Part shown: piece by piece, positions 1 through 43,730 of the stretch | How positions within the stretch are numbered: position 1 is the first letter of the stretch | How the letters are laid out: every line of letters starts with the position of its first letter | IMG/VR virus record: IMGVR_UViG_646311924_000020 | Reading direction: 5' to 3' (one strand) | DNA length: 43,730 nt | DNA from: a virus | Lineage: Duplodnaviria > Heunggongvirae > Uroviricota > Caudoviricetes | Notes under the pieces: model-generated | The model's database searches: none | The model's input: the letters and a program-made list of their open reading frames with translations, nothing else | What the model was told of the DNA's origin: nothing | Program-made: the position numbers and the translations under genes

Positions 1-20194: not shown

Positions 20195-22393
20195 TTACTG
20201 CTGTGGTTGTTGCTGAGTTGGTTTTTGCAGGATACTGCTGATGTCCATGCGCTGCGCATGGCCCTGTGCCTGACTTTTCAGGACAAGCTCTGCATCAGCA
20301 CGGGCATTGTCTCCTTGCTGTTGCTGGAACTGTCCTAGCAGTTTCAGAGCCTCGCGGATATCAGATTTCTGCTGGCTATCGGCAGATGCGAGGATTTTCA
20401 CAACATTTGCCGCTGCAACCTGAGCATCAGTCTGTGCCTGGAATGCTTTAACCTGAATGGATGCCTGTTCGTTCTGCGCTTTCTGCAATTCAGCCTGACC
20501 AGCAAGAAGCTGACCTTGCGCAGCAACCATAGCCGGATCTGGCTGACTGGCCTGTTGTTGTTTCGCCTGCTCAACCATTTGCTGCTCTTCTGGCGTTCTC
20601 GGCTTGATAACTCCAGACAGAAGCAACTGATTGCGGTTGTATTCTTTAAGGTCGTCCATCCCTTCGCCGTCCATATTGTCGAGAATCATCGACGATACAA
20701 GGTCGTGCTTCGGCGTTCCTGGTGGGATAAGTGCCAGCATGGAAAGTAACGACTTAACCGTTGCGTCACGGCGAGTAGCGAACGACTGACCGACATCGAC
20801 AGTCACTTCATAGTTACCCTGCGAAAGGTCGTTAAGCGCGATAACCTGCCCTGTCTGACGGTCAACCACTTCACCAGTCATCAGCGCCACGTCATCGCTG
20901 CCGTCCTCATTAACGATACGCATCGGCGTATCACTGCCATAGACTTCACGAGCCATAGAAAGCCACACGACGCCAGCGCGGCGCATGGATTTAGCCATAT
21001 TGTCCATGTAGATATAGGACTGCGTGTCCATCCGGTTAAAGATGCTATCAACGGTATCGGTGGCGACGTTGCTCGGCATGTTCTCAAGCTGCGACGCACC
21101 TGTAATTTGCTGAATAGCCGTTCCGGTGTACTGCAATAGCCCGGCAAGAGCAGGAGGCATTTGTGTCGGAGGTGTATAACTGCTGACCTGAGCCTGCGCA
21201 GTAATATCTCCGTTTTTGTTTTTCAGACTGACCATCGGCAGGAACGCCGGGCGCTTTTTGTTGCGCTCCGCCCAATGAGTGGCGAGAGGACCAGGAATCA
21301 TGTCAACATCAACTACAGGAATGCCATCACCGCCAGCCTGAGTAGCGTTATCTGCAATCATGGAAACCATCAGGTTCTCAAGACGCTGTGCATCCATCGC
21401 TTTTGCTGCGTGACCTTCGATTCGCTCCTGATTATCAACAAATGAGCGACGCCCATATACCGGGATGAGAGGAATATGTTCGCCCGGAATACGCTTCGGT
21501 TCTTCCAGCCATTCAGCGCCAGACAGAAGACCGCAATAAACTCGGCGTTTCTTCACTGTCCGCTCACCAATCAGTTCGAATGCGCCATCGGTCAGCTCGT
21601 CGACAATATCTTTGATTTGATCTTCATCATAGATTGCCGTTTCTCCGCTAACAGGGTTACGCCATGCTGTGAGCTTCACCTTCTCTATGCGAACTTCGTA
21701 GTAGCGTCCAACATAGATGGCATCGGGCGTTGACCAGTCATACTGAGTACCAGTGTCATCACGAGAAAGGCTTGCCGCGATGGAATCAGGGTATTCAGCT
21801 TCGAACGCTTTAGGCGTCATGGAGAACATTTCCATAGCCCACATAGCATCAGAGCGGTCATATTGCTTGCTGTCCTGATCGAAGAAGACGCATGTCGCTG
21901 GGTCGTAAACAGGGAGAAGGCTTATACGGCGTTGCTCGTTACTCGGATCCATTTCATCTTCGTAATCGGCACACATGCGGAAACAACCGAATCCGCCCGT
22001 TACAGCATCATCAAATGCGTTATCACACGCTTCACCACCGGATGTTTCCTGATAGTCAGCGCGGAATTTACCATTCATCTTTTCGGCTAACGCTTCCGAT
22101 GCCTTATCGTCCTTCGGCCTGAATTTAACGCTGATGCGATTCTGTCGATACTCGCCAATGATGCGATCACATTCACGGGCAATCTTATTCAGTTCAAAGC
22201 GCGGGTAATGCTCAAACCTGCCTTCATCAAATGAGTAACCAGCGTTTGTGCTGCCTTCCCACTGTGCGCCGGATACCCGGACGAAACGTTGAGCCTCAAT
22301 AATCTGCTCACGCATATCCTGCGTTGCTGACCAGGCATTATCAAAGTTGCACAGCACCTTGCGATGCCAGTCAGTCATCTTTTTTTCTGCCAT
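20195..22393 (-). CDS. portal protein, P22 gp1-like
   Basis: 732 aa; conserved blocks shared with the recalled P22 portal (IPGEHIPLIPVYG, KPRTPEEQQMVEQAKQQQASQPDPAMVAAQGQLLAGQAELQKAQN, DNARADAELVLK, HAQRMDI). Confidence 0.9.
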   Translation of the reverse strand: MAEKKMTDWHRKVLCNFDNAWSATQDMREQIIEAQRFVRVSGAQWEGSTNAGYSFDEGRFEHYPRFELNKIARECDRIIGEYRQNRISVKFRPKDDKASEALAEKMNGKFRADYQETSGGEACDNAFDDAVTGGFGCFRMCADYEDEMDPSNEQRRISLLPVYDPATCVFFDQDSKQYDRSDAMWAMEMFSMTPKAFEAEYPDSIAASLSRDDTGTQYDWSTPDAIYVGRYYEVRIEKVKLTAWRNPVSGETAIYDEDQIKDIVDELTDGAFELIGERTVKKRRVYCGLLSGAEWLEEPKRIPGEHIPLIPVYGRRSFVDNQERIEGHAAKAMDAQRLENLMVSMIADNATQAGGDGIPVVDVDMIPGPLATHWAERNKKRPAFLPMVSLKNKNGDITAQAQVSSYTPPTQMPPALAGLLQYTGTAIQQITGASQLENMPSNVATDTVDSIFNRMDTQSYIYMDNMAKSMRRAGVVWLSMAREVYGSDTPMRIVNEDGSDDVALMTGEVVDRQTGQVIALNDLSQGNYEVTVDVGQSFATRRDATVKSLLSMLALIPPGTPKHDLVSSMILDNMDGEGMDDLKEYNRNQLLLSGVIKPRTPEEQQMVEQAKQQQASQPDPAMVAAQGQLLAGQAELQKAQNEQASIQVKAFQAQTDAQVAAANVVKILASADSQQKSDIREALKLLGQFQQQQGDNARADAELVLKSQAQGHAQRMDISSILQKPTQQQPQQ

Positions 22394-22394
22394 A

Positions 22395-23810
22395 TCAACC
22401 TACACCACAAGGAATTGAGTAACTGGAATAGTCGGGTTGCGCAGCCGACTCCGGGCAATGCATACACATCATCAGCGCATCAGCCAGGTTAGGAGATGGA
22501 ATACCGAGCTTCTGCTTCATTTCGACCTTAGTCATTAGCTCAAGCTTCCCGTTGTTATTGAATTTGCGCTGAATCTGCGTCAGTTCTGCAAACAGCTTCT
22601 CCAGCATCTTCTCGCCTATCGCTTCTTTGTCGAAACTCAGCATGTCGTCGGGGTCTGCATACTCACCGTGAACAACCGCCCGATATGTCAGATACAGCCT
22701 ATCAGCCAGTGCGTAATAGAATTGCGCTCGCTTATTGCGGAAAACATCGCCAATAGTGCGAACGTTGTCACCCTGTACGACTTCATCAGCCCATGCTCCG
22801 GCCTGATACGGCGCGTCTTCATCGAATGGCGATTCGCTGCCCTTGAACATCGTGGCGGTGATTTTCTTGCCGGAGAACGCTTCCGTTGTCTGTCTGCGTA
22901 GCCCTGCACCGACACCATCGCCATCCCACAGGTAATGATCAGCGCCGTCTTCAATCGCCAGCGAAGTAGCCCAGTCAGCACCCTCGTTGATGTCCATCAG
23001 CAGACCTTCGGCAATGCGCTTAACCACCGAACCGTGACGCGATGCATAACCTTTAGCATCCGGTCCTGTATCTGACGGGTCATGCGCAGAGACAACAGCG
23101 CCTTTCGCCTTCCATCCGAGTTTCTTGTGCGCATCGGTTGCGGCTTCAAGCCATTCACGTTTGATGATTGCCATATCACTTGCGCTTACTGGCTCACCAA
23201 GCCAGATGTGACGATACAGTGTCGGATTTCTGCGTTTGCACTCTTCCATCTCCAGACGGAGAACTTCAGGAAAGTGCGGGTTGTCGGTGTAGTTCACCGT
23301 CAGCAGGCAAATATCATCGGGAGGATTTACAACGAATCGCTGATAGGTATCGTCGAGGATGTTTTTCGGGTTAAAGCTCACCCATATTTCAGAGAACGGC
23401 TTACGGATGGTCGGTATCAGGATATCCCATGATTCCTTCGTTACCGCTTCCGCTTCTTCCACCCAGCAGATATCAATACCTTCGAGCGATTTAATCTTCG
23501 TCGGGTTGTTTTTTATGCCGTAGAACATGAATTCAGCATTCGTTCCGAGATGACGAATCATTGAACGCTGAATTTCAAACTCAGCCGAATACCCTTCCCG
23601 CTCTATGGTGTCTTCAAGCAACCGGATTACCGAATCACTGATACTGTTTTGCAGTTCACGAGCACAGAGGATGCGCACCGGCTGCCGACGCGCCGCTTCA
23701 ACAAGCAGCCTCGCGATTGCCCATGACTTACCGCTACCTCGACCGCCTTTGGCGACTTTGTAGCGATGCGCCTCAATGAACGGTTCAAAGATAGGATTAA
23801 TCGAGGTCAT
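22395..23810 (-). CDS. terminase large subunit
   Basis: 471 aa with Walker A (VAKGGRGSGKSW) and nuclease-domain acidic residues; directly upstream of portal. Confidence 0.9.
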   Translation of the reverse strand: MTSINPIFEPFIEAHRYKVAKGGRGSGKSWAIARLLVEAARRQPVRILCARELQNSISDSVIRLLEDTIEREGYSAEFEIQRSMIRHLGTNAEFMFYGIKNNPTKIKSLEGIDICWVEEAEAVTKESWDILIPTIRKPFSEIWVSFNPKNILDDTYQRFVVNPPDDICLLTVNYTDNPHFPEVLRLEMEECKRRNPTLYRHIWLGEPVSASDMAIIKREWLEAATDAHKKLGWKAKGAVVSAHDPSDTGPDAKGYASRHGSVVKRIAEGLLMDINEGADWATSLAIEDGADHYLWDGDGVGAGLRRQTTEAFSGKKITATMFKGSESPFDEDAPYQAGAWADEVVQGDNVRTIGDVFRNKRAQFYYALADRLYLTYRAVVHGEYADPDDMLSFDKEAIGEKMLEKLFAELTQIQRKFNNNGKLELMTKVEMKQKLGIPSPNLADALMMCMHCPESAAQPDYSSYSIPCGVG

Positions 23811-24229
23811 TTTCCGAATAGAGTGCTCATCGGTGATGTTTCAATCTGAATTGCGCCGCCGTCCTTACCGACAAGCTCGTTAGTTACCTTGTCGCCATAC
23901 TTACGGGGATTCATTCGGGCCAGCGCCCATTTGCGGGTATCAACGCGAAGTCTTGCCTTTGCCACCTCAGCAGCATCTGGAATCGCATTGTCAGCAATTT
24001 CGAATATCTCTTCGAAAATAGAATCAGCTCGTGCCTCAGTTGCCTTCGCGTACTTGTCGCGAAAATCCTCATGCTTTGCCAACCAGCGGAAAACAGTGGA
24101 CTTATCCGGCATACCAGGACGCTTACATACTTTCAGCAAACTTTCGCCAGAAGAAAGCAACGAGCAGATATCGTCAGCCACCTCCGGCATATAATCAGAG
24201 GGGCGACCAGCTTTTGGTTCAGTCGCCAT
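23807..24229 (-). CDS. terminase small subunit
   Basis: About 140 aa (MATEPKAGRPSDYMPEVADDICSLLSSGESLLKVCKRPGMPDKSTVFRWLAKHEDF...), HTH-containing, directly upstream of large terminase; resembles Sf6-type small terminase as recalled. Confidence 0.8.
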   Translation of the reverse strand: MATEPKAGRPSDYMPEVADDICSLLSSGESLLKVCKRPGMPDKSTVFRWLAKHEDFRDKYAKATEARADSIFEEIFEIADNAIPDAAEVAKARLRVDTRKWALARMNPRKYGDKVTNELVGKDGGAIQIETSPMSTLFGK

Positions 24230-24252
24230 ATTCATCTCACTTAGTTGTTATT

Positions 24253-24431
24253 TCAGGCTGAGGACTCTTTCGCGCCTTCAATCAGTGACTGCTTCAGCAA
24301 TTCGAGTGTGCCAATCGCCTCGCATAAACTGATTTCACCATCGTAATCATGGATGACGCTTTCCAGCCTCTCGTATAGCTCTTGAGTAATTGGGAATTTC
24401 TTCTCCTTACCAAGATCAACGACGCTTGTCA
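24253..24431 (-). CDS. hypothetical protein (59 aa)
   Basis: Small ORF MTSVVDLGKEKKFPITQELYERLESVIHDYDGEISLCEAIGTLELLKQSLIEGAKESSA in the operon strand; below the ORF-track cutoff. Confidence 0.35.
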
Positions 24432-24441
24432 TAGAGGATTC

Positions 24442-24729
24442 CTATAATTTTGAATATCCAGACTCAAATACCTCAGCAGGAGAATATGATTCATATCCAT
24501 CCTCATAGACAACGTAATAGCCTCCAGACATTGGTCGGTGCTTACAGATATATTCCGCGCTAACATCAAATGCTGCGTATTTCTTATCATCCGGATGAAT
24601 AATTGCCCCATAACTAGAAGAGCCAGACTTACCAGGCTGATCTGGGTTTGGCTTATGTTCTATAGAGCCAATCTTCAGGGCGCGAACTTTTTTGTGGCAC
24701 TGGTATCTCGGCATTTCTTGTTCAGTCAT
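24442..24729 (-). CDS. hypothetical protein (95 aa)
   Basis: Operon-strand ORF between Rha and terminase genes; no family recognised. Confidence 0.5.
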   Translation of the reverse strand: MTEQEMPRYQCHKKVRALKIGSIEHKPNPDQPGKSGSSSYGAIIHPDDKKYAAFDVSAEYICKHRPMSGGYYVVYEDGYESYSPAEVFESGYSKL

Positions 24730-24732
24730 CTC

Positions 24733-24975
24733 TTACACTCCGGTAGTGAACAGGTCTAACGCTTCCTTCGATTTACGCACCGCTTCGATAGTGCGGGTCG
24801 TGATATCTGAATTAGCGCCACCTGACTGGAAGTGAATTTTGAATAGCTCAAGCTTCAGTTCGTCAGTGCCAATGAATTGAAATGCTTCTTCTGCGGCTGC
24901 GTTCTGGTTCATGACCAGTTTGTAAATCTCTAACTGGAATTTCTGTTCTTCAGTCATGGGAATAATCTCTGCCAT
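24733..24975 (-). CDS. hypothetical protein (80 aa)
   Basis: Operon-strand ORF with 3 nt spacing to the next gene. Confidence 0.5.
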   Translation of the reverse strand: MAEIIPMTEEQKFQLEIYKLVMNQNAAAEEAFQFIGTDELKLELFKIHFQSGGANSDITTRTIEAVRKSKEALDLFTTGV

Positions 24976-25078
24976 TGTTGGCTCCGTTTATCCGTTAAAA
25001 GGGATATCAGTTAAGTTATCCCGTGTAGGGTATAAGCCATTGTCAAAGCCACTCTGTAGGGAATGGCTTTTGTAATAA

Positions 25079-25459
25079 CTACTGTTCGCTTAGCTTCTGC
25101 TTCAGCAAGTAACCTTCGAGCATCCAGATTTTGTTTACAGCATTCTGCCGAGCAATCTTCCGACCAATTTCTGCATCAAAGTTTCCCTGGCTTGCACAGG
25201 CACTCTCTCCGGTGACGGTGAAGCCATTCTTCAGCACCAGTACGCAGAAAGTGAGCAACTTCAATGGTGATAAATCACGATCGCCTTCCTCTGGTTTTTC
25301 CCTGCCACAATATTCGTTGCTGGAAATGGCACCATTTCGTCCATCATAAGCAGTAAAGTAATGCTCGCTTTTAATCACGTCTTCGATGTGCTGCGGGGTG
25401 ATTCGCGGTTCCGTTTTGCCTTTCTCAACGATTTCTTTTTCGATTTGCTGGTCGTTCAT
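25079..25459 (-). CDS. hypothetical protein (126 aa)
   Basis: Operon-strand ORF MNDQQIEKEIVEKGKTEPRITPQHIEDVIKSEHYFTAYDG...; no family confidently recognised. Confidence 0.5.
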   Translation of the reverse strand: MNDQQIEKEIVEKGKTEPRITPQHIEDVIKSEHYFTAYDGRNGAISSNEYCGREKPEEGDRDLSPLKLLTFCVLVLKNGFTVTGESACASQGNFDAEIGRKIARQNAVNKIWMLEGYLLKQKLSEQ

Positions 25460-25690
25460 AATTATGACCCTGTGGAGTGGTTGCTTGATTAGGATGTCTT
25501 TCCATCAGTCCGCCACCACAAAGAATCTTTTTTGCCATAAGGCAGGAGGTTCATCTTTCAGTGGCTGCCAGTGTTATTTCCCCACTTACTGGCTTGGGTT
25601 GTTTCGCTGTACTGCCGTTAATTAGTGACCAGAAATTAACTCCGGTTTCATTATCAAGCCCACCCGTAGATAGGCTTTGTAATGACATCT

Positions 25691-26173
25691 TCAATTAATC
25701 AGCAGTTCAGGCTGTGTCACCTGCAAGATGTATTCATGCTCGACAGCCAGGACGCGCTTCTCTTTCTTCCGTTCGTTCATTAACCGACTGCCGATCGTAC
25801 CTTTCAGCTTTGAGCGTGTTTCTTTGATGGCGTAGCGGTGCTGCATTTCTTCGCCAATTGCCATGCGGCGGCTCAGTTGCTCTGCCATCCAGTTGAATGC
25901 TGCGATATAGCTCTCCTTGATTGCCGCAGCAGCTTTCCCGGTGAACCCCATCACAACCATGATCCAGCCATCTTTCGTCAGGCTGTACATCGGGCGAACC
26001 TTGCCCTGCTCATCGATATAATCAGCCGACGCAAAATTGCGTTGGCTAAACTCACGTGAGCAATCAGCCTTAACCTGCTCGATTTTCCTGAGAACATCAC
26101 CGTGTCGCTTGCCGAAGTACTTGGCAATTTTTCTGGATGTGGTAACGACCTCTCCGTTTTTGGCTTGCACCAT
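25691..26173 (-). CDS. rha: Rha-family phage regulatory protein
   Basis: 160 aa; N-terminal SRKIAKYFGKRHGDVLRKIEQ... pattern typical of the Rha domain; located between lysis and packaging genes. Confidence 0.7.
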   Translation of the reverse strand: MVQAKNGEVVTTSRKIAKYFGKRHGDVLRKIEQVKADCSREFSQRNFASADYIDEQGKVRPMYSLTKDGWIMVVMGFTGKAAAAIKESYIAAFNWMAEQLSRRMAIGEEMQHRYAIKETRSKLKGTIGSRLMNERKKEKRVLAVEHEYILQVTQPELLIN

Positions 26174-26357
26174 TCTCGGAAGTCGAAGGCTGGAATAACT
26201 GAATGATTATTCATAGCGTCTTTACCTTTTAGAAAGTGAGCCTGTCTCACAGAAAAGCCGCCCGAGAGAGGTCGCCACCTATAACGGCATTTCTCAGGCT
26301 CGCTTACTGAAAGGCTCTCGTTAATATGCGCGTGAGATGCGCGTTTACTGCGGACAT

Positions 26358-26382
26358 AAAAAAGCCCCGCTTTTCGCGAGGC
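26358..26382 (-). terminator. intrinsic terminator downstream of Rz
   Basis: Minus-strand hairpin GCCUCGC-GAAAA-GCGGGGC (one U-G pair) followed by UUUUUU. Confidence 0.5.
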
Positions 26383-26414
26383 TCATTAAATGGACTTTGT
26401 GGTTTGCAAAAAAA

Positions 26415-26852
26415 TTATTTCAGGCACTGAGTCCTGATGTACTCCTGCAGGTAGTTAACCTGCGCGGTTATCCTGTCGATTCCACTTCGGAGACGGTAAT
26501 AATTGAGTTCAGCATCTGCTGTAAGTCTTGGGCTTTCTCCATCGCCCATGCTGCTGGCTCCGGTCGTTGACTTTGCACAGGTGGCGGCGACTTGCAGGCG
26601 CTTACGACCAGCAGAAACATCAGCACGGAGACTTTCGATAGTCGCGTTAGCATCAGCAAGCTCCTTTGTGTATCTGGCGTCGAGTTCTGCTACATCACGT
26701 TGACGCTTCTGCATATCAGCGATGATGGATGTGGCTTTATCGCGCTGCTCTTTGTAGGTCATGGCGTTATCACGGTAATGATTAACAGCCCATGACAGGC
26801 AGACGATGATGCAGATAACCAGAGCGGAGATAATCGCGGTTACTCTGCTCAT
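26415..26852 (-). CDS. Rz: spanin, inner-membrane subunit Rz
   Basis: 145 aa, N-terminal transmembrane segment then coiled-coil; follows endolysin with ATGA overlap. Confidence 0.85.
26468..26659 (-). CDS. Rz1: spanin, outer-membrane lipoprotein Rz1 (embedded in Rz, +1 frame)
   Basis: 63 aa with lipobox LVVSAC and Pro-rich mature part, entirely within Rz in another frame. Confidence 0.6.
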
Positions 26853-27325
26853 ACCTCAATCTCTCTGACCGTTCCGCCTGCTTCTTTGAATTTTGCAATC
26901 AGGTTGTCAGCCTTATGCTCGAACTGACCATAACCAGCGCCCGGCAGTGAAGCCCAGATATTGCTGCAACGGTCAATTGCCTGACGAATATCACCGCGAT
27001 CAATCATCGGTAAAGCGCCACGCTCCTTAATCTGCTGCAGCGCAACAGCGTCCTGGCTTTTTGGAGAGAAGTCTTTCAGGCCAAGCTGATTACGGTAGAC
27101 ATCCCACCAACGGGAAAGAAGCTGGTAACGTCCAGCGGCTGTTGATTTGAGTTTTGGGTTTAGCGTGACCAGTTTGCGAGGGTGATCGGAGTAATCGGTA
27201 AATAGCTCTCCGCCTACAATGACGTCATAACCATGATTTCTGGTTTTCTGACGTCCGTTATCAGTTCCCTCCGACCACGCCAGCATATCGAGGAACGCCT
27301 TACGTTGATTATTGATTTCCACCAT
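26849..27325 (-). CDS. R: endolysin, lambda R-type lytic transglycosylase
   Basis: 158 aa [51 protein letters not shown]..., nearly identical to recalled lambda R. Confidence 0.95.
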
Positions 27326-27632
27326 CTTCTACTCCGGCTTTTTTAGCAGCGAAGCGTTTGATAAGCGAACCAATCGAGTCAGTACCGATGTAGCCGATGA
27401 ACACGCTCGTTATATAAGCGAGATTGCTACTTAGTCCGGCGAAGTCGAGAAGGTCACGAATGAACCAGGCGATAATGGCGCACATCGTTGCGTCGATTAC
27501 TGTTTTTGTAAACGCACCGCCATTATATCTGCCGCGAAGGTACGCCATTGCAAACGCAAGGATTGCCCCGATGCCTTGTTCCTTTGCCGCGAGAATGGCG
27601 GCTAACAGGTCATGTTTTTCTGGCATCTTCAT
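27309..27632 (-). CDS. S: holin, lambda S-type (dual-start S107/S105)
   Basis: 107 aa [64 protein letters not shown]..., nearly identical to recalled lambda S. Confidence 0.95.
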
Positions 27633-27752
27633 GTCTTACCCCCAATAAGGGGATTTGCTCTATTTAATTAGGAATAAGGTCGATTACTGATAGAACAAAT
27701 CCAGGCTACTGTGTTTAGTAATCAGATTTGTTCGTGACCGATATGCACGGGC

Positions 27753-27787
27753 AAAACGGCAGGAGGTTGTTAGCGCAGCCTCCTGCC
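27753..27787 (-). terminator. candidate terminator between tRNAs and holin gene (tR'-like)
   Basis: Minus-strand hairpin with 9 bp stem (GGCAGGAGG/CCUCCUGCC, 12 nt loop) followed by GUUUUGCC; the U-run is short. Confidence 0.4.
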
Positions 27788-27874
27788 ACCCGCTTTCACG
27801 AAGATCATGTGTAGAAGGCCGCAGCGTAACTATCACTGATGAGTTCAGGATAGCCAGTGGCTACGGCTCAGTTA

Positions 27875-27950
27875 TGGTGCTGGTTAACGGACTTGAACCG
27901 CTACCCATTCGCTTACAAGGCGACTGCTCTACCATTGGAGCTAAACCAGC
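27875..27950 (-). tRNA. tRNA-Thr (anticodon UGU)
   Basis: 76 nt cloverleaf folded by hand: acceptor GCTGGTT/AACCAGC, D-arm GCTC/GAGC, anticodon loop CTTGTAA, T-arm with TTCAAGT loop, discriminator A, encoded CCA. Confidence 0.75.
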
Positions 27951-27955
27951 ATATT

Positions 27956-28030
27956 TGGCGGGACAGCGTGGACTCGAACCACGATAAGAAGGTTAACAGC
28001 CTTCCGTAATGACCTTTATACGACTGACCC
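27956..28030 (-). tRNA. tRNA-Asn-like (anticodon GUU), non-canonical, possibly pseudo-tRNA
   Basis: 75 nt: anticodon stem GAAGG/CCTTC with loop CTGTTAA, T-arm CGTGG-TTCGAGT-CCACG, encoded CCA; but acceptor stem has a T-T mismatch and the D-stem is only 3 bp. Confidence 0.55.
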
Positions 28031-28093
28031 AAATAAAAAAAGCCACCGTTGCAACTTAAGAGTCACTAACGGCAGCTTACCTTCTAATTATGG

Positions 28094-28612
28094 CTAAATG
28101 GATAATTGCATGTCAAGGCTTTTAACAGCAACATGCTTAACTTTCTCAACACGTTTACGCATTTTGAAAGCATTTTGCATTGGCTGGTACAAAACAAATA
28201 ACGACGCTTTCAGGATGTCGTCAATTTCGTTTCTACAGGTTGCCATTGAAGGTTTTCTCCATCCCTCGCCACTACGCCCACACATCTTGCGTGGCTTTGC
28301 AGTCGCGTGATAGTAGGATGCAATTGCTCGCTTAGATGAACCATGAGCGTAGTAGCTGAGGAGGATGCCAAAGGCTCTCTTGTCAATGTACATGACGGAA
28401 TCGACGACCTGAGAAATCAACATTCCATCATCATCATTACACATTGGCCTTGTCATAACTCTTCCCGGCTCTACGCTCTCCATGAACTTCGCTATTACGC
28501 TGCTCATACGCTTTTCCAGACGACCTGAATAAACCCATGCGCCCCACAGTTCAAGCCAGCCATTCAGCCACTCATGCTGTTCTTTGGTGAGGTTTAGTTC
28601 TCTTATGCCCAC
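28094..28612 (-). CDS. Q: late-gene antiterminator Q (Phage_antitermQ family)
   Basis: 172 aa with [21 protein letters not shown] and ILLSYY blocks resembling the recalled QuuD/Q21-type proteins; sits between the phosphatase gene and the lysis cassette. Confidence 0.7.
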
Positions 28613-29274
28613 GCGCCTTCTCCCTGTACCTGAATCAATGTGAGATTTCCGCAGAACACTGCGCCGGTATCGATATACATCTGGTTGGCAAATTTGAGTG
28701 GTTTCACTGCTGGCGTATGACCAAAGATGAACGTGTCCGCGCCTTTAATTTCTTTCACGATCCCGTCTTGTGAGTTGCTGATTCGTTTGCGGTTCCAGAT
28801 TACCTGCTGATGATCAACTGGCTTTCCAAACTCGTATTCGTCAAAGGGATAATCGGCGTGGCAGATAACATATTTTTTATCTTTGCTCACCAGTTCGATG
28901 ATTAACGGAAGTTCTTCTGCTTTATGGGCAAGAGCTTTAGCCAGAATTTCTTTGTCGTAATCGAGATTAAAGAACCAGCCACCGCCATTAAGCAGCCAGT
29001 GATTGACGTTTCCACGCTCTGATAAGCCATCAATCATCATTTGCTCATGGTTTCCACGTACAGCTCTGAACCAGGGGAATGTGATTAATTCCAGACATTC
29101 GACGTTCTCTGTACCGCGATCAACCAAATCGCCCACCGAGATAAGCAGGTCTTTTTTGGTGTCGAATCCTATCGTCTCCAGTTTTTTCATCAGGTTCGTG
29201 TAGCATCCGTGCAGATCGCCAACTACCCAAATATTTCGGTATTTGCTGCCATCAATTTTTTCGTAATAGCGCAT
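28603..29274 (-). CDS. Ser/Thr protein phosphatase (lambda NinI/orf221-like)
   Basis: Metallophosphatase motifs GDLHGC, GDLVDRG, GNHE; start placed at ATG 29274 ([23 protein letters not shown]) as in lambda orf221. Confidence 0.85.
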
Positions 29275-29458
29275 CTCTTTCACTCCATCCGCGATGAACC
29301 ATGAGAACGTCGTTGACGATGGCGTGCATTTTCCCGTCTTTATCATCAACGTATTTTCTGACCGTACCGCGACTACATTTCAGTCTGCGTGCTACTTCTG
29401 TCTGGTTTCCGTATGCTTCAACGAGCATGTCTGGAATGGTTTTTACTGAGAACGTCAT
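29252..29458 (-). CDS. ninH: NinH
   Basis: 68 aa [68 protein letters not shown], matches recalled lambda NinH. Confidence 0.9.
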
Positions 29459-30057
29459 GCGGCCTCACTTCTGCTATTTCGCAGGTCTTTGAGTTTCTGT
29501 TGGTACTCTGCCTTGATCGCCTTGCACTCTTCGACAGTCCAGCGATGGCGGCTATGGTTTGATTCGATTTCGTCTACTGCTTCCTGCCCGATGCGGTTAA
29601 TCAGTTCGACGCGATACGGAACGAGATTTCCGCTTTTGTGCTGGTTGCACACCACGCATTGCTTGTGAATATTGCGTTCATCAAATCGGAGTTGAGGTGC
29701 CGCAGCAGTTGTCCGGTAATGTCCGGCATCCCACTGAGCAGACGTGAGCGTTCCGCACGAGATACATGGTAAGTCGCGGTCTCTTTCTCTGATGAAGGCG
29801 TTTACGGCTTGTTGGGCTTGTTTAATCCAGTAACTGCGGGGCTTTAAGGCGAGTTTTCGAATCTTAAGTTTATCTTTCTGTTTCTGCTCCTCTCGTCGTC
29901 GTTTCTTCTCTGCTGCTTTTTCCGCTTTTTCGCGTTCTTTGCTTCGTCGTTCGAGTGCTATCTTGGTTCCACAAATCTCATTACACCAATATTGATTTTG
30001 ATATTTTGGTATAAACCATTCATTGCAACATTTACATTTCCTTCGATAGATTCGCAT
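29455..30057 (-). CDS. ninG: NinG (Rap-like recombination protein)
   Basis: From ATG 30057 ([15 protein letters not shown]...) the product matches recalled lambda NinG over most of its length ([18 protein letters not shown]...[20 protein letters not shown]...[10 protein letters not shown]...); the N-terminal ~30 codons are AT-rich and diverged. Confidence 0.85.
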
Positions 30058-30598
30058 AAGTGCTCCTTTCGTTGCCGGAAAAATCACCGTAATACTTATC
30101 TCGGGCTTCTTCAGCAACTAGTACCGCTAACTCCAGATCATCAAAGCATCCGAAGTGTTTACTCTTGCCATGGAATCCTAGCCTAACATTCCATTTTTTC
30201 TGTCGTTTGTGCCAAGTAACCCCTCTGCAACCTGATTTGCTATTCTTTCGGATCCTTATATTTCTTGAATTTTCTATTGGCAGGCATTCTCTTAAATTTT
30301 CTGGCCTATTGTCGGTCCTAATTCCATTAACGTGGTCAATTTGACCAGCAGGCCAACGATTATGAGTTATGTAAAAAACTAAGACGTGAGTTTTATATCT
30401 ACGCCCATCTATCATGATCATTGAATAACCGTTGGAATCAAAAGTTCCAGCAACACTATTTAATGCTATCCTTCCCTGAGTGGGAACTTTCCATCTAAAT
30501 ACCCCGGTAGATTTATCGAAACTTAGTAACTCAAATATCCTTTTAACAGTTAAATCTTCTCTTTTACGGTTACATCGTCTTCGCGCTGGTTTAGCCAT
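30032..30598 (-). CDS. HNH homing endonuclease with AP2-type DNA-binding domain
   Basis: 188 aa; HNH core ([33 protein letters not shown]) followed by AP2-like segment ([24 protein letters not shown]); AT-rich; overlaps the ninG start by 26 nt and begins MAKPARRRC. Confidence 0.8.
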
Positions 30599-30761
30599 CG
30601 TCTTCTTCCTCGTACATTGAGCTATTCGGATCGCTCATCAGTTCTGCGCAGCAATCGGAGCACACGTGAACTTCCAGCACATGCAGCTTCTGACCGCAGT
30701 TAGCGCACGTTAAAGCTCGCTCGACGCTTTCTTGTTCGTAACTTCGATTTGGGTCAATCAC
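30591..30761 (-). CDS. ninF: NinF
   Basis: C-terminal [46 protein letters not shown] matches recalled lambda NinF; start placed at GTG 30761 (GTGA overlap with ninE stop) for a 56 aa product. Confidence 0.7.
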
Positions 30762-30940
30762 CTTGTATTCCTCGCACGATGTCTTAGCCACCGGATATCC
30801 CACAGGTGAGCCGTGTAGTTGAAGGTTTTTACGTCAGATTCTTTTGGGATTGGCTTGCGTTTATTTCTGGATCGCTTCGTTGGAAGGTATTTGCAGTTTT
30901 CGCAGATGATGTCGGTGATACTTCGTCGCTGTCGTCTCAT
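30758..30940 (-). CDS. ninE: NinE
   Basis: 60 aa [60 protein letters not shown], matches recalled lambda NinE; ATGA overlap with upstream gene. Confidence 0.85.
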
Positions 30941-31464
30941 GCCGCCCTCCTGACGCCCCGCCCGATCGCCATCAATGCCGCTTTGGATACGGTAGTAAAC
31001 ATCCGTCGAGGACTGATGAACGGTCGCCAAATCAGCAGCATGGAGCCTTTACTGTTTCCCTTCTTCTCCAGCCCTGTCGATGGTTCGATAAAATTAATCC
31101 GTCCATCAGTGATAATGCGAACTTCGTCGACACTCTCCAGAGCCTTGCTGAACCATCCGACTGACATATCCTCTGGCACAAGCATAACTACCGTCTGTCG
31201 CTGTTGTATGCACTGCTCAGCGGCTTTTTCCACCCACGGCCTGATATTGCTGTACGGTGGGTTATTCCAGATTGCACCGTGGCTTATCCACTCAGAATTT
31301 AGCGCGTCGTCAGCCTCAGTTAGCCAGTGAGCGCACAGAGCGTTTTTGTCGCTCGCAGCTGAATCCAGCCAGAATCCAAACTCAATATCCAGCGCATCAA
31401 AAAGCCAGAGCGGCGTTTGCCAGCAGTCCTTGTCGTGTGCTGGCGTATTTGATTTGATAGTCAT
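30937..31464 (-). CDS. orphan DNA N6-adenine methyltransferase (phage Dam-like)
   Basis: 175 aa from ATG 31464 (ATGA overlap with ninB stop); catalytic NPPY motif ([10 protein letters not shown]) and N-terminal [13 protein letters not shown] block typical of small phage adenine methyltransferases; no adjacent restriction gene. Confidence 0.8.
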
Positions 31465-31907
31465 GCAGCCTTCCCTTTTCGTTGTGACCATTCATACTCT
31501 CGCCGGGAGTCATCACTCCACCGCACGTTGCGCTCTGAGCCGAACCAGAACATGATTTCGATAAGCTCAGTCATGCTGGCCTTTCGCATTTTGCTGGTAC
31601 GCACGCCAAGCATGACAACGCCACCGTCGATACCAGGCGCACTTCTTTGCTCCAGTTTTTTGGTCTTAAGCCACAGGGCAGTGAACAGGTCTTTCCAGTC
31701 TTCCGGCGCCAGCCGTTGACCATGCCATAGCACCTGACGCGAAACATCGTTCAGCATCGGCCACATGCGGTCATTCTGCGCTTTGCTGCGCTTGGGTTCT
31801 TTAACGTGGACTTCGTGGGGTGACTTGTCGTCGATGGGTAGTGAGAGAATGGCGTCTATGGCGTTATTTCTGATTGCTTCGTTGCGAAGCAGAAAGGTTT
31901 GCTTCAT
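31461..31907 (-). CDS. ninB: NinB (Orf-family recombination mediator)
   Basis: Start at internal ATG 31907 (MKQTFLLRNEAIRNNAIDAIL...); blocks QNDRMWPMLNDVSRQVLWHG and ERNVRWSDDSRREYEW parallel recalled lambda NinB. Confidence 0.8.
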   Translation of the reverse strand: MKQTFLLRNEAIRNNAIDAILSLPIDDKSPHEVHVKEPKRSKAQNDRMWPMLNDVSRQVLWHGQRLAPEDWKDLFTALWLKTKKLEQRSAPGIDGGVVMLGVRTSKMRKASMTELIEIMFWFGSERNVRWSDDSRREYEWSQRKGKAA

Positions 31908-32100
31908 CTCCTGCTCTCCGGTTCCATTTTTCAGTAGCCGCAGCAACTGATGGTGCCCATGCCACCCTGGCTTCACAGAGGTCACATTCTGCATAGCCCC
32001 ACACATCAATATTTATTCCGGCCTCAACCCACAGACGAGCATTACCGCCGCAAAACGGACATTCTTTTAGCTTTGGCTGGGTTAATGATAGGTCGCTCAT
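31864..32100 (-). CDS. Lar-like restriction alleviation protein (zinc ribbon)
   Basis: 78 aa from ATG 32100 (MSDLSLTQPKLKECPFCGGNARLWVEAG...CDLCEARVAW...); CPFCGG motif as in Lar-family proteins as I recall them. Family assignment from memory, moderate. Confidence 0.45.
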   Translation of the reverse strand: MSDLSLTQPKLKECPFCGGNARLWVEAGINIDVWGYAECDLCEARVAWAPSVAAATEKWNRRAGDEANLSASQRSNQK

Positions 32101-32110
32101 GCTCACTCCT

Positions 32111-32326
32111 TCACTTAAAATCCAGACTCCGGATAATTCTGTTGCGCTGAAACTCATTGTTGAGTTTGAACAACCGTCGAAGAACACGGTCACGCGGATA
32201 GCGTCGTGCGGCAGGTGAATGCTCATACAACTCATCAAGCGGCAAACTGGACGATGAACGATACCGATACCAACGCACCAACTCTTCACGAAAATTAGCC
32301 CTGACAAGCTCAGCTATCGTACTCAT
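32111..32326 (-). CDS. hypothetical protein (71 aa)
   Basis: ATG start 9 nt after GGAGG; Arg-rich; no family recognised. Confidence 0.45.
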   Translation of the reverse strand: MSTIAELVRANFREELVRWYRYRSSSSLPLDELYEHSPAARRYPRDRVLRRLFKLNNEFQRNRIIRSLDFK

Positions 32327-32458
32327 TTCTTAAAACCTCCTCAAACGCATTCTGACGCATTTTTCATTCTCGCTGCTTATCGGTATACCTTGCACGTGCT
32401 TACCTCACCACAGAGCGATTGTGATGCCTTAAAAGCGATTTATTGAAGTGATATTTGC

Positions 32459-32737
32459 TTAATCGAAATTCTTTTCTTTGATTCCTGCGGCCCTGATGGC
32501 TTTCATTACTGCAATTACCGTTTTGTCACGCCCATCCTCATAACCCATCGCATAAGCACCTTCTTCACCATCTTTCCAAAGGTCGTCATTCGATTCGGGC
32601 CAGTCGATATCCAGTTCAATAGCAGAGCGCGATGCCTGCCATATCACCCAGGCAAACTCTTTTAATTCATCGTCTCCCGTGAACTGGCTTTTGTCTTTTG
32701 ACCACCAGTTTTCAAACTGTCGGTAGCTATCGTTCAC
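32459..32737 (-). CDS. hypothetical acidic protein (about 92 aa)
   Basis: ORF-track ORF 32459-32752 starts at a TTG; GTG 32737 preceded by GGAG is the more likely start. Trp/acidic-rich, no family recognised. Confidence 0.45.
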   Translation of the reverse strand: MNDSYRQFENWWSKDKSQFTGDDELKEFAWVIWQASRSAIELDIDWPESNDDLWKDGEEGAYAMGYEDGRDKTVIAVMKAIRAAGIKEKNFD

Positions 32738-32754
32738 TTCCCTCTCCCCCAAAT

Positions 32755-32787
32755 AAAAAGGCCTGCGATTACAGCAGGCCTGTTATT
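32755..32787 (-). terminator. intrinsic terminator in nin region (tR2-like)
   Basis: Perfect 7 bp stem GGCCTGC/GCAGGCC with 7 nt loop; minus strand followed by UUUUUAUUU; plus strand followed by UGUUAUU. Confidence 0.55.
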
Positions 32788-32806
32788 AACTCAGTGATGT
32801 AGATGG

Positions 32807-33076
32807 TCATTGCTTCATCTCCCTTTCCATTTCATCAATGTCAACGTCATCAGGAAGATGGGAGCAATACGCCGCTATACCATGATGATTTATCTCATAC
32901 CCTTTGAACGTTACCATCTGGCGCGTAATCTCAACTTCGTTCAGGAATCCGCCATCGCATAACTGCCTGGCTATTTTCGATTTGGTCTGGATTATTGGTA
33001 GTGCCTGTTCTTTCAAAGCGTATGATATTTGCGCATCCCATGCCTTTTCGAGAATGGCTAATTGTTTTTTATTCAT
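32807..33076 (-). CDS. hypothetical protein (89 aa)
   Basis: Operon-strand ORF immediately downstream of helicase gene; no family recognised. Confidence 0.5.
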   Translation of the reverse strand: MNKKQLAILEKAWDAQISYALKEQALPIIQTKSKIARQLCDGGFLNEVEITRQMVTFKGYEINHHGIAAYCSHLPDDVDIDEMEREMKQ

Positions 33077-34512
33077 CAGAATCCTCCTTTCTTCTTGGAC
33101 TGCGGTTCCTCGCGTTCACGTCGGCGCATTTCAGCAGACTGTTGGTCTGTGTCATAAATAGCGCCATTTGCCTGAATGCAATACACCGTGCCGGTATTGC
33201 CATGACGATTGAGACGAAGGATTAGTTCGGTTTCACCAGGTGGAACACTGTCATCAAAAGCACCTTCACGATGGATCCCCACCCAATAATCGCAATCCTG
33301 TTCAATCTGCCCTGTATCTCGTGAGTCACTTGGTAATGGGCGTTTATTGGTTCGGCTTTCCAGTGCGCGGTTAAGTTGCGTCAGAAGCACAACAACGCAA
33401 TCAAGCTCTTTGGCAAGGTTCTTCAGTCCTTTGGTGATCATGCCGTAAGCAAGGTCGTTGCGATCGGCCTTCTCAGCGGTCATTAGTGTCAGGTAATCGA
33501 CCAGAATCATGCCAACACATCCTTTTTCTCGCTTGATTCGACGGCTTTCGCTGACGATTTGAGCCAGAGATAATCCCGGCGTGTCGTCGATGTAAAGCAT
33601 GTCGATTTCACTCAAGCGATTGGCTGTTTCGATCGCCCTGTTGAAGTCACCATCGTAATCACCCTGATAGCCGTCATCGGCGTCATTTGTCGCCGGAAGG
33701 TAAAAAATATTCGGGTTAACACCAGACTTCTGCCCTACCAGTTTTTCCAGTATCTGATCACCTGGCATTTCAAGGCTGAACATCAGAGCGGGCTTTTTCT
33801 CATGCACTGCGCAATTGATTGCCATCTGGCTGTATAGCGTCGTTTTCCCCATCTTAGGGCGAGCGCCAATGACAAACAGAGAGCCTTTCACCAGACCTTT
33901 CGGTGACAGCATCCTGTCCAGCGATGGGATCCCTGTGCTCATTCCCCGTTGTTCGCCTGATGGGTCAAATCGCTTCTCAAGGTCGCTAACCCAGTCTTCC
34001 ATGACCTCGCCAAATGAGCGAAGGCCGCGACGCGATCCGGTTTTTGCATGGTCTGTCAGTTGCGTGAAAATCGCCTGAATAGCTTCGTACTTCTGCGTCG
34101 CAGTCATTCCGTTGCGGGAATAGAGCAATTCCGTCGCTTCAGTCATGCGGTTGATGGCGTAGCGTTCCATTGCGGTTTCACGAACCTGCATTGCATAGGC
34201 AACGATGTTTGCTGCGCTTGGCGTGTTCTTTGCGATCTCAGCGATATAAGCAAAACCGCCAACAGACACCGTTAACGATTTACGCTCCAGTTCATCGAAA
34301 AGCGTCAGGCCATCTACTGGCTTTTGCTCCCGGTGCATTCTGGTTATTTCTTCGAAAAGGATTTTGTGTGGTCGGCTGTAAAATGAATCAGGCTTCAGCA
34401 TCGCCAGAACTTTCTGGACGCGCTCACTGCTGTCATCATCCAGAAGCAATCCACCAATCACCGCCTGCTCTGCCTCGATGCTATGGGGCGGCGCATAAAA
34501 ATTATCGGTCAT
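33076..34512 (-). CDS. replicative DNA helicase (DnaB family, P22 gp12-like)
   Basis: Walker A GARPKMGKTT, DnaB-type N-terminal domain (SIEAEQAVIGGLLLD) and RecA-like C-terminal domain; start placed at second ATG ([10 protein letters not shown]). Confidence 0.9.
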   Translation of the reverse strand: MTDNFYAPPHSIEAEQAVIGGLLLDDDSSERVQKVLAMLKPDSFYSRPHKILFEEITRMHREQKPVDGLTLFDELERKSLTVSVGGFAYIAEIAKNTPSAANIVAYAMQVRETAMERYAINRMTEATELLYSRNGMTATQKYEAIQAIFTQLTDHAKTGSRRGLRSFGEVMEDWVSDLEKRFDPSGEQRGMSTGIPSLDRMLSPKGLVKGSLFVIGARPKMGKTTLYSQMAINCAVHEKKPALMFSLEMPGDQILEKLVGQKSGVNPNIFYLPATNDADDGYQGDYDGDFNRAIETANRLSEIDMLYIDDTPGLSLAQIVSESRRIKREKGCVGMILVDYLTLMTAEKADRNDLAYGMITKGLKNLAKELDCVVVLLTQLNRALESRTNKRPLPSDSRDTGQIEQDCDYWVGIHREGAFDDSVPPGETELILRLNRHGNTGTVYCIQANGAIYDTDQQSAEMRRREREEPQSKKKGGF

Positions 34513-35401
34513 CGTGTTCACCCTCACGAACTTTCAGGTAGGTATTATCGTTAAGCAGGAAATCAAATCCCTTTTTGTGCCAGATAGTTCCGCGTTGATG
34601 GTTTGGACGCTCTTCGAACATCCATCGGCAATTTTCGCCTACGTAGCTCAAATAATTTCTCCAGTCCTGCATCGTGAACCCATGCCCGTCAAGCTGGCGT
34701 GTTATCACTCCGGCTTTGCGCCAGAACGTTCGGATCTGGTTTTTACGCTTGTCATTCAGTGCGCGGATTCTTGGCGCTTCAGGAAGGATTTCGTGGTAAG
34801 CATCGACAACATCCTGACAGCTGACGGAAGGTTTTTTCTTGTCAGACTTTTTGTCTGCTGTGGCACTCTCTAATACGTCAGTATTAGAGATAATATTATT
34901 ATATTCTTTATCTGTGGTAATTTGCTGGTAATCTGCTGGTACAGTATTGCTTGCATGCATTGGTATTGCTGGCTTTGAGGTGGTAATTTGCTGGTAATCT
35001 GCTGGTACAAAATTTGACTGATAATCGTCATATTTCTCTACCGAGAAAACTGAGGATTTACCGTGTGAAACCCAGTCAATCATGCCGAGTTTTTTGAACT
35101 TTCTAAGCAGGTACTGAACGCGATCTGGTTTGAGTCCTGTTTCAAACGCCAGAGAGTTTCTACCGCCAAGTAGCTTCCCTCTGCCTACCAGAATTTCTCC
35201 TGCGTCAGTCATTACATACTCAGGCGTATGCTTTGCTTTGAGGATTAAGTGAACCCACAGATGCGCTGCTTCTGCGTCCTTGTAAAACGGCACATCCATA
35301 ATTTTACGGTGCAGCAAGGCATACCCCTTACCGCTGCTTTGATGCGGTTGTTGTAGCCTTCTGGCCTCTCTGGCTTCGGCTAGATTAGATATGTTACTCA
35401 T
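34502..35401 (-). CDS. replication initiation protein (O-like, origin-binding)
   Basis: 299 aa directly upstream of and overlapping the helicase gene; contains an internal DNA iteron array and AT-rich block, as lambda O contains its own ori. Confidence 0.65.
34865..35010. repeat. candidate replication origin: iterons plus AT-rich block inside the O-like gene
   Basis: Two identical 29 bp direct repeats TGGTAATTTGCTGGTAATCTGCTGGTACA (34915-34943 and 34981-35009), each made of CTGCTGGTA-type sub-repeats, with a degenerate copy between, adjacent to AT-rich 34871-34910. Confidence 0.6.
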
Positions 35402-35572
35402 GACCTTTCTCCTTCTGCATCAGCTTCACTTTTTCCAACTCAGCCCGGAATCGACCAGGCTGCTTGAAGCTGGACAGGAAGCGATCACGTAGTATGTGTT
35501 TGTGAATTTTGTCCTGGTAAGGACTGAGTTGTTTTGTCATAATTACTCCTGTGGATTGATCCAGTAATTCCC

Positions 35573-35869
35573 TCAGAATTGCATATCAATTTGCTTAAAA
35601 TCCTCGGTGGCAGCCGGGGATTTTTTCTTTGTGATTTCATCAAGCGCATACTTAAAAGCCCTGCTAATCGGACTGATGTCTGATGCCATTCCGAAAGCAC
35701 ACAAGACCGAAGCAATAAATCTCCAGTCCGTTCTGCTTATCTTCGATTCATGACAGCCAATCATCTTTGCCAGACCGCGCTGGGTAAGCGTTGACAGGTT
35801 GATGAGTAAATCTGTTTCTGCGCGATCAACGTCGCGCTGTGATAGTTTGCTGTAACTTGTTTGTTCCAT
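35573..35869 (-). CDS. cII: CII-like transcriptional activator
   Basis: 98 aa; C-terminal [18 protein letters not shown] parallels lambda CII KKRPAATERSEQIQMEF; HTH-like segment ([15 protein letters not shown]); position downstream of cro. Confidence 0.75.
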
Positions 35870-35954
35870 TTCTTAAGATTTCCAGTAGTGAATAGTTAGT
35901 TGAAAGGTATGCGTGGAAACGCATATGGCCTTAGTTGGTCAGATATCTTGGAAC

Positions 35955-36000
35955 TCGCTTTTCAGCGACGTAGGACGAATGTCCGTTGTTACAAAGAGCG
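35955..36000 (-). promoter_or_regulatory. candidate nutR (boxA plus boxB)
   Basis: Minus strand just after cro: CGCUCUUUGUAACAACG (boxA-like), a small hairpin GGAC-AUUC-GUCC, then UCGC-UGAAAA-GCGA (GAAAA loop as in lambda boxB). Nearly the same arrangement recurs upstream of N. Confidence 0.5.
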
Positions 36001-36010
36001 GATCCGCTTA

Positions 36011-36226
36011 TTAAGCGGCTTTGTGTTCCGGCGGGAACACGTCATCAAGACTGACTTTTGCGCCTAACTTGTTTAGGCACGCAACAAGAGCACGGCATGT
36101 TTTAAGGTCTGGGAAGCGACGACCAGATTCCCAATGTCCGATAGCTCCCTGTGTGCATCCAACTGCCTTAGCAAGTGTTGTTTGAGAGATATTCAGTGAC
36201 TCTCGATATTTTCGTAGGTTGCTCAT
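36011..36226 (-). CDS. cro: Cro-like repressor (HTH_XRE)
   Basis: 71 aa from ATG 36226 (MSNLRKYRESLNISQTTLAKAVGCTQGAIGHWESGRR...), GGAGGG RBS, divergent from cI. Confidence 0.8.
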   Translation of the reverse strand: MSNLRKYRESLNISQTTLAKAVGCTQGAIGHWESGRRFPDLKTCRALVACLNKLGAKVSLDDVFPPEHKAA

Positions 36227-36252
36227 ATGCCCTCCATAGTAACCATAACGCA

Positions 36253-36281
36253 ATAATACGATATGTACTTTTAGAATGCAA
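36253..36281 (-). promoter_or_regulatory. candidate pR promoter (-35 TTGCAT, 17 bp spacer, -10 TATTAT)
   Basis: On minus strand upstream of cro; spacer and -10 overlap the 15-mer AGTACATATCGTATT, an operator-like motif also present at pL. Confidence 0.45.
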
Positions 36282-36343
36282 ACAAAAAATACATCTTGTG
36301 CATGGATGATTTTAGTACAGAGCGTAATAATAAGGGTATGAAA

Positions 36344-36997
36344 ATGAAATGGTATGAACTGGCTAGATCCAGAATGAAAGAGCTCGGCATAACTCAAGAG
36401 AAGTTAGCCGAAGAGCTTGGTATGACGCAGGGTGGAATTGGTCACTGGTTGCGCGGATCTCGTCATCCATCTCTTGACGAGATTGGTGTGGTGTTTAAAT
36501 ACCTTGGTATTGATAACGTCTCATTCAACCACGACGGTACATTTTCACCTGTTGGCGAATACTCATCTGCCCCCGTTAAAAAACAATATGAGTACCCTGT
36601 TTTTTCTCATGTTCAGGCCGGTATGTTCTCGCCTGAGCTTAGAACCTTTACCAAAGGTGATGCGGAGAGATGGGTCAGCACAACCAAAAAAGCCAGTGAT
36701 TGTGCGTTTTGGCTTGAAGTTGAAGGTAATTCCATGACCGCGCCAACAGGATCCAAGCCAAGCTTTCCTGACGGGATGTTAATTCTCGTTGACCCTGAGC
36801 AGGCTGTTGAGCCAGGTGATTTCTGCATAGCCAGACTTGGTGGTGACGAGTTTACCTTCAAGAAACTGATCAGGGATAGCGGTCAGGTGTTCCTACAACC
36901 ACTAAACCCGCAATATCCAATGATTCCATGCAATGATAGCTGTTCCGTAGTAGGGAAAGTTATCGCCAGCCAGTGGCCTGAAGAGACATTTAGTTAA
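36344..36997 (+). CDS. cI: CI-type prophage repressor (N-terminal HTH, C-terminal S24 LexA-like domain)
   Basis: HTH segment ([23 protein letters not shown]) and S24 motifs (GNSMTAP...FKKL); start chosen at ATG 36344 (7 nt after AAGGG); ORF-track start 36296 is a TTG. Confidence 0.85.
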
Positions 36998-37029
36998 CAG
37001 CCTCACCACTCTAAAACACACAACAATAA

Positions 37030-37057
37030 CCCGACCTTAGCGTCGGGTTTTCTTTTT
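37030..37057 (+). terminator. intrinsic terminator after cI
   Basis: Hairpin CCCGAC-CTTAGC-GTCGGG followed by TTTTCTTTTT, 33 nt after the cI stop. Confidence 0.6.
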
Positions 37058-37123
37058 CCAAAATATAAACCCATTAAATACAAAGCGTTATAAAAAACTA
37101 AACCATATTTAGAACATTTTGTA

Positions 37124-37152
37124 TTGACTCAGTAAAGTACACATCGTACTAT
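37124..37152 (+). promoter_or_regulatory. candidate pL promoter (-35 TTGACT, 17 bp spacer, -10 TACTAT) with overlapping operator-like 15-mer
   Basis: Spacer and -10 contain AGTACACATCGTACT (37136-37150), an inverted-repeat-containing 15-mer near-identical to the one at pR. Confidence 0.5.
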
Positions 37153-37198
37153 TTAGCTATCAGCAGGAAGCTGGAAGCCAAACGGAACAGACTGGCAG

Positions 37199-37244
37199 GC
37201 TCTTTAAACAACGTCGAACACTCGACTACGTGGCTGAAAAGCCA
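37199..37244 (+). promoter_or_regulatory. candidate nutL (boxA plus boxB)
   Basis: GCTCTTTAAACAACG (boxA-like), small hairpin GTCGA-ACAC-TCGAC, then TGGC-TGAAAA-GCCA (GAAAA loop); located between pL and N. Confidence 0.5.
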
Positions 37245-37342
37245 GATCACCCAACCACATAAGCTGTGGGATGCAATGCCGAAGCAACCGTCTCAGGAGG
37301 GGCTTCGAGATTGCATCGCCAAAGTTTATTCGGGAGGAATCT

Positions 37343-37615
37343 ATGTCCAGAAAAACAGAATTTAAAGGAACCGCAGCTTCTCGCCGTAGAGCTCGTCGTG
37401 CAAATCTGCAAAGTCAGGAGGCGATCAGCTCCGACAAGCTACACAGGCCAACCCCTTCACGAGTGGTCTTGCAATGCAAGCGCAAACCAGCAATGAGAGC
37501 AGAAGTGATAACTCTGACAACGTTGACCAGAAAATATGAAGGTTCAACTTGTCTTCCGAACGTAGCCATTTACGCGGCAGGCTACCGGAAATCAAAACAA
37601 CTGACGGCGAGATGA
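37343..37615 (+). CDS. N: N-type antitermination protein (arginine-rich motif)
   Basis: 90 aa from ATG 37343 (GGGAGG RBS): MSRKTEFKGTAASRRRARRANLQSQEA...; first gene after pL and the nut-like site. Confidence 0.7.
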   Translation: MSRKTEFKGTAASRRRARRANLQSQEAISSDKLHRPTPSRVVLQCKRKPAMRAEVITLTTLTRKYEGSTCLPNVAIYAAGYRKSKQLTAR

Positions 37616-37743
37616 CTTGTGTTGGTCGCCAGAAAATGAAATTAGGCAGCAAACCACTTATTTGAGGTGAGATATGGAAGAAGAATTTGAAGAGTTCGAA
37701 GAGCATCCGCAGGATGTGATGGAACAATACCAGGACTATCCGT

Positions 37744-37944
37744 ATGACTACGACTACTGATAAAAATCAATGGTGTGGACAATTCAAGCGATGCAATGGA
37801 TGCAAGCTGCAATCGGAATGCATGGTTAAGCCTGAAGAAATGTTTCCTGTAATGGAAGATGGGAAATATGTCGATAAATGGGCAATACGAACGACGGCAA
37901 TGATTGCCAGAGAACTTGGTAAACTGAACAACAAGGCTGCCTGA
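37744..37944 (+). CDS. ral: Ral (restriction alleviation protein)
   Basis: 66 aa MTTTTDKNQWCGQFKRCNGCKLQSECMVKPEEMFPVMEDGKYVDKWAIRTTAMIARELGKLNNKAA, matches recalled lambda Ral. Confidence 0.85.
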   Translation: MTTTTDKNQWCGQFKRCNGCKLQSECMVKPEEMFPVMEDGKYVDKWAIRTTAMIARELGKLNNKAA

Positions 37945-37962
37945 TGGCGGCCTTTATTTTTG
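37935..37962 (+). terminator. intrinsic terminator overlapping 3' end of ral
   Basis: Hairpin GGCTGCC-TGAT-GGCGGCC (one G-U pair) followed by TTTATTTTTGG. Confidence 0.5.
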
Positions 37963-38009
37963 GCATAAACAACAGAATAAACACAGCACTGAATTATTTG
38001 AGGTGAGAT

Positions 38010-38480
38010 ATGACAAAATCATGGAGCGTACCTTTTCCTGAATCAGAAACTGAACATGATGGAATGCCTGTTTTCTGGAGATTCCAAGCGACAGTTGAAG
38101 AAGATGGAATCAAAATATTCGCACTTCAATATATAGCTTTTCATCAGACAGATCATTATGCATGGTTGGTTCCTGCGCATTGGATTGTTAATTTTAAACC
38201 AGCACCAAATCAGTGGTTACAGGAATGGAAACAAAGGAGAAATAGATATGCAATTAAGAAAGTAGCAAAAAATGCCGAAAGATCTTTTGCATTCCCGACG
38301 AAGAAACTTGCCATTGAAAGTTTATTGCGCCGGAAGAAGTACCATTTAATGAGAATCAAACAAGATTTGGCTGTTGTATCAACTCTTGTTGATGGGATGA
38401 AGAATATTGATACATCAATACCAGATATTGAATATAACTTTGGACACAACCAAGAAACAGAAAATTGGGTGTTTTATTAG
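38010..38480 (+). CDS. hypothetical protein (156 aa), accessory gene between ral and cIII
   Basis: AT-rich ORF with strong RBS GAGGTGAGATATG, no predicted membrane segment; no family recognised. Position corresponds to P22 gene 17 / lambda sieB locus. Confidence 0.55.
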   Translation: MTKSWSVPFPESETEHDGMPVFWRFQATVEEDGIKIFALQYIAFHQTDHYAWLVPAHWIVNFKPAPNQWLQEWKQRRNRYAIKKVAKNAERSFAFPTKKLAIESLLRRKKYHLMRIKQDLAVVSTLVDGMKNIDTSIPDIEYNFGHNQETENWVFY

Positions 38481-38584
38481 TACGAATAAGCACTGTGTAT
38501 TCATTCCAACGAGTGAATACACGGAGCAATGTCGCTCGTAACTAAACAGGAGCCGACTTGTTCTGATTATTGGAAATCTTCTTT

Positions 38585-38610
38585 GCCCTCCAGTGTGAGG
38601 GCCTTTTTAT
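38585..38610 (+). terminator. intrinsic terminator after the 156 aa gene
   Basis: Hairpin GCCCTC-CAGTGT-GAGGGC followed by CTTTTTAT. Confidence 0.65.
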
Positions 38611-38674
38611 ATGCATACCAATAACGCTTCACTCGAGGCGTTTTCGTTATGCAATCAAACAGAAGGAGCATCCT

Positions 38675-38845
38675 ATGCAACAGTTCGCTATTGCAGGGGC
38701 GGCATCGGTTCGCCCTTTCAACCCGATTTTATCGGTACAGCATTCACGAAAAAATATTTTAACCGGAGCAGACTTTAAACAACCAAGAATGAAAAGCTTG
38801 CTCGAAAAGCTTTGGGATATTTTGAAACAACAAGGCCGCCCATGA
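38675..38845 (+). CDS. cIII: CIII-like protein (FtsH inhibitor)
   Basis: 56 aa from ATG 38675 (AAGGAG RBS): MQQFAIAGAASVRPFNPILSVQHSRKNILTGADFKQPRMKSLLEKLWDILKQQGRP; N-terminal MQ-AIAG and central amphipathic LLEKLWDIL resemble lambda CIII. Confidence 0.7.
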   Translation: MQQFAIAGAASVRPFNPILSVQHSRKNILTGADFKQPRMKSLLEKLWDILKQQGRP

Positions 38846-39012
38846 GTTTTACAGATAACTGGTCAGACGAAGAATTCATTCGTCAGATGAAAGAATTAAT
38901 CGGTAACGAAGGAGATATTCATGTCACTTGCAACCACCGTGAAGGAGAGCAAGTTACAGAGACGCATGTACACGCAGCAGGCGTTAATGTATCGCCAGAA
39001 GGGAGATCGTGA
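38842..39012 (+). CDS. hypothetical protein (56 aa), kil position
   Basis: ATG overlaps the cIII stop (ATGA); small acidic protein; function by position only. Confidence 0.4.
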   Translation: MSFTDNWSDEEFIRQMKELIGNEGDIHVTCNHREGEQVTETHVHAAGVNVSPEGRS

Positions 39013-39101
39013 AGGTGTTCGCGTATTTTTAAATGCGGCAAAGACTGAAGTATTAAATCAGCGTTATTTCCTTGGGCCATGTCCATTCTGAGAACAATCA
39101 T

Positions 39102-39707
39102 ATGAGCAAAGAATTTTACGCAAGACTGGCAGCTATTCAGGAAAATCTGAACGCGCCCAAGAATCAGTACAACTCATTCGGTAAATATAAATACAGAAGC
39201 TGCGAAGACATTCTTGAAGGCGTTAAGCCGTTACTGAATGGTCTGTTTTTATCAATCAGCGATGAAGTTGTGTTGATTGGTAATCGGTATTACGTGAAAG
39301 CCACGGCAACTATTACCGATGGCGAAAACAGTCATACGGCAACCGCTCTTGCACGAGAGGAAGAAAGCAAGAAAGGAATGGATTCTGCACAAGTTACGGG
39401 AGCTACAAGCTCTTATGCACGCAAGTATTGCCTCAATGGTTTGTTCGGCATTGATGATGCGAAAGATGCAGATACAGACGAGCATAAACATCAGCAGAAC
39501 GCAGCAGCAAAGCAATCAAAACCATCACCTACACCTGAACAGGTTCTAAAAGCATTCACTGACGCAGCATTGCAGAAAAACACCGTAGAAGAGCTTAAAC
39601 AGGCGTTCGCCAAAGCGTGGAAGATGCTCGAAGGCACACCGGAGCAGCACAAAGCGCAGGACGTTTACAACATCAGACGAGACGAATTAGAAGGAGCGGC
39701 TGCTTAA
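39102..39707 (+). CDS. erf: Erf (essential recombination function, single-strand annealing protein)
   Basis: From ATG 39102: MSKEFYARLAAIQENLNAPKNQYNSFGKYKYRSCEDILEGVKPLLNGLFLSISDEVVLIGNRYYVKATATITDGENSH..., matches recalled P22 Erf. Confidence 0.95.
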   Translation: MSKEFYARLAAIQENLNAPKNQYNSFGKYKYRSCEDILEGVKPLLNGLFLSISDEVVLIGNRYYVKATATITDGENSHTATALAREEESKKGMDSAQVTGATSSYARKYCLNGLFGIDDAKDADTDEHKHQQNAAAKQSKPSPTPEQVLKAFTDAALQKNTVEELKQAFAKAWKMLEGTPEQHKAQDVYNIRRDELEGAAA

Positions 39708-40090
39708 TGGCACATTCGATTACTGTAAGACTAAACAAGCCCGCAAGAGAGTTTCAGGCCGGGGAAAATATCGGATTCAACATCCGTGCTGGCGTTCAGT
39801 ATTACGATCGCCAGACAAAAAAGAAAGAATGGACAAACTACAACGCCGTTGTATTTGCCAAGCCGGGAGCGCAAGCGGATTACTACCGTAGTGTTCTTGT
39901 TGAAGGTGGCATTGTAGAAATTACCGGAGAAAACATCAGGGTTGATGTTTATCAGGGGCAAAATGGTCAATCAATCACTCTTGAATTACTGAATGCAAAG
40001 ATTGGATTTGCAGCTTCAGGAAATGGCCCGCAGCAGCAAAGTAGTAACCAGCAGAACACCCCTGTATACGACGATTCCATCCCATTCTGA
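39707..40090 (+). CDS. hypothetical protein (127 aa), immediately downstream of erf
   Basis: ATG overlaps erf stop (TAATG); MAHSITVRLNKPAREFQAGENIGFNIRAGVQYYDRQTKKKEWTNYNAVVFAKPG...; function unknown. Confidence 0.55.
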   Translation: MAHSITVRLNKPAREFQAGENIGFNIRAGVQYYDRQTKKKEWTNYNAVVFAKPGAQADYYRSVLVEGGIVEITGENIRVDVYQGQNGQSITLELLNAKIGFAASGNGPQQQSSNQQNTPVYDDSIPF

Positions 40091-40113
40091 TTTAGAAAAA
40101 TAAGGATTTAATT

Positions 40114-40407
40114 ATGCCAGCGCCTCTGTATGGTGCGGATGACCCGCGCCGCTGTTCCGGCAATTCCGTATCGGAGGTGCTGGATAAATTCAGGAAAAAT
40201 TACGACCGGATAATGTCGCTACCGCAGGAAACAAAAGAGGAAAAGGAATTTCGCCACTGCGTATGGCTTGCAGAGAAAGAAGAACGCGAGCGAATTTACC
40301 AGACATCAATCCGACCATTCCGCAAAGCCACATATACCCACTTCCCTGAAATTGACCCGCGCCTGCGTAATTACCGCTCACGCTATGGCGCTATCAGTAA
40401 TAACTGA
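40114..40407 (+). CDS. possible Abc2-like anti-RecBCD protein (97 aa)
   Basis: Size and position (second gene after erf) fit P22 abc2; I cannot verify sequence identity from memory. Confidence 0.4.
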
Positions 40408-40417
40408 GGAATTTACC

Positions 40418-40585
40418 ATGAGAGGACTTGCATACAATCCCAGCATTCTTCCGGCAGAAATGATTATTCGCCAGCGCGTAAAGCCAATGCCATCGAGAGA
40501 GGAATTACTTAAGAGAAATTCTTTTCCGTCAGTAAATCAAAACAAATATCTGAATGCGATGTTGCGTAAAGGAGGCAAGCAGTGA
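40418..40585 (+). CDS. hypothetical protein (55 aa)
   Basis: ATG 40418 after GAGGA; operon-strand small ORF. Confidence 0.35.
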
Positions 40586-40881
40586 GTGTATGTCTTATTG
40601 ATAAACGTCGACGTGGGCAACAAATACCATCTGTTGAAATGCCGAATCACACATGGTTTTGCGTACTTGATATCGATGGTATGGATACGTTGGTTGACAC
40701 TCGTCATTACTGCGATACCGCAACAGCTACTCCGGCGAAAGCAAAGAAAATTGCTGCTCTGATAGAAAACTGGACTCCACCTGATGGTTGGTGCAATGGG
40801 AATGATCGAGATTGGCATGAAAAAATGAAGGGCTATATCTGCGATTTCTTACGTAAATGCAACGGATTCAGGGTGATGTGA
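40582..40881 (+). CDS. hypothetical protein (99 aa)
   Basis: GTG start overlapping previous stop; Cys/Trp-containing small protein. Confidence 0.45.
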
Positions 40882-40882
40882 C

Positions 40883-41437
40883 ATGAACAAGATTGACTAT
40901 CAGGCACTGCGTGCCAAGGCAGAAAAAGCAACGTGTGGTGAGTGGTCGCTCGAATATGGAGAGGAGAGATTTGATGCTGGTGATGCGCTAATTCATCGTG
41001 AAGTTGTTGGATATCTTCCCATTTGCAGAATTGAAGGAGCGCATCCTGAAAGCGGTTTCGATGAAGATTTCCAGATGGAACAGCAGGCCAATGCTGAATT
41101 TATTGCTGCCTTTAATCCAAAGGTTGCTTTGGCACTGCTGGATGAACGGGAAAGAAACCAGCAATACATCAAACGCCGCGACCAGGAGAACGAGGATATT
41201 GCGCTAACGGTAGGGAAGCTGCGCGTTGAGCTTGAAGCAGAAAAACAGCGGGCAAAAGTTCTATTTATGGAAAATGCTCGGCTTAAGTCAGGCATAGCCG
41301 GTCTGATACACCTCGGTATTCGATATGCAGATGTTGAGGTCATGAAAATTGCTGGAGATGCCCAGCTTTCTACCCCATGCACTGACAGCATCATAAACAG
41401 CATTGCAACAGGCATTCGCATCAAAGGAGGTGAGTAA
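40883..41437 (+). CDS. hypothetical coiled-coil protein, possibly Ead/Ea22-like
   Basis: 184 aa with central coiled-coil (RRDQENEDIALTVGKLRVELEAEKQRAKVLFMENARLK); resembles Ead/Ea22-like prophage proteins by memory only. Confidence 0.45.
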   Translation: MNKIDYQALRAKAEKATCGEWSLEYGEERFDAGDALIHREVVGYLPICRIEGAHPESGFDEDFQMEQQANAEFIAAFNPKVALALLDERERNQQYIKRRDQENEDIALTVGKLRVELEAEKQRAKVLFMENARLKSGIAGLIHLGIRYADVEVMKIAGDAQLSTPCTDSIINSIATGIRIKGGE

Positions 41438-41613
41438 TGCGTGTGGCATGTATCGGCTTGTTACCGTACCCGACTCGTTTTTGGGCTTCTGCGCTAATTG
41501 CAAAGCCGCATGTCCTGATGGCTGACAACATCATCCCGGCACCAAAGCGCCGCCATACCGGTATTGCATCGGCACGACGAGCAGCAAAGAAACGCAGGAG
41601 AGCAAAACGATGA
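41437..41613 (+). CDS. hypothetical protein (58 aa, basic C-terminus)
   Basis: Translationally coupled small ORF (TAATG start, ATGA stop overlap). Confidence 0.3.
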   Translation: MRVACIGLLPYPTRFWASALIAKPHVLMADNIIPAPKRRHTGIASARRAAKKRRRAKR

Positions 41614-41798
41614 AAAACCGTAAAGCAAAGATTCTGTTAGTTCGTAGAAACGCTCCTGGCGTCTGGCAGTGGGTGAGACTCAGCAACCGACGGGTGGGGT
41701 TAATGAAACATTACGGGATGATGGATTGTGGTTTTTGCAAAAAGCCCAGCGCGGCGCAAAACCGCTGGAAAAACCACTTGCGTACTAAAGGAGAGTGA
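41610..41798 (+). CDS. hypothetical protein (62 aa)
   Basis: Start overlaps previous stop; basic, Cys-containing. Confidence 0.3.
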   Translation: MKNRKAKILLVRRNAPGVWQWVRLSNRRVGLMKHYGMMDCGFCKKPSAAQNRWKNHLRTKGE

Positions 41799-41799
41799 T

Positions 41800-42009
41800 A
41801 TGGCTATTGCCGCAAGTTACACCATGCATCTCTATTGTGACTGCCGCCAGTGTACGGAAGGTGTATATCCAGTGCCAGACTTCGGAGAGTATATCGGCAC
41901 GTCATGGGCTGGTTGTGCAAAAGAGGCGCGTAAGGATGGCTGGCGAATAAGCAAAGACAAAACACGTGCTTTTGCGCCTGGGCATAAAGTTTTGAGGATT
42001 AACAAATGA
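41800..42009 (+). CDS. hypothetical Cys-rich protein (69 aa)
   Basis: ATG 41800 after AAGGAGAG; MAIAASYTMHLYCDCRQCTEGVYPVPDFGEYIG... Confidence 0.35.
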   Translation: MAIAASYTMHLYCDCRQCTEGVYPVPDFGEYIGTSWAGCAKEARKDGWRISKDKTRAFAPGHKVLRINK

Positions 42010-42809
42010 CCACTATTACCAGAGAACAAGCTCTGAAAATTATTGAGGCAGCCGATGAGGTTATTAGTGCGCTTGCCGGAACTAACGAGGATGTTCACCC
42101 TGGTAGCGATAACATGCTACGCCTGTGGGATGACCTGAATGACCGTTACGCGCCGCCGGAAGTTGTGCGTGAGCTGGCACGGATTGCGCTGGCATCGTTG
42201 GAAGCAAAACCAATAGGTGCATTCCACATTGCAGAACAGCAAGTTGACGGCACAAGTGACTACCTCAAGGATGGAGAATGGCCTATTGATAATGGGACAA
42301 TTGAAGTATACGCCGCCCCTCCAGTGCCAGTAGTACCTGAAGAAAAACCAATGCCTAACCCTCTTAGCATGTACGCGGTCGATGCTGTTGCCGCTATTGC
42401 AGAGGTGAGAGGCTGGAACGCCTGCCGCGCCGCCATGCTTCATGGTGCCGAACCTGTAAGCCAAACTTACAAGTCACAACACACGCAGTTTGAACAAGTT
42501 GCTGACCTCTACGAAATGCAATTTGATGACGGTCGCACTTGTGCCTTTCACACTGATGCGCAAAAGGCTGCGCAATGGCTTCAGGCATGCGACGGAAACA
42601 GGGTTCAGGAATACGTGAAGCTGGAGCGATTGCGTAATGCGCTATCGGGCAACTCTCCGGTAACTCCGGATGGTTGGGTTATGGTGCCGAAGGAACCAAC
42701 TCAGGCCATGATTAAAGCGTGGCTATCAGAGATTGCTAACTTTCGCGGTCATGCTGCTGGTTACAGGGCTGCTCTTGAGGCAGCACCACAGGAGGTTAAC
42801 CGTGGCTAA
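42006..42809 (+). CDS. hypothetical protein (267 aa)
   Basis: Longest ORF of the early accessory region; no family recognised. Confidence 0.55.
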   Translation: MTTITREQALKIIEAADEVISALAGTNEDVHPGSDNMLRLWDDLNDRYAPPEVVRELARIALASLEAKPIGAFHIAEQQVDGTSDYLKDGEWPIDNGTIEVYAAPPVPVVPEEKPMPNPLSMYAVDAVAAIAEVRGWNACRAAMLHGAEPVSQTYKSQHTQFEQVADLYEMQFDDGRTCAFHTDAQKAAQWLQACDGNRVQEYVKLERLRNALSGNSPVTPDGWVMVPKEPTQAMIKAWLSEIANFRGHAAGYRAALEAAPQEVNRG

Positions 42810-43086
42810 CCTGCAACTTGCCGTCAAAGGTGAATACTTCGATGCCATGATTCGCGGAGAGAAAACAGAAGAGTATCGCCTGTGTAATGACTACTGGAAT
42901 AAGCGAATTATGTTCCGGGAGTATGACCGCCTGATTATCACAAAGGGATATCCGAAGCGCGACGACTCCAGCCGCAGAATAGACGTCCCGTATGACGGAT
43001 ATGAAATCAAGACAATCACACATCCCCACTTCGGCGATAAACCGGTAAAGGTGTTCGCGATAAATGTGAATATCGGCAATGAATAA
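42802..43086 (+). CDS. ASCH-domain-like protein (94 aa)
   Basis: GTG 42802 after GGAGG; VANLQLAVKGEYFDAMIRGEKTEEYRL... resembles ASCH/PUA-like small proteins (from memory). Confidence 0.45.
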   Translation: MANLQLAVKGEYFDAMIRGEKTEEYRLCNDYWNKRIMFREYDRLIITKGYPKRDDSSRRIDVPYDGYEIKTITHPHFGDKPVKVFAINVNIGNE

Positions 43087-43145
43087 CAACCCTCGCATTT
43101 GCGGGGATTTCTTTTATCTGAACTCGCTACGGCGAGTTTTGTTTT

Positions 43146-43457
43146 ATGGAGATGATTATGGTCTGTTCAACATTCAACCATCTAACGTTACAGAAATACC
43201 AGCCAGACCCTGAAGATTTATGCTCACTGTGTGGCGGAAATCATGGTAAAGCCGCCATGATCGAATGTAATGACAAAATCCACATTTGCCTTAATTGCGT
43301 TGATGTCCTCGTTGATATCAAAAATGAGAGAGAAGATAAAAAGCGTAGCGAGGCTATTCGCGCCTTAGATTCATGGATGCGAGATGGGTATAGTGCTGCG
43401 CAAATTTATGACTTAGCAATATCAAAAGGCGAAATACCAGGAGTACGCATCGAATAA
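43146..43457 (+). CDS. hypothetical protein (103 aa), possible zinc-binding
   Basis: Contains CSLCGG...CNDKIHICLNC cysteine pattern. Confidence 0.5.
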   Translation: MEMIMVCSTFNHLTLQKYQPDPEDLCSLCGGNHGKAAMIECNDKIHICLNCVDVLVDIKNEREDKKRSEAIRALDSWMRDGYSAAQIYDLAISKGEIPGVRIE

Positions 43458-43497
43458 GACATAACCGATATTCGAATTGAAGAACTGAAAGAACACC

Positions 43498-43524
43498 AAG
43501 CCGCCTGATGGCGGTTTCTTTTTG
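43498..43524 (+). terminator. intrinsic terminator upstream of xis
   Basis: Hairpin (AAG)CCGCC-TGAT-GGCGG(TTT) followed by TTTCTTTTTG; shares the GCCTGATGGCGG core with the terminator at 37935-37962. Confidence 0.5.
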
Positions 43525-43538
43525 CCTGGAGAATTAAG

Positions 43539-43730
43539 ATGACCGATACCAGCCTGATTCCTGAGAAAGAAGTGATGAACAAGCTCGGTGTTTCATCACG
43601 TCAGACAATCTGGAACTATACCAAACGACACGGATTTCCGAAGCCAGTCAGAACCCACCCCAAATCATACCTTCGTGAAGCTGTTGAAGGGTGGATTCTT
43701 AACGGTGGCGTTAATCAGAAATGCTCCTGA
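43539..43730 (+). CDS. xis: excisionase / AlpA-family DNA-binding protein
   Basis: 63 aa, HTH-like segment (MNKLGVSSRQTIWNYTKRHGFPKPV); last gene before the window edge, where int is expected next. Confidence 0.6.
   Translation: MTDTSLIPEKEVMNKLGVSSRQTIWNYTKRHGFPKPVRTHPKSYLREAVEGWILNGGVNQKCS

Follow-up and report, generated by a model that had tools for sequence, protein, structure and literature searches.

Four small genes between Rha and the terminase genes of a P22/Sf6-like prophage: two backbone genes, an Acb4-family gene and a candidate anti-defence gene

Do the four small genes that separate Rha from the terminase genes of a P22/Sf6-like prophage belong to the backbone of the phage, or are some of them cargo, and what might that cargo do? 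The reading favoured here, to which we give a probability of roughly 60%, is that of a mosaic region in which genes B and D are backbone, gene A is an Acb4 sponge by homology and gene C is a candidate counter-defence gene. The interval would then form an accessory region extending from the lysis genes and Rha to the terminase genes and read with the late operon.

Gene layout and transcription of the interval

The genes lie on the minus strand of IMG/VR record IMGVR_UViG_646311924_000020, whose whole stretch of 43,730 nucleotides is the window to which all positions refer. The host prophage is of the Sf6/HK620 type, with a 100% identical copy in E. coli O111 genomes. A first-pass annotation, made from the sequence alone, had placed open reading frames of 59, 95, 80 and 126 aa between Rha and the terminase genes, and the ORF listing confirms their exact limits (24253-25459). 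All four are real: every one of them has a PHROG match at E ≤ 1e-41 and two, A and B, also match Pfam, which identifies them as genes rather than chance ORFs.

In the direction of transcription, Rha (PF09669; 26173..25691, minus strand) is the upstream neighbour of gene A (25459..25079, 126 aa), which is followed by a spacer (25078..24976), gene B (24975..24733, 80 aa), gene C (24729..24442, 95 aa) and gene D (24432..24253, 59 aa). The latter lies directly upstream of the gene for an Sf6-type small terminase, TerS (PF20901; 24235..23807), after which come the large terminase and portal genes, all of these features being on the minus strand. The same annotation had described a late operon with short spacings. 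Short spacing is found between B and C (3 nt), C and D (9 nt) and D and TerS (17 nt), but not between Rha and A (231 nt) or A and B (103 nt). All four genes share the orientation of the lysis and head genes, and their membership of the late operon is plausible. A terminator-like hairpin stands 3' of Rz (26384..26362), and a promoter scan of the minus strand across 23700..26500 returned no sigma-70-like promoter; the scan thus gives no sign that A or C is a moron with a transcript of its own. An Rfam scan of 23000-28500 returned two tRNAs only and left the A-D interval empty. The A-B spacer is predicted to fold into two stable hairpins, the second followed by UUUU; its folding energy is -29.2 kcal/mol, whereas shuffled versions average -14.3 (z = -5.5; 0 of 200 as stable). 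These hairpins may act as a terminator or attenuator at the end of the Acb4 cassette.

Two backbone genes and an Acb4-family gene

The first-pass annotation found no family for any of the four proteins and regarded the interval as a likely site of cargo. As regards families, Pfam, NCBIfam and PADLOC bear this out for C and D, whereas A and B do belong to Pfam families (PF13876 and PF10834); the NCBIfam and PADLOC scans added nothing of use for A or B. As regards cargo, a comparison of presence and absence over 83 related loci, a check that the annotation itself had suggested, divides the interval in two: A (22/83) and C (16/83) are variable, while B (79/83) and D (52/83) occur in P22, Sf6 and HK620 alike.

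Gene B encodes a DUF2560 protein, which scores 147.7 bits over the full PF10834 profile (1-72; cut-off 25). It is the same gene as orf80 of P22, hkbM of HK620 and gp67 of Sf6, and it is 99-100% identical in HK620, Sf6, epsilon34 and P22. Its homologues form only 92 clusters, all from Enterobacteriaceae, and no domain fusion occurs among them. The AF2 model of B (pLDDT 87.8) consists of four helices, and its best PDB neighbour by Foldseek, at E 2.6, falls short of significance; a search of PDB sequences with the B profile gave chance-level matches only. Gene D corresponds to orf59c of P22, hkbN of HK620 and gp68 of Sf6, is 84-92% identical in these phages, and matches phrog_3546 at E 1e-41. It has no match in Pfam, NCBIfam or PDB sequences, and its single PADLOC match, to JetB at E 0.013, was taken as noise. 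Both proteins are acidic (pI 4.5 for D), neither matches the Sequestin profile PF21825 at E ≤ 1, and a search of the literature on DUF2560, orf59c, hkbM and hkbN found nothing for B or D. Compared with P22, B and D are the same genes in the same position, with 84-100% identity, and the sole change in the present prophage is the insertion of C between them. B and D are thus old backbone ORFs of the P22-like phage group, not cargo.

These observations also bear on the view that the whole interval consists of ordinary conserved late-operon genes with terminase-linked packaging or regulatory roles and no cargo at all. The fixed position of B and D just upstream of terS in P22, Sf6 and HK620, despite their different small terminase types, would suit such a view, as would the lack of a separate promoter in the scan. 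Against it, most related phages whose terminases are 99-100% identical lack A and C, D is missing from every locus that carries the 90% TerS allele, and the family of A has sponge activity demonstrated by Chang et al. (bioRxiv 10.1101/2024.12.30.630793). The first-pass annotation had named four core structural or packaging genes as the finding that would overturn its cargo proposal; with A and C variable, that arrangement is not what the loci show, and we consider it very improbable.

Gene A is a variable cargo gene, present as two alleles that are 97-100% and about 72% identical. Its residues 20-123 match the entire PF13876 profile (Phage_gp49_66; 1-82 of 82) with a score of 117.5 bits, far above the cut-off of 27, and A is the orthologue of Sf6 gp66, with 122 of 126 residues identical (97%). 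Sf6 gp66 is one of the two proteins that give PF13876 its name, and it appears (as Q716B1) among the 1,331 Acb4 homologues in Table S3 of Chang et al. (bioRxiv 10.1101/2024.12.30.630793), who equate PF13876 with the Acb4 family. The same authors describe an Acb4 core with a dsRBD-like alpha-beta-beta-beta-alpha arrangement that forms a homotetramer, binding of 3'3'-cGAMP by 8 of 8 purified homologues, and, among these, binding of c-di-AMP as well only by those from phages of Gram-negative hosts; their main text contains no mention of Shigella, Salmonella or "Escherichia phage" (bioRxiv 10.1101/2024.12.30.630793).

Gene A most likely encodes a protein that soaks up cyclic-dinucleotide CBASS signals, a prediction that follows its family membership. 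By homology, an A tetramer would sequester cyclic dinucleotides such as 3'3'-cGAMP and, in Gram-negative hosts, also 3'3'-c-di-AMP; once the signals made by CBASS had been captured in this way, the CBASS effector would stay inactive. We infer ligand binding for this particular allele, whose direct phmmer match to SPO1 Acb4 (PDB 9e4w) is weak (E 0.069) and covers the beta-sheet and the NFxxEIGR helix, with A residues 69-111 aligned to chain residues 38-80. The NFxxEIGR motif and the Phe/Phe/Ile residues of the base pocket are kept (F48, F62 and I66 of SPO1 Acb4 at F80, F94 and I98 in this weak alignment), and N63, a backbone contact, falls on D95. In the same weak alignment other contacts are altered, namely E49 to T81, V56 to C88, Y57 to A89 and T70 to I102, so that the guanine-specific Glu (E49) of SPO1 Acb4 is a Thr in A, while K36 and K81 lie beyond or at the edge of the aligned segment. 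The residue pair before NFxxEIGR is Gln-Gly in A; Glu stands there in 90 of 93 close homologues and in SPO1 Acb4. Because these SPO1 contacts are not conserved and Glu is replaced by Gly before the motif, the ligand range and even the activity of A are uncertain. A is also longer than SPO1 Acb4 (126 against 96 aa), and its extra length falls outside the sole direct alignment of the two.

For this 126-aa protein, an anti-defence role of the DUF2829 type had been considered in the first-pass annotation. That suggestion was right in kind, as the Acb4 assignment indicates, and wrong in family: A has no PF11195 match at E ≤ 1, and PF13876 represents a different sponge fold from Tad2. The same annotation had put the 126-aa protein forward as the best subject for follow-up, a place that we would now give to the 95-aa gene, C.

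Gene C and its fusions to immune-signal sponges

Gene C is inserted, variable cargo. In 16 of the 83 related loci it sits between B and D as a precise insertion of 299 bp, and 49 of 5426 complete E. coli genomes contain it. It encodes a stand-alone domain, predicted to be an OB-fold, that belongs to phrog_11049. The relationship between C and D deserves attention, since the amber stop codon of C (TAG, 24444..24442, minus strand) is in frame with D and stands three codons 5' of its ATG, in the junction ...AAA TTA TAG GAA TCC TCT ATG.... Five database clusters do encode a 158-aa fusion of C and D with Gln or Glu at the TAG codon, which, together with the shared frame, might suggest that the two genes yield a single 158-aa protein by amber read-through. 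A shared frame is, however, expected by chance one time in three, the 95-aa form counts 275 member sequences and each fused form a single one, D occurs alone in P22, HK620 and Sf6, and D has its own ATG and its own AGGA Shine-Dalgarno sequence, which overlaps the TAG of C. Read-through as the normal product is rejected on account of the TAG kept in 16 of 16 related IMG/VR loci, and a single C-D protein is the least probable of all the readings weighed here.

The C family comprises 5036 representative clusters, and most of its members are, like C, stand-alone proteins of about 95 aa. Natural tandem C-C proteins also occur, a hint that C may form oligomers, and in about two thirds of the extended family members the added part contains no recognisable domain. 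Among 73 long representatives, 18 contain a known sponge domain: Sequestin in eight, Acb4 in four, Tad2 in three and Acb2/Tad1 in three, which makes these four families the commonest fusion partners of the domain. In these proteins the C domain, 45-66% identical to gene C, is N-terminal and the sponge forms the C-terminal half. An independent IMG/VR sample agrees, with sponge domains above the Pfam cut-off in five of ten scanned long C-family ORFs (Acb4 in one, Tad2 in two, Acb2/Tad1 in two), and the homologue tables published for Acb4 and for Sequestin both contain the C-type N-terminal domain without remarking on it.

This pattern has a precedent. Sequestin (PF21825), a Thoeris sponge, was itself discovered because it occurs fused to Tad2 and to Acb4, and in the sponge fusions solved so far both partners are sponges in each case (Tal et al., bioRxiv 10.1101/2025.07.12.664507). 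The traits listed for such proteins are a short phage protein of unknown function, recurrent fusion to sponges, and a homo-oligomer with positively charged pockets at the protomer interfaces (Tal et al., bioRxiv 10.1101/2025.07.12.664507). C shares the first two, as a short protein encoded by phages and prophages and recurrently fused to known sponge families. It resembles Sequestin in being short, unannotated and mostly stand-alone, and Sequestin is its commonest partner; it differs in that Sequestin is an all-helical dimer, whereas C is predicted to be a beta-rich OB-fold. Tad2 (DUF2829, PF11195) offers a further parallel as a small phage-encoded sponge that occurs in fusions with Acb4 as well as with the C domain, although PF11195 matches none of A, B, C or D at E ≤ 1. 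Since the fusion pattern is the one that led to Sequestin, it points to a counter-defence role for C, which we regard as a strong candidate member of a new family of anti-defence proteins, possibly sponges. The Sequestin-type search would have missed this domain because no Pfam model exists for it, whereas Sequestin had a Pfam entry.

The distribution of the family is broad. Identity of 36-72%, mostly 40-55%, is retained across Proteobacteria, Acidobacteria, Planctomycetota, Verrucomicrobia and Bacteroidetes, which a universal small-molecule target would explain better than a host- or capsid-specific partner. C homologues occupy the lysis-terminase slot of prophages with unrelated head modules; in Morganella they adjoin HK97-type terminase, HNH and portal genes, and in Salmonella phage UALMA_PCSE1 and Pseudomonas phage Dolphis they lie in replication or early regions. 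Phage CurroJimenez_Bas106 likewise carries C. At 44 diverse stand-alone loci the neighbours are mixed (small terminases, DUF2560, SSB, replication O and one Lar), and sponges are not enriched among them, with one Acb4 in 144 neighbours. As the gene neighbourhood shows no such enrichment, the case for C rests on the fusions. A named family that matches C was not found in the literature on OB-fold sponges, Acb5-7 and Tad3-6, a search that, for Tad3-6, covered sources other than the primary report.

The fold of C and competing readings of its role

Structure prediction, which the first-pass annotation had proposed for every gene, was productive for C, where it led to a Dec-like OB-fold, and not for B, whose four helices have no PDB counterpart. 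Gene C has no match in Pfam, NCBIfam or PADLOC, and single-sequence PDB searches with C and D gave chance-level matches only. The AF2 model of C (pLDDT 80) has the topology b0-b1-b2-b3-aOB-b4-b5-a2, identical to that published for Dec; residues 26-40 form a poorly predicted and highly variable loop, and the net charge is about -1. By structure and profile (PDB fold searches and hhalign), Dec is the sole close relative of C, and two PDB fold searches returned no known sponge structure and none of Tad3-6. A search of PDB sequences with the C profile listed Dec at E 0.89, a match that gained meaning only once the fold search had been done. C and Dec (PDB 6e3c) share the OB-fold, including the non-canonical b0 strand and the C-terminal helix, with 23-29% identity depending on the method. 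In P22-like phages both also occupy the same place ahead of the small terminase gene: ST64T and epsilon34 carry dec there, in the order hkbM - orf129 - dec - terS. The predicted OB-fold of C is homologous to the globular domain of Dec from phage L. Most conserved residues of C are conserved in Dec as well, so they may mark the core of the fold rather than ligand contacts; C11, H12, K13, K19 and H64 are conserved in C specifically.

This kinship raises the question of whether C itself is a Dec-like decoration, or cementing, protein that binds the mature Sf6-type capsid through its OB-fold. In addition to the shared fold and slot, two public records label C homologues "capsid decoration protein". 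The spike of Dec, however, a three-stranded structure of residues of about 90-134 that supplies almost every contact between the subunits of the trimer (Newcomer et al., eLife 2019, PMC6449081), is absent from C: the hhalign match ends at Dec residue 90, and the 95-aa protein stops four residues past helix a2. Nor are the capsid-binding residues of Dec conserved. In a remote alignment whose positions are uncertain, the Dec test residues K30, Y31, Y49, Y71 and E73 fall on E24, H25, D55, D77 and Y79 of C, which is therefore acidic at both K30 and Y49, positions at which the substitutions K30D and Y49E weaken capsid binding by Dec (Newcomer et al., eLife 2019, PMC6449081). Whereas Dec is confined to P22-like phages of Salmonella (65 records), the C family spans many phyla and head types, including HK97-type terminase/portal modules and the replication and early blocks of lytic phages, and it is fused to sponges; there is no obvious reason for a capsid binder to be joined to sponges of intracellular signals. 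Capsid decoration is accordingly an improbable role for C. Dec most likely arose from a C-like gene by gaining the trimeric spike, a direction of change that we infer.

Counter-defence by means other than a sponge has somewhat better prospects, though we still think it unlikely. C could inhibit a defence protein directly, or do no more than promote oligomerisation or stability of the sponge fused to it; the fusions, after all, show an association with counter-defence and not a mechanism. The variable loop at residues 26-40 invites comparison with Tad3-Tad6, which are described as inhibiting ThsB by direct binding through a protruding loop. Yet a domain that mostly occurs as a stand-alone protein of about 95 aa must be able to act alone, 36-72% identity across phyla is hard to square with a fast-evolving protein target, and both partners have been sponges in all the fusions solved to date. 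Under the favoured anti-defence reading, C would most likely bind a nucleotide immune signal beyond the reach of its fusion partners. The fullest version of that reading, in which C represents a new phylum-spanning OB-fold family of sponges or direct inhibitors, acts on a signal outside the range of Acb2, Acb4, Tad1/2 and Sequestin, and has Dec as a derived offshoot, is a tentative one that we think less likely than not.

The results have consequences for annotation as well as for phage biology. The "Gp49 family protein" found in thousands of E. coli prophages should be described as Acb4-like, and for homologues of A and C the labels "Anti-CRISPR", "head-tail adaptor" and "capsid decoration protein" look unsafe. 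In lambdoid prophages, the slot between the lysis and terminase genes emerges as a hunting ground for counter-defence genes. The study of phage sponges for immune signals is a young field with few families, each of which has exposed new signalling chemistry when it was found. If the reading proposed for C is true, this small, widespread domain (over 5000 sequence clusters) would extend the range of known sponge folds, might reveal the signal that it targets, and would provide an evolutionary origin for the "novel" OB-fold of Dec.

Gene content and transcription of the interval

The four ORFs that the first-pass annotation reported at 24253-25459 are present exactly as it described them. The minus strand encodes each of them, at 25459..25079 (A; 126 aa), 24975..24733 (B; 80 aa), 24729..24442 (C; 95 aa) and 24432..24253 (D; 59 aa). 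Since each has a PHROG family match at E ≤ 1e-41, they represent genes and not chance frames. Upstream of them are genes for holin, endolysin and Rz and one of the Rha family (PF09669); downstream, a small terminase of Sf6 type (PF20901) comes first, then the large terminase and a portal gene of P22 type. The 1245-bp interval is 100% identical in the chromosomes of E. coli O111:H8, O111:H2 and O111:NM, where the RefSeq labels read 'Gp49 family protein, hypothetical x2, DUF2560 family protein'. The phage also carries genes for tRNA-Thr (TGT) and tRNA-Asn (GTT), which immediately precede the holin gene on the minus strand (27875-27950 and 27956-28030).

A promoter scan of the interval found no sigma-70-like promoter on the coding strand. 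A GC-rich, terminator-like hairpin followed by a T-run (26362-26384, minus) lies between Rz and Rha, directly behind Rz. A rho-independent terminator is annotated at this position in epsilon34, so the late transcript has to pass through the hairpin. Given both observations, A-D are most simply read within the Q-dependent late transcript. Two strong hairpins form in the A-B spacer (24976-25078, minus; RNA folding z = -5.5), with UUUU after the second, and the 231-nt Rha-A spacer (25460-25690, minus) is also structured (z = -2.5). The latter accompanies A in other phages, with BLAST matches starting right after the Rha stop. These structures may be cassette boundaries or regulatory elements.

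An Acb4-family gene and two backbone ORFs

Gene A belongs to PF13876 (Phage_gp49_66; Pfam, 117.5 bits) and is identical to Sf6 gp66 at 122 of 126 residues. Chang et al. (bioRxiv 10.1101/2024.12.30.630793) equate PF13876 with the Acb4 family (1,331 members), include Sf6 gp66 (Q716B1) in Table S3, and show SPO1 Acb4 to be a tetrameric sponge that binds 3'3'-cGAMP and related CBASS signals; cGAMP was bound by 8/8 purified homologues, and c-di-AMP only by those from phages of Gram-negative hosts. A is thereby a member of a known family, explained by recent literature; found in 22 of the 83 loci sharing the terminase, as two alleles, it is variable cargo. The earlier suspicion of an anti-defence function for the 126 aa protein was right in kind, and the DUF2829/Tad2 assignment then considered finds no match in Pfam. 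The suggestion that the interval carries cargo does not extend to B and D, which belong to the phage backbone.

Direct comparison of A with the Acb4 crystal-structure sequence 9e4w gives a weak match (E 0.069) that spans the beta-sheet and the NFxxEIGR helix. When the published contacts are placed through this weak alignment, the two Phe and the Ile of the base pockets are kept in A, while the Glu that reads guanine and the Tyr and Thr that contact phosphate are changed. Codons 91-92 (25184-25189) encode Gln-Gly, against Pro-Glu in Sf6 gp66; the Glu directly before NFxxEIGR, which SPO1 Acb4 shares with 90 of 93 close homologues, is absent from this allele. Judging from sequence, this change in the loop forming the ligand pocket could alter or weaken binding. 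An Sf6 gp66-like Acb4 gene in phage Huey (locus L003, 1726-2106) is publicly labelled 'anti-CRISPR protein'.

Both B and D are already known as backbone ORFs of P22-like phages: B (DUF2560; Pfam, 147.7 bits) is the same gene as HK620 hkbM, Sf6 gp67, epsilon34 gp69 and P22 orf80, and D the same as HK620 hkbN, Sf6 gp68 and P22 orf59c. B occurs in 79 and D in 52 of the 83 loci, D being missing wherever the small terminase is the 90% allele. The B family comprises 92 clusters, confined to Enterobacteriaceae and with no fusions among them. AF2 predicts a four-helix protein with confidence (pLDDT 87.8), for which no structural neighbour was found in the PDB. Both products are acidic (pI 4.7 for B, 4.5 for D), and a literature search found no work on either; we commit only to their being non-structural small proteins outside the cargo. 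Conservation of B in HK97, HK75, HK106, HK446, mEpX1 and related phages is limited to its first 27-28 codons (24892-24975), at 93-100% identity, and many DUF2560 database entries are truncated or chimeric, which together indicate a recombination junction inside this gene.

Gene C and the decoration protein Dec

The distance from the start of B to that of D is 244 nt in loci without C and 543 nt in those with it, so C is a clean 299-bp insertion. It is present in 16 of the 83 related loci; of 5426 complete E. coli genomes 49 carry it, and of 50,697 phage records only 14 do. It has no match in Pfam, NCBIfam or PADLOC. An exhaustive profile search recovered 5036 representative clusters at E ≤ 0.001, and a genome scan traced the family through Gamma-, Beta- and Alphaproteobacteria, Acidobacteria, Planctomycetota, Verrucomicrobia, Bacteroidetes and candidate phyla, at 36-72% identity across phyla (mostly 40-55%). 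Conservation among homologues is strong at the N-terminus, MPRYQCHKKVWALKI, and at the C-terminus, GGYYVVYEDGYKSYSPAxAFExGY, with a variable stretch in between.

C and D share a reading frame, separated by one TAG (24442-24444, minus) and three codons. This TAG is kept in 16/16 related IMG/VR loci, and five database clusters contain a fused 158-aa C-D protein in which Gln (CAG) or Glu (GAG) replaces it, implying at least two independent, tolerated stop-to-sense changes. A second beta-rich domain (KFRKKPVVVEAMQ...) comes after the C domain in P0277, a 195-aa protein from the representative search. Its C-like sequence pattern is common in small phage proteins, and it may be a more distant branch of the C superfamily.

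The C profile weakly retrieves Dec, the capsid decoration protein of phage L (Newcomer et al., eLife 2019, PMC6449081), and hhalign pairs the two at 87.8% probability over Dec residues 10-90, the whole globular domain. The predicted topology of C equals the published one of Dec, including the extra b0 strand and the C-terminal helix, and dec occupies the same slot in ST64T (L087, 2878-3282) and epsilon34 (L088, 2378-2782), in the order hkbM - orf129 - dec - terS. C and the globular domain of Dec are therefore homologous: the 'novel OB-fold' of Dec has thousands of relatives, and its OB domain falls in the C family. Because the 65 Dec records all lie in Salmonella P22-like phages, against more than 5000 C clusters, Dec is probably a local, lineage-specific derivative that gained the trimer spike.

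This kinship raises the alternative that C itself decorates capsids, which we consider improbable. C is missing the C-terminal spike through which Dec trimerises, and the five capsid-binding residues probed in Dec align to E24, H25, D55, D77 and Y79 of C. K30D and Y49E weakened Dec binding, and C is naturally acidic at the positions matching K30 and Y49. The family is also represented in a Morganella prophage whose terminase, HNH and portal genes are HK97-type, among the replication genes of a Salmonella phage of 70 kb, and in a Pseudomonas phage of 93 kb, where the gene lies among small genes of early type.

C-family genes of Ralstonia phage AhaGv (L085, 5001-5276) and Pseudomonas phage Dolphis (L084, 4989-5483) are publicly labelled 'head-tail adaptor' and 'capsid decoration protein'. 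The AhaGv gene adjoins helicase, polymerase and exonuclease genes, and the Dolphis gene sits among small genes whose products have no assigned function. These labels, like 'anti-CRISPR protein' on the A homologue, look unsafe.

Sponge fusions and the proposed role of gene C

Among the 150 best C-family representatives, the 73 of at least 140 aa were put through a Pfam scan. The top four fusion partners were Sequestin (PF21825; 8 proteins), Acb4 (PF13876; 4), Tad2-like (PF11195; 3) and the Acb2/Tad1 hairpin (PF24729; 3), all phage signal sponge families with Pfam models. Wherever the sponge was placed, by eye or Pfam coordinates, the C domain is N-terminal to it. At 45-66% identity to the window protein, the fused C domains belong to the same family as it, not to a remote superfamily. 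In an independent IMG/VR sample, five of ten long C-family ORFs carried a sponge domain above the Pfam threshold (Acb4 in one, Tad2 and Acb2/Tad1 in two each). Proteins that the Acb4 and Sequestin papers tabulate in their supplements also bear an N-terminal C domain (hhalign, 96% and 97.5%), which is singled out neither in the text of the Sequestin paper nor in the family section of the Acb4 paper. Sequestin was found by the same fusion reasoning, in a search restricted to Pfam families, and both halves of the fusions studied were sponges (Tal et al., bioRxiv 10.1101/2025.07.12.664507). Natural tandem C-C proteins hint at self-association of C, and a universal small-molecule ligand would suit the high cross-phylum conservation better than a host protein or capsid.

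Considering the sponge fusions, the Sequestin precedent, the tandem proteins and this conservation, we propose that C may be a counter-defence protein, a reading to which we give a probability of about 0.55. Its most likely action would be as a sponge for a nucleotide signal differing from those of its fusion partners, a narrower proposal that we hold tentatively. A neighbourhood census found no preference of stand-alone C genes for sponge-gene neighbours, and many extended family members have extensions showing no recognisable domain. Residues conserved in C are mostly common to Dec (hhalign) and may be core residues.

In the searchable literature, which does not include the primary description of Tad3-6, the C family was found neither named nor discussed. 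Gene C is a well-supported and directly testable lead to a new counter-defence family; if it acts as proposed, it would add a new family, with a new fold, to a functional class that is already known.

Follow-up and report, generated by a model that had tools for sequence, protein, structure and literature searches.

A known tRNA-Asn/tRNA-Thr pair in the late-operon leader of a P22-like prophage: a published nuclease-resistant tRNA-Thr and a conserved tRNA-Asn of probably parallel function

ARAGORN called exactly two tRNA genes in the 43.7-kb window, the whole stretch of 43,730 nt analysed here (IMG/VR record IMGVR_UViG_646311924_000020), both on the minus strand: a 76-nt tRNA-Thr(UGU) gene (tgt; 27875-27950) and a 75-nt tRNA-Asn(GUU) gene (gtt; 27956-28030), each with an encoded CCA. 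Both match Rfam RF00005 (gathering score 29), tRNA-Thr with 61.5 bits (E = 4.7e-11) and tRNA-Asn with 55.3 bits (E = 2.3e-9), scores that are far beyond chance. The assignments are backed by covariation in both cases, by identity with the phage 21 and Sf6 genes (and, for tRNA-Thr, with that of HK446) and, for tRNA-Asn, by a body resembling that of E. coli glyT. The genes are separated by a 5-nt spacer, AAUAU (DNA AATAT; 27951-27955, minus strand), which reads AACAU in phage 21 and Sf6. The observation of a tRNA pair at this position, with Thr(UGU) and Asn(GUU) genes 5 nt apart and both ending in CCA, is therefore confirmed, with ARAGORN, Rfam and the sequence in agreement; the proposed check with a tRNA predictor left neither gene rejected. 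A permissive Rfam E-value scan of 27500-28200 returned no RNA family beyond the two tRNAs, and on this basis the idea that the cassette or its surroundings contain another RNA family was rejected.

On the minus strand, the order of features is NinG, NinH, a NinI-type phosphatase, Q, pR', tR', tRNA-Asn, tRNA-Thr, a 242-nt leader, S, R and Rz. The direction of transcription is thus right to left, from Q through pR', tR', tRNA-Asn and tRNA-Thr to S. The Q-type late antiterminator gene (28094-28612, minus strand; Q21 family, Sf6 gene 59-like) was identified by Pfam PF06530 Phage_antitermQ (E = 1.8e-25), and its product is 84% identical to phage 21 Q, with the divergence located in the C-terminal part. 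The late promoter pR', TTGACA-18-CATAAT (28087-28116, minus strand), gave 11/12 matches in the promoter scan and differs little from the late promoter annotated in Sf6. It is followed by the leader terminator tR' (28031-28078, minus strand), which consists of a hairpin (28078-28040) and a U7AU3 tract (RNA fold -20.2 kcal/mol, z = -4.6), and which has exactly the sequence annotated as the terminator in phage 21 and nearly that of the Sf6 terminator. The U-tract ends at the base before +1 of tRNA-Asn, and in the interval from pR' to the tRNAs the promoter scan gave no promoter-like match. On the other side of the pair lies a structured lambda-type late leader of 242 nt (27633-27874, minus strand; fold -91.1 kcal/mol, z = -6.7), supported by its alignment to the lambda, phage 21 and Sf6 sequences, and then the lambda S-type holin/antiholin gene (27309-27632, minus strand; Pfam PF05106, E = 2.4e-30), the first protein gene 3' of the tRNAs. 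Rz and a likely R follow the holin gene, giving a lambda-type S-R-Rz lysis cassette. With the PF06530 and PF05106 genes on either side, the pair does sit between Q and the holin gene as had been claimed. The 242 nt that separate tRNA-Thr from S contain no toxin gene, also as stated before, and the sole ORF in them is a 50-aa GTG ORF.

The cassette is already known. Each of the two tRNAs matches its phage 21 and Sf6 counterparts with 100% identity, a single spacer base being the only difference across the pair, and identity over a 211-nt module is 99.5% with phage 21 and 99.1% with Sf6. This module matches 61 phage records and is present in 368 of the 5426 complete E. coli genomes searched, where, among the matches listed, the annotation is tRNA-Thr / tRNA-Asn. 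The Sf6 record AF547987 annotates the late promoter, the qut site, tR', tRNA-Asn and tRNA-Thr ("similar to phage 21"), and a recent record of phage 21 carries the corresponding annotations together with the QBE and a sigma-dependent pause element. Annotation of the tRNAs extends over dozens of phage records, those of phage 21 and Sf6 included, and hundreds of E. coli genomes. The same cassette occurs in BTP1, SfI, HK446, Kapi1, SPN9CC and many E. coli, Shigella and Salmonella prophages. The paper on SfI places the tRNA pair downstream of Q in SfI, Sf6, ST64T, PS3 and phage 21. In the phage L paper, the Asn gene is described as beginning 46 bp after the late start site, and excision of the tRNAs from the late mRNA as not known. 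The original prediction had overlooked the identity of the pair with the annotated phage 21 and Sf6 genes, as well as the published counter-defence role of the tRNA-Thr.

The window shares with phage 21 and Sf6 the order Q - pR' - tR' - Asn - 5 nt - Thr - lysis genes, tR' included. It differs from phage 21 in having a promoter/QBE and a Q C-terminus of Sf6 type, and in carrying, as Sf6 does, a lambda S-type lysis cassette instead of the S21 pinholin. At the upstream boundary, identity to phage 21 starts near the transcription start; at the downstream boundary, lambda late-leader homology resumes directly after the CCA of tRNA-Thr. Because of this immediate resumption, the 242-nt leader was counted as part of the lambda-type S leader, outside the cassette, and its inclusion in the tRNA module was rejected, given that lambda has the same leader without tRNAs. 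Taken in its entirety, the window represents a P22-like prophage of mosaic make-up, with relationships to phiv205-1, CUS-3 and Sf6, and it also carries a P22-type sar RNA. Two IS copies are present in the head genes, so the prophage may be defective, in which case selection may no longer be acting on the cassette in this prophage.

The slot is one that Stx phages also use for tRNAs, a comparison that had been drawn earlier and that holds for 933W, where ileZ-argN-argO plus stx2 lie downstream of Q, pR', qut and a terminator and upstream of the lysis genes. However, the pair in the window is not an Stx-phage ileZ-argN-argO cluster, since the isoacceptors differ (Ile, Arg and Arg in 933W) and stx is absent; in 933W, stx2AB follows the cluster and a separate putative tRNA promoter is annotated. 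P1/P7 and N4 also have Asn(GUU) followed by Thr(UGU), in the same order, and their Thr genes share a GCUGGUU/AACCAGC-type acceptor stem and G39 with the window tRNA-Thr. Their Asn genes, by contrast, are of a different lineage, in which the acceptor stem is GAUGGUG and the D-arm standard, and the P1/P7 pair has a C1-controlled operon as its genomic context. Among the tRNA arrays that occupy the late-leader slot, Asn-Thr was found at 76 loci, alongside Asn-Gly, Asn-Phe-Thr-Arg and others, with Asn always first.

The tRNA-Asn contains two mismatches, U4•U69 in the acceptor stem (28027/27963) and U13•U22 (28018/28009), the latter leaving a 3-bp D-stem. Both had been noted in the original prediction, which took them as signs that the gene may be a pseudo-tRNA or a decoy, that is, an RNA acting outside translation, for example by soaking up a nuclease or another tRNA-binding factor. 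The mismatches are real, the codon usage of the prophage gives no need for a tRNA-Asn, and overexpressed viral tRNAs have been suggested as possible competitive inhibitors of the PARIS nuclease AriB (PMC12409363), all of which would fit such a role. The remaining features of the gene point in another direction. It has C9, a 4-nt variable loop, the discriminator G73 (27959) and the anticodon GUU (27997-27995) in the anticodon arm GAAGG-CUGUUAA-CCUUC; all remaining stems are perfect, the CCA is intact, and U8, A14, G18G19, U33, the purine at position 37 (A37), U54-U55-C56 and A58 are all in place. The GUU anticodon and G73 together make up what we take to be the E. coli AsnRS identity set (G34-U35-U36 plus G73), which is complete in the window tRNA-Asn.

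For the analysis of covariation, IMG/VR was scanned with a pattern comprising the D-arm and the anticodon loop, which returned 120 loci with 37 distinct 75-nt variants; 26 clean variants formed the covariation set. Across these relatives, 93% of the cloverleaf is paired and 16 of the 21 pairs show changes on both sides. The GUU anticodon is kept and G73 is nearly invariant. None of 500 shuffles reached the observed paired fraction or the covariation score, and the pairing fell to 34-50% when the 3' partners were slid out of register. Just two positions are systematically unpaired, 13:22, which was fixed by the search pattern and the conservation of which is not independent evidence, and 4:69, which is unpaired in a lambdoid 'GGGU...' sub-family. 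In this sub-family, U4•U69 (at times U•C or U-G) is kept, and it persists even in Klebsiella-phage and other variants in which 5:68, 6:67 and 7:66 have been swapped by double substitutions. Because one substitution could close 4:69 and yet its neighbours have been doubly changed, the mismatch appears to be tolerated or selected, which is not the behaviour of decay.

The D-arm likewise has a precedent in the host. E. coli glyT, encoding tRNA-Gly(UCC), shares with the window tRNA-Asn U8-C9, the D-arm G10-U11-A12-U13/U22-U23-A24-C25, the 4-nt variable loop and the length of 75 nt, and is 72% identical to it, compared with 63% for the host asnT; the two differ in the anticodon arm, the acceptor stem and the discriminator (U73 in glyT, G73 in the window tRNA-Asn). 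Given that glyT has the same U13•U22 D-arm, the 3-bp D-stem is not aberrant. Marks of a pseudo-tRNA, such as uncompensated stem breaks, lost identity or loop elements, or drift, were not seen in the Asn gene, which has only two fixed non-Watson-Crick positions. The pseudo-tRNA or decoy reading was therefore rejected on the covariation, the identity elements and the comparison with glyT, and we regard it as highly unlikely; the sequence evidence suggests instead that the gene is a conserved, working-type tRNA and not a decayed pseudogene. It follows that this odd-looking gene, conserved and built on a glyT-type scaffold, is not to be dismissed as a pseudogene.

The tRNA-Thr, by comparison, had been described as canonical, a description that does not stand, since a G27•A43 mismatch that reduces the anticodon stem to 4 bp, U28-A42, C14 in place of A14 and a G50•U64 wobble make it structurally deviant. 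Its anticodon arm is GUCGC-CUUGUAA-GCGAA, and apart from position 14 it has the same set of loop and tertiary nucleotides, from U8 to A58, as the tRNA-Asn. The loci found for the Asn family supplied 14 distinct Thr variants, which are 94.9% paired, with four double-change pairs. G1-C72 and C2-G71 are invariant in these 14 relatives and 3:70, 5:68 and 6:67 covary. G27•A43 is unpaired in 14/14 variants, and position 14 is C, U or G in the 14 variants but never A. G1-C72, C2-G71 and the anticodon bases G35-U36 are presumably the E. coli ThrRS identity set, and all of them are present in the window tRNA-Thr, together with A73.

The deviant anticodon stem can be set beside published work on P2 Old, the effector of P2-lambda interference, which kills cells by cutting the host tRNA-Thr(UGU), as reported by Govande et al. 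(PMC12445682), and which also cuts the host tRNA-Asn(GUU), more slowly than thrU. The phage 21 tRNA-Thr "also protected against P2-OLD" and resists cleavage in vitro, a resistance ascribed to its shorter anticodon stem and to C28U/G42A, base-pair changes near the cut sites (PMC12445682). It rescues Old toxicity by restoring ACA decoding, and host thrU gives little protection from P2-OLD compared with this rescue (PMC12445682). The tRNA-Thr(UGU) of HK446 was likewise found to inhibit OLD, although the authors of that preprint suggest that this tRNA may reflect adaptation to a temperate lifestyle and not serve as an anti-OLD device (bioRxiv 10.64898/2026.07.10.737580). The window tRNA-Thr is identical in sequence to both, being 100% identical to that of HK446 as well, and thus has the same short anticodon stem and C28U/G42A. 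The window stem reads GUCGC/GCGAA, with G27•A43 and U28-A42, against ACUGA/UCAGU in the host, and the paired CNG motif of host thrU, CUG/CAG within a 5-bp stem, is replaced by UCG/CGA with G27•A43. Because the tested tRNA has the identical sequence, the window tRNA-Thr has the features described as the basis of Old resistance and is, judged by its sequence, the published Old-resistant replacement tRNA, the experiments having been performed by others. In those studies the tRNA was supplied from plasmids or constructs, whereas here it lies in its native late leader, in a possibly defective prophage. A deletion of these tRNAs in phage 21, Sf6 or HK446 was not found in the literature. The counter-defence role of the identical tRNA-Thr having been published in 2025-2026, little new is added by the present analysis on this point.

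Codon usage bears differently on the two genes. The comparison of ACA and AAC codons that had been proposed earlier showed enrichment for ACA only. ACA is found at 15.0 per 1000 codons in the window against 5.5 in an MG1655 sample (about 2.7-fold) and accounts for 28.2% of the Thr codons against 10.4%. AAC is not enriched, at 23.2 per 1000 codons in the window and 23.7 in the sample, or 48% and 63% of the Asn codons, respectively, while AAU stands at 24.8 against 13.8 per 1000. A role restricted to codon supplementation, in which the tRNAs would only boost the translation of late genes and have no part against defence nucleases, would be in keeping with the raised ACA and AAU, with the same ACA bias in the SfI paper, with thrU being the sole Thr(UGU) gene in the MG1655 regions examined and with the coat gene described in the phage L paper, in which AAC makes up 24 of 25 Asn codons. 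However, the cognate AAC is not enriched, and an extra tRNA-Asn is hard to justify with four asn genes in MG1655, a view with which the SfI authors concur; on these two grounds supplementation was rejected for tRNA-Asn. For tRNA-Thr it was kept as a partial explanation, as it leaves unexplained both the conserved G27•A43 with the altered anticodon stem and the P2-OLD rescue that is obtained with the phage 21 tRNA-Thr but little with host thrU. As a full account of the cassette, pure supplementation therefore seems rather doubtful to us, and codon supply and nuclease evasion, which are not exclusive, plausibly both act on the Thr gene.

We consider it likely that the locus is best explained as two functional phage tRNA genes in the late-operon leader, of which tRNA-Thr serves as a nuclease-resistant replacement and tRNA-Asn probably has a parallel function; the interpretation given in the original prediction is partly supported. 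By established lambda biology, RNA polymerase would start at pR' and stop at tR' unless modified by Q, and the Q-modified polymerase would read through tR' into tRNA-Asn, tRNA-Thr, S-R-Rz and the other late genes; N-type antiterminated polymerase from upstream probably reads into the tRNAs too. The tRNAs would then be cut from the late transcript by host enzymes, RNase P at the 5' ends and endo- and exonucleases at the encoded CCA. The released tRNA-Thr(UGU) would read ACA codons, which are commoner in the prophage than in host genes, and its altered anticodon stem (G27•A43, U28-A42, G39, G41) would make it a poor substrate of P2 Old, able to replace the destroyed host tRNA. We infer that tRNA-Asn, with its glyT-like body, functions as an acceptor of Asn and is charged and used in translation. 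The cassette would in this way keep ACA decoding going and, probably, AAC/AAU decoding.

Two further readings concern the position of the tRNAs rather than their decoding. The genes might act mainly as RNA-processing punctuation, with cuts by RNase P and RNase E removing the 5' hairpin and leaving a stable 5' end on the late mRNA, and with decoding secondary. The start of tRNA-Asn 1 nt after the tR' U-tract, its first place in the slot whatever comes next, and the location of the cassette between two mosaic junctions and ahead of a very stable leader would all suit such a function. Yet lambda has the same downstream leader without tRNAs, so that S expression needs no tRNA processing, and the conservation of identity elements and anticodons is unneeded for a pure processing signal; we therefore think this very unlikely as the main function. 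Still less credible is a role of the tRNAs in making up for a host tRNA gene that integration of the prophage has damaged, as the authors of the OLD preprint proposed for HK446 (bioRxiv 10.64898/2026.07.10.737580). Many P22-like phages do integrate in thrW or argW, as reported in the phage L and SfI papers, but according to the former, thrW-integrating phages rebuild thrW, which in any case encodes Thr(CGU) and not Thr(UGU), and asn genes are not involved. In addition, the terminator that precedes the tRNAs of the window should be shut in the lysogen, and the ARAGORN calls for the window, the surroundings of the left-end host junction included, comprise no further tRNA or tRNA fragment, on which basis the compensation reading was rejected. 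Self-immunity against a tRNA nuclease of the prophage's own was weakly excluded, PADLOC (2023 database) having returned an orphan methyltransferase and a marginal HNH match for 10 accessory ORFs.

Returning to two functional tRNAs in the late leader, a parallel role for tRNA-Asn can be considered in the light of PARIS. [quoted passage not shown] The cut falls between positions 40 and 41 in U36-A-A-U39-C40|N41, and U39A alone abolishes cutting of tRNA-Lys (PMC12409363). Lys, Thr and Asn tRNA variants of T5 jointly neutralise PARIS (PMC12409363, PMC11464382). At the AriB site, host thrU has UAAUCA and host asnT UAAUCC, compared with UAAGCG in the window tRNA-Thr and UAACCU in the window tRNA-Asn. 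The tRNA-Thr has G39 and thus lacks the U39 that AriB needs in tRNA-Lys. In the tRNA-Asn, the CNG triplets of the host tRNA (CGG/CCG) are replaced by AAG/CUU, with both lost. The stem of tRNA-Asn is therefore without the paired CNG of P2 Old substrates and without the UAAU-C|N site of AriB, and most likely, we infer, the gene has for Asn codons the role that tRNA-Thr has for ACA.

The resemblance to T5 is partial. Two of its three isoacceptors, Thr(UGU) and Asn(GUU), are shared, and in both the host U39 is replaced by G or C and positions 40-42 are changed. However, the sequences are unrelated, with the window tRNA-Asn 62% identical to T5 tRNA-Asn and the window tRNA-Thr 66% identical to T5 tRNA-Thr, and AriB resistance of the window tRNAs is a prediction from motifs. 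T5, moreover, is a virulent phage with about 25 tRNAs, as opposed to a two-tRNA cassette in a temperate phage, and tRNA-Lys is absent here; since it provides no tRNA-Lys(UUU), the main target of AriB, the cassette could not defeat PARIS alone.

The loss of the motifs from tRNA-Asn is weak evidence in itself, because the gene does not descend from host asn genes and its stem would differ for that reason; indeed, the chance of lacking both C28:G42 and U39 was estimated at roughly 60%. A general trend of phage tRNA-Asn genes to lose U39 or C28:G42 was not seen outside the lambdoid sub-family of E. coli, Salmonella and Shigella. In Klebsiella-phage relatives of the Asn gene the CNG motif is restored by CAG/CUG, and UAAUCA is present in several distant relatives. 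Evasion of AriB and Old by tRNA-Asn would accordingly be the weakest step of the proposed mechanism, and no direct test, expression study or deletion of a phage 21-type tRNA-Asn was found in the literature. Counted as indirect support for evasion by tRNA-Asn are the lack of a codon rationale, the constant first place and the Asn+Thr pairs in P7/P1 and N4. A counter-defence role would explain why Asn is constantly first, why codon usage offers no reason for it and why Asn+Thr pairs have been assembled independently in lambdoid phages, P1/P7 and N4. We propose, tentatively and as a possibility short of an expectation, that tRNA-Asn is the second half of a two-tRNA counter-defence cassette against Toprim tRNases (PARIS AriB, P2 Old or a relative), with the glyT-like body and U4•U69 as candidate anti-determinants for nuclease contacts away from the anticodon. 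As a possible second nuclease-evading tRNA of temperate phages, the gene is an evident candidate. Several phage records, HK446 and ST64T among them, are without annotation of these tRNAs, and a recent preprint credits HK446 with a single tRNA; counted as a one-tRNA phage, HK446 has therefore had its Asn gene overlooked.

Inspection of phage records revealed that tRNAs of the cassette are present without annotation in HK446 (JQ086372, 35097-35252), ST64T (AY052766, 21039-21113), ST160 and phiv205-1. HK446 was credited with a single tRNA (Thr) in a 2026 preprint (bioRxiv 10.64898/2026.07.10.737580); contrary to this description, the phage also carries the identical tRNA-Asn gene, 5 nt upstream of its tRNA-Thr.

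In phage JLK-2012 (locus L009, 781-934), the second tRNA is a chimera in which the 5' half of a phage-type tRNA-Thr is joined to a 3' half resembling thrU, the host tRNA-Thr(UGU), with an anticodon stem of just 3 bp, and it was not accepted by ARAGORN. The next gene in this phage, Gly(UCC), carries G37 in place of A37, a residue reported to be invariant among substrates of P2 Old, the defence nuclease that cuts host tRNA-Thr(UGU). In phage L / ST64T (locus L010, 781-852), the annotated 'tRNA-Leu(TAA)' that follows tRNA-Asn gave no ARAGORN call either, and combines the Thr-type acceptor stem with an anticodon arm that has been replaced. The slot's second position appears to be a hot spot at which anticodon arms are exchanged. 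The tRNA-Thr of the window itself has C14 (window 27937). A14, the partner of U8, is near-universal in tRNAs; position 14 of tRNA-Thr is occupied by C, U or G in the distinct relatives, with A in none of the 14.

Variation was also observed in the Asn genes. Those of Klebsiella phages (loci L006-L008 and the IMG/VR loci with the acceptor stem GGGTCGA) contain C28:G42 (CAG/CUG), by which the CNG motif, the paired anticodon-stem motif of P2 Old substrates, is restored, whereas the E. coli, Salmonella and Shigella versions lack it. The arrays of these Klebsiella phages read Asn-Phe-Thr-Arg(UCU). In two IMG/VR loci the 5' part of tRNA-Asn is joined to the 3' end of a Gly(UCC) gene (…TTCGATTCCCGCTACCCGCTCCA), a fusion that looks like the product of a deletion between adjacent tRNAs of an array.

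Between tRNA-Thr and S, the 242-nt leader (27633-27874, minus strand) folds at -91.1 kcal/mol (z = -6.7) and includes a perfect 9-bp GC hairpin, GGCAGGAGG...CCUCCUGCC, at approximately 27759-27790. The late leader of lambda is homologous to this leader, and phage 21 also has its first hairpin.

Elsewhere in the window, two minus-strand ORFs were noted: one with HNH_3 and AP2 domains (30032-30598), which overlaps the ninG start and looks like a homing endonuclease, and, in the nin region, an orphan DNA methyltransferase-like ORF (30937-31491). A full-length sar antisense RNA (6022-6089, plus strand; Rfam RF00262, 95.6 bits) adjoins an ant-like ORF (5086-5946, minus strand), together constituting a P22-type immI region. 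Two mutually inverted, 100% identical IS3-family copies of 1310 nt each (15260-16569 and 18439-19748), both containing the ALIL frameshift pseudoknot, flank a coat-like gene (16626-17879) and interrupt a scaffold-like ORF (17898-18386 and 19709-20104); this is probably a defective prophage, or one with an invertible head-gene segment.

Follow-up and report, generated by a model that had tools for sequence, protein, structure and literature searches.

A probable homing-endonuclease cassette at the start of the lambda-type ninG gene in lambdoid prophages

The lambda-type ninG gene of the prophage analysed here probably harbors a mobile homing-endonuclease cassette, lodged in its 5' end. The cassette (29974..30569, minus strand) is AT-rich, spans 596 nt and takes the place of about 67 nt (nt 30 to ~96) of the ninG alleles that lack it, as delimited by a three-way DNA alignment and by a contrast in diversity with the adjoining DNA. 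It comprises codons 10-188 of a homing-endonuclease (HEG) ORF, a new Shine-Dalgarno sequence with its ATG and 28 recoded ninG codons. Judged from its sequence, ninG remains a complete gene despite the insertion, because the cassette carries a rewritten copy of the gene beginning that it displaces. The predicted architecture, in which a borrowed start codon is combined with a recoded replacement of the target 5' end, is unusual, and full-text searches of the literature found no description of the ninG cassette.

The window, by which we mean the whole stretch of 43,730 nucleotides under analysis, is a P22-like prophage adjoining sbcB, and a prophage of the bovine E. coli strain E2863 is near-identical to it over most, not all, of its length. 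The nin region lies entirely on the minus strand and comprises, in order, ninB, a Dam-type methyltransferase gene, ninE, ninF, the 188-aa HEG ORF, ninG, ninH, a Ser/Thr phosphatase gene, Q, tRNA-Asn, tRNA-Thr and the lysis genes. The assignment of ninF (30591..30761, minus strand) is based on a Pfam NinF match (1e-13), the lambda layout, the sequence itself and what PGAP annotates at the near-identical E2863 locus; the gene ends in a stop codon that overlaps with codons 2-3 of the HEG ORF (30032..30598, minus strand) in the same way as ninF overlaps ninG in lambda. Downstream lies the restored full-length ninG (rap; 200 aa, 29455..30057, minus strand). The HEG ORF runs from 30598 to 30032 and the ninG ATG lies at 30057; the two genes therefore overlap by 26 nt (30032-30057), in different frames, exactly as the preliminary description had stated. 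RefSeq labels the products at this locus just as "HNH endonuclease" and "recombination protein NinG". The same description had counted a second HNH insertion in the prophage, and this too is correct: a gene at 12658..13191 (minus strand) combines NUMOD4, HNH_3 and HTH domains and is unrelated to the HEG of the ninG locus.

Identification of the HEG product draws on the reading of the ORF, Pfam, PHROG, an AlphaFold model and PDB matches. The catalytic domain (HNH_3, PF13392; residues 68-107, 30278..30397, minus strand) scores 42.7 bits against a curated cut-off of 24.8 (E 4.2e-11), and the protein matches PHROG 99, "HNH endonuclease", at 1.4e-71. In an alignment of 17 sequences, the HEG product and 16 relatives, residues D88, H89, N101 and N110 are near-invariant, and L102 and R103 are invariant. 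The putative AP2-type DNA-binding domain (residues 123-171, 30086..30232, minus strand) attains only a sub-threshold Pfam score (PF00847, 22.2 bits, below the 33.3 cut-off; E 1.8e-4), and the sole match of this part in a PDB sequence search was WRI1, at E 0.19; its assignment relies also on the predicted fold. The AlphaFold model, built on the 17 sequences, has a pLDDT of 85, with low confidence in the first 11 and last few residues, and its AP2 part consists of strands 127-130, 135-142 and 145-152 and a helix at 155-173, which together form a three-stranded sheet on a helix. This part superposes on AtERF1 (1gcc) with an rmsd of 1.3 A over 51 columns (TMt 0.67), and WRI1 and TEM1 match as well. 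The top PDB match of the whole model is I-HmuI (1u3e; probability 1.00, 99 columns, E 3.8e-3), the TM of 0.34 being low because a single domain aligns. Given these fold matches, to I-HmuI and to plant AP2/ERF domains, the model indicates that the earlier reading of the ORF as an HNH-AP2 endonuclease is correct.

I-HmuI is an HNH nicking homing endonuclease of the Bacillus phage SPO1. It shares with the HEG product the His-Me finger catalytic core, but it is encoded within a group I intron, carries another C-terminal DNA-binding module and is only 19% identical in sequence. Closer in domain composition are the HNH-AP2 endonucleases of phages and bacteria, which have reportedly been discussed together with plant AP2/ERF domains and which show the same two-domain order, HNH_3 followed by AP2. 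Thousands of HNH_3-AP2 phage homologues exist at less than 60% identity, in T5-like, T7-like and other phages, and they are very common in virulent enterobacterial phages; several relatives of the HEG carry precomputed PF00847 and PF13392 matches. Among 5.8 billion proteins, no relative falls between 47% and 99% identity, the nearest one standing at 47%. The HEG protein cluster itself has 464 members, in E. coli and Salmonella enterica.

The left end of the cassette is marked by a captured ninG start. Lambda NinG begins (M)MAKPARRRC in RefSeq, and the HEG ORF opens with this same N-terminus. Lambda and the window agree at each of the first 29 nt from the ATG (30570..30598, minus strand; ATGGCTAAACCAGCGCGAAGACGATGTAA), and homology extends to the 3' end of ninF; given both observations, the alignment establishes the shared start as homology and not as a chance match. 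Window and lambda are co-linear through ninE, ninF and ninG nt 1-29 in the three-way alignment; past nt 29, lambda reads AAACGATGAATGCCGG and the window reads CCGTAAAAGAGAAG, into the endonuclease. HEG-free E. coli alleles with a perfect match to the ninF 3' end (query positions 1-81) part from the window at this very base, and the captured 29 nt are near-invariant, with one singleton among 50 HEG-positive loci. Alignment to lambda and to HEG-free ninG, which had been put forward as a check, thus mapped the insertion to a replacement of nt 30 to ~96.

Capture of the ninG start had been proposed from the N-terminus, and comparison with the relatives of the endonuclease bears it out. The 16 relatives, all at most 47% identical, start 1-8 residues before a conserved LLxYDPxTGVFRWK block, that is, at query residues ~11-17, and the NinG-derived N-terminus is present in none of them. 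Within the HEG ORF, the next in-frame ATG, GTG or TTG codon is that of M61, a position already inside the conserved domain. Since the relatives start where they do and no alternative start precedes M61, the HEG, by this comparison, has no start codon of its own and uses the ninG ATG, the ninG ribosome-binding site and the ninF stop/start overlap. The poor definition of the first 11 residues in the AlphaFold model was counted as fitting a non-native start. No promoter or terminator belonging to the HEG was detected on its coding strand, so that it is probably expressed from the delayed-early nin transcript. Delayed-early nin expression coincides with the time of phage genome replication and recombination.

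On the other side of the endonuclease gene, ninG is rebuilt. A Shine-Dalgarno sequence, AAGGAG (30063..30068, minus strand), was read 5 nt upstream of the ninG ATG, inside the 3' end of the HEG; the AAGGAG, the 5-base spacer and the ATG all fall within the last ~35 nt of the HEG ORF. The ATG opens a recoded tract of 28 codons (84 nt, 29974..30057, minus strand) that, compared with lambda, is a version of ninG codons ~2-31, at 49% nucleotide identity, with a two-codon indel and 13 of the 28 residues identical. In the tract, the N-terminal zinc ribbon retains its four cysteines together with the EWF, NQ and WC motifs: C8, C10/C11, C25 and C29 of the restored gene (ninG') align with C9, C14, C29 and C33 of lambda. 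Its GC content is 0.286, against 0.505 for the equivalent stretch of lambda, 0.39 for the HEG body and 0.50 for the ninG body. Lambda-like sequence, 98-99% identical, resumes at TGTGGAACC and extends through the rest of the gene (29455..29973, minus strand), an assignment made by alignment and by polymorphisms that, starting 8 nt beyond the tract, this ninG body has in common with HEG-free alleles. These figures agree with the earlier remark that some 30 diverged, AT-rich codons precede a return to lambda-like sequence. The restored NinG product matches PF05766 at 2.7e-85 over profile positions 5-192 of 193, which is near full-length.

Two copies of an imperfect 14-nt direct repeat bracket the cassette. 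The left copy (CGAAGACGATGTAA; 30570..30583, minus strand) encodes RRRC plus AA in ninG codons, and the right copy (CGAAGGAAATGTAA; 30032..30045, minus strand) encodes RRKC plus AA in ninG'; both correspond to the ninG codons R-R-(R/K)-C, each in its own version. The HEG ORF terminates at the TAA of the right copy, and fusion of the two ATGTAA copies would give an in-frame hybrid ninG. Carriage of the HEG by an intron or intein was ruled out, considering that the insert matches no Rfam family at E<=1, that the HEG ends in a stop codon and that ninG restarts in another frame with its own Shine-Dalgarno sequence and ATG.

The origin of the recoded tract admits two explanations. The 28 codons could have diverged at the locus itself, through mutations selected because they prevent self-cleavage, rather than having been imported with the HEG, and the retention of the four cysteines and other key residues speaks for this. 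We regard this as extremely unlikely, since it would have to account for 51% nucleotide divergence, a 2-codon indel and a drop in GC content from 0.50 to 0.29 in a tract that ends abruptly beside 98-99% lambda-like DNA and that is invariant across loci, with no intermediates. Import with the HEG would imply a donor. Searches for a HEG-free ninG with the recoded N-terminus, or for a donor with a diverged body, were conducted by tblastn in phages, by a word-indexed search of 5.8 billion proteins, by phmmer against 1.84 billion representatives and, at the DNA level, with degenerate-codon patterns in IMG/VR, GTDB genomes and metagenomes. Cassette fragments aside, they yielded nothing closer than 60-68% identity; the nearest NinG N-terminus to the recoded tract is 68% identical, and GTDB species representatives contain no match to the tract pattern.

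The distribution of the cassette was assessed in complete E. coli genomes, requiring at least 80% coverage of the HEG. The HEG and its junctions are found in 537 of 5426 genomes (about 10%); lambda, P22 and the majority of the 527 phage records that matched lack the gene. It is hence a presence/absence polymorphism and not a stable, conserved member of the nin region. The recoded tract occurs in exactly 537 E. coli genomes, always at 99% identity or more, and the two elements are linked without exception, in 537/537 E. coli genomes, 52/52 IMG/VR contigs and 7/7 metagenome contigs. Six E. coli genomes gave partial-coverage matches to the tract; the one inspected (H260) carries an IS1203 insertion with the HEG still present, and it was rejected as a HEG-free allele. 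Because the recoded tract is never found apart from the HEG, it behaves as a part of the cassette and not as a variable conversion tract.

This linkage changes the terms in which the locus had been described. By these comparisons the cassette is one pre-formed, nearly invariant unit, at least 99% identical wherever it is found, and the notion that the insertion took place in this prophage is not borne out. The preliminary description had also invoked a homing event with co-conversion of the ninG 5' end. Its observational basis, a captured start and a polymorphic, mobile insert, stands; the tract, on the other hand, travels as a component of the unit, and homing and co-conversion are processes that we infer.

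The junctions are identical in all HEG-positive loci and HEG-free alleles are homologous on both sides, so that the polymorphism is one of presence or absence at a single fixed site. The ninF/ninG boundary is also a general insertion hot spot for unrelated genes: in other prophages, a gene for a 130-aa hypothetical protein or a KilAC antirepressor gene begins exactly at the ninG ATG, and ninG restarts downstream with a normal N-terminus. Such insertions lend some weight to a different explanation, namely that the cassette is a passive mosaic module, produced by one illegitimate recombination and propagated since by clonal descent and ordinary lambdoid recombination, its endonuclease being inactive or having its target elsewhere. 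The upstream contexts of the HEG-positive loci are relevant here. They are two, ninF and a non-ninF sequence whose junction lies 15 nt before the ATG, and the latter dominates clonal STEC. Most E. coli copies belong to clonal STEC (O157:H7, O145, O111) with this single non-ninF context, which inflates the count of 537 and is again in keeping with passive descent. In O157:H7 strain 86-24 the non-ninF context lies in a rearranged prophage near a truncated IS30, and homing need not be invoked there. Free lambdoid recombination, moreover, could carry a neutral insertion with conserved flanks onto many backgrounds.

Several lines of evidence nonetheless lead us to consider passive carriage unlikely, if far from negligible. 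The HEG ORF is intact in 51 of 52 HEG-positive loci, with its catalytic residues conserved, and ninG' is intact in 47 of the 52. The replaced and recoded segment, the putative target, looks as an immune homing allele would be expected to look. Within the 17 HEG-positive loci that have the ninF context, nucleotide diversity in the 596-nt cassette (pi 0.0028, 7 haplotypes) is 7-28 times below that of the immediately flanking DNA of the same loci, which amounts to pi 0.02-0.08 (15 haplotypes) in the adjacent ninG body and 0.155 (12 haplotypes) in the upstream 200 nt, a contrast that points to recent spread and not to an old neutral insertion. Polymorphisms within the HEG, tallied by hand from the variable sites, are 8 synonymous and 10 non-synonymous overall, the common ones being mostly synonymous.

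The ninG bodies attached to the cassette add further signs of movement. Compared over 560 nt, HEG-positive bodies are scattered among HEG-free ones, with 35 of 50 differing from some HEG-free allele at no more than 4 positions and 2 matching one exactly, in a background where HEG-free alleles differ among themselves by ~30 nt on average. No site is fixed between HEG-positive and HEG-free ninG bodies. All four combinations of alleles with presence or absence of the cassette are seen at the first polymorphic site past the tract, only 8 nt away, and likewise 3 nt upstream of the ATG. One genome bears the cassette in two prophages, in different contexts, and the cassette occurs in Salmonella as well as in E. 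coli. Such a pattern would be anticipated if a young element had been copied again and again into homologous backgrounds that are old and diverse. The population data as a whole fit intronless homing, or at least recent horizontal spread, and they are compatible also with ordinary lambdoid recombination.

The mechanism that we favor for a mobile cassette would operate as follows. The predicted endonuclease would nick or cut ninG alleles that lack the HEG, within or close to the replaced ~67 nt. HEG-positive alleles would be immune, since in them this stretch is gone or recoded, at 49% identity. Repair from a HEG-positive copy could then make use of homology in ninF and the ninG start on the left and in the ninG body on the right, and the whole block would be copied, because a tract only 49% identical offers no internal homology for a crossover. 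As to origin, a free-standing HEG located just upstream of a diverged, AT-rich ninG in a donor phage may have invaded a lambda-type ninG. The right junction would have been formed by homology in the ninG body, and the left one by illegitimate joining, in frame, at ninG nt 29, possibly the site of the break, an event that replaced the start of the HEG. Taken to its full extent, this scheme describes an active, self-contained, start-capturing homing element, with a target-dependent start, a recoded immunity copy and nt 29 as the original cut site, which would now be homing between co-resident or co-infecting lambdoid prophages, those of Shiga-toxin phages included. We hold this stronger version to be quite possible, if short of probable.

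Selfish mobility is not the only role that could be ascribed to the nuclease, and domestication for a phage function may also be contemplated, whether as a packaging HNH partner of terminase, as a recombination partner of NinG or as an exclusion or defense nuclease directed against competing phages. The HEG does adjoin a recombination gene, and HNH proteins fulfil several roles in phages (PMC12315714). We find such domestication very unlikely all the same. Most relatives of this phage do without the HEG, no promoter usable in a lysogen was detected on its strand, and the proteins closest to it in structure and sequence are homing endonucleases. In the E2863 prophage, the terminase large subunit gene lies ~6 kb downstream of the HEG, with Q, the lysis genes and several other genes in between. 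The packaging HNH proteins associated with terminase are, in what PMC12315714 relays of Kala et al. 2014, encoded next to the terminase and portal genes. The HEG was therefore rejected as a member of this kind, as it is a nin-region gene that precedes Q and the lysis genes and lies ~6 kb from terminase.

Comparison with known systems helps to place the cassette that we consider to be mobile. Free-standing HEGs of phage T4, such as SegF, SegG and the Mob-type HNH genes, have reportedly been associated with intronless homing. Like them, the ninG HEG is a small nuclease gene present or absent at a fixed site, with an altered putative target next to it, inherited together with adjacent sequence and devoid of intron or intein. 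Unlike them, it lacks a start of its own, is fused to the first 9 codons of its target and carries a recoded target 5' end. The hosts differ as well, since SegF and SegG belong to virulent T-even phages and the ninG cassette, for which homing is conjectural, to temperate lambdoid prophages. A second parallel is mobE, which is said to split nrdA of Aeromonas phage Aeh1 into a gene that still works. In both cases a free-standing HEG sits within a coding sequence whose function is retained, for ninG as predicted from its sequence; yet nrdA survives as two polypeptides, whereas the new 5' end provided by the cassette allows ninG to encode a single one. Finally, gene 31 of phage epsilon34 consists of the N-terminus of eaE fused in frame to an HNH homing endonuclease (PMC2629481). 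It resembles the ninG HEG in residing in a P22-like phage and in the in-frame fusion of an HNH HEG to the N-terminus of a resident gene, but it involves a different gene and a different HNH lineage, and no restored copy of the host gene is described for it (PMC2629481).

The cassette shows how a selfish nuclease gene may enter a coding sequence without destroying the gene. For annotation, it implies that the "HNH endonuclease" and "NinG" calls at this locus denote one composite unit. Virulent phages are a well-known source of HNH homing endonucleases; for temperate lambdoid prophages, clear cases at the scale of a population have, to our knowledge, been less fully described. Sequenced phages with the cassette include the Stx1-converting AU6Stx1 and SH2026Stx1, and in AU6Stx1 it is located ~1.7 kb upstream of stxA1. 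Since STEC and Stx1 phages commonly carry it, the cassette provides a ready marker, and perhaps a driver, of recombination among STEC/Stx1 prophages. The homing hypothesis should be easy to test, since the locus sits in the best-studied phage system. If the reading of the ninG cassette as a start-capturing element is true, intronless homing in temperate phages could be studied in a tractable system based on lambda.

Most of the window prophage is 99.9% identical to its close relative, the prophage of bovine E. coli E2863, the exception being the immunity and early-left region (window ~35565-41411), which mostly lacks homology to that prophage and is a typical lambdoid mosaic replacement. The head-gene region contains two copies of an IS1203-like element, of which E2863 shares only the first (window 15256-16572). 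The second (window 18439-19749) is an additional 1.3-kb insertion in the portal/scaffold region and, hence, the window prophage is probably defective. Between the genes for Q and the holin there are two tRNA genes, tRNA-Thr (TGT; window 27875-27950, minus strand) and tRNA-Asn (GTT; window 27956-28030, minus strand).

The prophage also carries a second homing-endonuclease-like gene of 177 aa (window 12658-13191, minus strand), with NUMOD4, HNH_3 and HTH domains, that is unrelated to the endonuclease of the ninG cassette. It separates the tail-needle gene from a gene-10-like gene for head completion; in HK620, Sf6 and other relatives the two are adjacent and the NUMOD4/HNH_3 gene is absent.

The cassette occurs in other loci in differing contexts. 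In the non-ninF context the frame remains open upstream of the ATG (e.g. L002 2479-3084, in AU6Stx1; P0002), and for this reason some annotations of this context call a longer endonuclease of 201-215 aa, from a GTG or other putative start. IMG genome 2690316149 contains the cassette twice (L061 and L116), once in the non-ninF and once in the ninF context, so that both of these prophages of a single cell carry it. The prophage that holds the cassette in E. coli O157:H7 86-24 (L246) is rearranged: ninF is missing upstream of the cassette, and a truncated IS30 lies ~340 nt away. In E. coli 27_141091 (L003) the recoded ninG is interrupted within codon 12 by IS1203.

The boundary between ninF and ninG is a hot spot for insertions. 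A gene for a 130-aa hypothetical protein or a KilAC antirepressor gene begins exactly at the ninG ATG in other E. coli prophages that were matched in our search of complete genomes (H65-H80). The locus of E. coli A1.S1.18 (L118), whose sequence we read, carries the former gene (L118 1553-1945), and ninG restarts downstream of it with the normal MAKPARRRC N-terminus.

Follow-up and report, generated by a model that had tools for sequence, protein, structure and literature searches.

Methylation of GATC on phage DNA by a phage-encoded enzyme has been demonstrated for the Dam methyltransferase of phage T1: DNA of T1 grown in a dam− host is methylated at GATC and is DpnI-sensitive, deletion of the gene abolishes this methylation and brings the burst size down to about 60%, and host Dam alone methylates T1 DNA just partly (PMC10470545). 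T1 Dam has no sequence similarity to host Dam (PMC10470545). M.Btr190III, a prophage-borne enzyme 35% identical to T1 Dam, gave GATC methylation together with off-target activity when cloned, and in the lysogen it appears silent (PMC4996451). The literature cites orf13 of Haemophilus phage HP1 as the HP1 Dam methyltransferase, and the "phage VT-2 dam methyltransferase" is credited, in papers citing the original report, to cloning work of 2001 (Radlinska and Bujnicki, cited in PMC7556043 and PMC6602927). A methylome paper on E. coli O111 enters M.EcoVT2Dam "of prophage VT2-Sa" as GATC-specific and lists its homologues on two Stx2 prophages only (PMC6602927).

The stretch of DNA analysed here (the window; 43,730 nucleotides) is a P22-like lambdoid prophage situated between dacD and sbcB in E. 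coli strains of the O111:H8 type. We consider it highly probable that its nin region encodes a solitary, SAM-dependent N6-adenine methyltransferase acting on GATC, essentially orf32 of VT2-Sakai, which tops up the methylation of phage DNA during lytic growth. The family of the protein, its motifs, its predicted fold, the position of its gene and its near-identity to the VT2 gene come directly from the present analysis.

The reading frame runs for 528 nt on the minus strand, a strand left unstated in the first-pass annotation, and encodes 175 aa plus the stop codon. The listing of open reading frames gives a longer form of 184 aa from an upstream ATG; the 175-aa form is read from an internal ATG at position 31464. 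The shorter form is the better choice, since PGAP calls exactly these 528 nt in identical DNA (WP_000153271.1), the Pfam and TIGRFAM matches start at residues 11–13 of the 184-aa form, the first residue of HP1 Dam aligns with this start (MMTKSNT vs. MTIKSNT), and the internal ATG shares its ATGA with the ninB stop codon and has GGGAAGG just before it. WP_000153271.1 is named "phage N-6-adenine-methyltransferase" in RefSeq, and E. coli chromosomes annotated by PGAP are 100% identical across the gene.

Membership of the gene product in the phage N-6-adenine-methyltransferase family (PF05869/TIGR01712), as judged from profile matches, is far beyond chance. The protein matches PF05869, "Dam" (E = 2e-64; score 216.7 bits, cutoff 28.1; profile positions 1–167 of 169), and the NCBIfam equivalog model TIGR01712 (E = 4e-79; score 263.9 bits, cutoff 97.05; positions 1–165 of 165); it is assigned to PHROG 111 (phrog_111), and its best PADLOC models are those for "orphan methyltransferase". 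The reading frame and both profiles agree with the NPPY-type N6-adenine methyltransferase of 175 residues proposed in the first-pass annotation. Residues N68-P69-P70-Y71, T17-P18 and D34 show no variation across 37 homologues (59–98% identity), and the alignment places NPPY, T-P and D in HP1 Dam and T1 Dam as well. PF05869 is the sole Pfam match at E ≤ 0.01; PF02086, the family of E. coli Dam and T4 Dam, gave no match, and a phmmer search of PDB sequences, EcoDam and T4 Dam included, returned no significant match. The earlier description "Dam-like" is thus apt for function and for the Pfam family name, but not for ancestry, given the lack of a PF02086 match and of any pairwise similarity to the E. 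coli enzyme; the GATC specificity shared with E. coli Dam and T4 Dam looks convergent, and in this family "Dam-like" would denote convergent specificity and not common descent with the host enzyme.

A confident AlphaFold model built from 37 sequences (pLDDT 88, pTM 0.85) predicts a compact, single Rossmann-fold catalytic domain without a separate target-recognition domain, in keeping with the family size of ~170–240 aa. The predicted fold is nearest to PCIF1/CAPAM and M.TaqI; M.BseCI, MmeI, CamA and Type I HsdM subunits are also among the nearest solved structures, and the alignments span 133–146 residues each, covering the catalytic domain only. The order of motifs, WQTP, LDSAAS and then NPPY ~30 residues on, is the gamma-class pattern and not the alpha-class order, and the ~30 residues between LDSAAS and NPPY leave no space for an inserted target-recognition domain. 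Target reading would have to come from loops of the catalytic domain, and the reader may possibly be the conserved R-I-x-F-I...T-G...G-N-x-K-G hairpin at residues 121–141. The PF05869 family has no solved structure, and how such tiny enzymes read GATC without a recognition domain is of specialist interest.

An unknown target specificity, as given in the first-pass annotation, is contradicted by the relatives of the protein. The latter is identical to VT2-Sakai orf32 (NP_050531.1) at 173 of 175 residues, both proteins being 175 aa long, and the two differences (I60V and R170Q) lie outside the conserved motifs. Because orf32 is the sole annotated methyltransferase in VT2-Sakai and the sole gene there with a (D/N)PP(Y/F) pattern, it is, by elimination, most likely M.EcoVT2Dam. 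The naming in REBASE may not match this mapping exactly, since homologues are listed on two Stx2 prophages and the gene occurs in 2–4 copies in related O111 genomes; the supplements of the methylome paper hold no locus information on the M.EcoVT2Dam homologues (PMC6602927). With a 99% identical protein that is most likely M.EcoVT2Dam and with GATC methylation found experimentally for T1 Dam and M.Btr190III, methylation of adenine in GATC is the most likely activity of the window enzyme, a specificity taken from the literature on these relatives. Strict GATC specificity is not assured, because cloned members of the family methylate off-target. Expression in a dam-deficient host, proposed earlier as a check, appears to have been done already with the near-identical VT2 copy.

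Genes on the minus strand follow the order cro, cII, replication genes, small ORFs, a Lar-like gene, ninB, the methyltransferase gene, ninE, ninF, an HNH endonuclease gene, ninG, ninH, a phosphatase gene and Q (Table 1). The window has NinB-MTase-NinE where lambda has NinB-NinC-NinD-NinE, which bears out the placement of the gene at the site of lambda ninC/ninD. ATGA junctions such as those at both ends of the gene are typical of lambdoid nin regions (PMC8022706), and the sequence of the junction with ninB suggests translational coupling. The Pfam match of NinE begins at an internal Met of a 90-aa ORF, and PGAP puts NinE at the corresponding coordinates. In four database entries the methyltransferase domain is joined to a NinE, CII, RusA or NinB domain, probably through frameshifts or wrong gene calls at the ATGA junctions or through recombination into mosaics. 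On the coding strand, ahead of the nin genes, a strong terminator-like hairpin reading AGGCCTGC...GCAGGCCT and followed by a T-run is, by its sequence, a candidate counterpart of lambda tR2.

The prophage carries three further annotated counter-defence genes (Lar, Ral and Abc-like), placed in the window by reference to identical DNA annotated by PGAP. The HNH_3 + AP2 endonuclease gene between ninF and ninG overlaps ninF by 8 nt and ninG by 26 nt; the nin regions of lambda and VT2-Sakai have no HNH gene, and its presence in the window looks like a homing-endonuclease-type insertion. Q and the lysis genes flank two tRNA genes, at the site where tRNAs and stx genes are found in Stx phages. Two IS1203-family (IS3-like) copies, inverted to each other, are located in the virion-assembly genes; the related prophage of strain E2863 has one IS1203 copy at another site, and in that of strain SD134209 no copy is annotated. 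In particle production the window prophage is probably defective, and the methyltransferase would then have no current role in it.

Table 1. Features of the methyltransferase locus and of the surrounding prophage (positions in the window; +, strand as given; −, complementary strand).
Feature	Position	Strand	Evidence
N6-adenine DNA methyltransferase (HP1 Dam / T1 Dam / M.EcoVT2Dam family), 175 aa	30937..31464	−	ORF, profiles, RefSeq
Longer frame of the same gene, 184 aa	30937..31491	−	ORF listing
WQTP, motif X-like	residues 15-18 of methyltransferase	−	alignment
LDSAAS, motif I-like	residues 33-38 of methyltransferase	−	alignment
NPPY motif, residues 68-71	31252-31263	−	motif scan
ATGA, overlap of ninB stop (TGA) and methyltransferase start (ATG)	31461..31464	−	sequence
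ATGA, overlap of methyltransferase stop and ninE start	30937..30940	−	sequence
ninB (Orf-family recombination mediator), directly upstream, same operon	31461..31907	−	PF05772 E 4e-48; PGAP
ninE, directly downstream	30758..30940	−	PF05322 E 6e-43; PGAP
HNH_3 + AP2 endonuclease gene	30032..30598	−	
Lar-family restriction-alleviation gene, overlaps ninB start	31864..32100	−	PGAP
Terminator-like hairpin, stem of 8 bp (6 G-C), then T-run (candidate tR2 counterpart)	32759..32781	−	consensus scan
Ral antirestriction gene	37744..37944	+	PGAP
Anti-RecBCD (Abc-like) gene	40114..40407	+	PGAP
tRNA-Thr (TGT)	27875..27950	−	
tRNA-Asn (GTT)	27956..28030	−	
IS1203-family copy	~15256..16572		
IS1203-family copy, inverted to the other	~18439..19749		
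GATC-free stretch	30967-33274		
GATC-free stretch	40807-43259		

About 5 kb separates the gene from the cro-like gene upstream of it, both being on one strand, and we infer the timing of its expression and its role in the prophage from this arrangement and by analogy with lambdoid phages, notably the nin region of lambda. As part of a repressor-controlled early-right (PR) operon and downstream of the terminator-like hairpin, it should not be expressed in the lysogen; if the hairpin is the counterpart of tR2, expression would depend on antitermination, and the methyltransferase would be made only once an N-type antiterminator acts after induction or infection. During lytic growth, the phage enzyme would add to host Dam so that the fast-replicating phage DNA becomes fully methylated at GATC, full methylation would shield that DNA from nucleases acting on GATC that is unmethylated or hemimethylated (MutH and, in other hosts, restriction enzymes of the DpnII/MboI type), and the shielded DNA would give a better phage yield, an effect for which T1 is the source. 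The contribution of small phage GATC methyltransferases to the fitness of lambdoid phages has been measured only in T1.

Protection of phage DNA, the role suggested in the first-pass annotation, is reasonable, and a top-up of GATC methylation on fast-replicating phage DNA is the best-supported role, in view of the T1 data, of reports that lambda and P22 virion DNA is undermethylated by host Dam, and of the depletion of GATC. Sites in the window number 88, against 182 ± 11 in shuffled sequences, an approximately two-fold depletion; under a Markov model the observed/expected ratio is 0.42, the second-lowest of the 16 four-base palindromes (CTAG, 0.36; GGCC, 0.53). Depletion of GATC is general in enterobacterial phages, with or without a methyltransferase gene. 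Two stretches of the window are free of GATC (Table 1). Host Dam methylates GATC to 99.9%, and a comparison of the lysogen with a cured strain, as proposed earlier, is expected to give no difference in methylation even with a fully active enzyme, because the gene is probably repressed and host Dam would mask its product.

A cognate restriction enzyme was found neither among the genes that PGAP annotates in the matching prophage, where the flanking genes are ninB and ninE, nor by Pfam and PADLOC scans of the neighbors and hypothetical ORFs, and a codon-level scan for (D/N)PP(Y/F) located no second amino-methyltransferase gene in the window; the earlier statement that a partner enzyme is lacking is upheld as far as sequence detection reaches. 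Restriction enzymes are hard to spot from sequence, and the HNH_3 + AP2 endonuclease two genes downstream could in principle be the nuclease of a restriction-modification system of which the methyltransferase is the other half. This is extremely unlikely: the 99% identical enzyme of VT2-Sakai sits between ninB and ninE in a nin region that, like that of lambda, has no HNH gene, HNH_3 + AP2 is a homing-endonuclease architecture, PADLOC gave no defense-system match for the HNH protein or the hypothetical ORFs and classed the methyltransferase as orphan, and a GATC restriction enzyme would be lethal in a dam− host only and has no obvious use in dam+ E. coli. The same methyltransferase gene is found in differing mosaic contexts. 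There is just as slight a chance that the gene is an inactive relic in a decaying prophage; the two IS1203 copies interrupt the virion-gene region and prophage methyltransferases are usually silent in lysogens, but the ORF is full-length, only two residues (neither in a conserved motif) separate its product from the VT2 protein, every family-invariant residue is kept, and a 100% identical copy is present in phage vB_EcoP_phi367.

A relaxed or non-specific adenine methyltransferase, giving broad anti-restriction cover like M.EcoGII or Hia5, is an improbable alternative to a GATC enzyme. M.EcoGI/GII (beta class, 349 aa) and Hia5 (alpha class, Dam-related) belong to other families, and the window protein matches the Pfam model of neither M.EcoGII nor Hia5; moreover, T1 Dam, M.Btr190III and the listed M.EcoVT2Dam all have GATC as primary site, and the DpnI sensitivity of T1 DNA from a dam− host denotes GATC methylation. 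The non-specific adenine methyltransferases Hia5, Hin1523 and Nma1821 were considered as members of PF05869 and rejected as alpha-class, Dam-related enzymes (PMC3299994, PMC5778455). M.EcoGI/GII were likewise rejected as relatives; proteins of the M.EcoGII type have ~350 aa and are encoded downstream of Q, as is the phiP27 homologue (NP_543076.1; 352 aa). Also improbable is a reading in which the ATGA overlaps mark the methyltransferase as a functional partner of its nin neighbors, with the minimal enzyme acting on single-stranded DNA or on intermediates of recombination and replication to which the NinB/Orf mediator is bound, or one in which the enzyme has substantial non-GATC activity in vivo. 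Either would account for the way in which so small an enzyme, of 175 aa and with no recognition domain, locates its target, and non-GATC activity would make the anti-restriction cover wider than that of "a second Dam". Methylation of RNA rather than DNA is very unlikely, although it has precedents in the MT-A70 enzyme of an Stx phage (M.EcoPA8orf6770P), which together with PNB-2 methylates 16S rRNA, and in the eukaryotic cap methyltransferase CAPAM. Equating that MT-A70 enzyme and PNB-2 with the window gene and NinB was rejected: PA8 gp5 belongs to PF05063 (BLASTP E = 2.0 against the window methyltransferase), and PA8 gp6 compares with the window NinB at E = 2.2. M.EcoGV corresponds to this MT-A70 enzyme and not to the window methyltransferase.

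The gene for this methyltransferase is not new: it is very common in phages and is routinely annotated. Of 5426 complete E. coli genomes, 1565 (~29%) carry it at a nucleotide identity of 95% or more, a single genome having as many as five copies. The same threshold gives 244 phage records; most are of Stx1 and Stx2 phages, but HK544 and mEp213, whose copies are 98–99% identical, are also among them. The copy in vB_EcoP_phi367, 100% identical to that of the window, was deposited as a phage genome. By tblastn, PF05869-type proteins were detected in 2130 of 50,697 phage records; T1-like phages and phages of Vibrio, Klebsiella, Lactococcus and Gordonia are among these. The discovery value of the locus is small, as this is an ordinary annotated gene and a near-identical protein already has a listed specificity.

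Among described enzymes, the methyltransferase domain of CAPAM/PCIF1 and M.TaqI, both gamma-class N6-adenine enzymes and nearest in fold, share only 14–17% sequence identity with the window protein; the two proteins are far bigger, have several domains and recognize their substrates through domains devoted to that task, of which the window protein has none. E. coli Dam is also larger and has a target-recognition domain between its SAM-binding and catalytic motifs, whereas the window protein has no such domain. T1 Dam (M.EcoT1Dam, YP_003925.1) belongs to the same family (33% identical, E = 2e-26) and keeps NPPYS and the other motifs, but is longer (237 aa), being extended by 45 residues at the N terminus and carrying an insertion of 14 residues, and comes from a virulent phage. 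HP1 Dam (orf13, NP_043482.1), equally small at 173 aa, shares 38% identity with the window protein, and the two are collinear from their N termini; its gene is the last of the early operon of a P2-like Haemophilus phage, whereas the window gene lies in a nin region. The closest counterpart is VT2-Sakai orf32, most likely M.EcoVT2Dam, whose gene, like that of the window, lies downstream of a Lar-like gene and has ninB and ninE as neighbors, although its carrier is an Stx2 phage and that of the window gene a P22-like prophage of E. coli O111.

Follow-up and report, generated by a model that had tools for sequence, protein, structure and literature searches.

A probable replication origin within the initiator gene of a P22-like/lambdoid temperate phage

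Origins placed inside the gene of their own initiator are described for several phages. [quoted passage not shown] In P22, an initiator and a phage DnaB-type helicase encoded by genes 18 and 12 replace lambda O and P (PMC3349717); growth of P22 is independent of host DnaB according to PMC3349717 and to Wickner 1984 as cited in PMC8022706. P22 gene 18, in which the ori of that phage is located, carries four repeats of ~20 bp, and the P22 proteins are ~25-29% identical to those of the phage L type (PMC8022706). Six imprecise 11-bp repeats (TGTCCAACGGA) in gene 18 of phage L were described as the likely origin by Zaworski et al. 2021, who set them against the four ~20-bp repeats of P22 gene 18 and against the lambda iterons (PMC8022706). 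The initiator/helicase pair studied here was named 'Eru3' in Stx phages by Llarena et al. 2021, who left the origin undiscussed (PMC8044961); VT2-Sakai is an Eru3 phage (PMC8044961).

The window, i.e. the whole stretch of 43,730 nucleotides that was analyzed, contains an initiator gene of this type. Over 900 nt it shares 98.4-99.8% of its nucleotides with the O genes of HK022, HK620, mEp235 and VT2-Sakai, and the same range covers the O genes of Stx1- and Stx2-converting phages and many others. The misc_binding features 'ori iteron 1' and 'ori iteron 2' of the VT2-Sakai record (AP000422.1) correspond base for base to 34980-35009 and 34914-34943 of the window, respectively. Both 30-mers also coincide with the two-piece rep_origin of HK620 (AF335538.1), while the records of Sf6 (NC_005344) and phage L carry a rep_origin at the homologous gene position. 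These GenBank features are themselves predictions, and those of VT2-Sakai and HK620 mark the 30-mers only, without the AT-rich block and the palindrome described below. No experimental test of an origin of the HK022/HK620/VT2-Sakai type was found in the searchable literature. The assignment of this locus as an origin is already known, in that public phage records label near-identical sequences in this way; what is added here, namely a geometry shared across the family and a palindrome that covaries, is modest and may be undescribed. Among 5,426 complete E. coli genomes, 373 contain a match to a 201-bp segment of the ori, and in 228 the match spans at least 80% of the query. The module occurs in Stx-converting O157:H7 prophages such as VT2-Sakai, where phage replication drives the dosage of the toxin genes, and through these phages it has medical relevance.

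Genomic context and the initiator protein

The left part of the window holds a P22-like virion module that is closest to those of phiv205-1, CUS-3 and Sf101. On the minus strand, a candidate pR promoter is followed by cro, cII, orf48 (48 aa), the initiator gene, a helicase gene and small ORFs of the nin region. Given this virion module and gene order, the DNA was assigned to a P22-like/lambdoid temperate phage or prophage. The surroundings and the parts of the initiator are as follows, in window coordinates.

36296-36997, plus strand: cI, divergent
36253-36282, minus strand: candidate pR promoter (consensus scan, 9 of 12 matches)
35573-35869, minus strand: cII (Pfam Phage_CII)
34502-35401, minus strand: initiator ('O-like') gene, 299 aa
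35329-35018, minus strand: N-domain of the initiator, winged helix, aa ~25-128
35011-34847, minus strand: disordered linker of the initiator, aa 131-185, with the whole candidate ori inside
34834-34505, minus strand: C-domain of the initiator, helical, aa 190-299
33076-34527, minus strand: phage DnaB-family replicative helicase gene (Pfam DnaB and DnaB_C; TIGR03600)

The homologous Stx1 and VT2-Sakai records place their 'putative major rightward promoter' at the position of the candidate pR. A transcript starting there would cross cro-cII-orf48-O, and hence the ori, and might be tied to its activation. Downstream of the initiator, the place of the lambda P gene is taken by the DnaB-family helicase gene, whose product scores 582 bits against TIGR03600 phage_DnaB (cut-off 499). 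This gene overlaps the 3' end of the initiator gene, with the annotated VT2-Sakai start corresponding to 34512. In the ORF list, no helicase loader gene was apparent downstream of the initiator.

The initiator was modeled with AlphaFold2 on 38 diverse homologues. Residues ~25-128 and 190-299 have pLDDT above 90 and the linker (aa 131-185) has pLDDT of ~45; at a pTM of 0.44, the relative orientation of the two domains in this model is meaningless. The repeats occupy gene nt 393-488, that is aa 131-163 within the low-confidence linker, and the iterons, the AT block and the palindrome all fall within the linker coding region. According to the model, the candidate origin is located where the protein appears to tolerate almost any sequence. 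Natural initiators of 321 and 343 aa have three and four copies of the 22-aa/66-bp unit, respectively; both were drawn from a homologue list dominated by >97% identical E. coli alleles.

By family assignment, the initiator belongs to PHROG 345, 'replication initiation O-like', and touches the 'DnaD-like helicase loader' PHROGs. Relatives of its N-domain include 'replisome organizer / DnaD-like helicase loader' proteins of Gram-positive phages at 26-34% identity. Altogether, 6,022 relatives were found among 1.84 billion representatives, and many of them match the N-domain alone or the C-domain alone, which confirms modular shuffling. A Pfam search gave no Phage_rep_O (PF04492) match at E <= 0.01 and DUF7376 only below its cut-off; there was no NCBIfam match, and a sequence search of the PDB returned no match at E <= 1. 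BLASTP against lambda O found nothing significant (E > 4), and hhalign aligned aa 24-114 with aa 26-105 of lambda O, i.e. the winged-helix region, at a probability of 27% (E 6.5e-4). By these searches, the protein is not detectably a member of the lambda O family.

Iterons, AT-rich block and palindrome in the window and its relatives

The candidate origin comprises the following elements, given in the direction of transcription.

34980-35009, minus strand: iteron cluster 1, exact 30-nt repeat with period 11; gene strand TGTACCAGCAGATTACCAGCAAATTACCAC
35008-34998, 34997-34987 and 34986-34976, minus strand: 11-bp units of cluster 1, core TACCAGCA or TACCAC
34944-34979, minus strand: 36-bp spacer, which holds the clusters 66 bp (6 x 11) apart
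34914-34943, minus strand: iteron cluster 2, exact 30-nt repeat identical to cluster 1
34942-34932, 34931-34921 and 34920-34910, minus strand: units of cluster 2
34882-34911, no strand assigned: AT-rich block, candidate DNA unwinding element, GC 0.17-0.20, weakest duplex
34867-34890, no strand assigned: perfect palindrome TCTCTAATAC-(GTCA)-GTATTAGAGA, 10-bp arms and 4-nt loop, partly overlapping the AT block

A repeat search of the window found the exact 30-nt direct repeat GTGGTAATTTGCTGGTAATCTGCTGGTACA at 34914-34943 and 34980-35009, with 66 bp from start to start and 94% identity over 35 nt when extended. No third copy was found in the window at up to three mismatches, and the repeat had no match in 100 dinucleotide-preserving shuffles. 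Tandem Repeats Finder assigned a period of 11 with consensus ATCTGCTGGTA within the repeats. The 11-mer TACCAGCARAT has four exact matches in the 43.7 kb, every one inside the 30-mers, with no exact copy elsewhere in the window. Counting 7-mers that recur at +11 gave 11 in the window, where ~3 are expected in total, and 6 of these are at the iterons. On the gene strand the 30-mer reads TG-TACCAGCAGAT-TACCAGCAAAT-TACCAC, corresponding to three tandem 11-bp units; the last unit of cluster 2 is shortened to TACCAC and enters the AT block.

As 11 bp is no whole number of codons, the units of one 30-mer use three reading frames (TA-CCA-GCA-GAT, TAC-CAG-CAA-AT and T-ACC-AC). The encoded peptide therefore has no internal repeat: it is the DNA, and not the protein, that has the sub-repeat. 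At an offset of 66 bp the two triplets stay in helical phase (6 x 11) and in frame (22 codons), and the duplicated peptide simply follows from the DNA repeat and does not count as a separate feature. With regard to dyad symmetry or secondary structure in the array, there is no inverted repeat within 34914-35009, and the iteron region shows no folding beyond that of shuffled sequences (z = +0.4 to +0.7). Neither a DnaA box (TTATNCACA) nor the IHF consensus (WATCAANNNNTTR) was found at up to one mismatch in 34700-35200.

The GC content across 34880-34919 is 0.20. Within this stretch, the 30 bp at 34882-34911 form a weaker duplex than any other 30 bp of the 43.7-kb window, with a nearest-neighbour dG of -26.4 kcal/mol against a mean of -40.2 kcal/mol (sd 3.0) for 30-bp duplexes from 33000-37000. 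In the direction of transcription, the repeats are thus followed by the least stable duplex and then by the palindrome. The palindrome at 34867-34890 had not been mentioned in the original prediction. It is unique in the window, at 0.05 palindromes of this kind expected per window, and as single-stranded DNA it gives a hairpin of -7.5 kcal/mol (z about -6) on either strand.

The original prediction had described two identical 29-bp direct repeats lying 66 bp apart and built from sub-repeats, an adjoining AT-rich stretch of 40 bp and a duplicated peptide. The identity and the spacing of the repeats hold, and only their length changes, to 30 nt by the repeat search. The sub-repeats are borne out by the 11-bp period and by the restriction of the unit to this array, the AT-rich stretch by its GC content, and the duplication by a 10-residue peptide that occurs twice in the 299-aa ORF at 34502-35401 on the minus strand.

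Both 30-mers are kept in 66 distinct close-relative sequences. Among 67 distinct close relatives, 5 of 60 sites are variable in the iterons, 7 of 36 in the spacer and 97 of 900 in the gene; by this site count the iterons are not significantly less polymorphic than the whole gene. Within-type polymorphism was dropped as a test of constraint for too few differences, with the spacer as the most variable part. In L091, whose initiator is 80% identical to the window protein at the amino acid level, and in L174, the units and the 66-bp spacing are kept, while the spacer retains its length with a sequence unrelated to that of the window. One viral contig has three clusters, spaced 66 and 66 bp. Spacings of 55 and 77 bp obtained in the viral-contig scan were rejected: point mutations had shifted the matching unit, and the true cluster spacing is 66 bp.

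For a broader comparison, seven phage sequences and 40 chromosomal prophages (other Enterobacterales, one genome per species) were collected, of which 46 were analyzable. Three plus three units with an 11-bp period, 66-bp phasing and a matching gene position were observed in 44 of these 46 homologues. About nine unit sequences are represented, with cores including TACCAGCA, TACCAACA, TGCCAACA, TGTCCAAC, TGTCCAGC, ATCCAA and TCCCAGA. CCA is common to all of the cores, and where the array meets the AT block the last unit is always degenerate and reads ..CCAC or ..CCAT. The unit type tracks the third helix and wing of the N-domain (aa ~92-121): RVQYLLRKF pairs with the core TACCAGCA, RVKSLLRKF..TTKSNN with TGTCCAGC, NKVKSLLRSF/TF with TGTCCAAC, and RVKYLLNKF with TGCCAACA. 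Such apparent co-variation between unit and N-domain is what a recognition code predicts, yet it is confounded by shared ancestry.

Sf6, HK75, mEp234, mEpX2, HK542, IME10 and others match the window at ~97% in a segment limited to 34502-34911, and the mosaic breakpoint, 34911/34912, falls exactly between the iterons and the AT block. The exchangeable units are the iterons with the N-domain on one side, and the AT block, palindrome, C-domain and helicase on the other. Module exchange of this sort is the classical lambdoid pattern. We tentatively suggest that the family has a fixed geometry, in which six helical turns separate two triplets of 11-bp sites, and that changes in a handful of bases and of winged-helix residues reprogram its specificity.

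An AT minimum (GC 0.13-0.25) was present at the matching gene position in all 41 full-length Enterobacterales homologues. In the same 41 homologues, which were not preselected for it, a perfect inverted repeat of 9-10 bp directly follows the AT minimum, with a 4-nt loop of the form T[A/G]A[A/C]. There are at least 14 distinct left arms, for instance TCTCTAATAC, TCTCTTCTAC, ACTCAATATC, ACTTACTACC, CAATACTATC, ACTCATTAGG and TAACTACATC. In a stem alignment of 20 distinct sequences, which admitted those with at least seven perfect pairs and is to that extent biased toward pairing, 97.5% of cells are paired, 10 of 10 pairs changed on both sides (62 cells), and the covariation score is 0.84, where shuffles give 0.20 and slid controls no more than 0.21. 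None of the pairs shows one-sided (G-U type) changes, and the sole two U-G cells are in the outermost pair. The unselected count of 41 out of 41 mostly removes the concern about selection bias. Since the peptides encoded across the palindrome vary among homologues, its symmetry is not explained by protein constraint.

Compensation of the Watson-Crick type only argues for selection on duplex symmetry over an RNA helix, and this symmetry may represent hairpins on both strands, a cruciform or a symmetric binding site. A tie between stem type and the lineage of the C-domain and helicase was considered and rejected, as a single stem type accompanies C-domains that are 55-86% identical and helicases that are 44-71% identical, some of the helicase values being underestimated owing to truncated flanks. 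The lack of close tracking between stem and lineage argues against a co-evolving, sequence-specific reader of the palindrome. The palindrome might contribute to the origin as a hairpin or cruciform. It is conceivable, though doubtful enough to be offered with reserve, that the palindrome, fused to the AT block, is an uncharacterised DNA structural part of this origin family, which would fold when the block opens and aid the loading of the phage DnaB-type helicase or keep the bubble open.

Interpretation of the locus and rival explanations

By analogy with described systems, 34867-35009 is very probably the theta-replication origin of a P22-like/lambdoid temperate phage with the HK022/HK620/VT2-Sakai ('Eru3') module. 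A likely replication origin had been proposed in the original prediction, and it is supported by the order of repeats, AT block and palindrome, by the co-variation, and by the public ori annotation. The mechanism outlined here is drawn by analogy with lambda O/ori-lambda and SPP1 G38P/oriL; because the initiator has no significant similarity to lambda O, the analogy rests on architecture. The winged-helix N-domain would bind the six 11-bp units (core TACCAGCA) as two triplets, and since the triplet starts are 66 bp apart, all sites would lie on one side of the helix. The resulting nucleoprotein complex would distort the DNA and open the AT-rich block at 34882-34911. Upon strand separation the palindrome might form hairpins or a cruciform that stabilise or mark the open state. 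The C-domain may then recruit the phage DnaB-type helicase encoded directly downstream, without a loader of the lambda P or DnaC type, as suggested by gene adjacency, by co-inheritance and by analogy with P22 gp18/gp12 and SPP1 G38P/G40P. After helicase recruitment, host primase and the replisome would take over. Transcription from pR across the ori may assist, as in lambda, whose origin is transcribed from pR.

Three other explanations of the locus were weighed against this one. A mere tandem duplication of a 22-codon stretch of disordered linker, with no DNA function, would be in frame (66 bp = 22 codons) and would duplicate a peptide, as is the case here; moreover, the region is at pLDDT about 45, and the copy numbers of 2, 3 and 4 in natural alleles fit a slippage-prone linker. 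However, a sub-period of 11 bp is out of step with the codons and places the units in three frames, the layout of 3+3 units at 11 and 66 bp recurs with about nine unrelated units and unrelated peptides, the units persist beside a diverged spacer, and an AT minimum and a covarying palindrome always follow the array. We regard this explanation as extremely improbable. It is also improbable, although to a lesser degree, that the units are initiator sites for autoregulation, copy control/handcuffing or a roadblock to pR, with replication starting elsewhere. Plasmid iterons do have dual roles of this kind, in autoregulation, copy control and handcuffing, and the array is part of the initiator gene, which is transcribed and precedes the helicase gene. 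On the other hand, the array borders directly on the weakest duplex in the window, no further exact 11-mer unit exists in the window, and the arrangement matches two proven origins, ori-lambda and SPP1 oriL (PMC6316719).

The remaining explanation concerns the palindrome and the T/A-rich tract (34867-34911, plus strand), which could be an RNA element, namely an antisense intrinsic terminator or a hairpin in the pR mRNA. A terminator-like element on the plus strand is listed by the consensus scan, an automatic 'terminator' feature is present at the matching place in the phage L record, and covariation by itself suits RNA as well as DNA. We nevertheless consider an RNA element unlikely, and the antisense terminator is the less likely reading of the palindrome, given that the stem has only three G-C pairs and its tail, TAATATTATT, has no T run. 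In addition, the 20 distinct sequences contain no one-sided pair change of the G-U type, which is expected of a duplex palindrome that acts on both strands and unusual for an RNA helix, the consensus scan detected no antisense promoter between 34400 and 34867, and the element never occurs apart from the AT minimum beside the iterons. For a replication origin at 34867-35009, which remains the preferred reading, the comparative anatomy pinpoints the bases to mutate, i.e. the six phased 11-bp units, the DUE and the covarying palindrome, while the natural variants of unit and N-domain are ready material for specificity swaps.

Comparison with known systems

With respect to VT2-Sakai, HK620 and HK022, nothing of substance differs from the origin in the window. 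Phage L and Sf6 have a homologous initiator (~65% aa identity overall) with 3+3 units of 11 bp and 66-bp phasing at the same gene position, and their AT block, palindrome, C-domain and helicase are nearly identical to those of the window. In contrast, their unit is TGTCCAAC where the window has TACCAGCA, and the N-domain has diverged (46-57% aa identity). These differences imply a different origin specificity, and the ori of the window and that of phage L/Sf6 are sister types in specificity.

The likeness to ori-lambda includes the location of the origin in the middle of the gene for a 299-aa initiator, the order of repeats, AT-rich block and inverted repeat, and the association of the repeats with the N-domain and of the remainder with the C-domain. 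However, lambda has four dyad-symmetric iterons of ~18-19 bp bound by O dimers, whereas the window has six 11-bp direct units without dyad symmetry. The inverted repeat of lambda has 7-bp arms and a 14-nt loop, as compared to 10-bp arms and a 4-nt loop here, and lambda O recruits host DnaB via lambda P, whereas the partner gene in the window encodes a phage DnaB-type helicase. Accordingly, the lambda ori architecture named in the original prediction applies to the intragenic repeats, AT block and inverted repeat but not to ~19-bp dyad-symmetric iterons. Its designation of the gene as 'O-like' is appropriate for position and architecture but does not extend to detectable membership of the lambda O family, in view of the Phage_rep_O and BLASTP results.

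Iteron plasmids with a winged-helix Rep (pPS10, R6K and RK2) share phased direct repeats beside an AT-rich DUE; their origins contain DnaA boxes or IHF sites, in contrast to 34700-35200 of the window, where none were found. P22 resembles the window in its pair of genes for an initiator and a phage DnaB-type helicase; its proteins are distant from the phage L type and therefore from the window type as well. SPP1 requires the loader G39P and has a second origin, oriR, whereas no loader gene is evident in the window. Nonetheless, SPP1 oriL offers a close parallel, as both systems combine repeats and an AT-rich block in the initiator's own gene with a phage helicase of the DnaB family.

Palindrome next to the AT block

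One further element lies at the presumed origin, directly after the AT block, and occupies the same place in the homologous loci L288-L339:

34867-34890, perfect palindrome with 10-bp arms and a 4-nt loop

A counterpart of this palindrome is kept in all 41 of the 41 Enterobacterales homologues. Its stems fall into at least 14 kinds among the homologues, with differences consisting of Watson-Crick-compensated changes only, and the loop follows the pattern T[AG]A[AC]. Public origin annotations leave this element out. The palindrome may act as a DNA hairpin or cruciform, or as an antisense terminator.

Variation of the iteron array among homologues

In Vibrio phage 1.157.O (L292), a distant homologue, the linker contains three 11-bp-spaced units, CAAACGAA (gene nt 353-385), followed by an AT-rich 9-bp sequence repeated four times in tandem, AATAAGGAG (gene nt 403-438), that replaces the palindrome. 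Therefore, the 11-bp triplet design reaches past Enterobacterales, whereas the palindrome does not. A clear array of two clusters of three 11-bp units was not detected in only two of the 46 analysed homologues, the Silvania and Leclercia prophages L317 and L318, where the arrangement of sites may be more degenerate or different; the AT block and palindrome are both present in these prophages.

Initiator alleles with three or four copies of the 66-bp (22-aa) unit, in place of two, occur naturally, and the number of iteron clusters thus differs in the wild. The longer alleles include P0001 (343 aa) and P0002 and P0016 (321 aa each), and an extra-copy locus was located on viral contig L092 (3931-4127).

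Elements in the remainder of the window

6022-6089 (+), sar RNA (RF00262; P22 immI antisense RNA), 95.6 bits
16118-16234 (-), ALIL pseudoknot (RF01497), 121.5 bits
18774-18890 (+), ALIL pseudoknot (RF01497), 121.5 bits
27875-28030 (-), neighbouring tRNA-Thr(TGT) and tRNA-Asn(GTT) genes

The sar RNA match indicates a P22-type ant/immI region. The two ALIL matches have equal scores and inverted orientation, with ~2.5 kb between them, which points to a pair of IS3-family insertion sequences, or else to a composite element, within the phage genome.

Surroundings of the initiator gene

34502-34527, overlap of the initiator and helicase genes
35394-35540 (-), orf48 (48 aa), between cII and the initiator gene
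35597-35624 (+), strong terminator-like hairpin of 12 pairs, then TTCTTTG

The overlap, which equals 26 nt if the GTG start is used and shrinks to 11 nt if counted from the ATG start that the VT2-Sakai annotation gives, suggests translational coupling. The orf48 product matches PHROG 1913, labelled 'tail protein', and many RefSeq phage records name it likewise; for this early-region gene, the label is almost certainly a propagated misannotation. The hairpin lies opposite the 3' end of cII, on the antisense strand, and sits at the position that in lambda is occupied by the oop RNA terminator; it therefore probably belongs to an oop-type antisense RNA.

Follow-up and report, generated by a model that had tools for sequence, protein, structure and literature searches.

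Nut sites control delayed-early gene expression in a family of phages that includes the Shiga-toxin phages, and their architecture helps in the reading of prophages. The spacers of the H-19B nut sites reportedly carry dyad symmetries that are not seen in other nut sites, and Neely and Friedman are said to have named the stem-loop of this spacer the "reducer". Breaking one arm of the dyad reportedly inactivates the site, compensatory changes are said to restore its activity, and deletion of the dyad symmetry is said to have had little effect. The N protein of H-19B reportedly requires NusA, but not NusB, S10, or boxA. In the same phage, nutR and tR1 form an overlapping nut/rut Rho terminator, where the nutR spacer is protected by NusA and Rho and the boxB loop is protected by N (PMC3526286, in which Neely & Friedman 2000, Mol Microbiol 38:1074, is cited for the nutR site). 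Two further papers describe NusA as binding the nut spacer (PMC2724277; PMC4499122).

The window, which is the whole stretch of 43,730 nucleotides analyzed here, contains two sites that are very probably the nutR and nutL of a lambdoid prophage with the VT2-Sakai/H-19B type of antitermination. The feature is already known: VT2-Sakai carries the annotation, and the architecture had earlier been described and reportedly tested in H-19B. What is mildly new is comparative, as follows: the hairpin covaries across the whole family, the boxB has a tetraloop and is accompanied by a distinct arginine-rich motif, and a consensus boxA is found at both sites, unlike in H-19B. Beyond correct annotation, the value of the locus is small and comparative.

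The two nut sites and their gene context

Open reading frames (ORFs) and Pfam hits identify the immunity region as lambdoid, with a map that is inverted relative to that of lambda. Together with promoter-like sites, they give the order cI / pR-cro-nutR-cII-O-P and pL-nutL-N along the early transcripts (Table 1). Both sites are on the transcribed strand, with nutR in the pR transcript directly after the cro stop codon and nutL in the pL transcript, about 45 nt after the pL-like promoter and 99 nt before the start codon of N. The interval between nutR and cII is annotated in VT2-Sakai as "putative rho dependent terminator for pR transcript".

Table 1. Positions of the nut site elements and of the neighboring genes and signals in the window
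Feature	Position	Strand	Basis
nutR boxA, CGCUCUUUGUAACAA (rrn-like CUCUUU core, then AACAA)	36000-35986	minus	Inside VT2-Sakai "putative N-utilization rightward"
nutR C between boxA and hairpin	35985	minus	
nutR spacer hairpin, GGAC-AUUC-GUCC	35984-35973	minus	Identical to H-19B nutR; folds; covariation
nutR UACG linker, spacer hairpin to boxB	35972-35969	minus	
nutR boxB, UCGCUGAAAAGCGA (5-bp stem UCGCU/AGCGA, GAAA tetraloop)	35968-35955	minus	
nutL boxA, GGCUCUUUAAACAA	37198-37211	plus	
nutL C between boxA and hairpin	37212	plus	
nutL spacer hairpin, GUCGA-ACAC-UCGAC	37213-37226	plus	
nutL UACG linker	37227-37230	plus	
nutL boxB, UGGCUGAAAAGCCA (5-bp stem UGGCU/AGCCA, GAAA tetraloop)	37231-37244	plus	
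cI	36344-36997	plus	Pfam HTH_3 and Peptidase_S24
cro, 71 aa	36226-36011	minus	Pfam HTH_3; Cro in VT2-Sakai annotation
cro stop codon, UAA	36013-36011	minus	
cII	35869-35573	minus	Pfam Phage_CII
O-like and DnaB-like genes	Further along from cII	minus	ORFs/Pfam
N, 90 aa, arginine-rich motif GTAASRRRARRANLQ	37343-37615	plus	Pfam PF25694 N_peptide, E 8e-32
pR-like promoter, TTTGCA-18-TATTAT	36253-36282	minus	VT2-Sakai counterpart is "putative major rightward promoter"
pL-like promoter, TTGACT-17-TACTAT	37124-37152	plus	VT2-Sakai counterpart is "putative major leftward promoter"
Hairpin UAUGCG-UUUCCA-CGCAUA in the nutR-cII interval, putative Rho-dependent tR1 region	35908-35925	minus	VT2-Sakai annotation and H-19B likeness

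An earlier note on this DNA had proposed a three-part nutR after cro, in which a small hairpin separates boxA from boxB, and the same layout with a different hairpin before N. Direct reading of the minus strand confirms the sequences and coordinates given for nutR, and the recurring layout was read on the plus strand at 37198-37244. A boxA matching CGCUCUU(U)A is present as CGCUCUUUG at nutR and as GGCUCUUUA at nutL. The nutR boxA matches both the lambda boxA CGCUCUUA and the rrn boxA UGCUCUUUA (reference sequences from PMC2724277). At nutL, the boxA has one A more than the rrn boxA-spacer ugcucuuuaacaa. The spacers present dyad symmetries of the H-19B type, formed by GGAC/GUCC at nutR and GUCGA/UCGAC at nutL, and ViennaRNA folds both the spacer and the boxB hairpins in a 101-nt context of nutR and in the centroid structure of a 111-nt context of nutL. 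The earlier note also described a lambda-like boxB, UCGC-UGAAAA-GCGA. The boxB hairpin is indeed present, but its division into a 4-bp stem and a hexaloop fits less well than a 5-bp stem closed by U-A under a GAAA tetraloop, which gives UCGCU-GAAA-AGCGA at nutR and UGGCU-GAAA-AGCCA at nutL. Two relatives have GCAA, also a GNRA sequence, at the loop position. Each boxB thus parsed has a short G+C-rich stem and a GNRA-like loop, and stem position 2 shows a compensatory change from C-G at nutR to G-C at nutL. The GAAA loop differs from the boxB pentaloop GACAA of H-19B and P22.

The pattern GCTCTTT-N1-3-AACAA-N15-30-CTGAAAAGC has exactly two matches in the 43.7 kb, which are nutR and nutL, and the combined boxA-boxB pattern has none in 100 dinucleotide-preserving shuffles, in agreement with the view of the earlier note that the arrangement is unlikely to be due to chance. 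A loose pattern for boxA only, with 2 mismatches, was no rarer than chance, so the signal is carried by the composite of boxA and boxB, and boxA alone is not evidence. When a covariance model of the arrangement was run over the whole window, it scored 69.9 and 63.1 bits at the nut sites and 11.8 bits (E of 0.2) at the next best match; both nut sites are among the seeds of the model, and the result is therefore informative only in that it shows no third site. This weak match (34602-34658, plus strand) falls within the O-like replication gene, in antisense orientation to it, and is most likely due to chance. A scan of the region from 33 to 40 kb against Rfam, with E values up to 10, returned chance-level matches only, none of them to a nut family. 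The assignment to nutR and nutL, which the earlier note had put forward as a candidate, is supported by position, orientation, boxA, boxB, the cognate N, the recurring layout, and the VT2-Sakai annotation.

Two other hairpins are found in this region. A 6-bp hairpin extends across the cro stop codon (36004-36018; minus-strand transcript CCGCUUAAUAAGCGG) and ends 3 nt before the nutR boxA; it was flagged as terminator-like on the plus strand in a terminator scan. Relatives with other cro alleles carry unrelated sequence ("cataagtaacc") in its place, and this hairpin is therefore part of the cro module and not of nutR. The other hairpin, located just 3' of cI (37028-37049), has 8 bp, is G+C rich, and is accompanied by T-runs on both strands. 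It resembles a bidirectional intrinsic terminator that probably ends the cI transcript before pL, and its VT2-Sakai counterpart is annotated as "terminator for pRM transcript". The cI-pL interval (36998-37123), with this terminator after cI, spans only about 125 nt, whereas in VT2-Sakai and relatives the distance from cI to pL is about 1.4 kb longer (ORFs H0093 and H0092; L001 3099-4600).

Pairing in the spacer hairpin and boxB among related phages

Related loci were gathered in three ways, as follows: via the N protein, via annotated phages, and via an exact-match search of viral contigs for UACG followed by NNGCU-GAAA-AGC. At least 10 unrelated and fully complementary stems were found between ...ACAA(C/U) and UACG. 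Those of 4 to 5 bp are GGAC/GUCC, GGCC/GGCC, GGACG/UGUCC, GUCGA/UCGAC, and GGUGA/UCACC, and those of 6 bp are GGUGAA/UUUACC, GAUUCA/UGAAUC, GAUUCG/UGAAUC, GAAGAU/AUCUUC, and GACAGU/ACUGUC. The loops are 3 to 5 nt long and have no common sequence; among close relatives at nutL, the stem is kept and the loop varies (CUC, ACUC, AUC, and GCAC).

A hand-checked alignment presented 95% paired cells, a value that is partly circular because its rows were selected by a script that requires the hairpin, and double changes at three hairpin pairs. Sites with 6-bp stems and with pentaloops were misaligned by MAFFT, and a cleaner seed with a model-based alignment was used in its place. The covariance model built from the hand-checked alignment retrieved 45 distinct sites from 97 sources. 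In the alignment of these sites, which was fitted to the model and therefore leans towards the modeled structure, 96% of the cells are paired, compared with 71% in shuffles and 23 to 50% with slid partners. Neither the observed pairing nor the observed covariation score was reached by any of 500 shuffles. Double-sided changes occur at four of the five hairpin pairs and at two of the five boxB pairs. The boxB stem is paired in 100% of the cells and covaries at positions 1 and 2, while three of its pairs, the GAAA loop, and UACG are uninformative in the many rows where the retrieval pattern fixed them.

The least circular test is provided by a set of loci defined by protein, independently of the RNA. 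Every locus read in which N starts with M(S/T/A)R(R/K)TxFxG carries the hairpin, UACG, and boxB upstream (about two dozen distinct N-termini, at loci with upstream DNA available). Upstream of the P22-like N of L091 and the lambda-like N of L094, boxA and boxB occur without the hairpin. Scanning viral contigs with N alone retrieved only N proteins that are at least 98% identical, at which the stems are invariant, and scanning genome contigs with an N alignment retrieved 16 loci, mostly with other N types.

In the 45 distinct sites the closing G-C pair of the spacer hairpin is near-invariant, and ACAAC and UACG flank nearly every hairpin. In the window, H-19B, 75/02, SF10, sal4, and the Enterobacter phage, nutL and nutR alike have the UACG linker; it was fixed in the pattern of the contig scan, but not in the sites read beside N and cro genes. 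The earlier note contained neither this conserved UACG and ACAAC-G...C junction nor the boxB tetraloop and the published H-19B hairpin. The diversity of the stems and the double changes favor pairing over sequence, and judged from this natural covariation the spacer hairpin is real, is under selection for pairing, and is a covarying element of the whole family that is tied to one family of N.

N arginine-rich motif and boxB loop type

The arginine-rich N encoded downstream of nutL belongs to PF25694, and the type of its motif tracks the type of boxB loop. This comparison was drawn from L002, L003, L084 to L086, and viral contigs (window 37343-37440). N proteins with the motif RRRxxRxx(L/V)Q, from the window, 75/02, SF10, the Enterobacter phage, and many contigs, are associated with GAAA or GCAA at nutL, and also at nutR where this was read. 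The motif RRRERLKAKALANGVLA is represented by two N proteins, those of H-19B and sal4, and is associated with GACAA at nutR; at nutL, the loop is again GACAA in H-19B and is an aberrant CGUCAAC in sal4. The sample behind this match has few members on the pentaloop side and is biased towards GAAA by the retrieval pattern. Because nutR and N are 1.3 kb apart, with cI and cro between them, the agreement of loop and motif is not accounted for by linkage alone. The one-base loop change between GAAA and GACAA, together with the change of N motif, constitutes a natural specificity pair for studies of RNA-peptide recognition.

The remainder of N is mosaic, and the N proteins of SF10 and the Enterobacter phage combine a motif of the window type with a body of about 120 aa of the H-19B type. 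In Salmonella phage 64795_sal4 (L086), the nutL, about 130 nt upstream of N, retains both UACG and the spacer hairpin. The boxB of this site, GCUCCGUCAACGAGC, combines a 4-bp stem with a GUCAA core, and the position that would close the loop is occupied by a C-C mismatch. In the nutR boxB of the same phage, UCGCU-GACAA-GGCGA, the closing pair is U-G.

Proposed role of the spacer hairpin and comparison with known phages

By analogy with lambda and H-19B, the sites would function in N-dependent antitermination with the corresponding host factors, and the hairpin would have a passive spacing role. The pR and pL transcripts would carry boxA, to be bound by NusB/S10, while boxB would be bound by the N protein of the phage itself, through its arginine-rich N-terminus. 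The resulting RNA-protein complex, with NusA and NusG, would stay on RNA polymerase and allow read-through of tR1 and later terminators. By folding, the spacer hairpin would remove 12 to 14 nt from the long spacer, which is the "reducer" role proposed for H-19B. With boxA taken as 9 nt (xGCUCUUUx), the spacer measures 23 nt at nutR and 24 nt at nutL, and closing the hairpin leaves 11 and 10 nt, respectively, of single-stranded distance between boxA and boxB, compared with 9 and 8 nt in lambda (PMC2724277). By the same definition of boxA, the P22-like site in L091 has a spacer of about 10 nt. A natural site in L209 that has the UACG linker without a hairpin separates boxA from boxB by 11 nt, and this spacing fits the reducer idea.

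The short viral contig L209 (1430-1560, plus strand) carries tandem nut-like units with two boxB loop types side by side. The first unit consists of boxA, UACG, and GCGCU-GAAAA-AGCGC, and is followed directly by a second unit consisting of boxA, GGAC-ACUC-GUCC, UACG, and UCGCU-GAAA-AGCGA. After the second unit come GGCU-GAAAA-AGCC and a boxA-like CUGUUCUUUAAUAA.

A purely passive spacer gives no obvious reason for the near invariance of the first G-C pair and of the flanking ACAAC and UACG. They would be accounted for if the hairpin were a specific binding element, whether for NusA, for Rho loading at the overlapping rut, or for the N-terminal MSRKTEFKG of N, with the ACAAC-G...C-UACG junction being recognized. 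This is a possibility that we consider rather unlikely. It agrees with the conservation of the junction, with the restriction of the hairpin to the H-19B-family N-terminus, and with the footprints of both NusA and Rho on the H-19B nutR spacer (PMC3526286). However, the stems beyond the first pair are wholly different between sites, the loops lack a consensus in both length and sequence, and for a large part of the sample UACG had been imposed by the search pattern. Deletion of the H-19B dyad, with the small effect that it reportedly had, also argues against recognition of the hairpin. More speculatively, and in our view doubtfully, the subtype that combines a short RRRxxRxx(L/V)Q motif with a GNRA tetraloop boxB may bind boxB without the extruded loop base offered by the pentaloops of lambda and P22, and the near-invariant ACAAC-G...C-UACG junction may contact NusA or the family-specific N-terminus of N, which would make the hairpin more than a passive reducer.

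Minimum-free-energy folds of the isolated nut RNAs suggest a different arrangement, in which boxA pairs with the 3' half of boxB around the spacer hairpin and both elements are masked, as in an RNA switch, until N or Nus factors bind. This fold is calculated at −11.9 kcal/mol against −11.7 for the two-hairpin fold at nutR, and at −14.9 against −12.8 kcal/mol at nutL, and at both window sites boxB stem position 2 is matched by the base that immediately precedes GCU in boxA. Such a switch is nonetheless very unlikely, as the informative position is pairable in only 11 of the 21 distinct sites with a recognizable boxA, and the alternative fold is unsupported by covariation. Moreover, GCUCUUU is absent from many nutL sites of the family, ViennaRNA predicts the two-hairpin fold in longer contexts, and co-transcriptional folding favors local hairpins. 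That the hairpin and the sites are functionless products of chance or of mere shared ancestry is hardly credible. The invariance of the stems among the closest relatives would suit this explanation and is uninformative alone, whereas the absence of the combined pattern from the shuffled windows, the pairing of ten different stems at a level that the shuffled alignments never reach, and a boxB loop that fits the N motif even at nutR, in another operon, all speak against it. The reading that we prefer remains that of nutR and nutL with a spacer hairpin under selection for pairing.

The window sites share with lambda the order of boxA, spacer, and boxB after cro and before N, a boxB in which U-A closes a 5-bp stem under a purine-rich G...A loop, and an N protein with an N-terminal arginine-rich motif. 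They differ in the spacer, which in lambda is unstructured and 8 to 9 nt long (cacauucca and aaaauuaa; PMC2724277), in the boxB loop, which in lambda is a GAAAA or GAAGA pentaloop instead of the GAAA tetraloop, and in boxA, where the window has the CUCUUU core of rrn instead of the lambda sequence.

The closest likeness is to VT2-Sakai and other Stx phages, a large set of which is 94.5% identical to a 2.4-kb region of the window. In the VT2-Sakai record (AP000422), both window sites correspond exactly in position to annotated sites, labeled as putative ("putative N-utilization rightward" and "leftward"), and the record also lists pR, pL, the operators, a putative Rho-dependent tR1, and a terminator after cI. 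From boxA to boxB, the VT2-Sakai nutR core aligns with the window without a difference, and nutL differs solely in the hairpin loop, which is ACAC in the window and CUC in VT2-Sakai. The N proteins are 99% identical. The Stx1-converting phage, Stx2 II, and the PA-series phages have the same nut sites as the VT2-Sakai type, and the exact window variants of nutL and nutR are present in many other viral contigs. Experiments on the window phage or on the VT2-Sakai N were not found in the searchable literature, nor was a paper describing this nut subtype found among full texts.

The nutR of H-19B reads CGCUAUUUUCACAAU-GGACAUUCGUCC-UACG-UCGCU-GACAA-AGCGA, with no base changed in the hairpin, linker, or boxB stem relative to the window nutR, whose spacer hairpin we take to be the "reducer" hairpin of H-19B. 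The stretch from nutR to cII, which contains the tR1 region, is also nearly identical. At nutL, H-19B has another hairpin in the same place (GAUUCG-AAUA-UGAAUC-UACG-GCGCU-GACAA-AGCGC). The N protein of the window is homologous to that of H-19B/933W, with 40% identity over the full length and the same Pfam family. Common to the window and H-19B are the N-terminus, M(S/T)R(K/R)TxFKG, and the C-terminus, CLPNVA(I/L)YAAGYRKSKQLTAR. The two proteins differ in length, with 90 aa in the window and 127 aa in H-19B, and in the arginine-rich motif, where the window has RRRARRANLQ. While boxA has the rrn-like consensus at both sites of the window, in H-19B it is CGCUAUUUU at nutR and is not recognizable at nutL. 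Given the consensus boxA at both sites, the reduced host-factor requirement of H-19B may not be shared by the window phage. The 4-nt GAAA loop, a single-base deletion relative to the 5-nt GACAA loop of the H-19B nutR, sets the window sites apart as a subtype, without removing them from the H-19B type of architecture.

Follow-up and report, generated by a model that had tools for sequence, protein, structure and literature searches.

The window, by which we mean the whole 43,730-nt (43.7-kb) stretch of viral DNA analyzed here, carries six related 17-bp sites in its immunity region that very probably constitute the predicted tripartite OR and OL operators of a lysis/lysogeny switch built like that of lambda and belonging to the VT2-Sakai (Sp5) immunity type. 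These six operators are already known, having been predicted and annotated in VT2-Sakai-type phages, and they bring no new biology; the result for the window is a clean annotation of pL, pR, pRM, and six putative operators. These sites would set the immunity specificity of a repressor type that is very common among E. coli prophages. The Stx2a phage of O157:H7 Sakai, in which toxin release is controlled by repressor occupancy, belongs to this type.

The portion of the window between 33 and 38 kb is the lambdoid early region of an E. coli prophage. Encoded on the minus strand are the DnaB-like P (33076–34527), O (34502–35401), cII (35573–35869; Phage_CII, E = 5e-32), and the 71-aa Cro (36011–36226; Pfam HTH_3, E = 4.2e-12). 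The plus strand encodes the 217-aa CI (36344–36997, with an alternative ATG at 36338), which pairs an N-terminal Pfam HTH_3 domain with a C-terminal Peptidase_S24 domain (8.7e-29), and the N antiterminator, the first gene of the pL operon (37343–37615; Pfam N_peptide, E = 8e-32). The cI and cro genes are divergent and flank a 117-bp control region. Because cro lies on the minus strand and both cI and N on the plus strand, transcription from pR must run leftward out of the 117-bp gap separating cro and cI, and by the same layout that from pL must run rightward out of the cI–N gap, both as the initial annotation had assumed. Within the latter gap, a terminator scan places a bidirectional terminator-like hairpin at 37028–37049, between the end of cI and OL3.

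A promoter scan recovers sigma-70-type promoters in both gaps. The pL promoter (37124–37152, plus strand), which drives N, consists of a −35 hexamer TTGACT (37124–37129), a 17-bp spacer, and a −10 hexamer TACTAT (37147–37152). The pR promoter (36253–36282, minus strand), which drives cro, cII, O, and P, consists of TTGCAT (36281–36276), a 17-bp spacer, and TATTAT (36258–36253), and was returned by the scan in the equivalent form TTTGCA-18-TATTAT (36282–36253, minus strand). The initial annotation of this DNA had proposed that pL and pR share a near-identical 19-mer, and this is confirmed: AAAGTACACATCGTACTAT is found at 37134–37152 on the plus strand and AAAGTACATATCGTATTAT at 36253–36271 on the minus strand, each with no mismatch to the degenerate pattern. 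The pR copy had been placed at plus 36251–36269, coordinates that are 2 bp too low. As had also been claimed, each 19-mer lies over the spacer and −10 of a good promoter (TTGACT-17-TACTAT and TTGCAT-17-TATTAT), and both contain the dyad AGTAC-N5-GTAC(T). In its strict form, AGTAC-N5-GTACT, the dyad is perfect at pL (37136–37150) and has a single mismatch at pR (36255–36269).

We read a third promoter, the inferred pRM (36303–36331, plus strand), from the sequence as a weak −35 hexamer TGGATG (36303–36308) and a −10 hexamer AATAAT (36326–36331). It has no match in the consensus promoter scan, as expected for an activator-dependent promoter, and transcription from it would begin at about the A of the ATG at 36338.

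Around these promoters lie two sets of sites, listed here without strand. The OR region comprises three related, partly two-fold symmetric sites of ≈17 bp between cI and cro (36254–36329), and the OL region holds a second set of the same sites (37076–37151) that overlaps pL upstream of N. OR1 (TAATACGATATGTACTT, 36254–36270; AAGTACATATCGTATTA on the pR strand) covers the spacer and −10 of pR. OR2 (AAATACATCTTGTGCAT, 36287–36303) is situated upstream of the pR −35 and directly adjoins the −35 of the inferred pRM, with its center at about −43 relative to the inferred pRM start, and OR3 (TAGTACAGAGCGTAATA, 36313–36329) overlaps the inferred pRM −10. On the other side of cI, OL1 (AAGTACACATCGTACTA, 37135–37151) covers the pL spacer and five of the six bases of the −10, OL2 (TAGAACATTTTGTATTG, 37110–37126) reaches three bases into the pL −35, and OL3 (AAATACAAAGCGTTATA, 37076–37092) lies farther upstream. 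The center-to-center spacings are 33 bp for OR1–OR2, 26 bp for OR2–OR3, 25 bp for OL1–OL2, and 34 bp for OL2–OL3.

All six sites fit the 17-bp consensus wARTAC-N5-GTAYTw, OR1 and OL1 most strongly. Comparison of the 12 half-sites reveals that A5 and C6 are invariant, whereas A2 is present in 11 and T4 in nine, and the conserved positions form a two-fold symmetric half-site pattern unlike that of a promoter. OR2 is a weak match, its right half reading GTGCAT. The weaker copies reported earlier at 37077–37091 and 36314–36328 correspond to OL3 and OR3; the latter has one mismatch to the strict dyad, and the former (AATACAAAGCGTTAT) has three yet fits the broader 17-bp consensus. The previous count of two copies per region identified four members of the set but fell short of the three per region found here, having missed OR2 and OL2, and the 15-mer that it took as the unit gives way to a 17-mer as the functional unit, to which all six sites conform.

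We then asked how often such sites arise by chance. Matches to the 19-mer are expected ≈0.03 times in the window, and two exact ones are present. By contrast, the strict AGTAC-N5-GTACT pattern with up to two mismatches is not enriched across the window (nine found versus 9.1 expected). Because this short dyad pattern is too loose, we replaced it with a symmetrized 17-bp matrix built solely from OR1 and OL1 and scanned both strands of the 43.7-kb window. OL1 has the top score in the window and OR1 the second best, followed by OR3, OL3, and OL2 in third, fourth, and fifth place; OR2, the weakest site, ranks eighth, and sixth with a matrix built from all six sites. At a threshold of at least 12.5 bits there are five matches, every one of them in the two control regions, compared with a mean of 0.63 in dinucleotide-shuffled windows.

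These rankings bear on the possibility that only OR1 and OL1 are real operators and that the four weaker matches are a chance AT-rich motif in AT-rich DNA. The intergenic control regions are indeed only 24 to 30% GC, OR2 reaches just 8.6 bits with the matrix made from OR1 and OL1, and OL3 departs from the strict dyad at the three positions mentioned above. Since the control regions are AT-rich, we also shuffled them locally; such composition-matched dinucleotide shuffles produced two extra sites at the observed scores in 2 of 5000 trials for OR and in 0 of 5000 for OL. Moreover, in all four weaker sites the half-sites stand out as conserved against variable flanking DNA, and these sites recur both in a divergent relative and in the VT2-Sakai-type OR despite visibly diverged intergenic DNA, as detailed below. 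We consider a chance origin of the weaker sites very unlikely. An alternative OR2 at a lambda-like distance of ≈24 bp from OR1 (around 36278–36294) was also considered and rejected, as nothing scores there; the conserved bases of the OR1–OR2 gap in that vicinity are the TTG of the pR −35.

To compare the sites across related prophages, as the initial annotation had suggested, we scanned for the CI N-terminal domain and obtained four close genomic relatives and 80 viral contigs, to which annotated phage records were added. This set of ≈85 loci reduces to 31 distinct OR and 42 distinct OL sequences. The loci compared encode the same or a near-identical CI N-terminal domain, and in all 80 viral-contig loci this domain is 100% identical. 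Because the viral loci share an identical domain, they are usable for footprinting, though not for covariation between recognition helix and half-site. A genomic scan for more distant relatives suited to covariation returned, beyond the four close ones, only generic Firmicutes helix-turn-helix proteins of 30 to 45% identity.

Across the 31 OR and 42 OL variants, 63 of the 72 half-site columns are invariant, compared with 50 of 110 other intergenic columns. The contrast is sharpest at core positions 2, 4, 5, and 6 and their mirrors (45 of 48 invariant), with the site centers at 15 of 30. The column contrast gives a Fisher p of ≈1e-9, a value that is not a true probability and overstates significance because the relatives are not independent, but the difference between the column classes is still plain. 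The variable stretches are the DNA between the sites, the 5-bp site centers, the DNA downstream of the −10, and the A-tract upstream of the pR −35. Taking the sites individually, the core positions of OR1 are invariant among the 31 OR variants, as are the blocks AAAAATACA and GTGCATGG that flank OR2; OR3 is nearly invariant, and the inferred pRM region is invariant. In the 42 OL variants, the half-sites of OL1 and OL3 are conserved, and so are both pL hexamers.

The same data speak to a different account of the shared 19-mer, namely that it reflects common ancestry or gene conversion of the pL and pR core promoters and has no role in repression. Such an origin would agree with the coincidence of the shared block with the promoter spacer and −10 and with the likeness of the two −10 hexamers, TACTAT and TATTAT. 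The dyad recurs, however, at four positions that are not same-strand promoter cores, and what is conserved is a pair of two-fold symmetric half-sites rather than a promoter-like pattern. Promoter spacers are normally free to vary, yet the half-site that falls within the spacer is invariant in the relatives. A shared promoter ancestry alone is thus extremely improbable as an explanation, and we retain the reading of the 19-mers as the cores of two operators.

Insertions and deletions among the relatives are confined to the long gaps, which range from 32 to 35 bp for OR1–OR2 and from 32 to 34 bp for OL2–OL3. The short gaps, OR2–OR3 and OL1–OL2, contain no indels in any of the 31 OR or 42 OL variants. 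These short gaps are also the pRM and pL spacers, which could explain the constancy, so the absence of indels alone does not show cooperative pairing. The poly-A run at 36283–36289, upstream of the pR −35, is polymorphic in length, and the OR region of the relatives spans 116 to 119 bp. This A-tract polymorphism, whether real or a homopolymer assembly error, shifts the OR1–OR2 and pR–pRM distances by at most 3 bp.

The most divergent relative is L010, an Enterobacteriaceae genome in which the N-terminal domain of CI shares 84% identity with that of the window. All three OR sites are retained there, at spacings of 34 and 26 bp, and so are OL2 and OL1, which are located 2.2 kb downstream of cI behind inserted genes. 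In 2B8, phi458, VT2-Sakai, and L010, the interval between cI and OL contains 1 to 2 kb of extra genes, including those for an NYN-domain protein and a 301-aa ORF, at the position occupied by rexAB in lambda; the window is without this insert.

A further line of evidence comes from the P22-like phages vB_EcoP-683R2, Dewey, Louie, and 720R6, which share 98% homology with the window solely from the cro stop codon (36011) to ≈37171. The homology ends ≈20 bp past the pL −10, and N differs beyond that point. Because the homology is limited to this interval, the operators travel together with cI and cro as a single immunity cassette, of which 36011 and ≈37171 are, judging from the alignments, the mosaic boundaries. 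The earlier proposal of repressor-operator architecture at both early promoters is therefore supported by site statistics, conservation, and co-inheritance with the repressor, although the set of sites on which it was based was incomplete. With a 1.36-kb query that comprises cro, cI, and pL, we found matches in 1370 of 5426 complete E. coli genomes, some of which may reflect the lambda-like part of cI; the query is covered over at least 80% of its length in only 265 genomes. Several O111:H8 genomes carry this 1.36-kb region with 100% identity.

Co-inheritance also bears on which protein occupies the sites. Cro is 100% identical between the window and VT2-Sakai (72 of 72 aligned positions, stop included), a degree of conservation that would suit binding by a regulator other than CI, for example Cro alone, a host factor, or another prophage factor. 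On the other hand, the recognition helix TQG(G/A)IGHW is common to CI and Cro, the sites travel with the cI-cro cassette in the P22-like phages, and the architecture matches control of pRM by CI. We give next to no weight to a regulator that excludes CI and continue to regard CI as the predicted ligand of the sites. The two recognition helices are nearly alike (TQGAIGHW in Cro and TQGGIGHW in CI), and a near-identical recognition helix is what usually lets two proteins share an operator set. From this likeness, Cro is expected at the six sites besides CI. Cro also has a clear homolog in PDB entry 28tn, an 82-aa 'lambda repressor-like protein' (E = 4.5e-17), so a structural template for Cro exists.

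The closest described counterparts of the window's immunity region are found in the VT2-Sakai-type phages. The cI-cro region is ≈93% identical in Stx1 converting phage (AP005153), Stx2 converting phage II, 2851, Nil2, and the VT2-Sakai-type PA phages, and the CI N-terminal domain is near-identical to the VT2-Sakai type, with few differing residues, all outside the helix-turn-helix. In VT2-Sakai (Sp5), Stx2 converting phage II, and Stx1 converting phage (AP005153/AP005154), six 17-bp sites are homologously placed and share their half-sites with those of the window, and pR, pRM, and pL are positioned alike. The DNA between the sites visibly differs, as do the site centers and outermost bases; OR1, for example, is TAATACGATATGTACTT in the window and AAATACAATATGTACTT in the VT2-Sakai type. 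The two also differ in wider organization. OL directly follows cI in the window, with OL1 ≈790 bp from the cI start, whereas in the VT2-Sakai-type phages ≈1.5 kb of additional genes separates OL from cI. The N gene of the window prophage is also a different one, and the prophage's late region is P22-like.

The annotation of AP005153 in GenBank (Sato et al.) includes 17-bp 'putative operator' features that map exactly, one to one, onto OR1–3 and OL1–3, with the homologs of OL1, OL2, and OL3 at 41228–41244, 41253–41269, and 41286–41302, respectively. The same record annotates a putative major rightward promoter, equivalent to pR, and a 'putative maintenance promoter for CI', equivalent to pRM. 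Fattah et al. 2000 is cited in PMC4587872 for OR1–3 and OL1–3 of the Sakai phage. Table S1 of PMC10742460 lists OR1–3 and OL1–3 of VT2-Sakai, the same sites as in the window, and that study used EMSA to measure all six VT2-Sakai sites against lambda CI, obtaining apparent Kd values of 3.7 to 6.4 μM. Our literature search found no EMSA, footprint, or other binding experiment with the cognate CI or Cro, and a search with the operator sequences themselves gave no matches. In the VT2-Sakai record NC_000902, codon 29 of cI is an in-frame TAG that interrupts the recognition helix (MT*GG), as a result of which the RefSeq record splits the gene into 'cI' and 'c1 repressor protein fragment'.

Comparison with lambda itself reveals a shared plan built on a different half-site. 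Like lambda, the window has divergent cI and cro genes and three 17-bp pseudo-symmetric sites at each of OR and OL, with the strongest site over the −10 and spacer of pR and of pL and with OR3 over the pRM core; OR2 sits at about −43 relative to pRM here and at about −42 in lambda. The window CI and lambda CI are 97% identical in the C-terminal domain (103 of 106 residues) and match at 30 of 35 residues in the linker and cleavage region, and at 20 of 76 in the N-terminal domain, which is without lambda's N-terminal arm. Within the helix-turn-helix, Gln44 is retained, as are acidic residues at the positions of Glu34 and Asp38, and four positions are changed: Ser45 to Gly, Ala49 to His, Asn52 to Arg, and Asn55 to Arg. 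The half-site is wARTAC in the window versus TATCAC in lambda, with A2, A5, and C6 in common, and the window matrix finds no match in the lambda operators. Co-crystal work on lambda established that A2 is read by Gln44 and the position-4 base pair by Ser45. From this we infer only that keeping Gln44 and changing Ser45 would fit the shared A2 and the C-to-T difference at position 4.

By analogy with lambda, the proposed switch would operate as follows, with binding, order of occupancy, cooperativity, and pRM activation all being steps that we infer. Dimers of the prophage CI would bind the 17-bp wARTAC-N5-GTAYTw sites through the helix-turn-helix N-terminal domain, while the lambda-like C-terminal domain would carry oligomerization and RecA-stimulated self-cleavage. 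Occupation of OL1 and OL2 would occlude pL and occupation of OR1 would occlude pR, which would keep N and the cro-cII-O-P genes silent in the lysogen. OR2, located ≈43 bp upstream of the inferred pRM start, is at the position from which lambda CI activates pRM and might serve likewise here. OR3, lying on the pRM −10, would allow autorepression of cI at high CI levels or repression by bound Cro, and during lytic growth Cro would use the same six sites.

The spacings between sites differ from those in lambda, where they are 24 bp for OR1–OR2 (33 bp in the window), 23 bp for OR2–OR3 (26 bp), 24 bp for OL1–OL2 (25 bp), and 20 bp for OL2–OL3 (34 bp). At 33 bp rather than 24 bp from OR1, OR2 of the window falls upstream of the pR −35, whereas that of lambda lies over it. 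The short, lambda-like spacings are OR2–OR3 and OL1–OL2, and OR1–OR2 and OL2–OL3 are long; because of these differences, lambda-style pairwise cooperativity cannot simply be assumed. One might speculate that the switch is wired differently from that of lambda despite an almost identical cooperativity domain, an idea that we regard as doubtful. If pairing did favor OR2–OR3 over OR1–OR2, pRM would be autorepressed at low CI, and the level of repressor would be kept low. Such a low level, if it occurs, would give 'hair-trigger' induction as described for other Stx-phage repressors (PMC5977221).

Two other Stx phages, 933W and BAA2326, have operators that the Koudelka laboratory studied biochemically. 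They resemble the system in the window in that lambdoid CI-type repressors control pR, pRM, and pL via multiple sites, and the immunity type of the window occurs in Stx phages as they do. We considered their operators as a possible match to the window sites and rejected them, as the published sequences are unrelated. Additional differences are that 933W has only two OL sites, that the BAA2326 sites have weak symmetry, and that cognate binding has been measured for those phages.

Several other features were noted in the window, the nut sites being read from the sequence. Downstream of pL, a candidate nutL (37199–37244, plus strand) comprises a boxA, GCTCTTTAA, at 37199–37207 and a boxB hairpin, TGGCTGAAAAGCCA, at 37231–37244, with an extra hairpin at 37213–37226 between them. 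A candidate nutR on the minus strand (35955–36000) has the same layout, with its boxA at plus 35992–36000 and its boxB, TCGCTGAAAAGCGA, at plus 35955–35968. At the 5′ end of cII and facing cI, a TTGC-N6-TTGT element (TTGCTGTAACTTGT, 35847–35860, plus strand) is, by analogy with lambda, a candidate CII-binding repeat of pRE. Farther away, two phage-borne tRNA genes, tRNA-Thr(TGT) and tRNA-Asn(GTT), are located at 27875–28030 on the minus strand, upstream of the late genes.

Follow-up and report, generated by a model that had tools for sequence, protein, structure and literature searches.

A hairpin in the N leader of a lambdoid phage is the core of a 71-nt helix homologous to that of the lambda N leader and a probable RNase III site

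The DNA analyzed here, hereafter the window, is a stretch of 43,730 nt from a virus of the class Caudoviricetes. The order of features on the + strand of its early-left region is that of lambda: a cI-type repressor gene, a terminator, pL, boxA, boxB, a long helix, a Shine-Dalgarno (SD) sequence and N. The helix, described below, is thus part of the pL transcript and lies between the boxB of nutL and the SD sequence of N. The features of this region are the following:

ending at 36997, + strand: ORF of a cI-type repressor, followed by a terminator at 37028-37049
37124 to 37152, + strand: pL promoter found by a promoter scan, with the -35 element TTGACT at 37124-37129, a 17-nt spacer and the -10 element TACTAT at 37147-37152
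37159, + strand: transcript start (+1) inferred by homology with lambda, A37159 within AUCAGCAGG, as at the lambda pL +1
37199 to 37207, + strand: boxA of nutL, GCUCUUUAA, recognized in the sequence and kept in relatives
37213 to 37226, + strand: spacer dyad GUCGA-ACAC-UCGAC between boxA and boxB, a nut spacer of the H-19B/933W type
37231 to 37244, + strand: boxB of nutL, UGGCU-GAAA-AGCCA, recognized in folds and preceded by a conserved UACG
37332 to 37337, + strand: SD sequence of N, GGGAGG, 5 nt before the ATG
37343 to 37615, + strand: N gene, 90 aa, with the arginine-rich motif SRRRARRAN

Homologues of this N protein are recorded under Pfam PF25694 (N_peptide). The protein is 98-100% identical to the N of Shiga-toxin (Stx) phages of the VT2-Sakai type, 80 IMG/VR contigs encode an N with 98-100% identity to it, and N together with its leader is 93-96% identical to the corresponding region of the VT2-Sakai-type phages and 93-100% identical to that of Stx phages overall. 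The sequence UACGUGGCUGAAAAGCCA, of which the window has one copy, does not vary in any relative that carries the same arginine-rich motif in N. A second nut site was found on the - strand downstream of a cro-like gene, i.e., nutR, and consists of a boxA counterpart (CGCTCTTTG), an equivalent of the spacer dyad (GGACATTCGTCC), UACGU and boxB (CGCUGAAAAGCG); the matching boxA, spacer and boxB confirm the assignment of nutL. We take the spacer dyad to be a nut spacer of the H-19B type; Neely and Friedman are said to have described the H-19B nut sites in 2000. The H-19B nutR has two hairpins, according to PMC3526286. In the window, nutR possesses boxA and boxB, and neither its sequence nor a search with the covariance model described below (R1) revealed a helix like that of the N leader. 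The helix is therefore a feature of the N leader rather than of nut sites as a class.

Between boxB and the SD sequence of N, a preliminary description of the locus had reported a long imperfect hairpin with arms at 37268-37283 and 37301-37316, a 17-nt loop and a gap of 27 nt to the N start. Both 16-nt arms, GATGCAATGCCGAAGC (5') and GCTTCGAGATTGCATC (3'), are present, although they are located at 37270-37285 and 37302-37317; the loop measures 16 nt (37286-37301), and 25 nt separate the 3' arm from the ATG at 37343. The two mismatches that had been noted between the arms form a central 2x2 internal loop (GC opposite AG), and the remainder is complementary. As RNA, the 49-mer 37268-37316 folds at -22.1 kcal/mol compared with -12.25 +/- 2.46 kcal/mol for its dinucleotide shuffles (z = -4.0), and none of the 200 shuffles folds as well.

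The pairing continues outward beyond these arms, where AUAAGCUGUGG is paired with CCAAAGUUUAU over 11 positions with one G.A mismatch, and G37318 is bulged. The resulting structure is an imperfect double-stranded helix of at least about two helical turns (37259-37329) with 24 standard pairs, one G.A mismatch, a 1-nt bulge and a 2x2 internal loop. The preliminary description had captured the inner two-thirds of the helix, and the part that proved to be conserved, where cleavage would probably occur, lies mostly outside or at the edge of the hairpin as it was delimited there. The components of the helix are the following:

37259 to 37329, + strand: full N-leader helix, 71 nt, delimited by folds, covariation in 27 leaders, RNAalifold and model R1
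37270 to 37317, + strand: hairpin as first described, with arms at 37270-37285 and 37302-37317
37259-37269 paired with 37319-37329, + strand: lower stem, 11 positions, one G37266.A37322 mismatch
37318, + strand: bulged G between the lower and middle stems
37270-37277 paired with 37310-37317, + strand: middle stem, 8 bp
37278-37279 opposite 37308-37309, + strand: 2x2 internal loop
37280-37285 paired with 37302-37307, + strand: upper stem, 6 bp, with the 16-nt loop above it

From the base, the helix reads GCUGUGG, then GAUGCAAU ... AUUGCAUC-G-CC, then AAAGU; its 5' side begins 14 nt after the end of boxB, and 2 nt separate its base from the SD sequence. The energy of the 71-nt helix is -35.6 kcal/mol. 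The 101 nt at 37245-37345 fold at -42.3 kcal/mol compared with -25.1 +/- 3.1 kcal/mol in shuffles (z = -5.5), and the fold of the 221-nt leader has a z of -4.1. The reverse complement of the helix reaches -27.7 kcal/mol; because several of the pairs are G-U, the + strand RNA is 8 kcal/mol more stable. In these folding models, the strand asymmetry points to an RNA element on the + strand. A 4-bp tip drawn by the folding program inside the loop is broken by G37301A in 68 of 79 close relatives and was rejected.

Is this helix maintained by selection? The closest relatives, comprising 80 IMG/VR loci and 58 full-length phage matches, have helices that are 95-100% identical to that of the window, and within them only G-U-compatible changes and no double changes were found in the helix. 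Among 79 near-identical relatives, the recurrent stem changes are A37261G, carried by 9 loci, and C37285U, carried by 8, and both leave a G-U pair. Recurrent changes elsewhere affect the bulge (G37318A), the mismatch (A37322G), the internal loop or the apical loop with its rejected 4-bp tip, and two changes, each seen once, break a pair. Because the close relatives are too similar for a test of pairing, we assembled a wider set from graded N homologues, the contigs that carry them and the N loci of one genome per bacterial species. In relatives with the same arginine-rich motif in N, an exact copy of UACGUGGCUGAAAAGCCA is followed by a different downstream sequence, which again forms a long helix. 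A common plan, in which lambda is included, can be recognized in these leaders: boxB, a CCAAAG-like word, a 5' arm YUUYGG^G... (^ marks the junction discussed below), an apical domain, a 3' arm ...C-(A/G)-CC^AAAG and the ATG of N. The apical domain can be as short as 7 nt or as long as about 170 nt on a constant helix base, and in every leader compared, CCAAAG or CCAAAA starts 22-29 nt before the ATG of N (24 nt in the window).

The arms of 27 distinct leaders, placed at fixed offsets from two anchor words and with the apical part replaced by NNNNNN, were combined in an alignment (A2); the anchors were chosen by eye, and MAFFT aligned the 27 rows without gaps. Scored against a helix of 19 bp with a 1-nt bulge on the 3' side, A2 has standard pairs in 91.6% of its 513 cells; the value drops to 38-44% if the 3' partner is shifted by 1-3 columns and is 71.5% in shuffles that preserve the columns. 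Two-sided, compensatory changes occur at 14 of the 19 pairs. Cells with double changes number 102 versus 34.5 +/- 5.0 in shuffles (a value reached in 0 of 500), although such counts overstate the independent events, many of the leaders being related by descent; the covariation score is 0.543 versus 0.181 in shuffles. The middle stem illustrates how its sequence varies while pairing is kept: GGUGUGUG/CACACACC in lambda, GAUGCAAU/AUUGCAUC in the window, ACAGGCG/CGCCUGU in leader L093, GGAGUGGUG/CACCACUCC in L111 and GAUUGGAUG/CAUCCAAUC in L099. Around the bulge, the two G-C pairs just below it are invariant (27/27), the G-C pair above it is kept in 25 of 27 leaders, and the bulged base is a purine in all 27. 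Three central pairs beside the predicted cut (see below) never covary, and two of these three are mismatched in 3-6 leaders, G37266.A37322 of the window among them. The conserved portion is the lower 19 bp; the upper stem and loop (37278-37309) are private to the close relatives.

Since the anchors of A2 had been chosen by eye, ten hairpins were also submitted to RNAalifold unspliced. Its prediction comprises the same 18 pairs and the same bulge, and 10 of the pairs show compensatory changes. From these ten hairpins, which exclude lambda, 933W, HK97 and HK620, we built the covariance model R1. In the 43.7-kb window, R1 finds a single site, 37259-37329 on the + strand, with a score of 53.4 bits. 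The model also matches about 20 unseen leaders, in each case immediately ahead of N or, where a small ORF has been inserted there, ahead of that ORF. In lambda, 933W, HK97 and HK620 it locates the helix where it would be expected, and in every case the score is higher on the + strand. R1 misses P22 and leaders of the L093/L103 type (middle stem ACUGGCG/CGCCAGU), which were judged by eye; in P22, the helix reads GGUUUGG, then ACUGGCG ... CGCCAGU-A-CCAAAGCC. In four leaders (L101, L106 upstream of N, L107 and L109), the helix is absent or another structure is present. The helix is thus widespread across N leaders but not universal. Pairing was kept by compensatory substitutions across 27 N leaders that differ in boxB and in N specificity: selection has acted on the pairing of the + strand RNA.

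The helix of the lambda N leader occupies the same position, between the boxB of nutL and the SD sequence of N. Its base, GCUUUGG^GGUGUGUG ... CACACACC-A-CC^AAAGC, aligns base for base with the lower helix of the window in the ungapped A2 alignment, and model R1 links the two. Each of the two leaders has a single bulged purine, a CCAAAG word that lies 24-27 nt ahead of the ATG and, immediately upstream of the helix, a small hairpin that competes with it. They differ in several respects: the lambda helix is 129 nt long, whereas that of the window has 71 nt and a short private apical part; the helix ends about 8 nt before the SD sequence in lambda and 2 nt before it in the window; and, in contrast to lambda, the 5' arm of the window is not GU-rich and its helix has one G.A mismatch beside the predicted cut. 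The boxB of the window is of the GAAA tetraloop type with a dyad spacer. In the preliminary description, the hairpin had been called a possible analogue of the structure that RNase III processes in the lambda N leader. The layout, the alignment of the lower helix, the compensatory changes and the covariance model support the likeness to lambda, and the comparative evidence goes beyond that wording and indicates a homologue rather than an analogue.

The helix also occurs in other lambdoid phages. R1 matches 933W and HK97 (43.8 bits, 12 nt before N) and HK620 (82.4 bits), and in P22 the helix is visible by eye; the nut architecture of 933W and H-19B (boxA, dyad spacer, boxB) is that of the window. 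The apical domains of 933W, HK97, HK620 and P22 are unrelated and longer (about 100 nt in 933W), and the N proteins of these four phages are 40-50% identical or less. An Rfam search (cmscan, 36900-37800, E <= 10) gave matches at chance level and none on the + strand over 37228-37330. The helix is unannotated in the six reference records examined (AP005153, lambda, P22virB-3, 933W, HK97 and HK620), no study naming it was found for 933W, HK97, HK620 or P22 in the searchable literature, and a full-text literature search for 'N leader' with 'RNase III' gave no match.

A further question is what the helix might do. In lambda, the N leader is a target of RNase III (Steege 1987, cited in PMC5371410), the enzyme raises the expression of N (Kameyama 1991, cited in PMC9032294 and PMC8708148), and N with Nus factors at nutL represses the translation of N across a highly structured leader (Wilson 1997, 2002, cited in PMC5725501). 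The GG/CC pairs that flank the predicted cut in the helix are invariant in all 27 leaders. Steege et al. reportedly placed the lambda cuts, in 1987, at +88/89 and +197/198. On the lambda sequence, these positions fall at G88^G89 and C197^A198, that is, at the invariant GG^G ... CC^AAAG junction, and give the 2-nt 3' stagger typical of RNase III. The alignment with lambda and these lambda coordinates yield the following predictions:

G37269^G37270, + strand: predicted 5'-side RNase III cut, aligned with lambda G88^G89
C37320^A37321, + strand: predicted 3'-side RNase III cut, aligned with lambda C197^A198

We therefore consider the hairpin to be the core of a 71-nt helix of the pL leader that is homologous to the RNase III-processed helix of the lambda N leader and probably acts as it does there, a reading to which we assign, together with the lambda-type mechanism set out below, a probability of about 0.72. 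The host of the closest relatives, E. coli, possesses RNase III, and for that reason the lambda mechanism was taken as the best explanation. On the model of lambda, N and Nus factors assembled at nutL would share one RNA with the ribosome-binding site (RBS) of N as long as the leader is intact, and the compact helix would hold the nutL complex near the RBS, so that N would repress its own translation. RNase III would then cut both strands at the predicted junction (G37269^G37270 and C37320^A37321) and part nutL from the N message, leaving a 22-nt leader with a free SD sequence and a processed N mRNA that would start with AAAGUUUAUUCGGGAGGAAUCUAUG. Such a cut would relieve the repression and tie the supply of N to the RNase III activity of the cell. 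The structure, its position, its homology to the lambda helix and the selection on its + strand pairing are shown by the present data; that RNase III cleaves the leader, where it would cut and how this would affect N synthesis are inferred from lambda.

A simpler mechanism, in which the helix would mask the SD sequence, was tried and rejected. In the window, the mean unpaired probability from -15 to +3 is 0.50 in the precursor and 0.60 in the processed form (partition function), and the means over the 27 leaders are 0.49 and 0.53, respectively. The accessibility of the SD-AUG region is thus about equal before and after the predicted cut, so that simple SD masking is unsupported; in the context fold, only weak, non-conserved pairs touch the SD sequence. 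An RBS-masking switch of the adhE or lambda cIII type was found neither in the window nor in the 27 leaders. Other sites of RNase III control in phage mRNAs, those of lambda cIII, lambda sib/int and T7 R1.1, resemble the window element in general form: each is an untranslated, imperfect helix about two turns long that contains internal loops. They have no sequence relationship to it. Cleavage or binding at these sites alters expression, according to PMC5371410. The cIII site acts by remodelling of the RBS and sib by 3' decay, and neither uncouples a nut site from an RBS.

Several other explanations of the helix have to be weighed. It could serve mainly as a compact scaffold of about 70 nt that keeps the nutL complex beside the RBS of N, with RNase III irrelevant or secondary. 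With boxB 14 nt and the SD sequence 2 nt from the helix, folding would set nutL and the SD sequence side by side; the structured lambda leader may compact the nutL-RBS loop, according to PMC5725501; and apical domains of 7 to about 170 nt on a constant base are what would be expected if only the junction matters. However, a scaffold leaves unexplained the invariant GG/CC pairs, the conserved purine bulge and the CCAAAG word, which suggest a sequence-specific event at the junction, and both functions coexist in lambda, which makes the scaffold more of a complement than an alternative. We regard a predominantly scaffolding role as unlikely.

The 5' arm might instead be a nut element of the boxC type, the helix serving the assembly of the antitermination complex or RNA chaperoning and not the translation of N. 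A boxC is a GU-rich box, GGUGUGUG in lambda, that shortly follows boxB at both nutL and nutR. Consistent with this idea, the 5' arm after boxB is a GU-rich GGGGUGUGGUG in lambda and in most leaders, and reviews count boxC among the parts of the nut site (PMC2724277, PMC10250234). In rrn operons, boxC is located in the leader-trailer helix cut by RNase III, on its 5' strand (PMC10250234, PMC8632103). Several observations argue against it. The nutR of the window has neither the helix nor a GU-rich box after boxB, yet it must support antitermination; a GU-rich box common to nutL and nutR was thus not found in the window. The arm of the window, GGGAUGCAAU, is not GU-rich, and its pairing is kept nonetheless. 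The element follows the start codon of N (22-29 nt), not boxB. Even in rrn, structure weighs more than the boxC sequence (PMC10250234, PMC8632103). Overall, a boxC role appears quite improbable. The rrn leader-trailer helix, an RNase III site flanking 16S rRNA, nevertheless offers a parallel to the RNase III-processed N-leader helix, since there too a Nus site (boxA and boxB) precedes a conserved 5' strand whose partner is a 3' strand far downstream. In rrn, 1.7 kb separate the strands and a structural RNA is released, whereas in N leaders they are 20-170 nt apart and an mRNA would be released; the parallel may be regarded as a resemblance in logic only.

A generic mRNA structure or 5' stabilizer against RNase E or exonucleases, or a joint of mosaic recombination, could also be imagined at this place, and we give either very little credence. 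Exchange of leader segments among phages, seen in the first 58 nt that are shared despite different N genes, the fossil N C-terminus just after N and the conserved CCAAAG and GGGGUG stretches, which could act as recombination linkers, would suit a joint. Linkers, however, do not predict two-arm compensation (14/19 pairs), the G-U pairs of the + strand or a conserved bulge, and a stabilizer ought to sit at the very start of the transcript rather than 100 nt inside it. Lastly, a long inverted repeat in which the stem is followed by GUUUAUU could recall an intrinsic terminator or attenuator before N, or a DNA palindrome that binds a protein, but both are hardly credible and were rejected: the terminator scan finds none on the + strand at 37259-37335, the hairpin as first described is followed by CGCCAAAG without the combination of a GC-rich stem and a U run, GUUUAUU is itself paired in the lower stem, N must be transcribed through the helix, and the pairing is strand-asymmetric both in the folds and in the higher + strand model scores, which favours RNA.

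In addition to the long helix, the leader contains a small hairpin, H0, that competes with it:

37255 to 37269, + strand: H0, CCACA at 37255-37259 paired with UGUGG at 37265-37269, loop UAAGC, which excludes the base of the long helix

The lambda equivalent is UCAAAGC/GCUUUGG, and the 5' strand of H0 is formed by the CCAAAG-like word that precedes the 5' arm of the long helix. Since H0 and the base of the long helix use the same CUUUGG-type strand, the two structures are mutually exclusive. H0 is present in the minimum free energy structure of all transcript prefixes that end before 37326; according to this prefix folding, it forms first and is replaced once 37326-37329 are transcribed (-39.2 to -43.3 kcal/mol). 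An equivalent hairpin was found in 24 of 26 N leaders, in which 89% of the H0 cells are paired, and the covariation score is 0.396 compared with 0.274 in shuffles (0/500); because the 5' strand was picked with a motif, this evidence is moderate. The variants of the shared strand, CUUCGG, CUCUGG and CUGUGG (the last in the window), are matched upstream by CCGAAG, CCGGAG and CCACA, respectively, and are left uncompensated in the downstream CCAAAG, where a mismatch of the long helix results. This pattern suggests that H0 is itself under selection. The hairpin ends exactly where RNase III is predicted to cut on the 5' side. Hypothetically, the nutL fragment left by the cut could refold so that H0 forms a blunt hairpin at its 3' terminus, with release of the N mRNA. 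The N leader may accordingly be pictured, tentatively and with the odds rather against it, as a two-state RNA device in which H0 alternates with the long helix and which possibly switches after cleavage. With such a switch and the rrn parallel taken together, the element would qualify as a possible new RNA family, to be curated across lambdoid N leaders.

N is the first regulator produced by lambdoid phages, including Shiga-toxin phages, and on its amount depends whether early transcription and, indirectly, the late transcription linked to the toxin go ahead. If the helix is an RNase III site as in lambda, the supply of N in these phages is tied to host RNase III and to the autorepression of N. 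The comparative result is broader: a single helix, in which the junction sequence is fixed and the apical domains can be exchanged freely, is preserved by compensatory change across the N leaders of phages with unrelated boxB and N specificities and represented by no Rfam family. The hairpin of the window is real, and its identification as a copy of the RNase III-cut helix that controls N in lambda is well supported, yet it is an expected feature. The kind of element is known from lambda; unannotated in the six records examined are its presence in this lineage and the breadth and strength of its covariation. More novel than the helix itself are two possibilities, a switch involving H0 and the recognition of a curated RNA family.

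A coding role of the hairpin region was also considered and rejected. An ORF that begins with the ATG at 37271 is in frame with N, and this ATG is annotated as the N start in AP005153. The upstream extension of N is not conserved, as the equivalent ATG in leader L114 is followed by CGA TGA and the protein clusters consist of the 90-aa form. The N starts annotated inside the helix in several records of Stx phages are thus probably wrong.

The pL transcript up to boxA (37159-37207) shows 89-95% identity with that of HK620, CUS-3 and lambda-like phages, in which boxB, the N-leader RNA helix and N are unrelated to those of the window. These matches end at 37207, and in imm21-type records the match reaches ~37226. 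Since the leader up to boxA is common to phages with an unrelated boxB, helix and N, sequence comparison places the mosaic boundary just 3' of boxA.

Features of the window outside the pL leader
35955-36000, - strand: nutR, consisting of boxA CGCTCTTTG, spacer dyad GGACATTCGTCC, TACGT and boxB CGCTGAAAAGCG
37612-37662, in a frame other than that of N: putative N C-terminus fossil encoding MTCVGRQKMKLGSKPLI, immediately after the N stop

The architecture of nutR is identical to that of nutL, and no long helix was found after nutR in the window. The peptide encoded 3' of N matches ITCSGRQKIKGKSIPLI, with which lambda N terminates (11/17 identical, E 2e-5). This stretch looks like a fossil lambda/21-type N C-terminus left behind by a mosaic exchange, which seems to have installed the P22/933W-type C-terminus (…IYAAGYRKSKQLTAR) in N.

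Several Stx-phage records, e.g., AP005153, annotate a 114-aa N (37271-37615) starting from ATG 37271, which is located within the hairpin forming the inner part of the helix. This annotation is probably wrong, since the 90-aa form, starting from ATG 37343 and preceded by a strong SD, is retained in protein clusters and divergent relatives.

In three loci of N homologues, the helix lies ~200-280 nt upstream of N, with a small additional ORF in between.

Helix loci with an extra ORF before N
L084: 909-992
L095: 752-868
L097: 620-703

Judging from this gene order, the helix stands before whichever gene comes first in the operon, and that gene need not be N. In the Biostraticola tofi locus (L106), two weaker matches to R1, the covariance model of unspliced N-leader hairpins, were detected downstream of the N homologue (2267-2381 and 2516-2614); they may be part of a second prophage or represent an unrelated helix.

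Comparison of the leaders (including L090, L091, L094, L114, L120, L122 and L130) revealed that the apical domains of the helix are modular. One type, GUGAAKUGCAG ... CCNGAAGAUMAGCAYCNGG, is common to one group of leaders; another, GGAGCUWAGG ... GACUGAGAAG ... UUGARAYAGGU, is shared by P22, L093, L103 and L104; and two more occur in L096/L110 and L085/L108, respectively. The apical part of the window helix is short and restricted to close relatives. Its loop carries an SD-like AGGAGG (37295-37300), after which no conserved start codon was found in the window and its close relatives; among the latter, the motif varies (GGAGGAG, GGAGUAG and GGGGGUGG).

Follow-up and report, generated by a model that had tools for sequence, protein, structure and literature searches.

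The window, by which we mean the whole stretch of 43,730 nt analysed here (viral DNA of the Caudoviricetes, IMG/VR record IMGVR_UViG_646311924_000020), includes on its + strand the early-left (PL) operon of a lambdoid prophage. Behind the antiterminator gene N lie orf28 with ral, followed by a 156-aa accessory ORF; the sequence TTATTTGAGGTGAGATATG, a 19-mer, occurs at the start of orf28 and again at the start of the 156-aa ORF. The features are, in order:

36338-36997, + strand: cI-like repressor (Peptidase_S24 and HTH)
37343..37615, + strand: antiterminator N of the P22/H-19B type, ending ...YRKSKQLTAR and stop (Pfam N_peptide, 8e-32; ORF list)
37616..37665, + strand: non-coding relic of a 21/lambda-type N 3′ end, ...TCVGRQKMKLGSKPLI and stop, in the -1 frame relative to N and homologous to the lambda N end
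37645..37676, + strand: conserved left boundary core of 32 nt, GGCAGCAAACCAC plus the 19-mer (column conservation, 29 representatives)
37658..37676, + strand: 19-mer copy 1, with the N stop-codon relic at 37663-37665, the Shine-Dalgarno (SD) sequence GAGGTGA at 37664-37670 and the orf28 ATG at 37674-37676
37674..37760, + strand: orf28, a 28-aa acidic peptide, MEEEFEEFEEHPQDVMEQYQDYPYDYDY (same ORF as annotated lambda orf28; PHROG 16060)
37744..37944, + strand: ral, restriction alleviation (Pfam Ral, 3e-47)
37933..37993, + strand: right boundary and spacer between the cassettes, with a terminator-like hairpin AAGGCTGCC TGAT GGCGGCCTT (37933-37954), T-run, then GGCATAAACAACAGAATAAACACAGCACTGAA (terminator scan)
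37992..38495, + strand: segment of 504 bp absent from lambda, comprising the 19-mer, the 156-aa ORF and TACGAATAAGCACTG; it starts with AA and the 19-mer and ends ...GAATAAGCACTG
37994..38012, + strand: 19-mer copy 2, left end of the 156-aa cassette, with the SD at 38000-38006 and the ATG at 38010-38012
38010..38480, + strand: 156-aa accessory ORF (PHROG 1636, unknown function, 1e-111)
38496..38610, + strand: conserved downstream flank common with lambda, hairpin GTGTATTCA..TGAATACAC, then terminator-like GCCCTCCAGTGTGAGGGC and a T-run (alignment by eye; terminator scan)
39102-39707, + strand: Erf, downstream of the terminator-like hairpins

Further downstream, cIII-like, SSB and excisionase-like ORFs were assigned by eye from their translations.

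Ral is an inhibitor of type I restriction-modification; the product encoded here scored 158.5 bits against PF11058 (cutoff 25), aligned over residues 1-66 of 66. The 156-aa ORF had no sequence match in Pfam, PADLOC, NCBIfam or PDB, and its AlphaFold2 model, made from an alignment of 19 sequences, was unusable (mean pLDDT 52, pTM 0.31).

The polymorphism of orf28 is that of a coding sequence: among 23 alleles, 16 of the 24 variable sites fell at codon position 3 (binomial P ~9e-4) and many changes were synonymous. The peptide sequence thus appears to be under purifying selection. The ral ATG (37744) lies 17 nt inside the end of orf28, an overlap kept in 23/23 orf28 alleles, and the SD of ral is weak (predicted anti-SD duplex of -4.0 kcal/mol, versus -11.5 kcal/mol for the orf28 SD); because of this overlap and weak SD, translation of ral is likely to be coupled to translation of orf28. 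In lambda, a knock-down of orf28 gave no plaque phenotype (PMC10695390), and orf28-ral is mentioned only as a deletion in strain constructions (PMC2327257).

Anatomy of the repeated start region

A pattern search of the whole window found two exact copies of the 19-mer, both on the + strand, at 37658-37676 and 37994-38012, with a spacing of 336 bp; there was no third copy in the window at up to three mismatches. Two matches were obtained in 0 of 100 dinucleotide-preserving shuffles (mean 0.03 matches). The repeat is exactly 19 nt long, the bases next to it being different (C versus A upstream, G versus A downstream), and it is the sole exact direct repeat of at least 19 nt listed for the window (family D2). 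Each copy supplies a SD sequence and, as its last three bases, the ATG of an ORF: orf28 for copy 1 and the 156-aa ORF for copy 2. A preliminary description of this DNA had reported the same two occurrences, each giving ribosome-binding site and ATG to an ORF, with a 28-codon acidic peptide started by the first and the 156-aa gene by the second; our search and the ORF list agree with it. It had also seen the repeat as bracketing ral. While ral does lie inside, the bracketed unit is orf28 plus ral; moreover, orf28-ral ends on the right at the hairpin at 37933-37954, and with the second 19-mer the next cassette begins.

In the 5′ to 3′ direction the 19-mer is made of cTT ATT TGA (the last two codons of N and its stop), the 7-nt SD GAGGTGA overlapping that stop (predicted anti-SD duplex -11.5 kcal/mol), a 3-nt spacer and the ATG; counted from the GAGG core, the distance to the ATG is 6 nt. 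In phages with a lambda- or 21-type N, CTT ATT TGA is the Leu-Ile-stop of N itself. The one common polymorphism is G/T at position 14, within the spacer, and the boundary can be written ...CCACTTATTTGAGGTGA.ATATG. In phi367, L124 and L128, which have the same orf28-ral-156aa order, copy 1 is TTATTTGAGGTGATGTATG, with two mismatches; thus, the copies are not kept identical in relatives, and the exact identity of the two copies in the window is partly incidental. No dyad symmetry was found in the 19-mer. RNA folds around both copies showed no significant structure beyond the terminator hairpin (z = -1.9 and +0.7), and a structured regulatory RNA element at the 19-mer was dropped as a candidate for that reason.

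The upstream part of the boundary belongs to N. At IMG/VR loci, N genes of lambda, 21 and hybrid types, full-length with 99-128 aa, end ...GRQKMKLGSKPLI at the same TGA; the C-terminus of lambda N is ...TCSGRQKIKGKSIPLI (...KSIPLI and stop), and window positions 37620-37665 are homologous to it in another frame. In the window the relic TGA at 37663-37665 falls within the first 19-mer. The N gene there is of P22/H-19B type and already stops 58 nt earlier; the first copy therefore lies inside the relic of a 21-type N 3′ end. As a further candidate, we considered that a programmed -1 frameshift might fuse the P22-type N with the ...GRQKMKLGSKPLI frame of the relic, but by eye no canonical slippery heptamer was seen.

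The upstream half of the boundary varies synonymously (AGC/AGT, AAA/AAG, CCA/CCG). In the 29 representatives, positions -29 to -17, which were not forced by the search pattern, were ~70-99% conserved, and positions further out ~30-60%. Phages mEpX1, CurroJimenez and SfI match only the ~31-nt core; a wider region of 57 nt is common to 260 phage records, with many Stx phages (VT2-Sakai, P27), Sf101, mEp234 and a lambda imm21 hybrid among its carriers. Judged from these comparisons, lambdoid phages of E. coli, Shigella and Salmonella have a conserved junction at the N end in the PL operon, and the 19-mer forms its downstream half. The module boundary proposed in the preliminary description is thus supported, although it extends beyond 19 nt, with an upstream half that consists of coding sequence from the 3′ end of N.

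Could the same 19 nt have arisen twice by convergent selection for an optimal ribosome-binding site? GAGGTGA with 3 nt to the ATG is a near-ideal E. coli initiation region, which would suit such an origin; however, convergence would not yield the TTATTT, the TGA of N or the further 13 nt common to first-slot copies, and chance would not be expected to give an exact match over 19 nt. A scan of 185,579 species genomes, which serves as a specificity control and not as a measure of distribution, gave 23 hits, mostly in unrelated taxa and near the ~9 calculated for chance; the named Enterobacteriaceae with the 19-mer among these species-representative genomes were only E. coli (2) and E. albertii. 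We consider convergence the least probable of all the explanations weighed here.

A slot behind N with unrelated occupants

IMG/VR viral contigs were scanned with the motif TATTTRAGGTGANNTATG, which gives a sample chosen by the motif itself; two further samples, collected via the N 3′ coding sequence and via the 156-aa protein, offset this selection only in part. The IMG/VR scans comprised at least 120 loci each. At least nine ORF families, unrelated to one another, had the motif at their 5′ junction: orf28 and ORFs of 156, 83, 107, 62, 149, 118, 53 and 52 aa. Seven of the nine families had PHROG hits, to seven different PHROGs. Upstream of all nine we saw ...GCAGCAAACCAC, belonging to the N gene or to remnants of its 3′ end. 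In the sample collected via the N 3′ end, ~100 of the 133 non-identical instances listed continue ...CCACTTATTTGAGGTGAKATATG; three further ORF families (207-aa Nmad5, 80-aa DUF7446 and a 62-aa ORF) diverge after TTATTTGAG or earlier and have a SD of their own. The homology break points vary, being located after TTATTTGAG, at the ATG or after ATGGAA, and 5/9 families with the common start region begin with ATG GAA/GAG.

On the other side, several cassettes have a common right boundary at their 3′ end, a hairpin of the form GGCYGC..GGCC followed by TTTATTTTTGGCATAAACAACAGA (ATAAACACNGCACTG). The same hairpin and spacer stand behind ral, behind the ORFs starting MEFHES, MEALVV, MERKFE and MEEQAN and behind one variant of the 156-aa ORF; by length, the cassettes with this hairpin are the 83-, 107-, 62- and 149-aa ORFs in addition to ral and the one 156-aa variant. 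In three cassettes the left arm of the hairpin encodes a terminal K-A-A-stop; in the window, the left arm of the hairpin at 37933-37954 encodes the K-A-A-stop of Ral. Given the ATG GAA/GAG starts and the K-A-A-stop ends, the flanks common to cassettes extend one to three codons into the ORFs. Downstream of the 156-aa ORF there are terminator-like hairpins at 38585-38602 and 38623-38642; these are present in lambda without the gene and are not specific to the insert.

The two sides of the junction are freely combined. We counted 14 upstream classes joined to 10 downstream ORF classes, with each of the main N-end types joined to three to seven different ORFs. Among the 131 distinct first-slot instances listed, 440 pairs were at least 95% identical upstream and unrelated downstream, and 1866 pairs showed the reverse; all four combinations of same or different upstream and downstream sequence occur. 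Pair identities were computed ungapped, so the 'different' classes are overcounted where indels exist. Reassortment of this kind is the trace that repeated recombination, at the junction or close to it, leaves in a comparison of genomes. Illegitimate joins, sifted by selection for expression, could produce it as well. The preliminary description had suggested a module boundary used in cassette exchange and had named, as the observation that would count against it, a 19-mer confined to this locus; with at least nine ORF families behind the motif, reassorted flanks and recurrence of the 19-mer at post-N module junctions elsewhere, that objection does not apply: comparative evidence supports the boundary, and cassette exchange is inferred from the reassortment.

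The sample collected via the 156-aa protein leads to the same slot. There were 31 homologues of the protein, some of them from Pectobacterium, Brenneria and Rosenbergiella. The exact 19-mer was present in 72 of the 80 loci listed and its G14T variant in 6. The gene was directly behind the N-3′-end sequence in 66/80 of the loci listed; in 12/80 it occupied a second or third slot, with the junction GCACTGAATTATTTGAGG and with orf28-ral or a 207-aa, 62-aa or 149-aa ORF as the upstream cassette. Homologues at 57-83% identity (Pectobacterium, Brenneria, metagenomes) are in other locations and have unrelated start regions; the 19-mer thus belongs to the slot and not to the gene. At two genome loci of distant homologues the gene adjoins xis-int; at one metagenomic locus the gene in front of it is N-like, ends ...ITAR and seems to be of the P22 type; the stop of that N-like gene, too, overlaps a SD.

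These data bear as well on the suggestion, made in the preliminary description, of a shared translational control site. One form of it is a dedicated site, a repressor operator or sRNA target, by which orf28-ral and the 156-aa gene would be co-regulated. The motif is common to genes of one operon and its conservation exceeds the needs of a SD (TTATTT upstream, the GATATG spacer), as such a site would require; still, N coding (Leu-Ile-stop, with synonymous variation further upstream) explains the upstream conservation, RNA structure around the copies is not significant, the spacer has the common G/T polymorphism at position 14, and other cassettes in the slot, like the distant 156-aa homologues, use different start regions. 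We regard a dedicated control site as very unlikely. The suggestion holds only in so far as the genes have the same strong ribosome-binding site; signs of regulator binding or a control function were not found.

Two stacked cassettes and the second copy

Comparison with lambda shows which segment is extra in the window. In lambda (NC_001416 34087-34357) the orf28 peptide is identical, ral is near-identical, and the 17-nt overlap and the downstream hairpins are the same. The lambda start region is related, CTATTTAAGGTGATATATG, but is a single copy of the motif with three mismatches; lambda differs further in having sieB between N and the boundary, no 156-aa gene, and ea10 in the next slot, which is empty in the window. 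After ral, lambda has ...AACACTGCACTG joined to TGTATTCATTCC...; the 504-bp segment is missing exactly between GCACTG and TGTATTC. In the window the segment is flanked by direct GCACTG repeats (37986-37991 and 38490-38495).

Copy 2 keeps 8 nt of the N 3′ end (TTATTTGA, Leu-Ile-stop) with no N gene upstream of it; the best explanation for this TTATTTGA is that it is a fossil, left from a time when the cassette lay directly after N. The join itself reads GCACTG-AA-TTATTTGAGG, a junction of the type GCACTGAA-19mer. A crossover at a CACT microhomology would predict GCACTTATTTG; since the window has GCACTGAATTATTTG instead, this candidate was rejected and the join was not a simple microhomology event. 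Similar stacks exist elsewhere. Contig L149 has three stacked cassettes, parted twice by the same ~68-nt unit of hairpin, spacer and 19-mer; contig L014 has an independent fusion of hairpin to boundary, with hairpin-TTTTTGGCA joined to GCAAGCCACTTATTTGAGG, and keeps 21 nt of the N 3′ end. Junction types vary, GCACTG-AA-TTATTT being found versus a GGCA microhomology. The ral/19-mer/156-aa junction (at least 80% query cover) was present in 17/5426 complete E. coli genomes, mostly O111; either half of it alone was present in 1174 of the 5426 genomes.

We consider it quite probable that the whole pattern comes from a post-N slot with a common start region, in which two cassettes are stacked here so that the 19-mer occurs twice. 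An ATG placed three bases after the SD would start whichever accessory gene fills the first slot after N, and conserved flanks on both sides would let co-resident phages and prophages swap cassettes by ordinary or relaxed homologous recombination. In the stack, orf28-ral fills the first slot with the 156-aa gene behind it; the latter, normally a post-N gene, may have come to lie after the ral hairpin spacer through an illegitimate join and have kept its own start region, 8 nt of N 3′ end included. The 19-mer would then be present twice because the stacked cassette retained that start region. Each copy would serve as a strong initiation site on the N-antiterminated PL transcript, on which hairpin terminators stand between the cassettes, and translation of orf28 would probably also deliver ribosomes to the overlapping, weakly initiating ral. 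The events may also have run in reverse, if loss of the stretch from one 19-mer to the other gave back the common N-19mer-156aa form.

Two other origins of the second copy were weighed against stacking. Copy 2 could have been copied from copy 1 within the prophage lineage by slippage or gene conversion, as the identity of the copies here, 336 bp apart, might suggest. But 66 of the 80 listed loci have the 156-aa gene with the 19-mer as the sole post-N cassette, orf28 being absent, and the two-nucleotide difference between the copies in phi367, L124 and L128 indicates that they are not homogenised; we take such local duplication to be highly unlikely. The array-like cassette stacks with one repeated spacer, in L149 and in the window, bring to mind a site-specific recombination site served by a dedicated recombinase, such as an integron attC or a phage att. 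However, no recombinase gene was identified in 36000-43538, the neighbours being N, ral, cIII-like and erf; the 19-mer is without dyad symmetry; and the variation of break points and junction types fits homologous or illegitimate recombination better. A recombination site of this kind appears extremely unlikely.

A wider reading adds a role for the peptide to the slot. It sees a two-sided array of expression sockets, with N-stop/SD/ATG on the left and the KAA-stop hairpin on the right, favoured as substrates by the annealing recombinases of the phage itself (Red-beta or Erf) for integrase-free capture, stacking and swapping of early-expressed counter-defence genes, and orf28 as a functional acidic peptide that partners with Ral or mimics DNA and is more than a leader ORF. 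Taken jointly, these claims seem to us rather unlikely.

Relation to known systems

Morons, as described by Hendrix and colleagues, are autonomous extra genes of lambdoid phages with a promoter and a terminator of their own. The 156-aa cassette resembles them in that a small accessory gene may be there or missing while its neighbours are conserved, and in the terminator-like hairpins behind it. It differs in that no promoter-like site precedes the ORF: a consensus scan, a weak test sensitive to consensus promoters only, found no sigma-70-like site between 37945 and 38010, and the operon's common start region is used instead. The downstream hairpins are in place, though they are also in lambda. 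Expression of the ORF would be expected from the PL transcript under N antitermination and not from the repressed prophage. Having no promoter of its own, the cassette is not a moron. Nor is it an integron-type cassette: there is no adjacent tyrosine recombinase gene and no attC-like inverted-repeat site at the cassette ends, the hairpin at 37933-37954 with its T-run resembling an intrinsic terminator.

The T4 internal protein locus Ip1-3 offers another parallel, with unrelated counter-defence genes in one hotspot that have only a short 5′ segment in common (PMC12373910). There the common segment is a coding leader whose function, capsid targeting, is known; the segment at the post-N slot codes for little (SD plus 0-1 codons) and, of the occupants, only Ral has a known function.

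The closest relatives are the boundary or linker sequences of lambdoid phages. In PMC3029335 the idea that short boundary sequences stay conserved where lambdoid mosaic segments meet is credited to Susskind and Botstein (1978; modular theory) and Clark et al. (2001). The likeness is that of a short conserved stretch between unrelated modules at gene boundaries of the early region, for which a role in focusing homologous recombination, and possibly in controlling expression, has been proposed; in the present case we saw a conserved core between unrelated flanks, reassortment of those flanks and a position at a gene boundary, spanning the N stop, the SD and the ATG of the next gene and ending at the ATG or one codon later. 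Seven boundary sequences in lambdoid early regions were reportedly described with phage HK620 by Clark, Inwood, Cloutier and Dhillon (2001, J Mol Biol 311:657). What the window adds is that the boundary can be split into N codons with their stop, SD and ATG, that it has a hairpin as a partner on the right, and that stacking has duplicated it in one genome.

The feature is thus an instance of a known lambdoid mosaic junction, a concept already published, and current understanding is not overturned; what this locus adds in detail is how N stop, SD and ATG make up the boundary, that cassettes are flanked on two sides, and that stacking left a fossil. The analysis also flags orf28, hypothetical in the lambda annotation, as a conserved and probably translated acidic peptide of 28 aa. 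The 32-nt core together with the hairpin spacer is usable as a handle to harvest early-expressed accessory genes of prophages; the genes harvested are almost all without known function, with the exceptions of the restriction inhibitor Ral and the Nmad5 nucleotide-modification-associated domain protein. The locus is a base-resolved example of lambdoid mosaicism at one hotspot, where one start region serves at least nine unrelated genes.

Longer repeats in the window

Repeats other than the 19-mer carrying a Shine-Dalgarno (SD) sequence and ATG include:

15259-16569 and 18438-19748, two units of ~1311 bp each, repeat families D7 and D8
34914-35014, 35-nt direct repeat beginning GTGGTAATTTGCTGGTAATCTGCTGGTAC..., repeat family D3, copies 94% identical and 66 nt apart

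The two long units, separated by 3179 bp, each have inverted ends of 25-26 nt (TTGAACCGCCCCGG..CCTGGAGA), and they resemble insertion sequences of the IS3 family (IS629-like). The 35-nt repeat contains the sub-repeats GCTGGTAAT; it may be iteron- or operator-like.

Reading frames at the end of N

The end of the antiterminator gene N, which is of the P22/H-19B type in the window, is overlapped by a second reading frame:

37549-37665, intact ORF of 38 codons in the -1 frame, ending ...RGRLPEIKTTDGEMTCVGRQKMKLGSKPLI*

By homology this ORF corresponds to the genuine C-terminal end of the lambda/21-type N, and many phages with N of the P22/H-19B type keep it open. The ORF is probably a relic of recombination; less probably it could be part of a frameshifted N isoform, although no canonical slippery site was seen when the sequence was inspected by eye.

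The TGA ending the ORF lies within the 19-mer. A second arrangement with the stop of N inside an SD, differently built, is present in a metagenomic phage (L205, 2440-2510), where an N-like gene, apparently of the P22 type, ends ...ITAR*; its stop (AGG TGA) is located 2 nt upstream of the ATG of a homologue, 70% identical, of the gene for the 156-aa protein.

Cassette slots

In related loci (L126, L210, L022) the slot directly after N was seen to be occupied by a 207-aa protein with nucleotide modification associated domain 5 (Nmad5; 7e-70), as well as by a DUF7446 protein and a DUF7167 protein. Another locus from IMG/VR (L149, about 2200-3000) carries three post-N cassettes in a stack, with ORFs of 62, 149 and 156 aa; between them an identical sequence of ~68 nt, made up of hairpin, spacer and 19-mer, appears twice. 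In related locus L014 the hairpin was fused to the boundary independently, via GGCA microhomology.

The lambda gene ea10 is absent from the window (38585-38650 versus 1037-1460 of the lambda locus). As the hairpin CCCTCCAGTGTGAGGGC is here joined almost directly to ATACCAATAACGCTTCACTCGAGGCGTTTT, the comparison suggests a second slot between two hairpins, at the ea10 position, where a cassette is either present or absent.

Follow-up and report, generated by a model that had tools for sequence, protein, structure and literature searches.

An erf - ssb-like - abc2 recombination module of a lambdoid phage appears to differ from the P22 module by exchange of one mosaic cassette

The closest described systems are recombination modules of lambdoid phages, among them that of P22 (arf-erf-abc1-abc2). 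P22 Abc2 binds RecC, whereupon the response of RecBCD to Chi is lost, and is thought to redirect the single-stranded DNA (ssDNA) made by RecBCD from RecA to the phage recombinase (PMC9836394). In the cryo-EM structure of Abc2 with RecC, the RecC-binding helical region of Abc2 comprises residues 3-66, and Pro68 sits in the active site of the host PpiB (PMC9836394). The gene of phage HK620 that was called 'abc1' by its position was shown in 2018 to encode an SSB (PMC5928155), and the recombinase of that module, Sak4, is stimulated by the module SSB only when the SSB tail is present (PMC5928155). The C-terminal tail of SSB is required for the stimulation of single-strand annealing proteins more widely (PMC5928155; bioRxiv 10.1101/2020.04.14.041095), and its last 7-9 residues set the compatibility with Red-beta and RecT (bioRxiv 10.1101/2020.04.14.041095). 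A survey published in 2025 (Genome Res), which covers 325 lambdoid phages, finds SSB genes of several unrelated types inside the Rec modules, names gp40 of HK97 'SSB-1b' on its predicted structure, and describes a class 'HK75', with an anti-RecBCD protein, an SSB and an annealing protein and no nuclease, in 27 of the 325 phages (PMC12315714).

The window (the whole stretch of viral DNA that we analyse, 43,730 nucleotides long) contains three adjoining genes that can be compared with these systems:

39102..39707, + strand: erf, 201 aa (ATG at 39102, TAA at 39705-39707)
39707..40090, + strand: ssb-like gene (HK97 gp40 family, 'SSB-1b'), 127 aa (ATG at 39707-39709)
40114..40407, + strand: abc2, 97 aa, predicted anti-RecBCD protein 2 (RecC-binding RecBCD modifier)

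The stop codon of erf and the start codon of the ssb-like gene have one base in common (TAATG), and a Shine-Dalgarno sequence, GAAGGAG, lies 10 nt 5' of this ATG; through this TAATG, the ssb-like gene is translationally coupled to erf. The spacer between the ssb-like gene and abc2 is 23 nt long (40091-40113) and contains TAAGGA. A first-pass annotation of this DNA had described three genes with an overlap followed by a 23 nt gap, and the ORF map and the sequence bear this layout out. In a set of 120 distinct homologous segments taken from IMG/VR loci, the variable sites at codon positions 1, 2 and 3 number 22, 8 and 116 in the N-terminal part of erf, 28, 27 and 91 in the ssb-like gene, and 45, 40 and 75 in abc2. 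Because the variable sites concentrate at the third codon position, all three are real genes under purifying selection. Of 86 distinct variants of the ssb-like ORF, 83 are intact.

The product of the first gene matches PF04404 over residues 5-143 (152.1 bits against a cut-off of 25, E 1.5e-44) and phrog_155 (E 1.6e-57), and aligns over its full length with P22 Erf, taken like the other P22 proteins from the P22 RefSeq record, with 152 of 205 columns identical (74%, E 5e-110). We read it as a P22-type Erf of the single-strand annealing family. The identity is unevenly spread: residues 1-135 are 91% identical to P22 Erf, and the last ~49 residues only ~31%, which makes the N-terminal annealing and oligomerisation domain P22-like and the C-terminal ~49 residues another type of sequence. 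The first-pass annotation was right in naming this gene Erf (PF04404; 74% to P22 Erf) and overstated the case in calling it 'near-identical' to P22 Erf, given 74% overall and ~31% in the tail.

The 97-aa protein matches PF11043 (Anti-RecBCD_p2) over residues 1-97 of 97 (213 bits, E 4.3e-64) as well as phrog_656 (E 7.8e-55), and 91 of its 97 residues (94%) are identical to those of P22 Abc2. Pro68 is present in this alignment, and within residues 1-66 the two proteins differ only by L32R, I50V and A65S. The product had been noted earlier as lying in the abc2 position and possibly being Abc2; with 94% identity and the full-length PF11043 match, that identification now looks secure by sequence. 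The window Abc2 is probably also a RecBCD hijacker, a function shown for P22 Abc2 and carried over to this protein by the 94% identity.

While the two ends of the module resemble P22, the part between them does not. In a blastn comparison of the window with P22, only 39102-39562 (79%) and 40104-40571 (85%) align, leaving between them one further feature:

39563..40103, + strand: substitution cassette relative to P22, 541 bp, holding the coding region of the Erf C-terminal tail and the ssb-like gene

The junction falls within erf where the C-terminal tail begins, the DNA homology with P22 ending at 39562. It appears that the Erf tail and the ssb-like gene together replace the P22 Erf tail and abc1 as one mosaic cassette. 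The two modules are alike in the N-terminus of Erf (91%), in Abc2 (94%), in the orf56 neighbour (79%) and in their position within the early-left operon; they differ in the last 49 residues of Erf (~31%) and in the middle gene, which is abc1 in P22 and ssb-like in the window. A tblastn search over the whole window finds no homologue of P22 Arf, Kil or C3. The position of the junction makes this family useful as a natural experiment on the question whether the Erf tail serves for interaction with a partner.

Does the type of the Erf tail go together with the type of gene downstream? Co-occurrence was searched by tblastn against a phage collection, using native and chimeric Erf tail/Abc1 or Erf tail/ssb-like proteins as queries. 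These queries give single-piece matches with 84-86% coverage across the TAATG junction; tblastn reads across TAATG in one frame, and counts of matches with '>=80% coverage' were dropped as a measure of co-occurrence. Individual loci can still be compared. In L088-L092, an Erf with a P22-like N-terminus and linker carries a tail of the window type, and the ssb-like gene is present. Canonical SSB genes follow a window-type tail in L095-L101 and a P22-type tail in epsilon34 and mEpX2. A strict pairing (SSB behind a window-type tail, Abc1 behind a P22-type tail) is rejected, both tail types occurring with canonical SSB. What the loci partly support is that the tail type tracks the downstream gene in some recombinants, for example L088-L092, with no strict rule. 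Since the pairing is not strict, a specific contact between the Erf tail and the ssb-like protein can be proposed only tentatively.

We next consider the 127-aa protein itself. Its relationship to SSB is visible only by PHROGs, by profile-profile comparison and by fold comparison. Among PHROGs the match is to PHROG 44, 'single strand DNA binding protein' (E 1.6e-27), and hhalign of its family profile with a PF00436 SSB gives a probability of 93% (E 3.2e-7). Pfam, including PF00436, has no match to it at E<=0.1, and nothing significant is found in NCBIfam or, with either the single sequence or the profile, among PDB sequences. A database search yields 305 homologues from prophages and phages of Enterobacterales; they have a conserved core, and a few carry the name SSB or 'HK97 gp40' in their source records. 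In an alignment of 36 diverse homologues, a conserved core of ~100 residues is followed by a Q/P/G-rich linker, whose length varies widely, and a conserved D-D-x-I-P-F tip. The parts of the window protein are as follows:

Residues ~1-103: predicted OB-fold core
Residues ~104-121: Q/N/P-rich linker, predicted disordered
Tip: acidic, YDDSIPF

The tip reads YDDSIPF in 78 of the 83 intact variants. The AF2 model is an all-beta, OB-like barrel (pLDDT 83.9) in which the pLDDT drops below 50 at residues 107-121. Nearly all of the named BFVD matches to the protein are phage SSBs, PriB is among the best fold matches, and the predicted fold is an SSB-like OB fold. The OB core, the disordered Q/P/G-rich linker and the acidic hydrophobic tip (DDSIPF against DDDIPF) are common to this protein and E. 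coli SSB (PF00436), whereas the window protein is shorter than bacterial SSB and too diverged to match PF00436 or PDB sequences. From this fold and architecture, we infer that the 127-aa protein, a member of the HK97 gp40 family, is an SSB of the bacterial type that has diverged strongly.

The gene is treated differently from record to record. The RefSeq record of HK022 has no annotation for it, and in the IMG/VR loci L055 and L059 it is shortened by a frameshift. In HF4s (L003, 3366-3761) a frameshift splits it, with a first part labelled 'ssb protein' and a 36-aa ORF besides. Homologues of the gp40-type SSB core with ~50% identity are also found in about 130 Vibrio phage records (H46-H49), where they are labelled OB-fold or SSB and adjoin an exonuclease, not Erf.

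The module as a whole is 96-97% identical in DNA to those of HK542, mEp213/mEp043, HK022, HK446, HK633, HK544, HK97-like phages and many Stx phages, and the middle gene of HK542 is annotated as 'similar to Gp40 of HK97'. The modules of HK97, HK022, HK542 and mEp213 agree with the window in the three genes, their order and their spacing, and nothing of substance differs; the window module, however, sits with a P22-like virion module (CUS-3/Sf101-like), while the HK97-type relatives are siphoviruses. For a sample of erf loci, the window Erf as query gave only loci that are 99-100% identical, and the diversity came from P22 Erf as query. The order erf-ssb-abc2 is found in 89 of the 99 distinct IMG/VR erf loci; the P22-type loci in the set have abc1-abc2, and a few loci have a canonical SSB, a DnaQ-like exonuclease and a divergent Abc2. 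This exonuclease lies between ssb and abc2 in L095, epsilon34 and mEpX2. The L095 module is an example:

3110-4981 of IMGVR_UViG_2906144441_000003: variant Rec module (L095) with window-type-tail Erf, canonical SSB (PF00436), exonuclease, Abc2 and Dam methylase

Its exonuclease is of the DnaQ/Rv2179c-like 3'-5' type (PF16473), and its divergent Abc2, of 94 aa, matches phrog_656 (E 8.6e-32) and has no Pfam match.

In the window, erf, the ssb-like gene and abc2 are contiguous, which is the gene content of the 'HK75' class, and a scan of the flanking genes finds no nuclease families; by its genes, the module can be assigned to this class. The module of HK620 (hkaM-sak4-ssb(HK620)-abc2) likewise has a recombinase, next to it a non-canonical SSB that fills the 'abc1 slot', and then Abc2. 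Its recombinase, however, is the RecA-like Sak4 rather than Erf, and its SSB is a DUF669 protein ('SSB-2'), which is another family than the gp40-type protein of the window. The module in the window is thus already known and shows no departure from the described one.

The setting of the module is a standard lambdoid early-left operon. Upstream and on the same strand are a cI-like repressor, a PL-like promoter, an N-like antiterminator, ral, a cIII-like gene and small genes in the positions of Kil and Arf; downstream are a DUF2737 gene (the homologue of P22 orf56) and ea-type genes. The features of this neighbourhood are:

37933-37954, 38585-38602 and 38623-38642, + strand: terminator-like hairpins in the early-left operon, upstream of the module
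38675-38845, + strand: cIII-like ORF, 56 aa, phrog_550 'CIII anti-termination' (E 1e-22)
38921..39091, + strand: gene in the Arf position, 56 aa, ending 11 nt before erf, phrog_1723 (E 4.5e-34)
40418..40585, + strand: small DUF2737 gene, 55 aa, PF10930 (E 9e-33), 79% to P22 orf56, a conserved neighbour of abc2

One of the hairpins follows ral, and two follow a 156-aa gene of phrog_1636; their presence is consistent with a need for N-dependent read-through in the expression of erf-ssb-abc2. An Rfam scan of 36000-43730 finds no RNA family. A homologue of the gene at 38675-38845 is labelled 'Kil' in HF4s, and the annotation of small early-left genes differs between records. Just upstream of erf, two 56-aa ORFs on the + strand, 38842-39012 (phrog_2123) and 38921-39091 (phrog_1723), overlap by 92 nt in different frames. 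Since 13 of the 20 variable sites within the overlap fall on the third codon position of 38921-39091 in related loci, this frame is apparently the one under selection in the overlap; ORF 38842-39012, in its 5' part, has a third-position bias of its own (4/4/12). A 62-aa homologue of the 38921-39091 gene lies directly upstream of erf in L095. Neither ORF is accepted as a homologue of P22 Arf: P22 Arf belongs to phrog_2445, a family different from that of the 38921-39091 product, and ORF 38842-39012 gives only a 7-residue match around SDEEFI (E 0.012, in a single comparison).

On the scale of the window, the genome is a mosaic of a P22-like virion module and an early region like those of HK97, HK022 and Stx phages. 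The virion module resembles CUS-3, Sf101 or phiv205-1, with ~95% identity over parts of 1-25000. Neither strand of the window has a Chi site (GCTGGTGG), while 1.36 would be expected by chance; the absence agrees, if weakly, with the presence of an anti-RecBCD gene in the phage.

Combining these observations, we hold with a probability of roughly 0.85 that the locus is a lambdoid phage or prophage recombination module, erf - ssb-like - abc2, that works through Abc2, an SSB and Erf and has exchanged a cassette relative to P22. The three genes would be transcribed from the PL-type early-left operon. Abc2 would bind RecC of the host RecBCD and leave the enzyme blind to Chi and diverted from the loading of RecA. 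The modified RecBCD would then serve as the resection engine of the phage and make ssDNA, as shown for P22 Abc2 and expected here from the 94% identity. The ssb-like protein would coat this ssDNA, and its acidic tip may engage Erf and/or host SSB-interacting proteins; both steps are suggested by the fold, by the architecture, and by the analogy of Red-beta/RecT with SSB and of Sak4 with SSB(HK620). Erf would anneal the complementary strands, as P22 Erf has been shown to do, on the strength of 91% identity in the N-terminal part.

A more specific proposal can be made, in which the gp40-type SSB is a functional replacement for Abc1: beyond coating ssDNA in general, it would act by its host-like DDSIPF tip as an adaptor that passes ssDNA from the Abc2-modified RecBCD to Erf, or would compete with host SSB for the interactome of the latter, and the swapped Erf tail would be the docking partner. 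We consider this proposal unlikely; if it is true, what the gp40-type SSB stands in for could tell what P22 Abc1 does.

Alternatively, the 127-aa OB-fold protein may serve mainly in phage replication or ssDNA protection, or may use its DDSIPF tip as a decoy for the interactome of host SSB, and may be no specific cofactor of Erf. The tip differs very little from DDDIPF, the tip of enterobacterial SSB, which is found in the canonical phage SSB of L095 and to which many host proteins dock (bioRxiv 10.1101/2020.04.14.041095); the Vibrio phage homologues at ~50% identity have an exonuclease and not Erf as neighbour, and PriB ranks among the top fold matches. This would leave unexplained, however, the TAATG coupling to erf, a position that is kept in 89 of 99 distinct loci, and the recurrence of SSB genes of several unrelated types in lambdoid Rec modules (PMC12315714), and it sits badly with HK620, whose module SSB stimulates its recombinase in a tail-dependent manner (PMC5928155). 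On balance, this alternative seems quite improbable.

The 127-aa gene could also be Abc1, or a functional analogue of Abc1 that acts on RecBCD together with Abc2. It fills the exact abc1 slot between erf and abc2, and, according to PMC9836394, P22 Abc1 has no known function, which makes a non-homologous analogue conceivable. The first-pass annotation had taken this position to mean that the gene may be Abc1, an expectation that arose because the window resembles P22 in its late region. Pairwise alignment with the two P22 proteins, which had been proposed as the check, now separates the two genes: Abc2 is recovered (91/97), and Abc1 shows no similarity. BLASTP of the 127-aa protein against P22 Abc1 gives no alignment even at E<=100, and tblastn of P22 Abc1 over the whole window gives no homologue (best E 1.0), so that the Abc1 assignment is refuted. 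The same annotation had allowed for a 'different accessory pair', which turns out to be correct for the 127-aa gene, SSB-like as it is, and wrong for the 97-aa gene, which is Abc2. The proteins also differ in kind. P22 Abc1 (P22 26970-27254) scores 27.0 bits against a cut-off of 25.7 for Sigma-70 region 4 (PF08281) and matches phrog_323, 'transcriptional regulator, D5-like', which suggests that it may be a DNA-binding helix-turn-helix protein and not a direct binder of RecBCD. The 127-aa protein matches neither PF08281 nor phrog_323; in place of a sigma-70 region-4-like helix-turn-helix it has a predicted OB fold and an SSB tail. With the precedent of HK620, where a positional 'abc1' proved to be an SSB (PMC5928155), an Abc1 or Abc1 analogue at this place is very improbable.

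That the 127-aa ORF is spurious or decaying, with no functional gene, for which the missing HK022 RefSeq annotation, the frameshift-split gene of HF4s and the truncations in L055 and L059 might speak, is already effectively refuted by the 305 homologues with their conserved core, the third-position bias (28/27/91), the intact reading frame in 83 of 86 variants and a confidently predicted fold.

With the erf - ssb-like - abc2 module as the preferred reading, the importance of the locus beyond a correction of annotation is small: it is a textbook lambdoid cassette that is near-identical in many coliphages and Stx phages and belongs to a catalogued class. For the gene in the 'abc1 slot', the right annotation is SSB-like protein and not Abc1; many records call it hypothetical or omit it. 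For the phage of the window, the presence of Abc2, and hence the hijacking of RecBCD, is supported by the similarity to P22.
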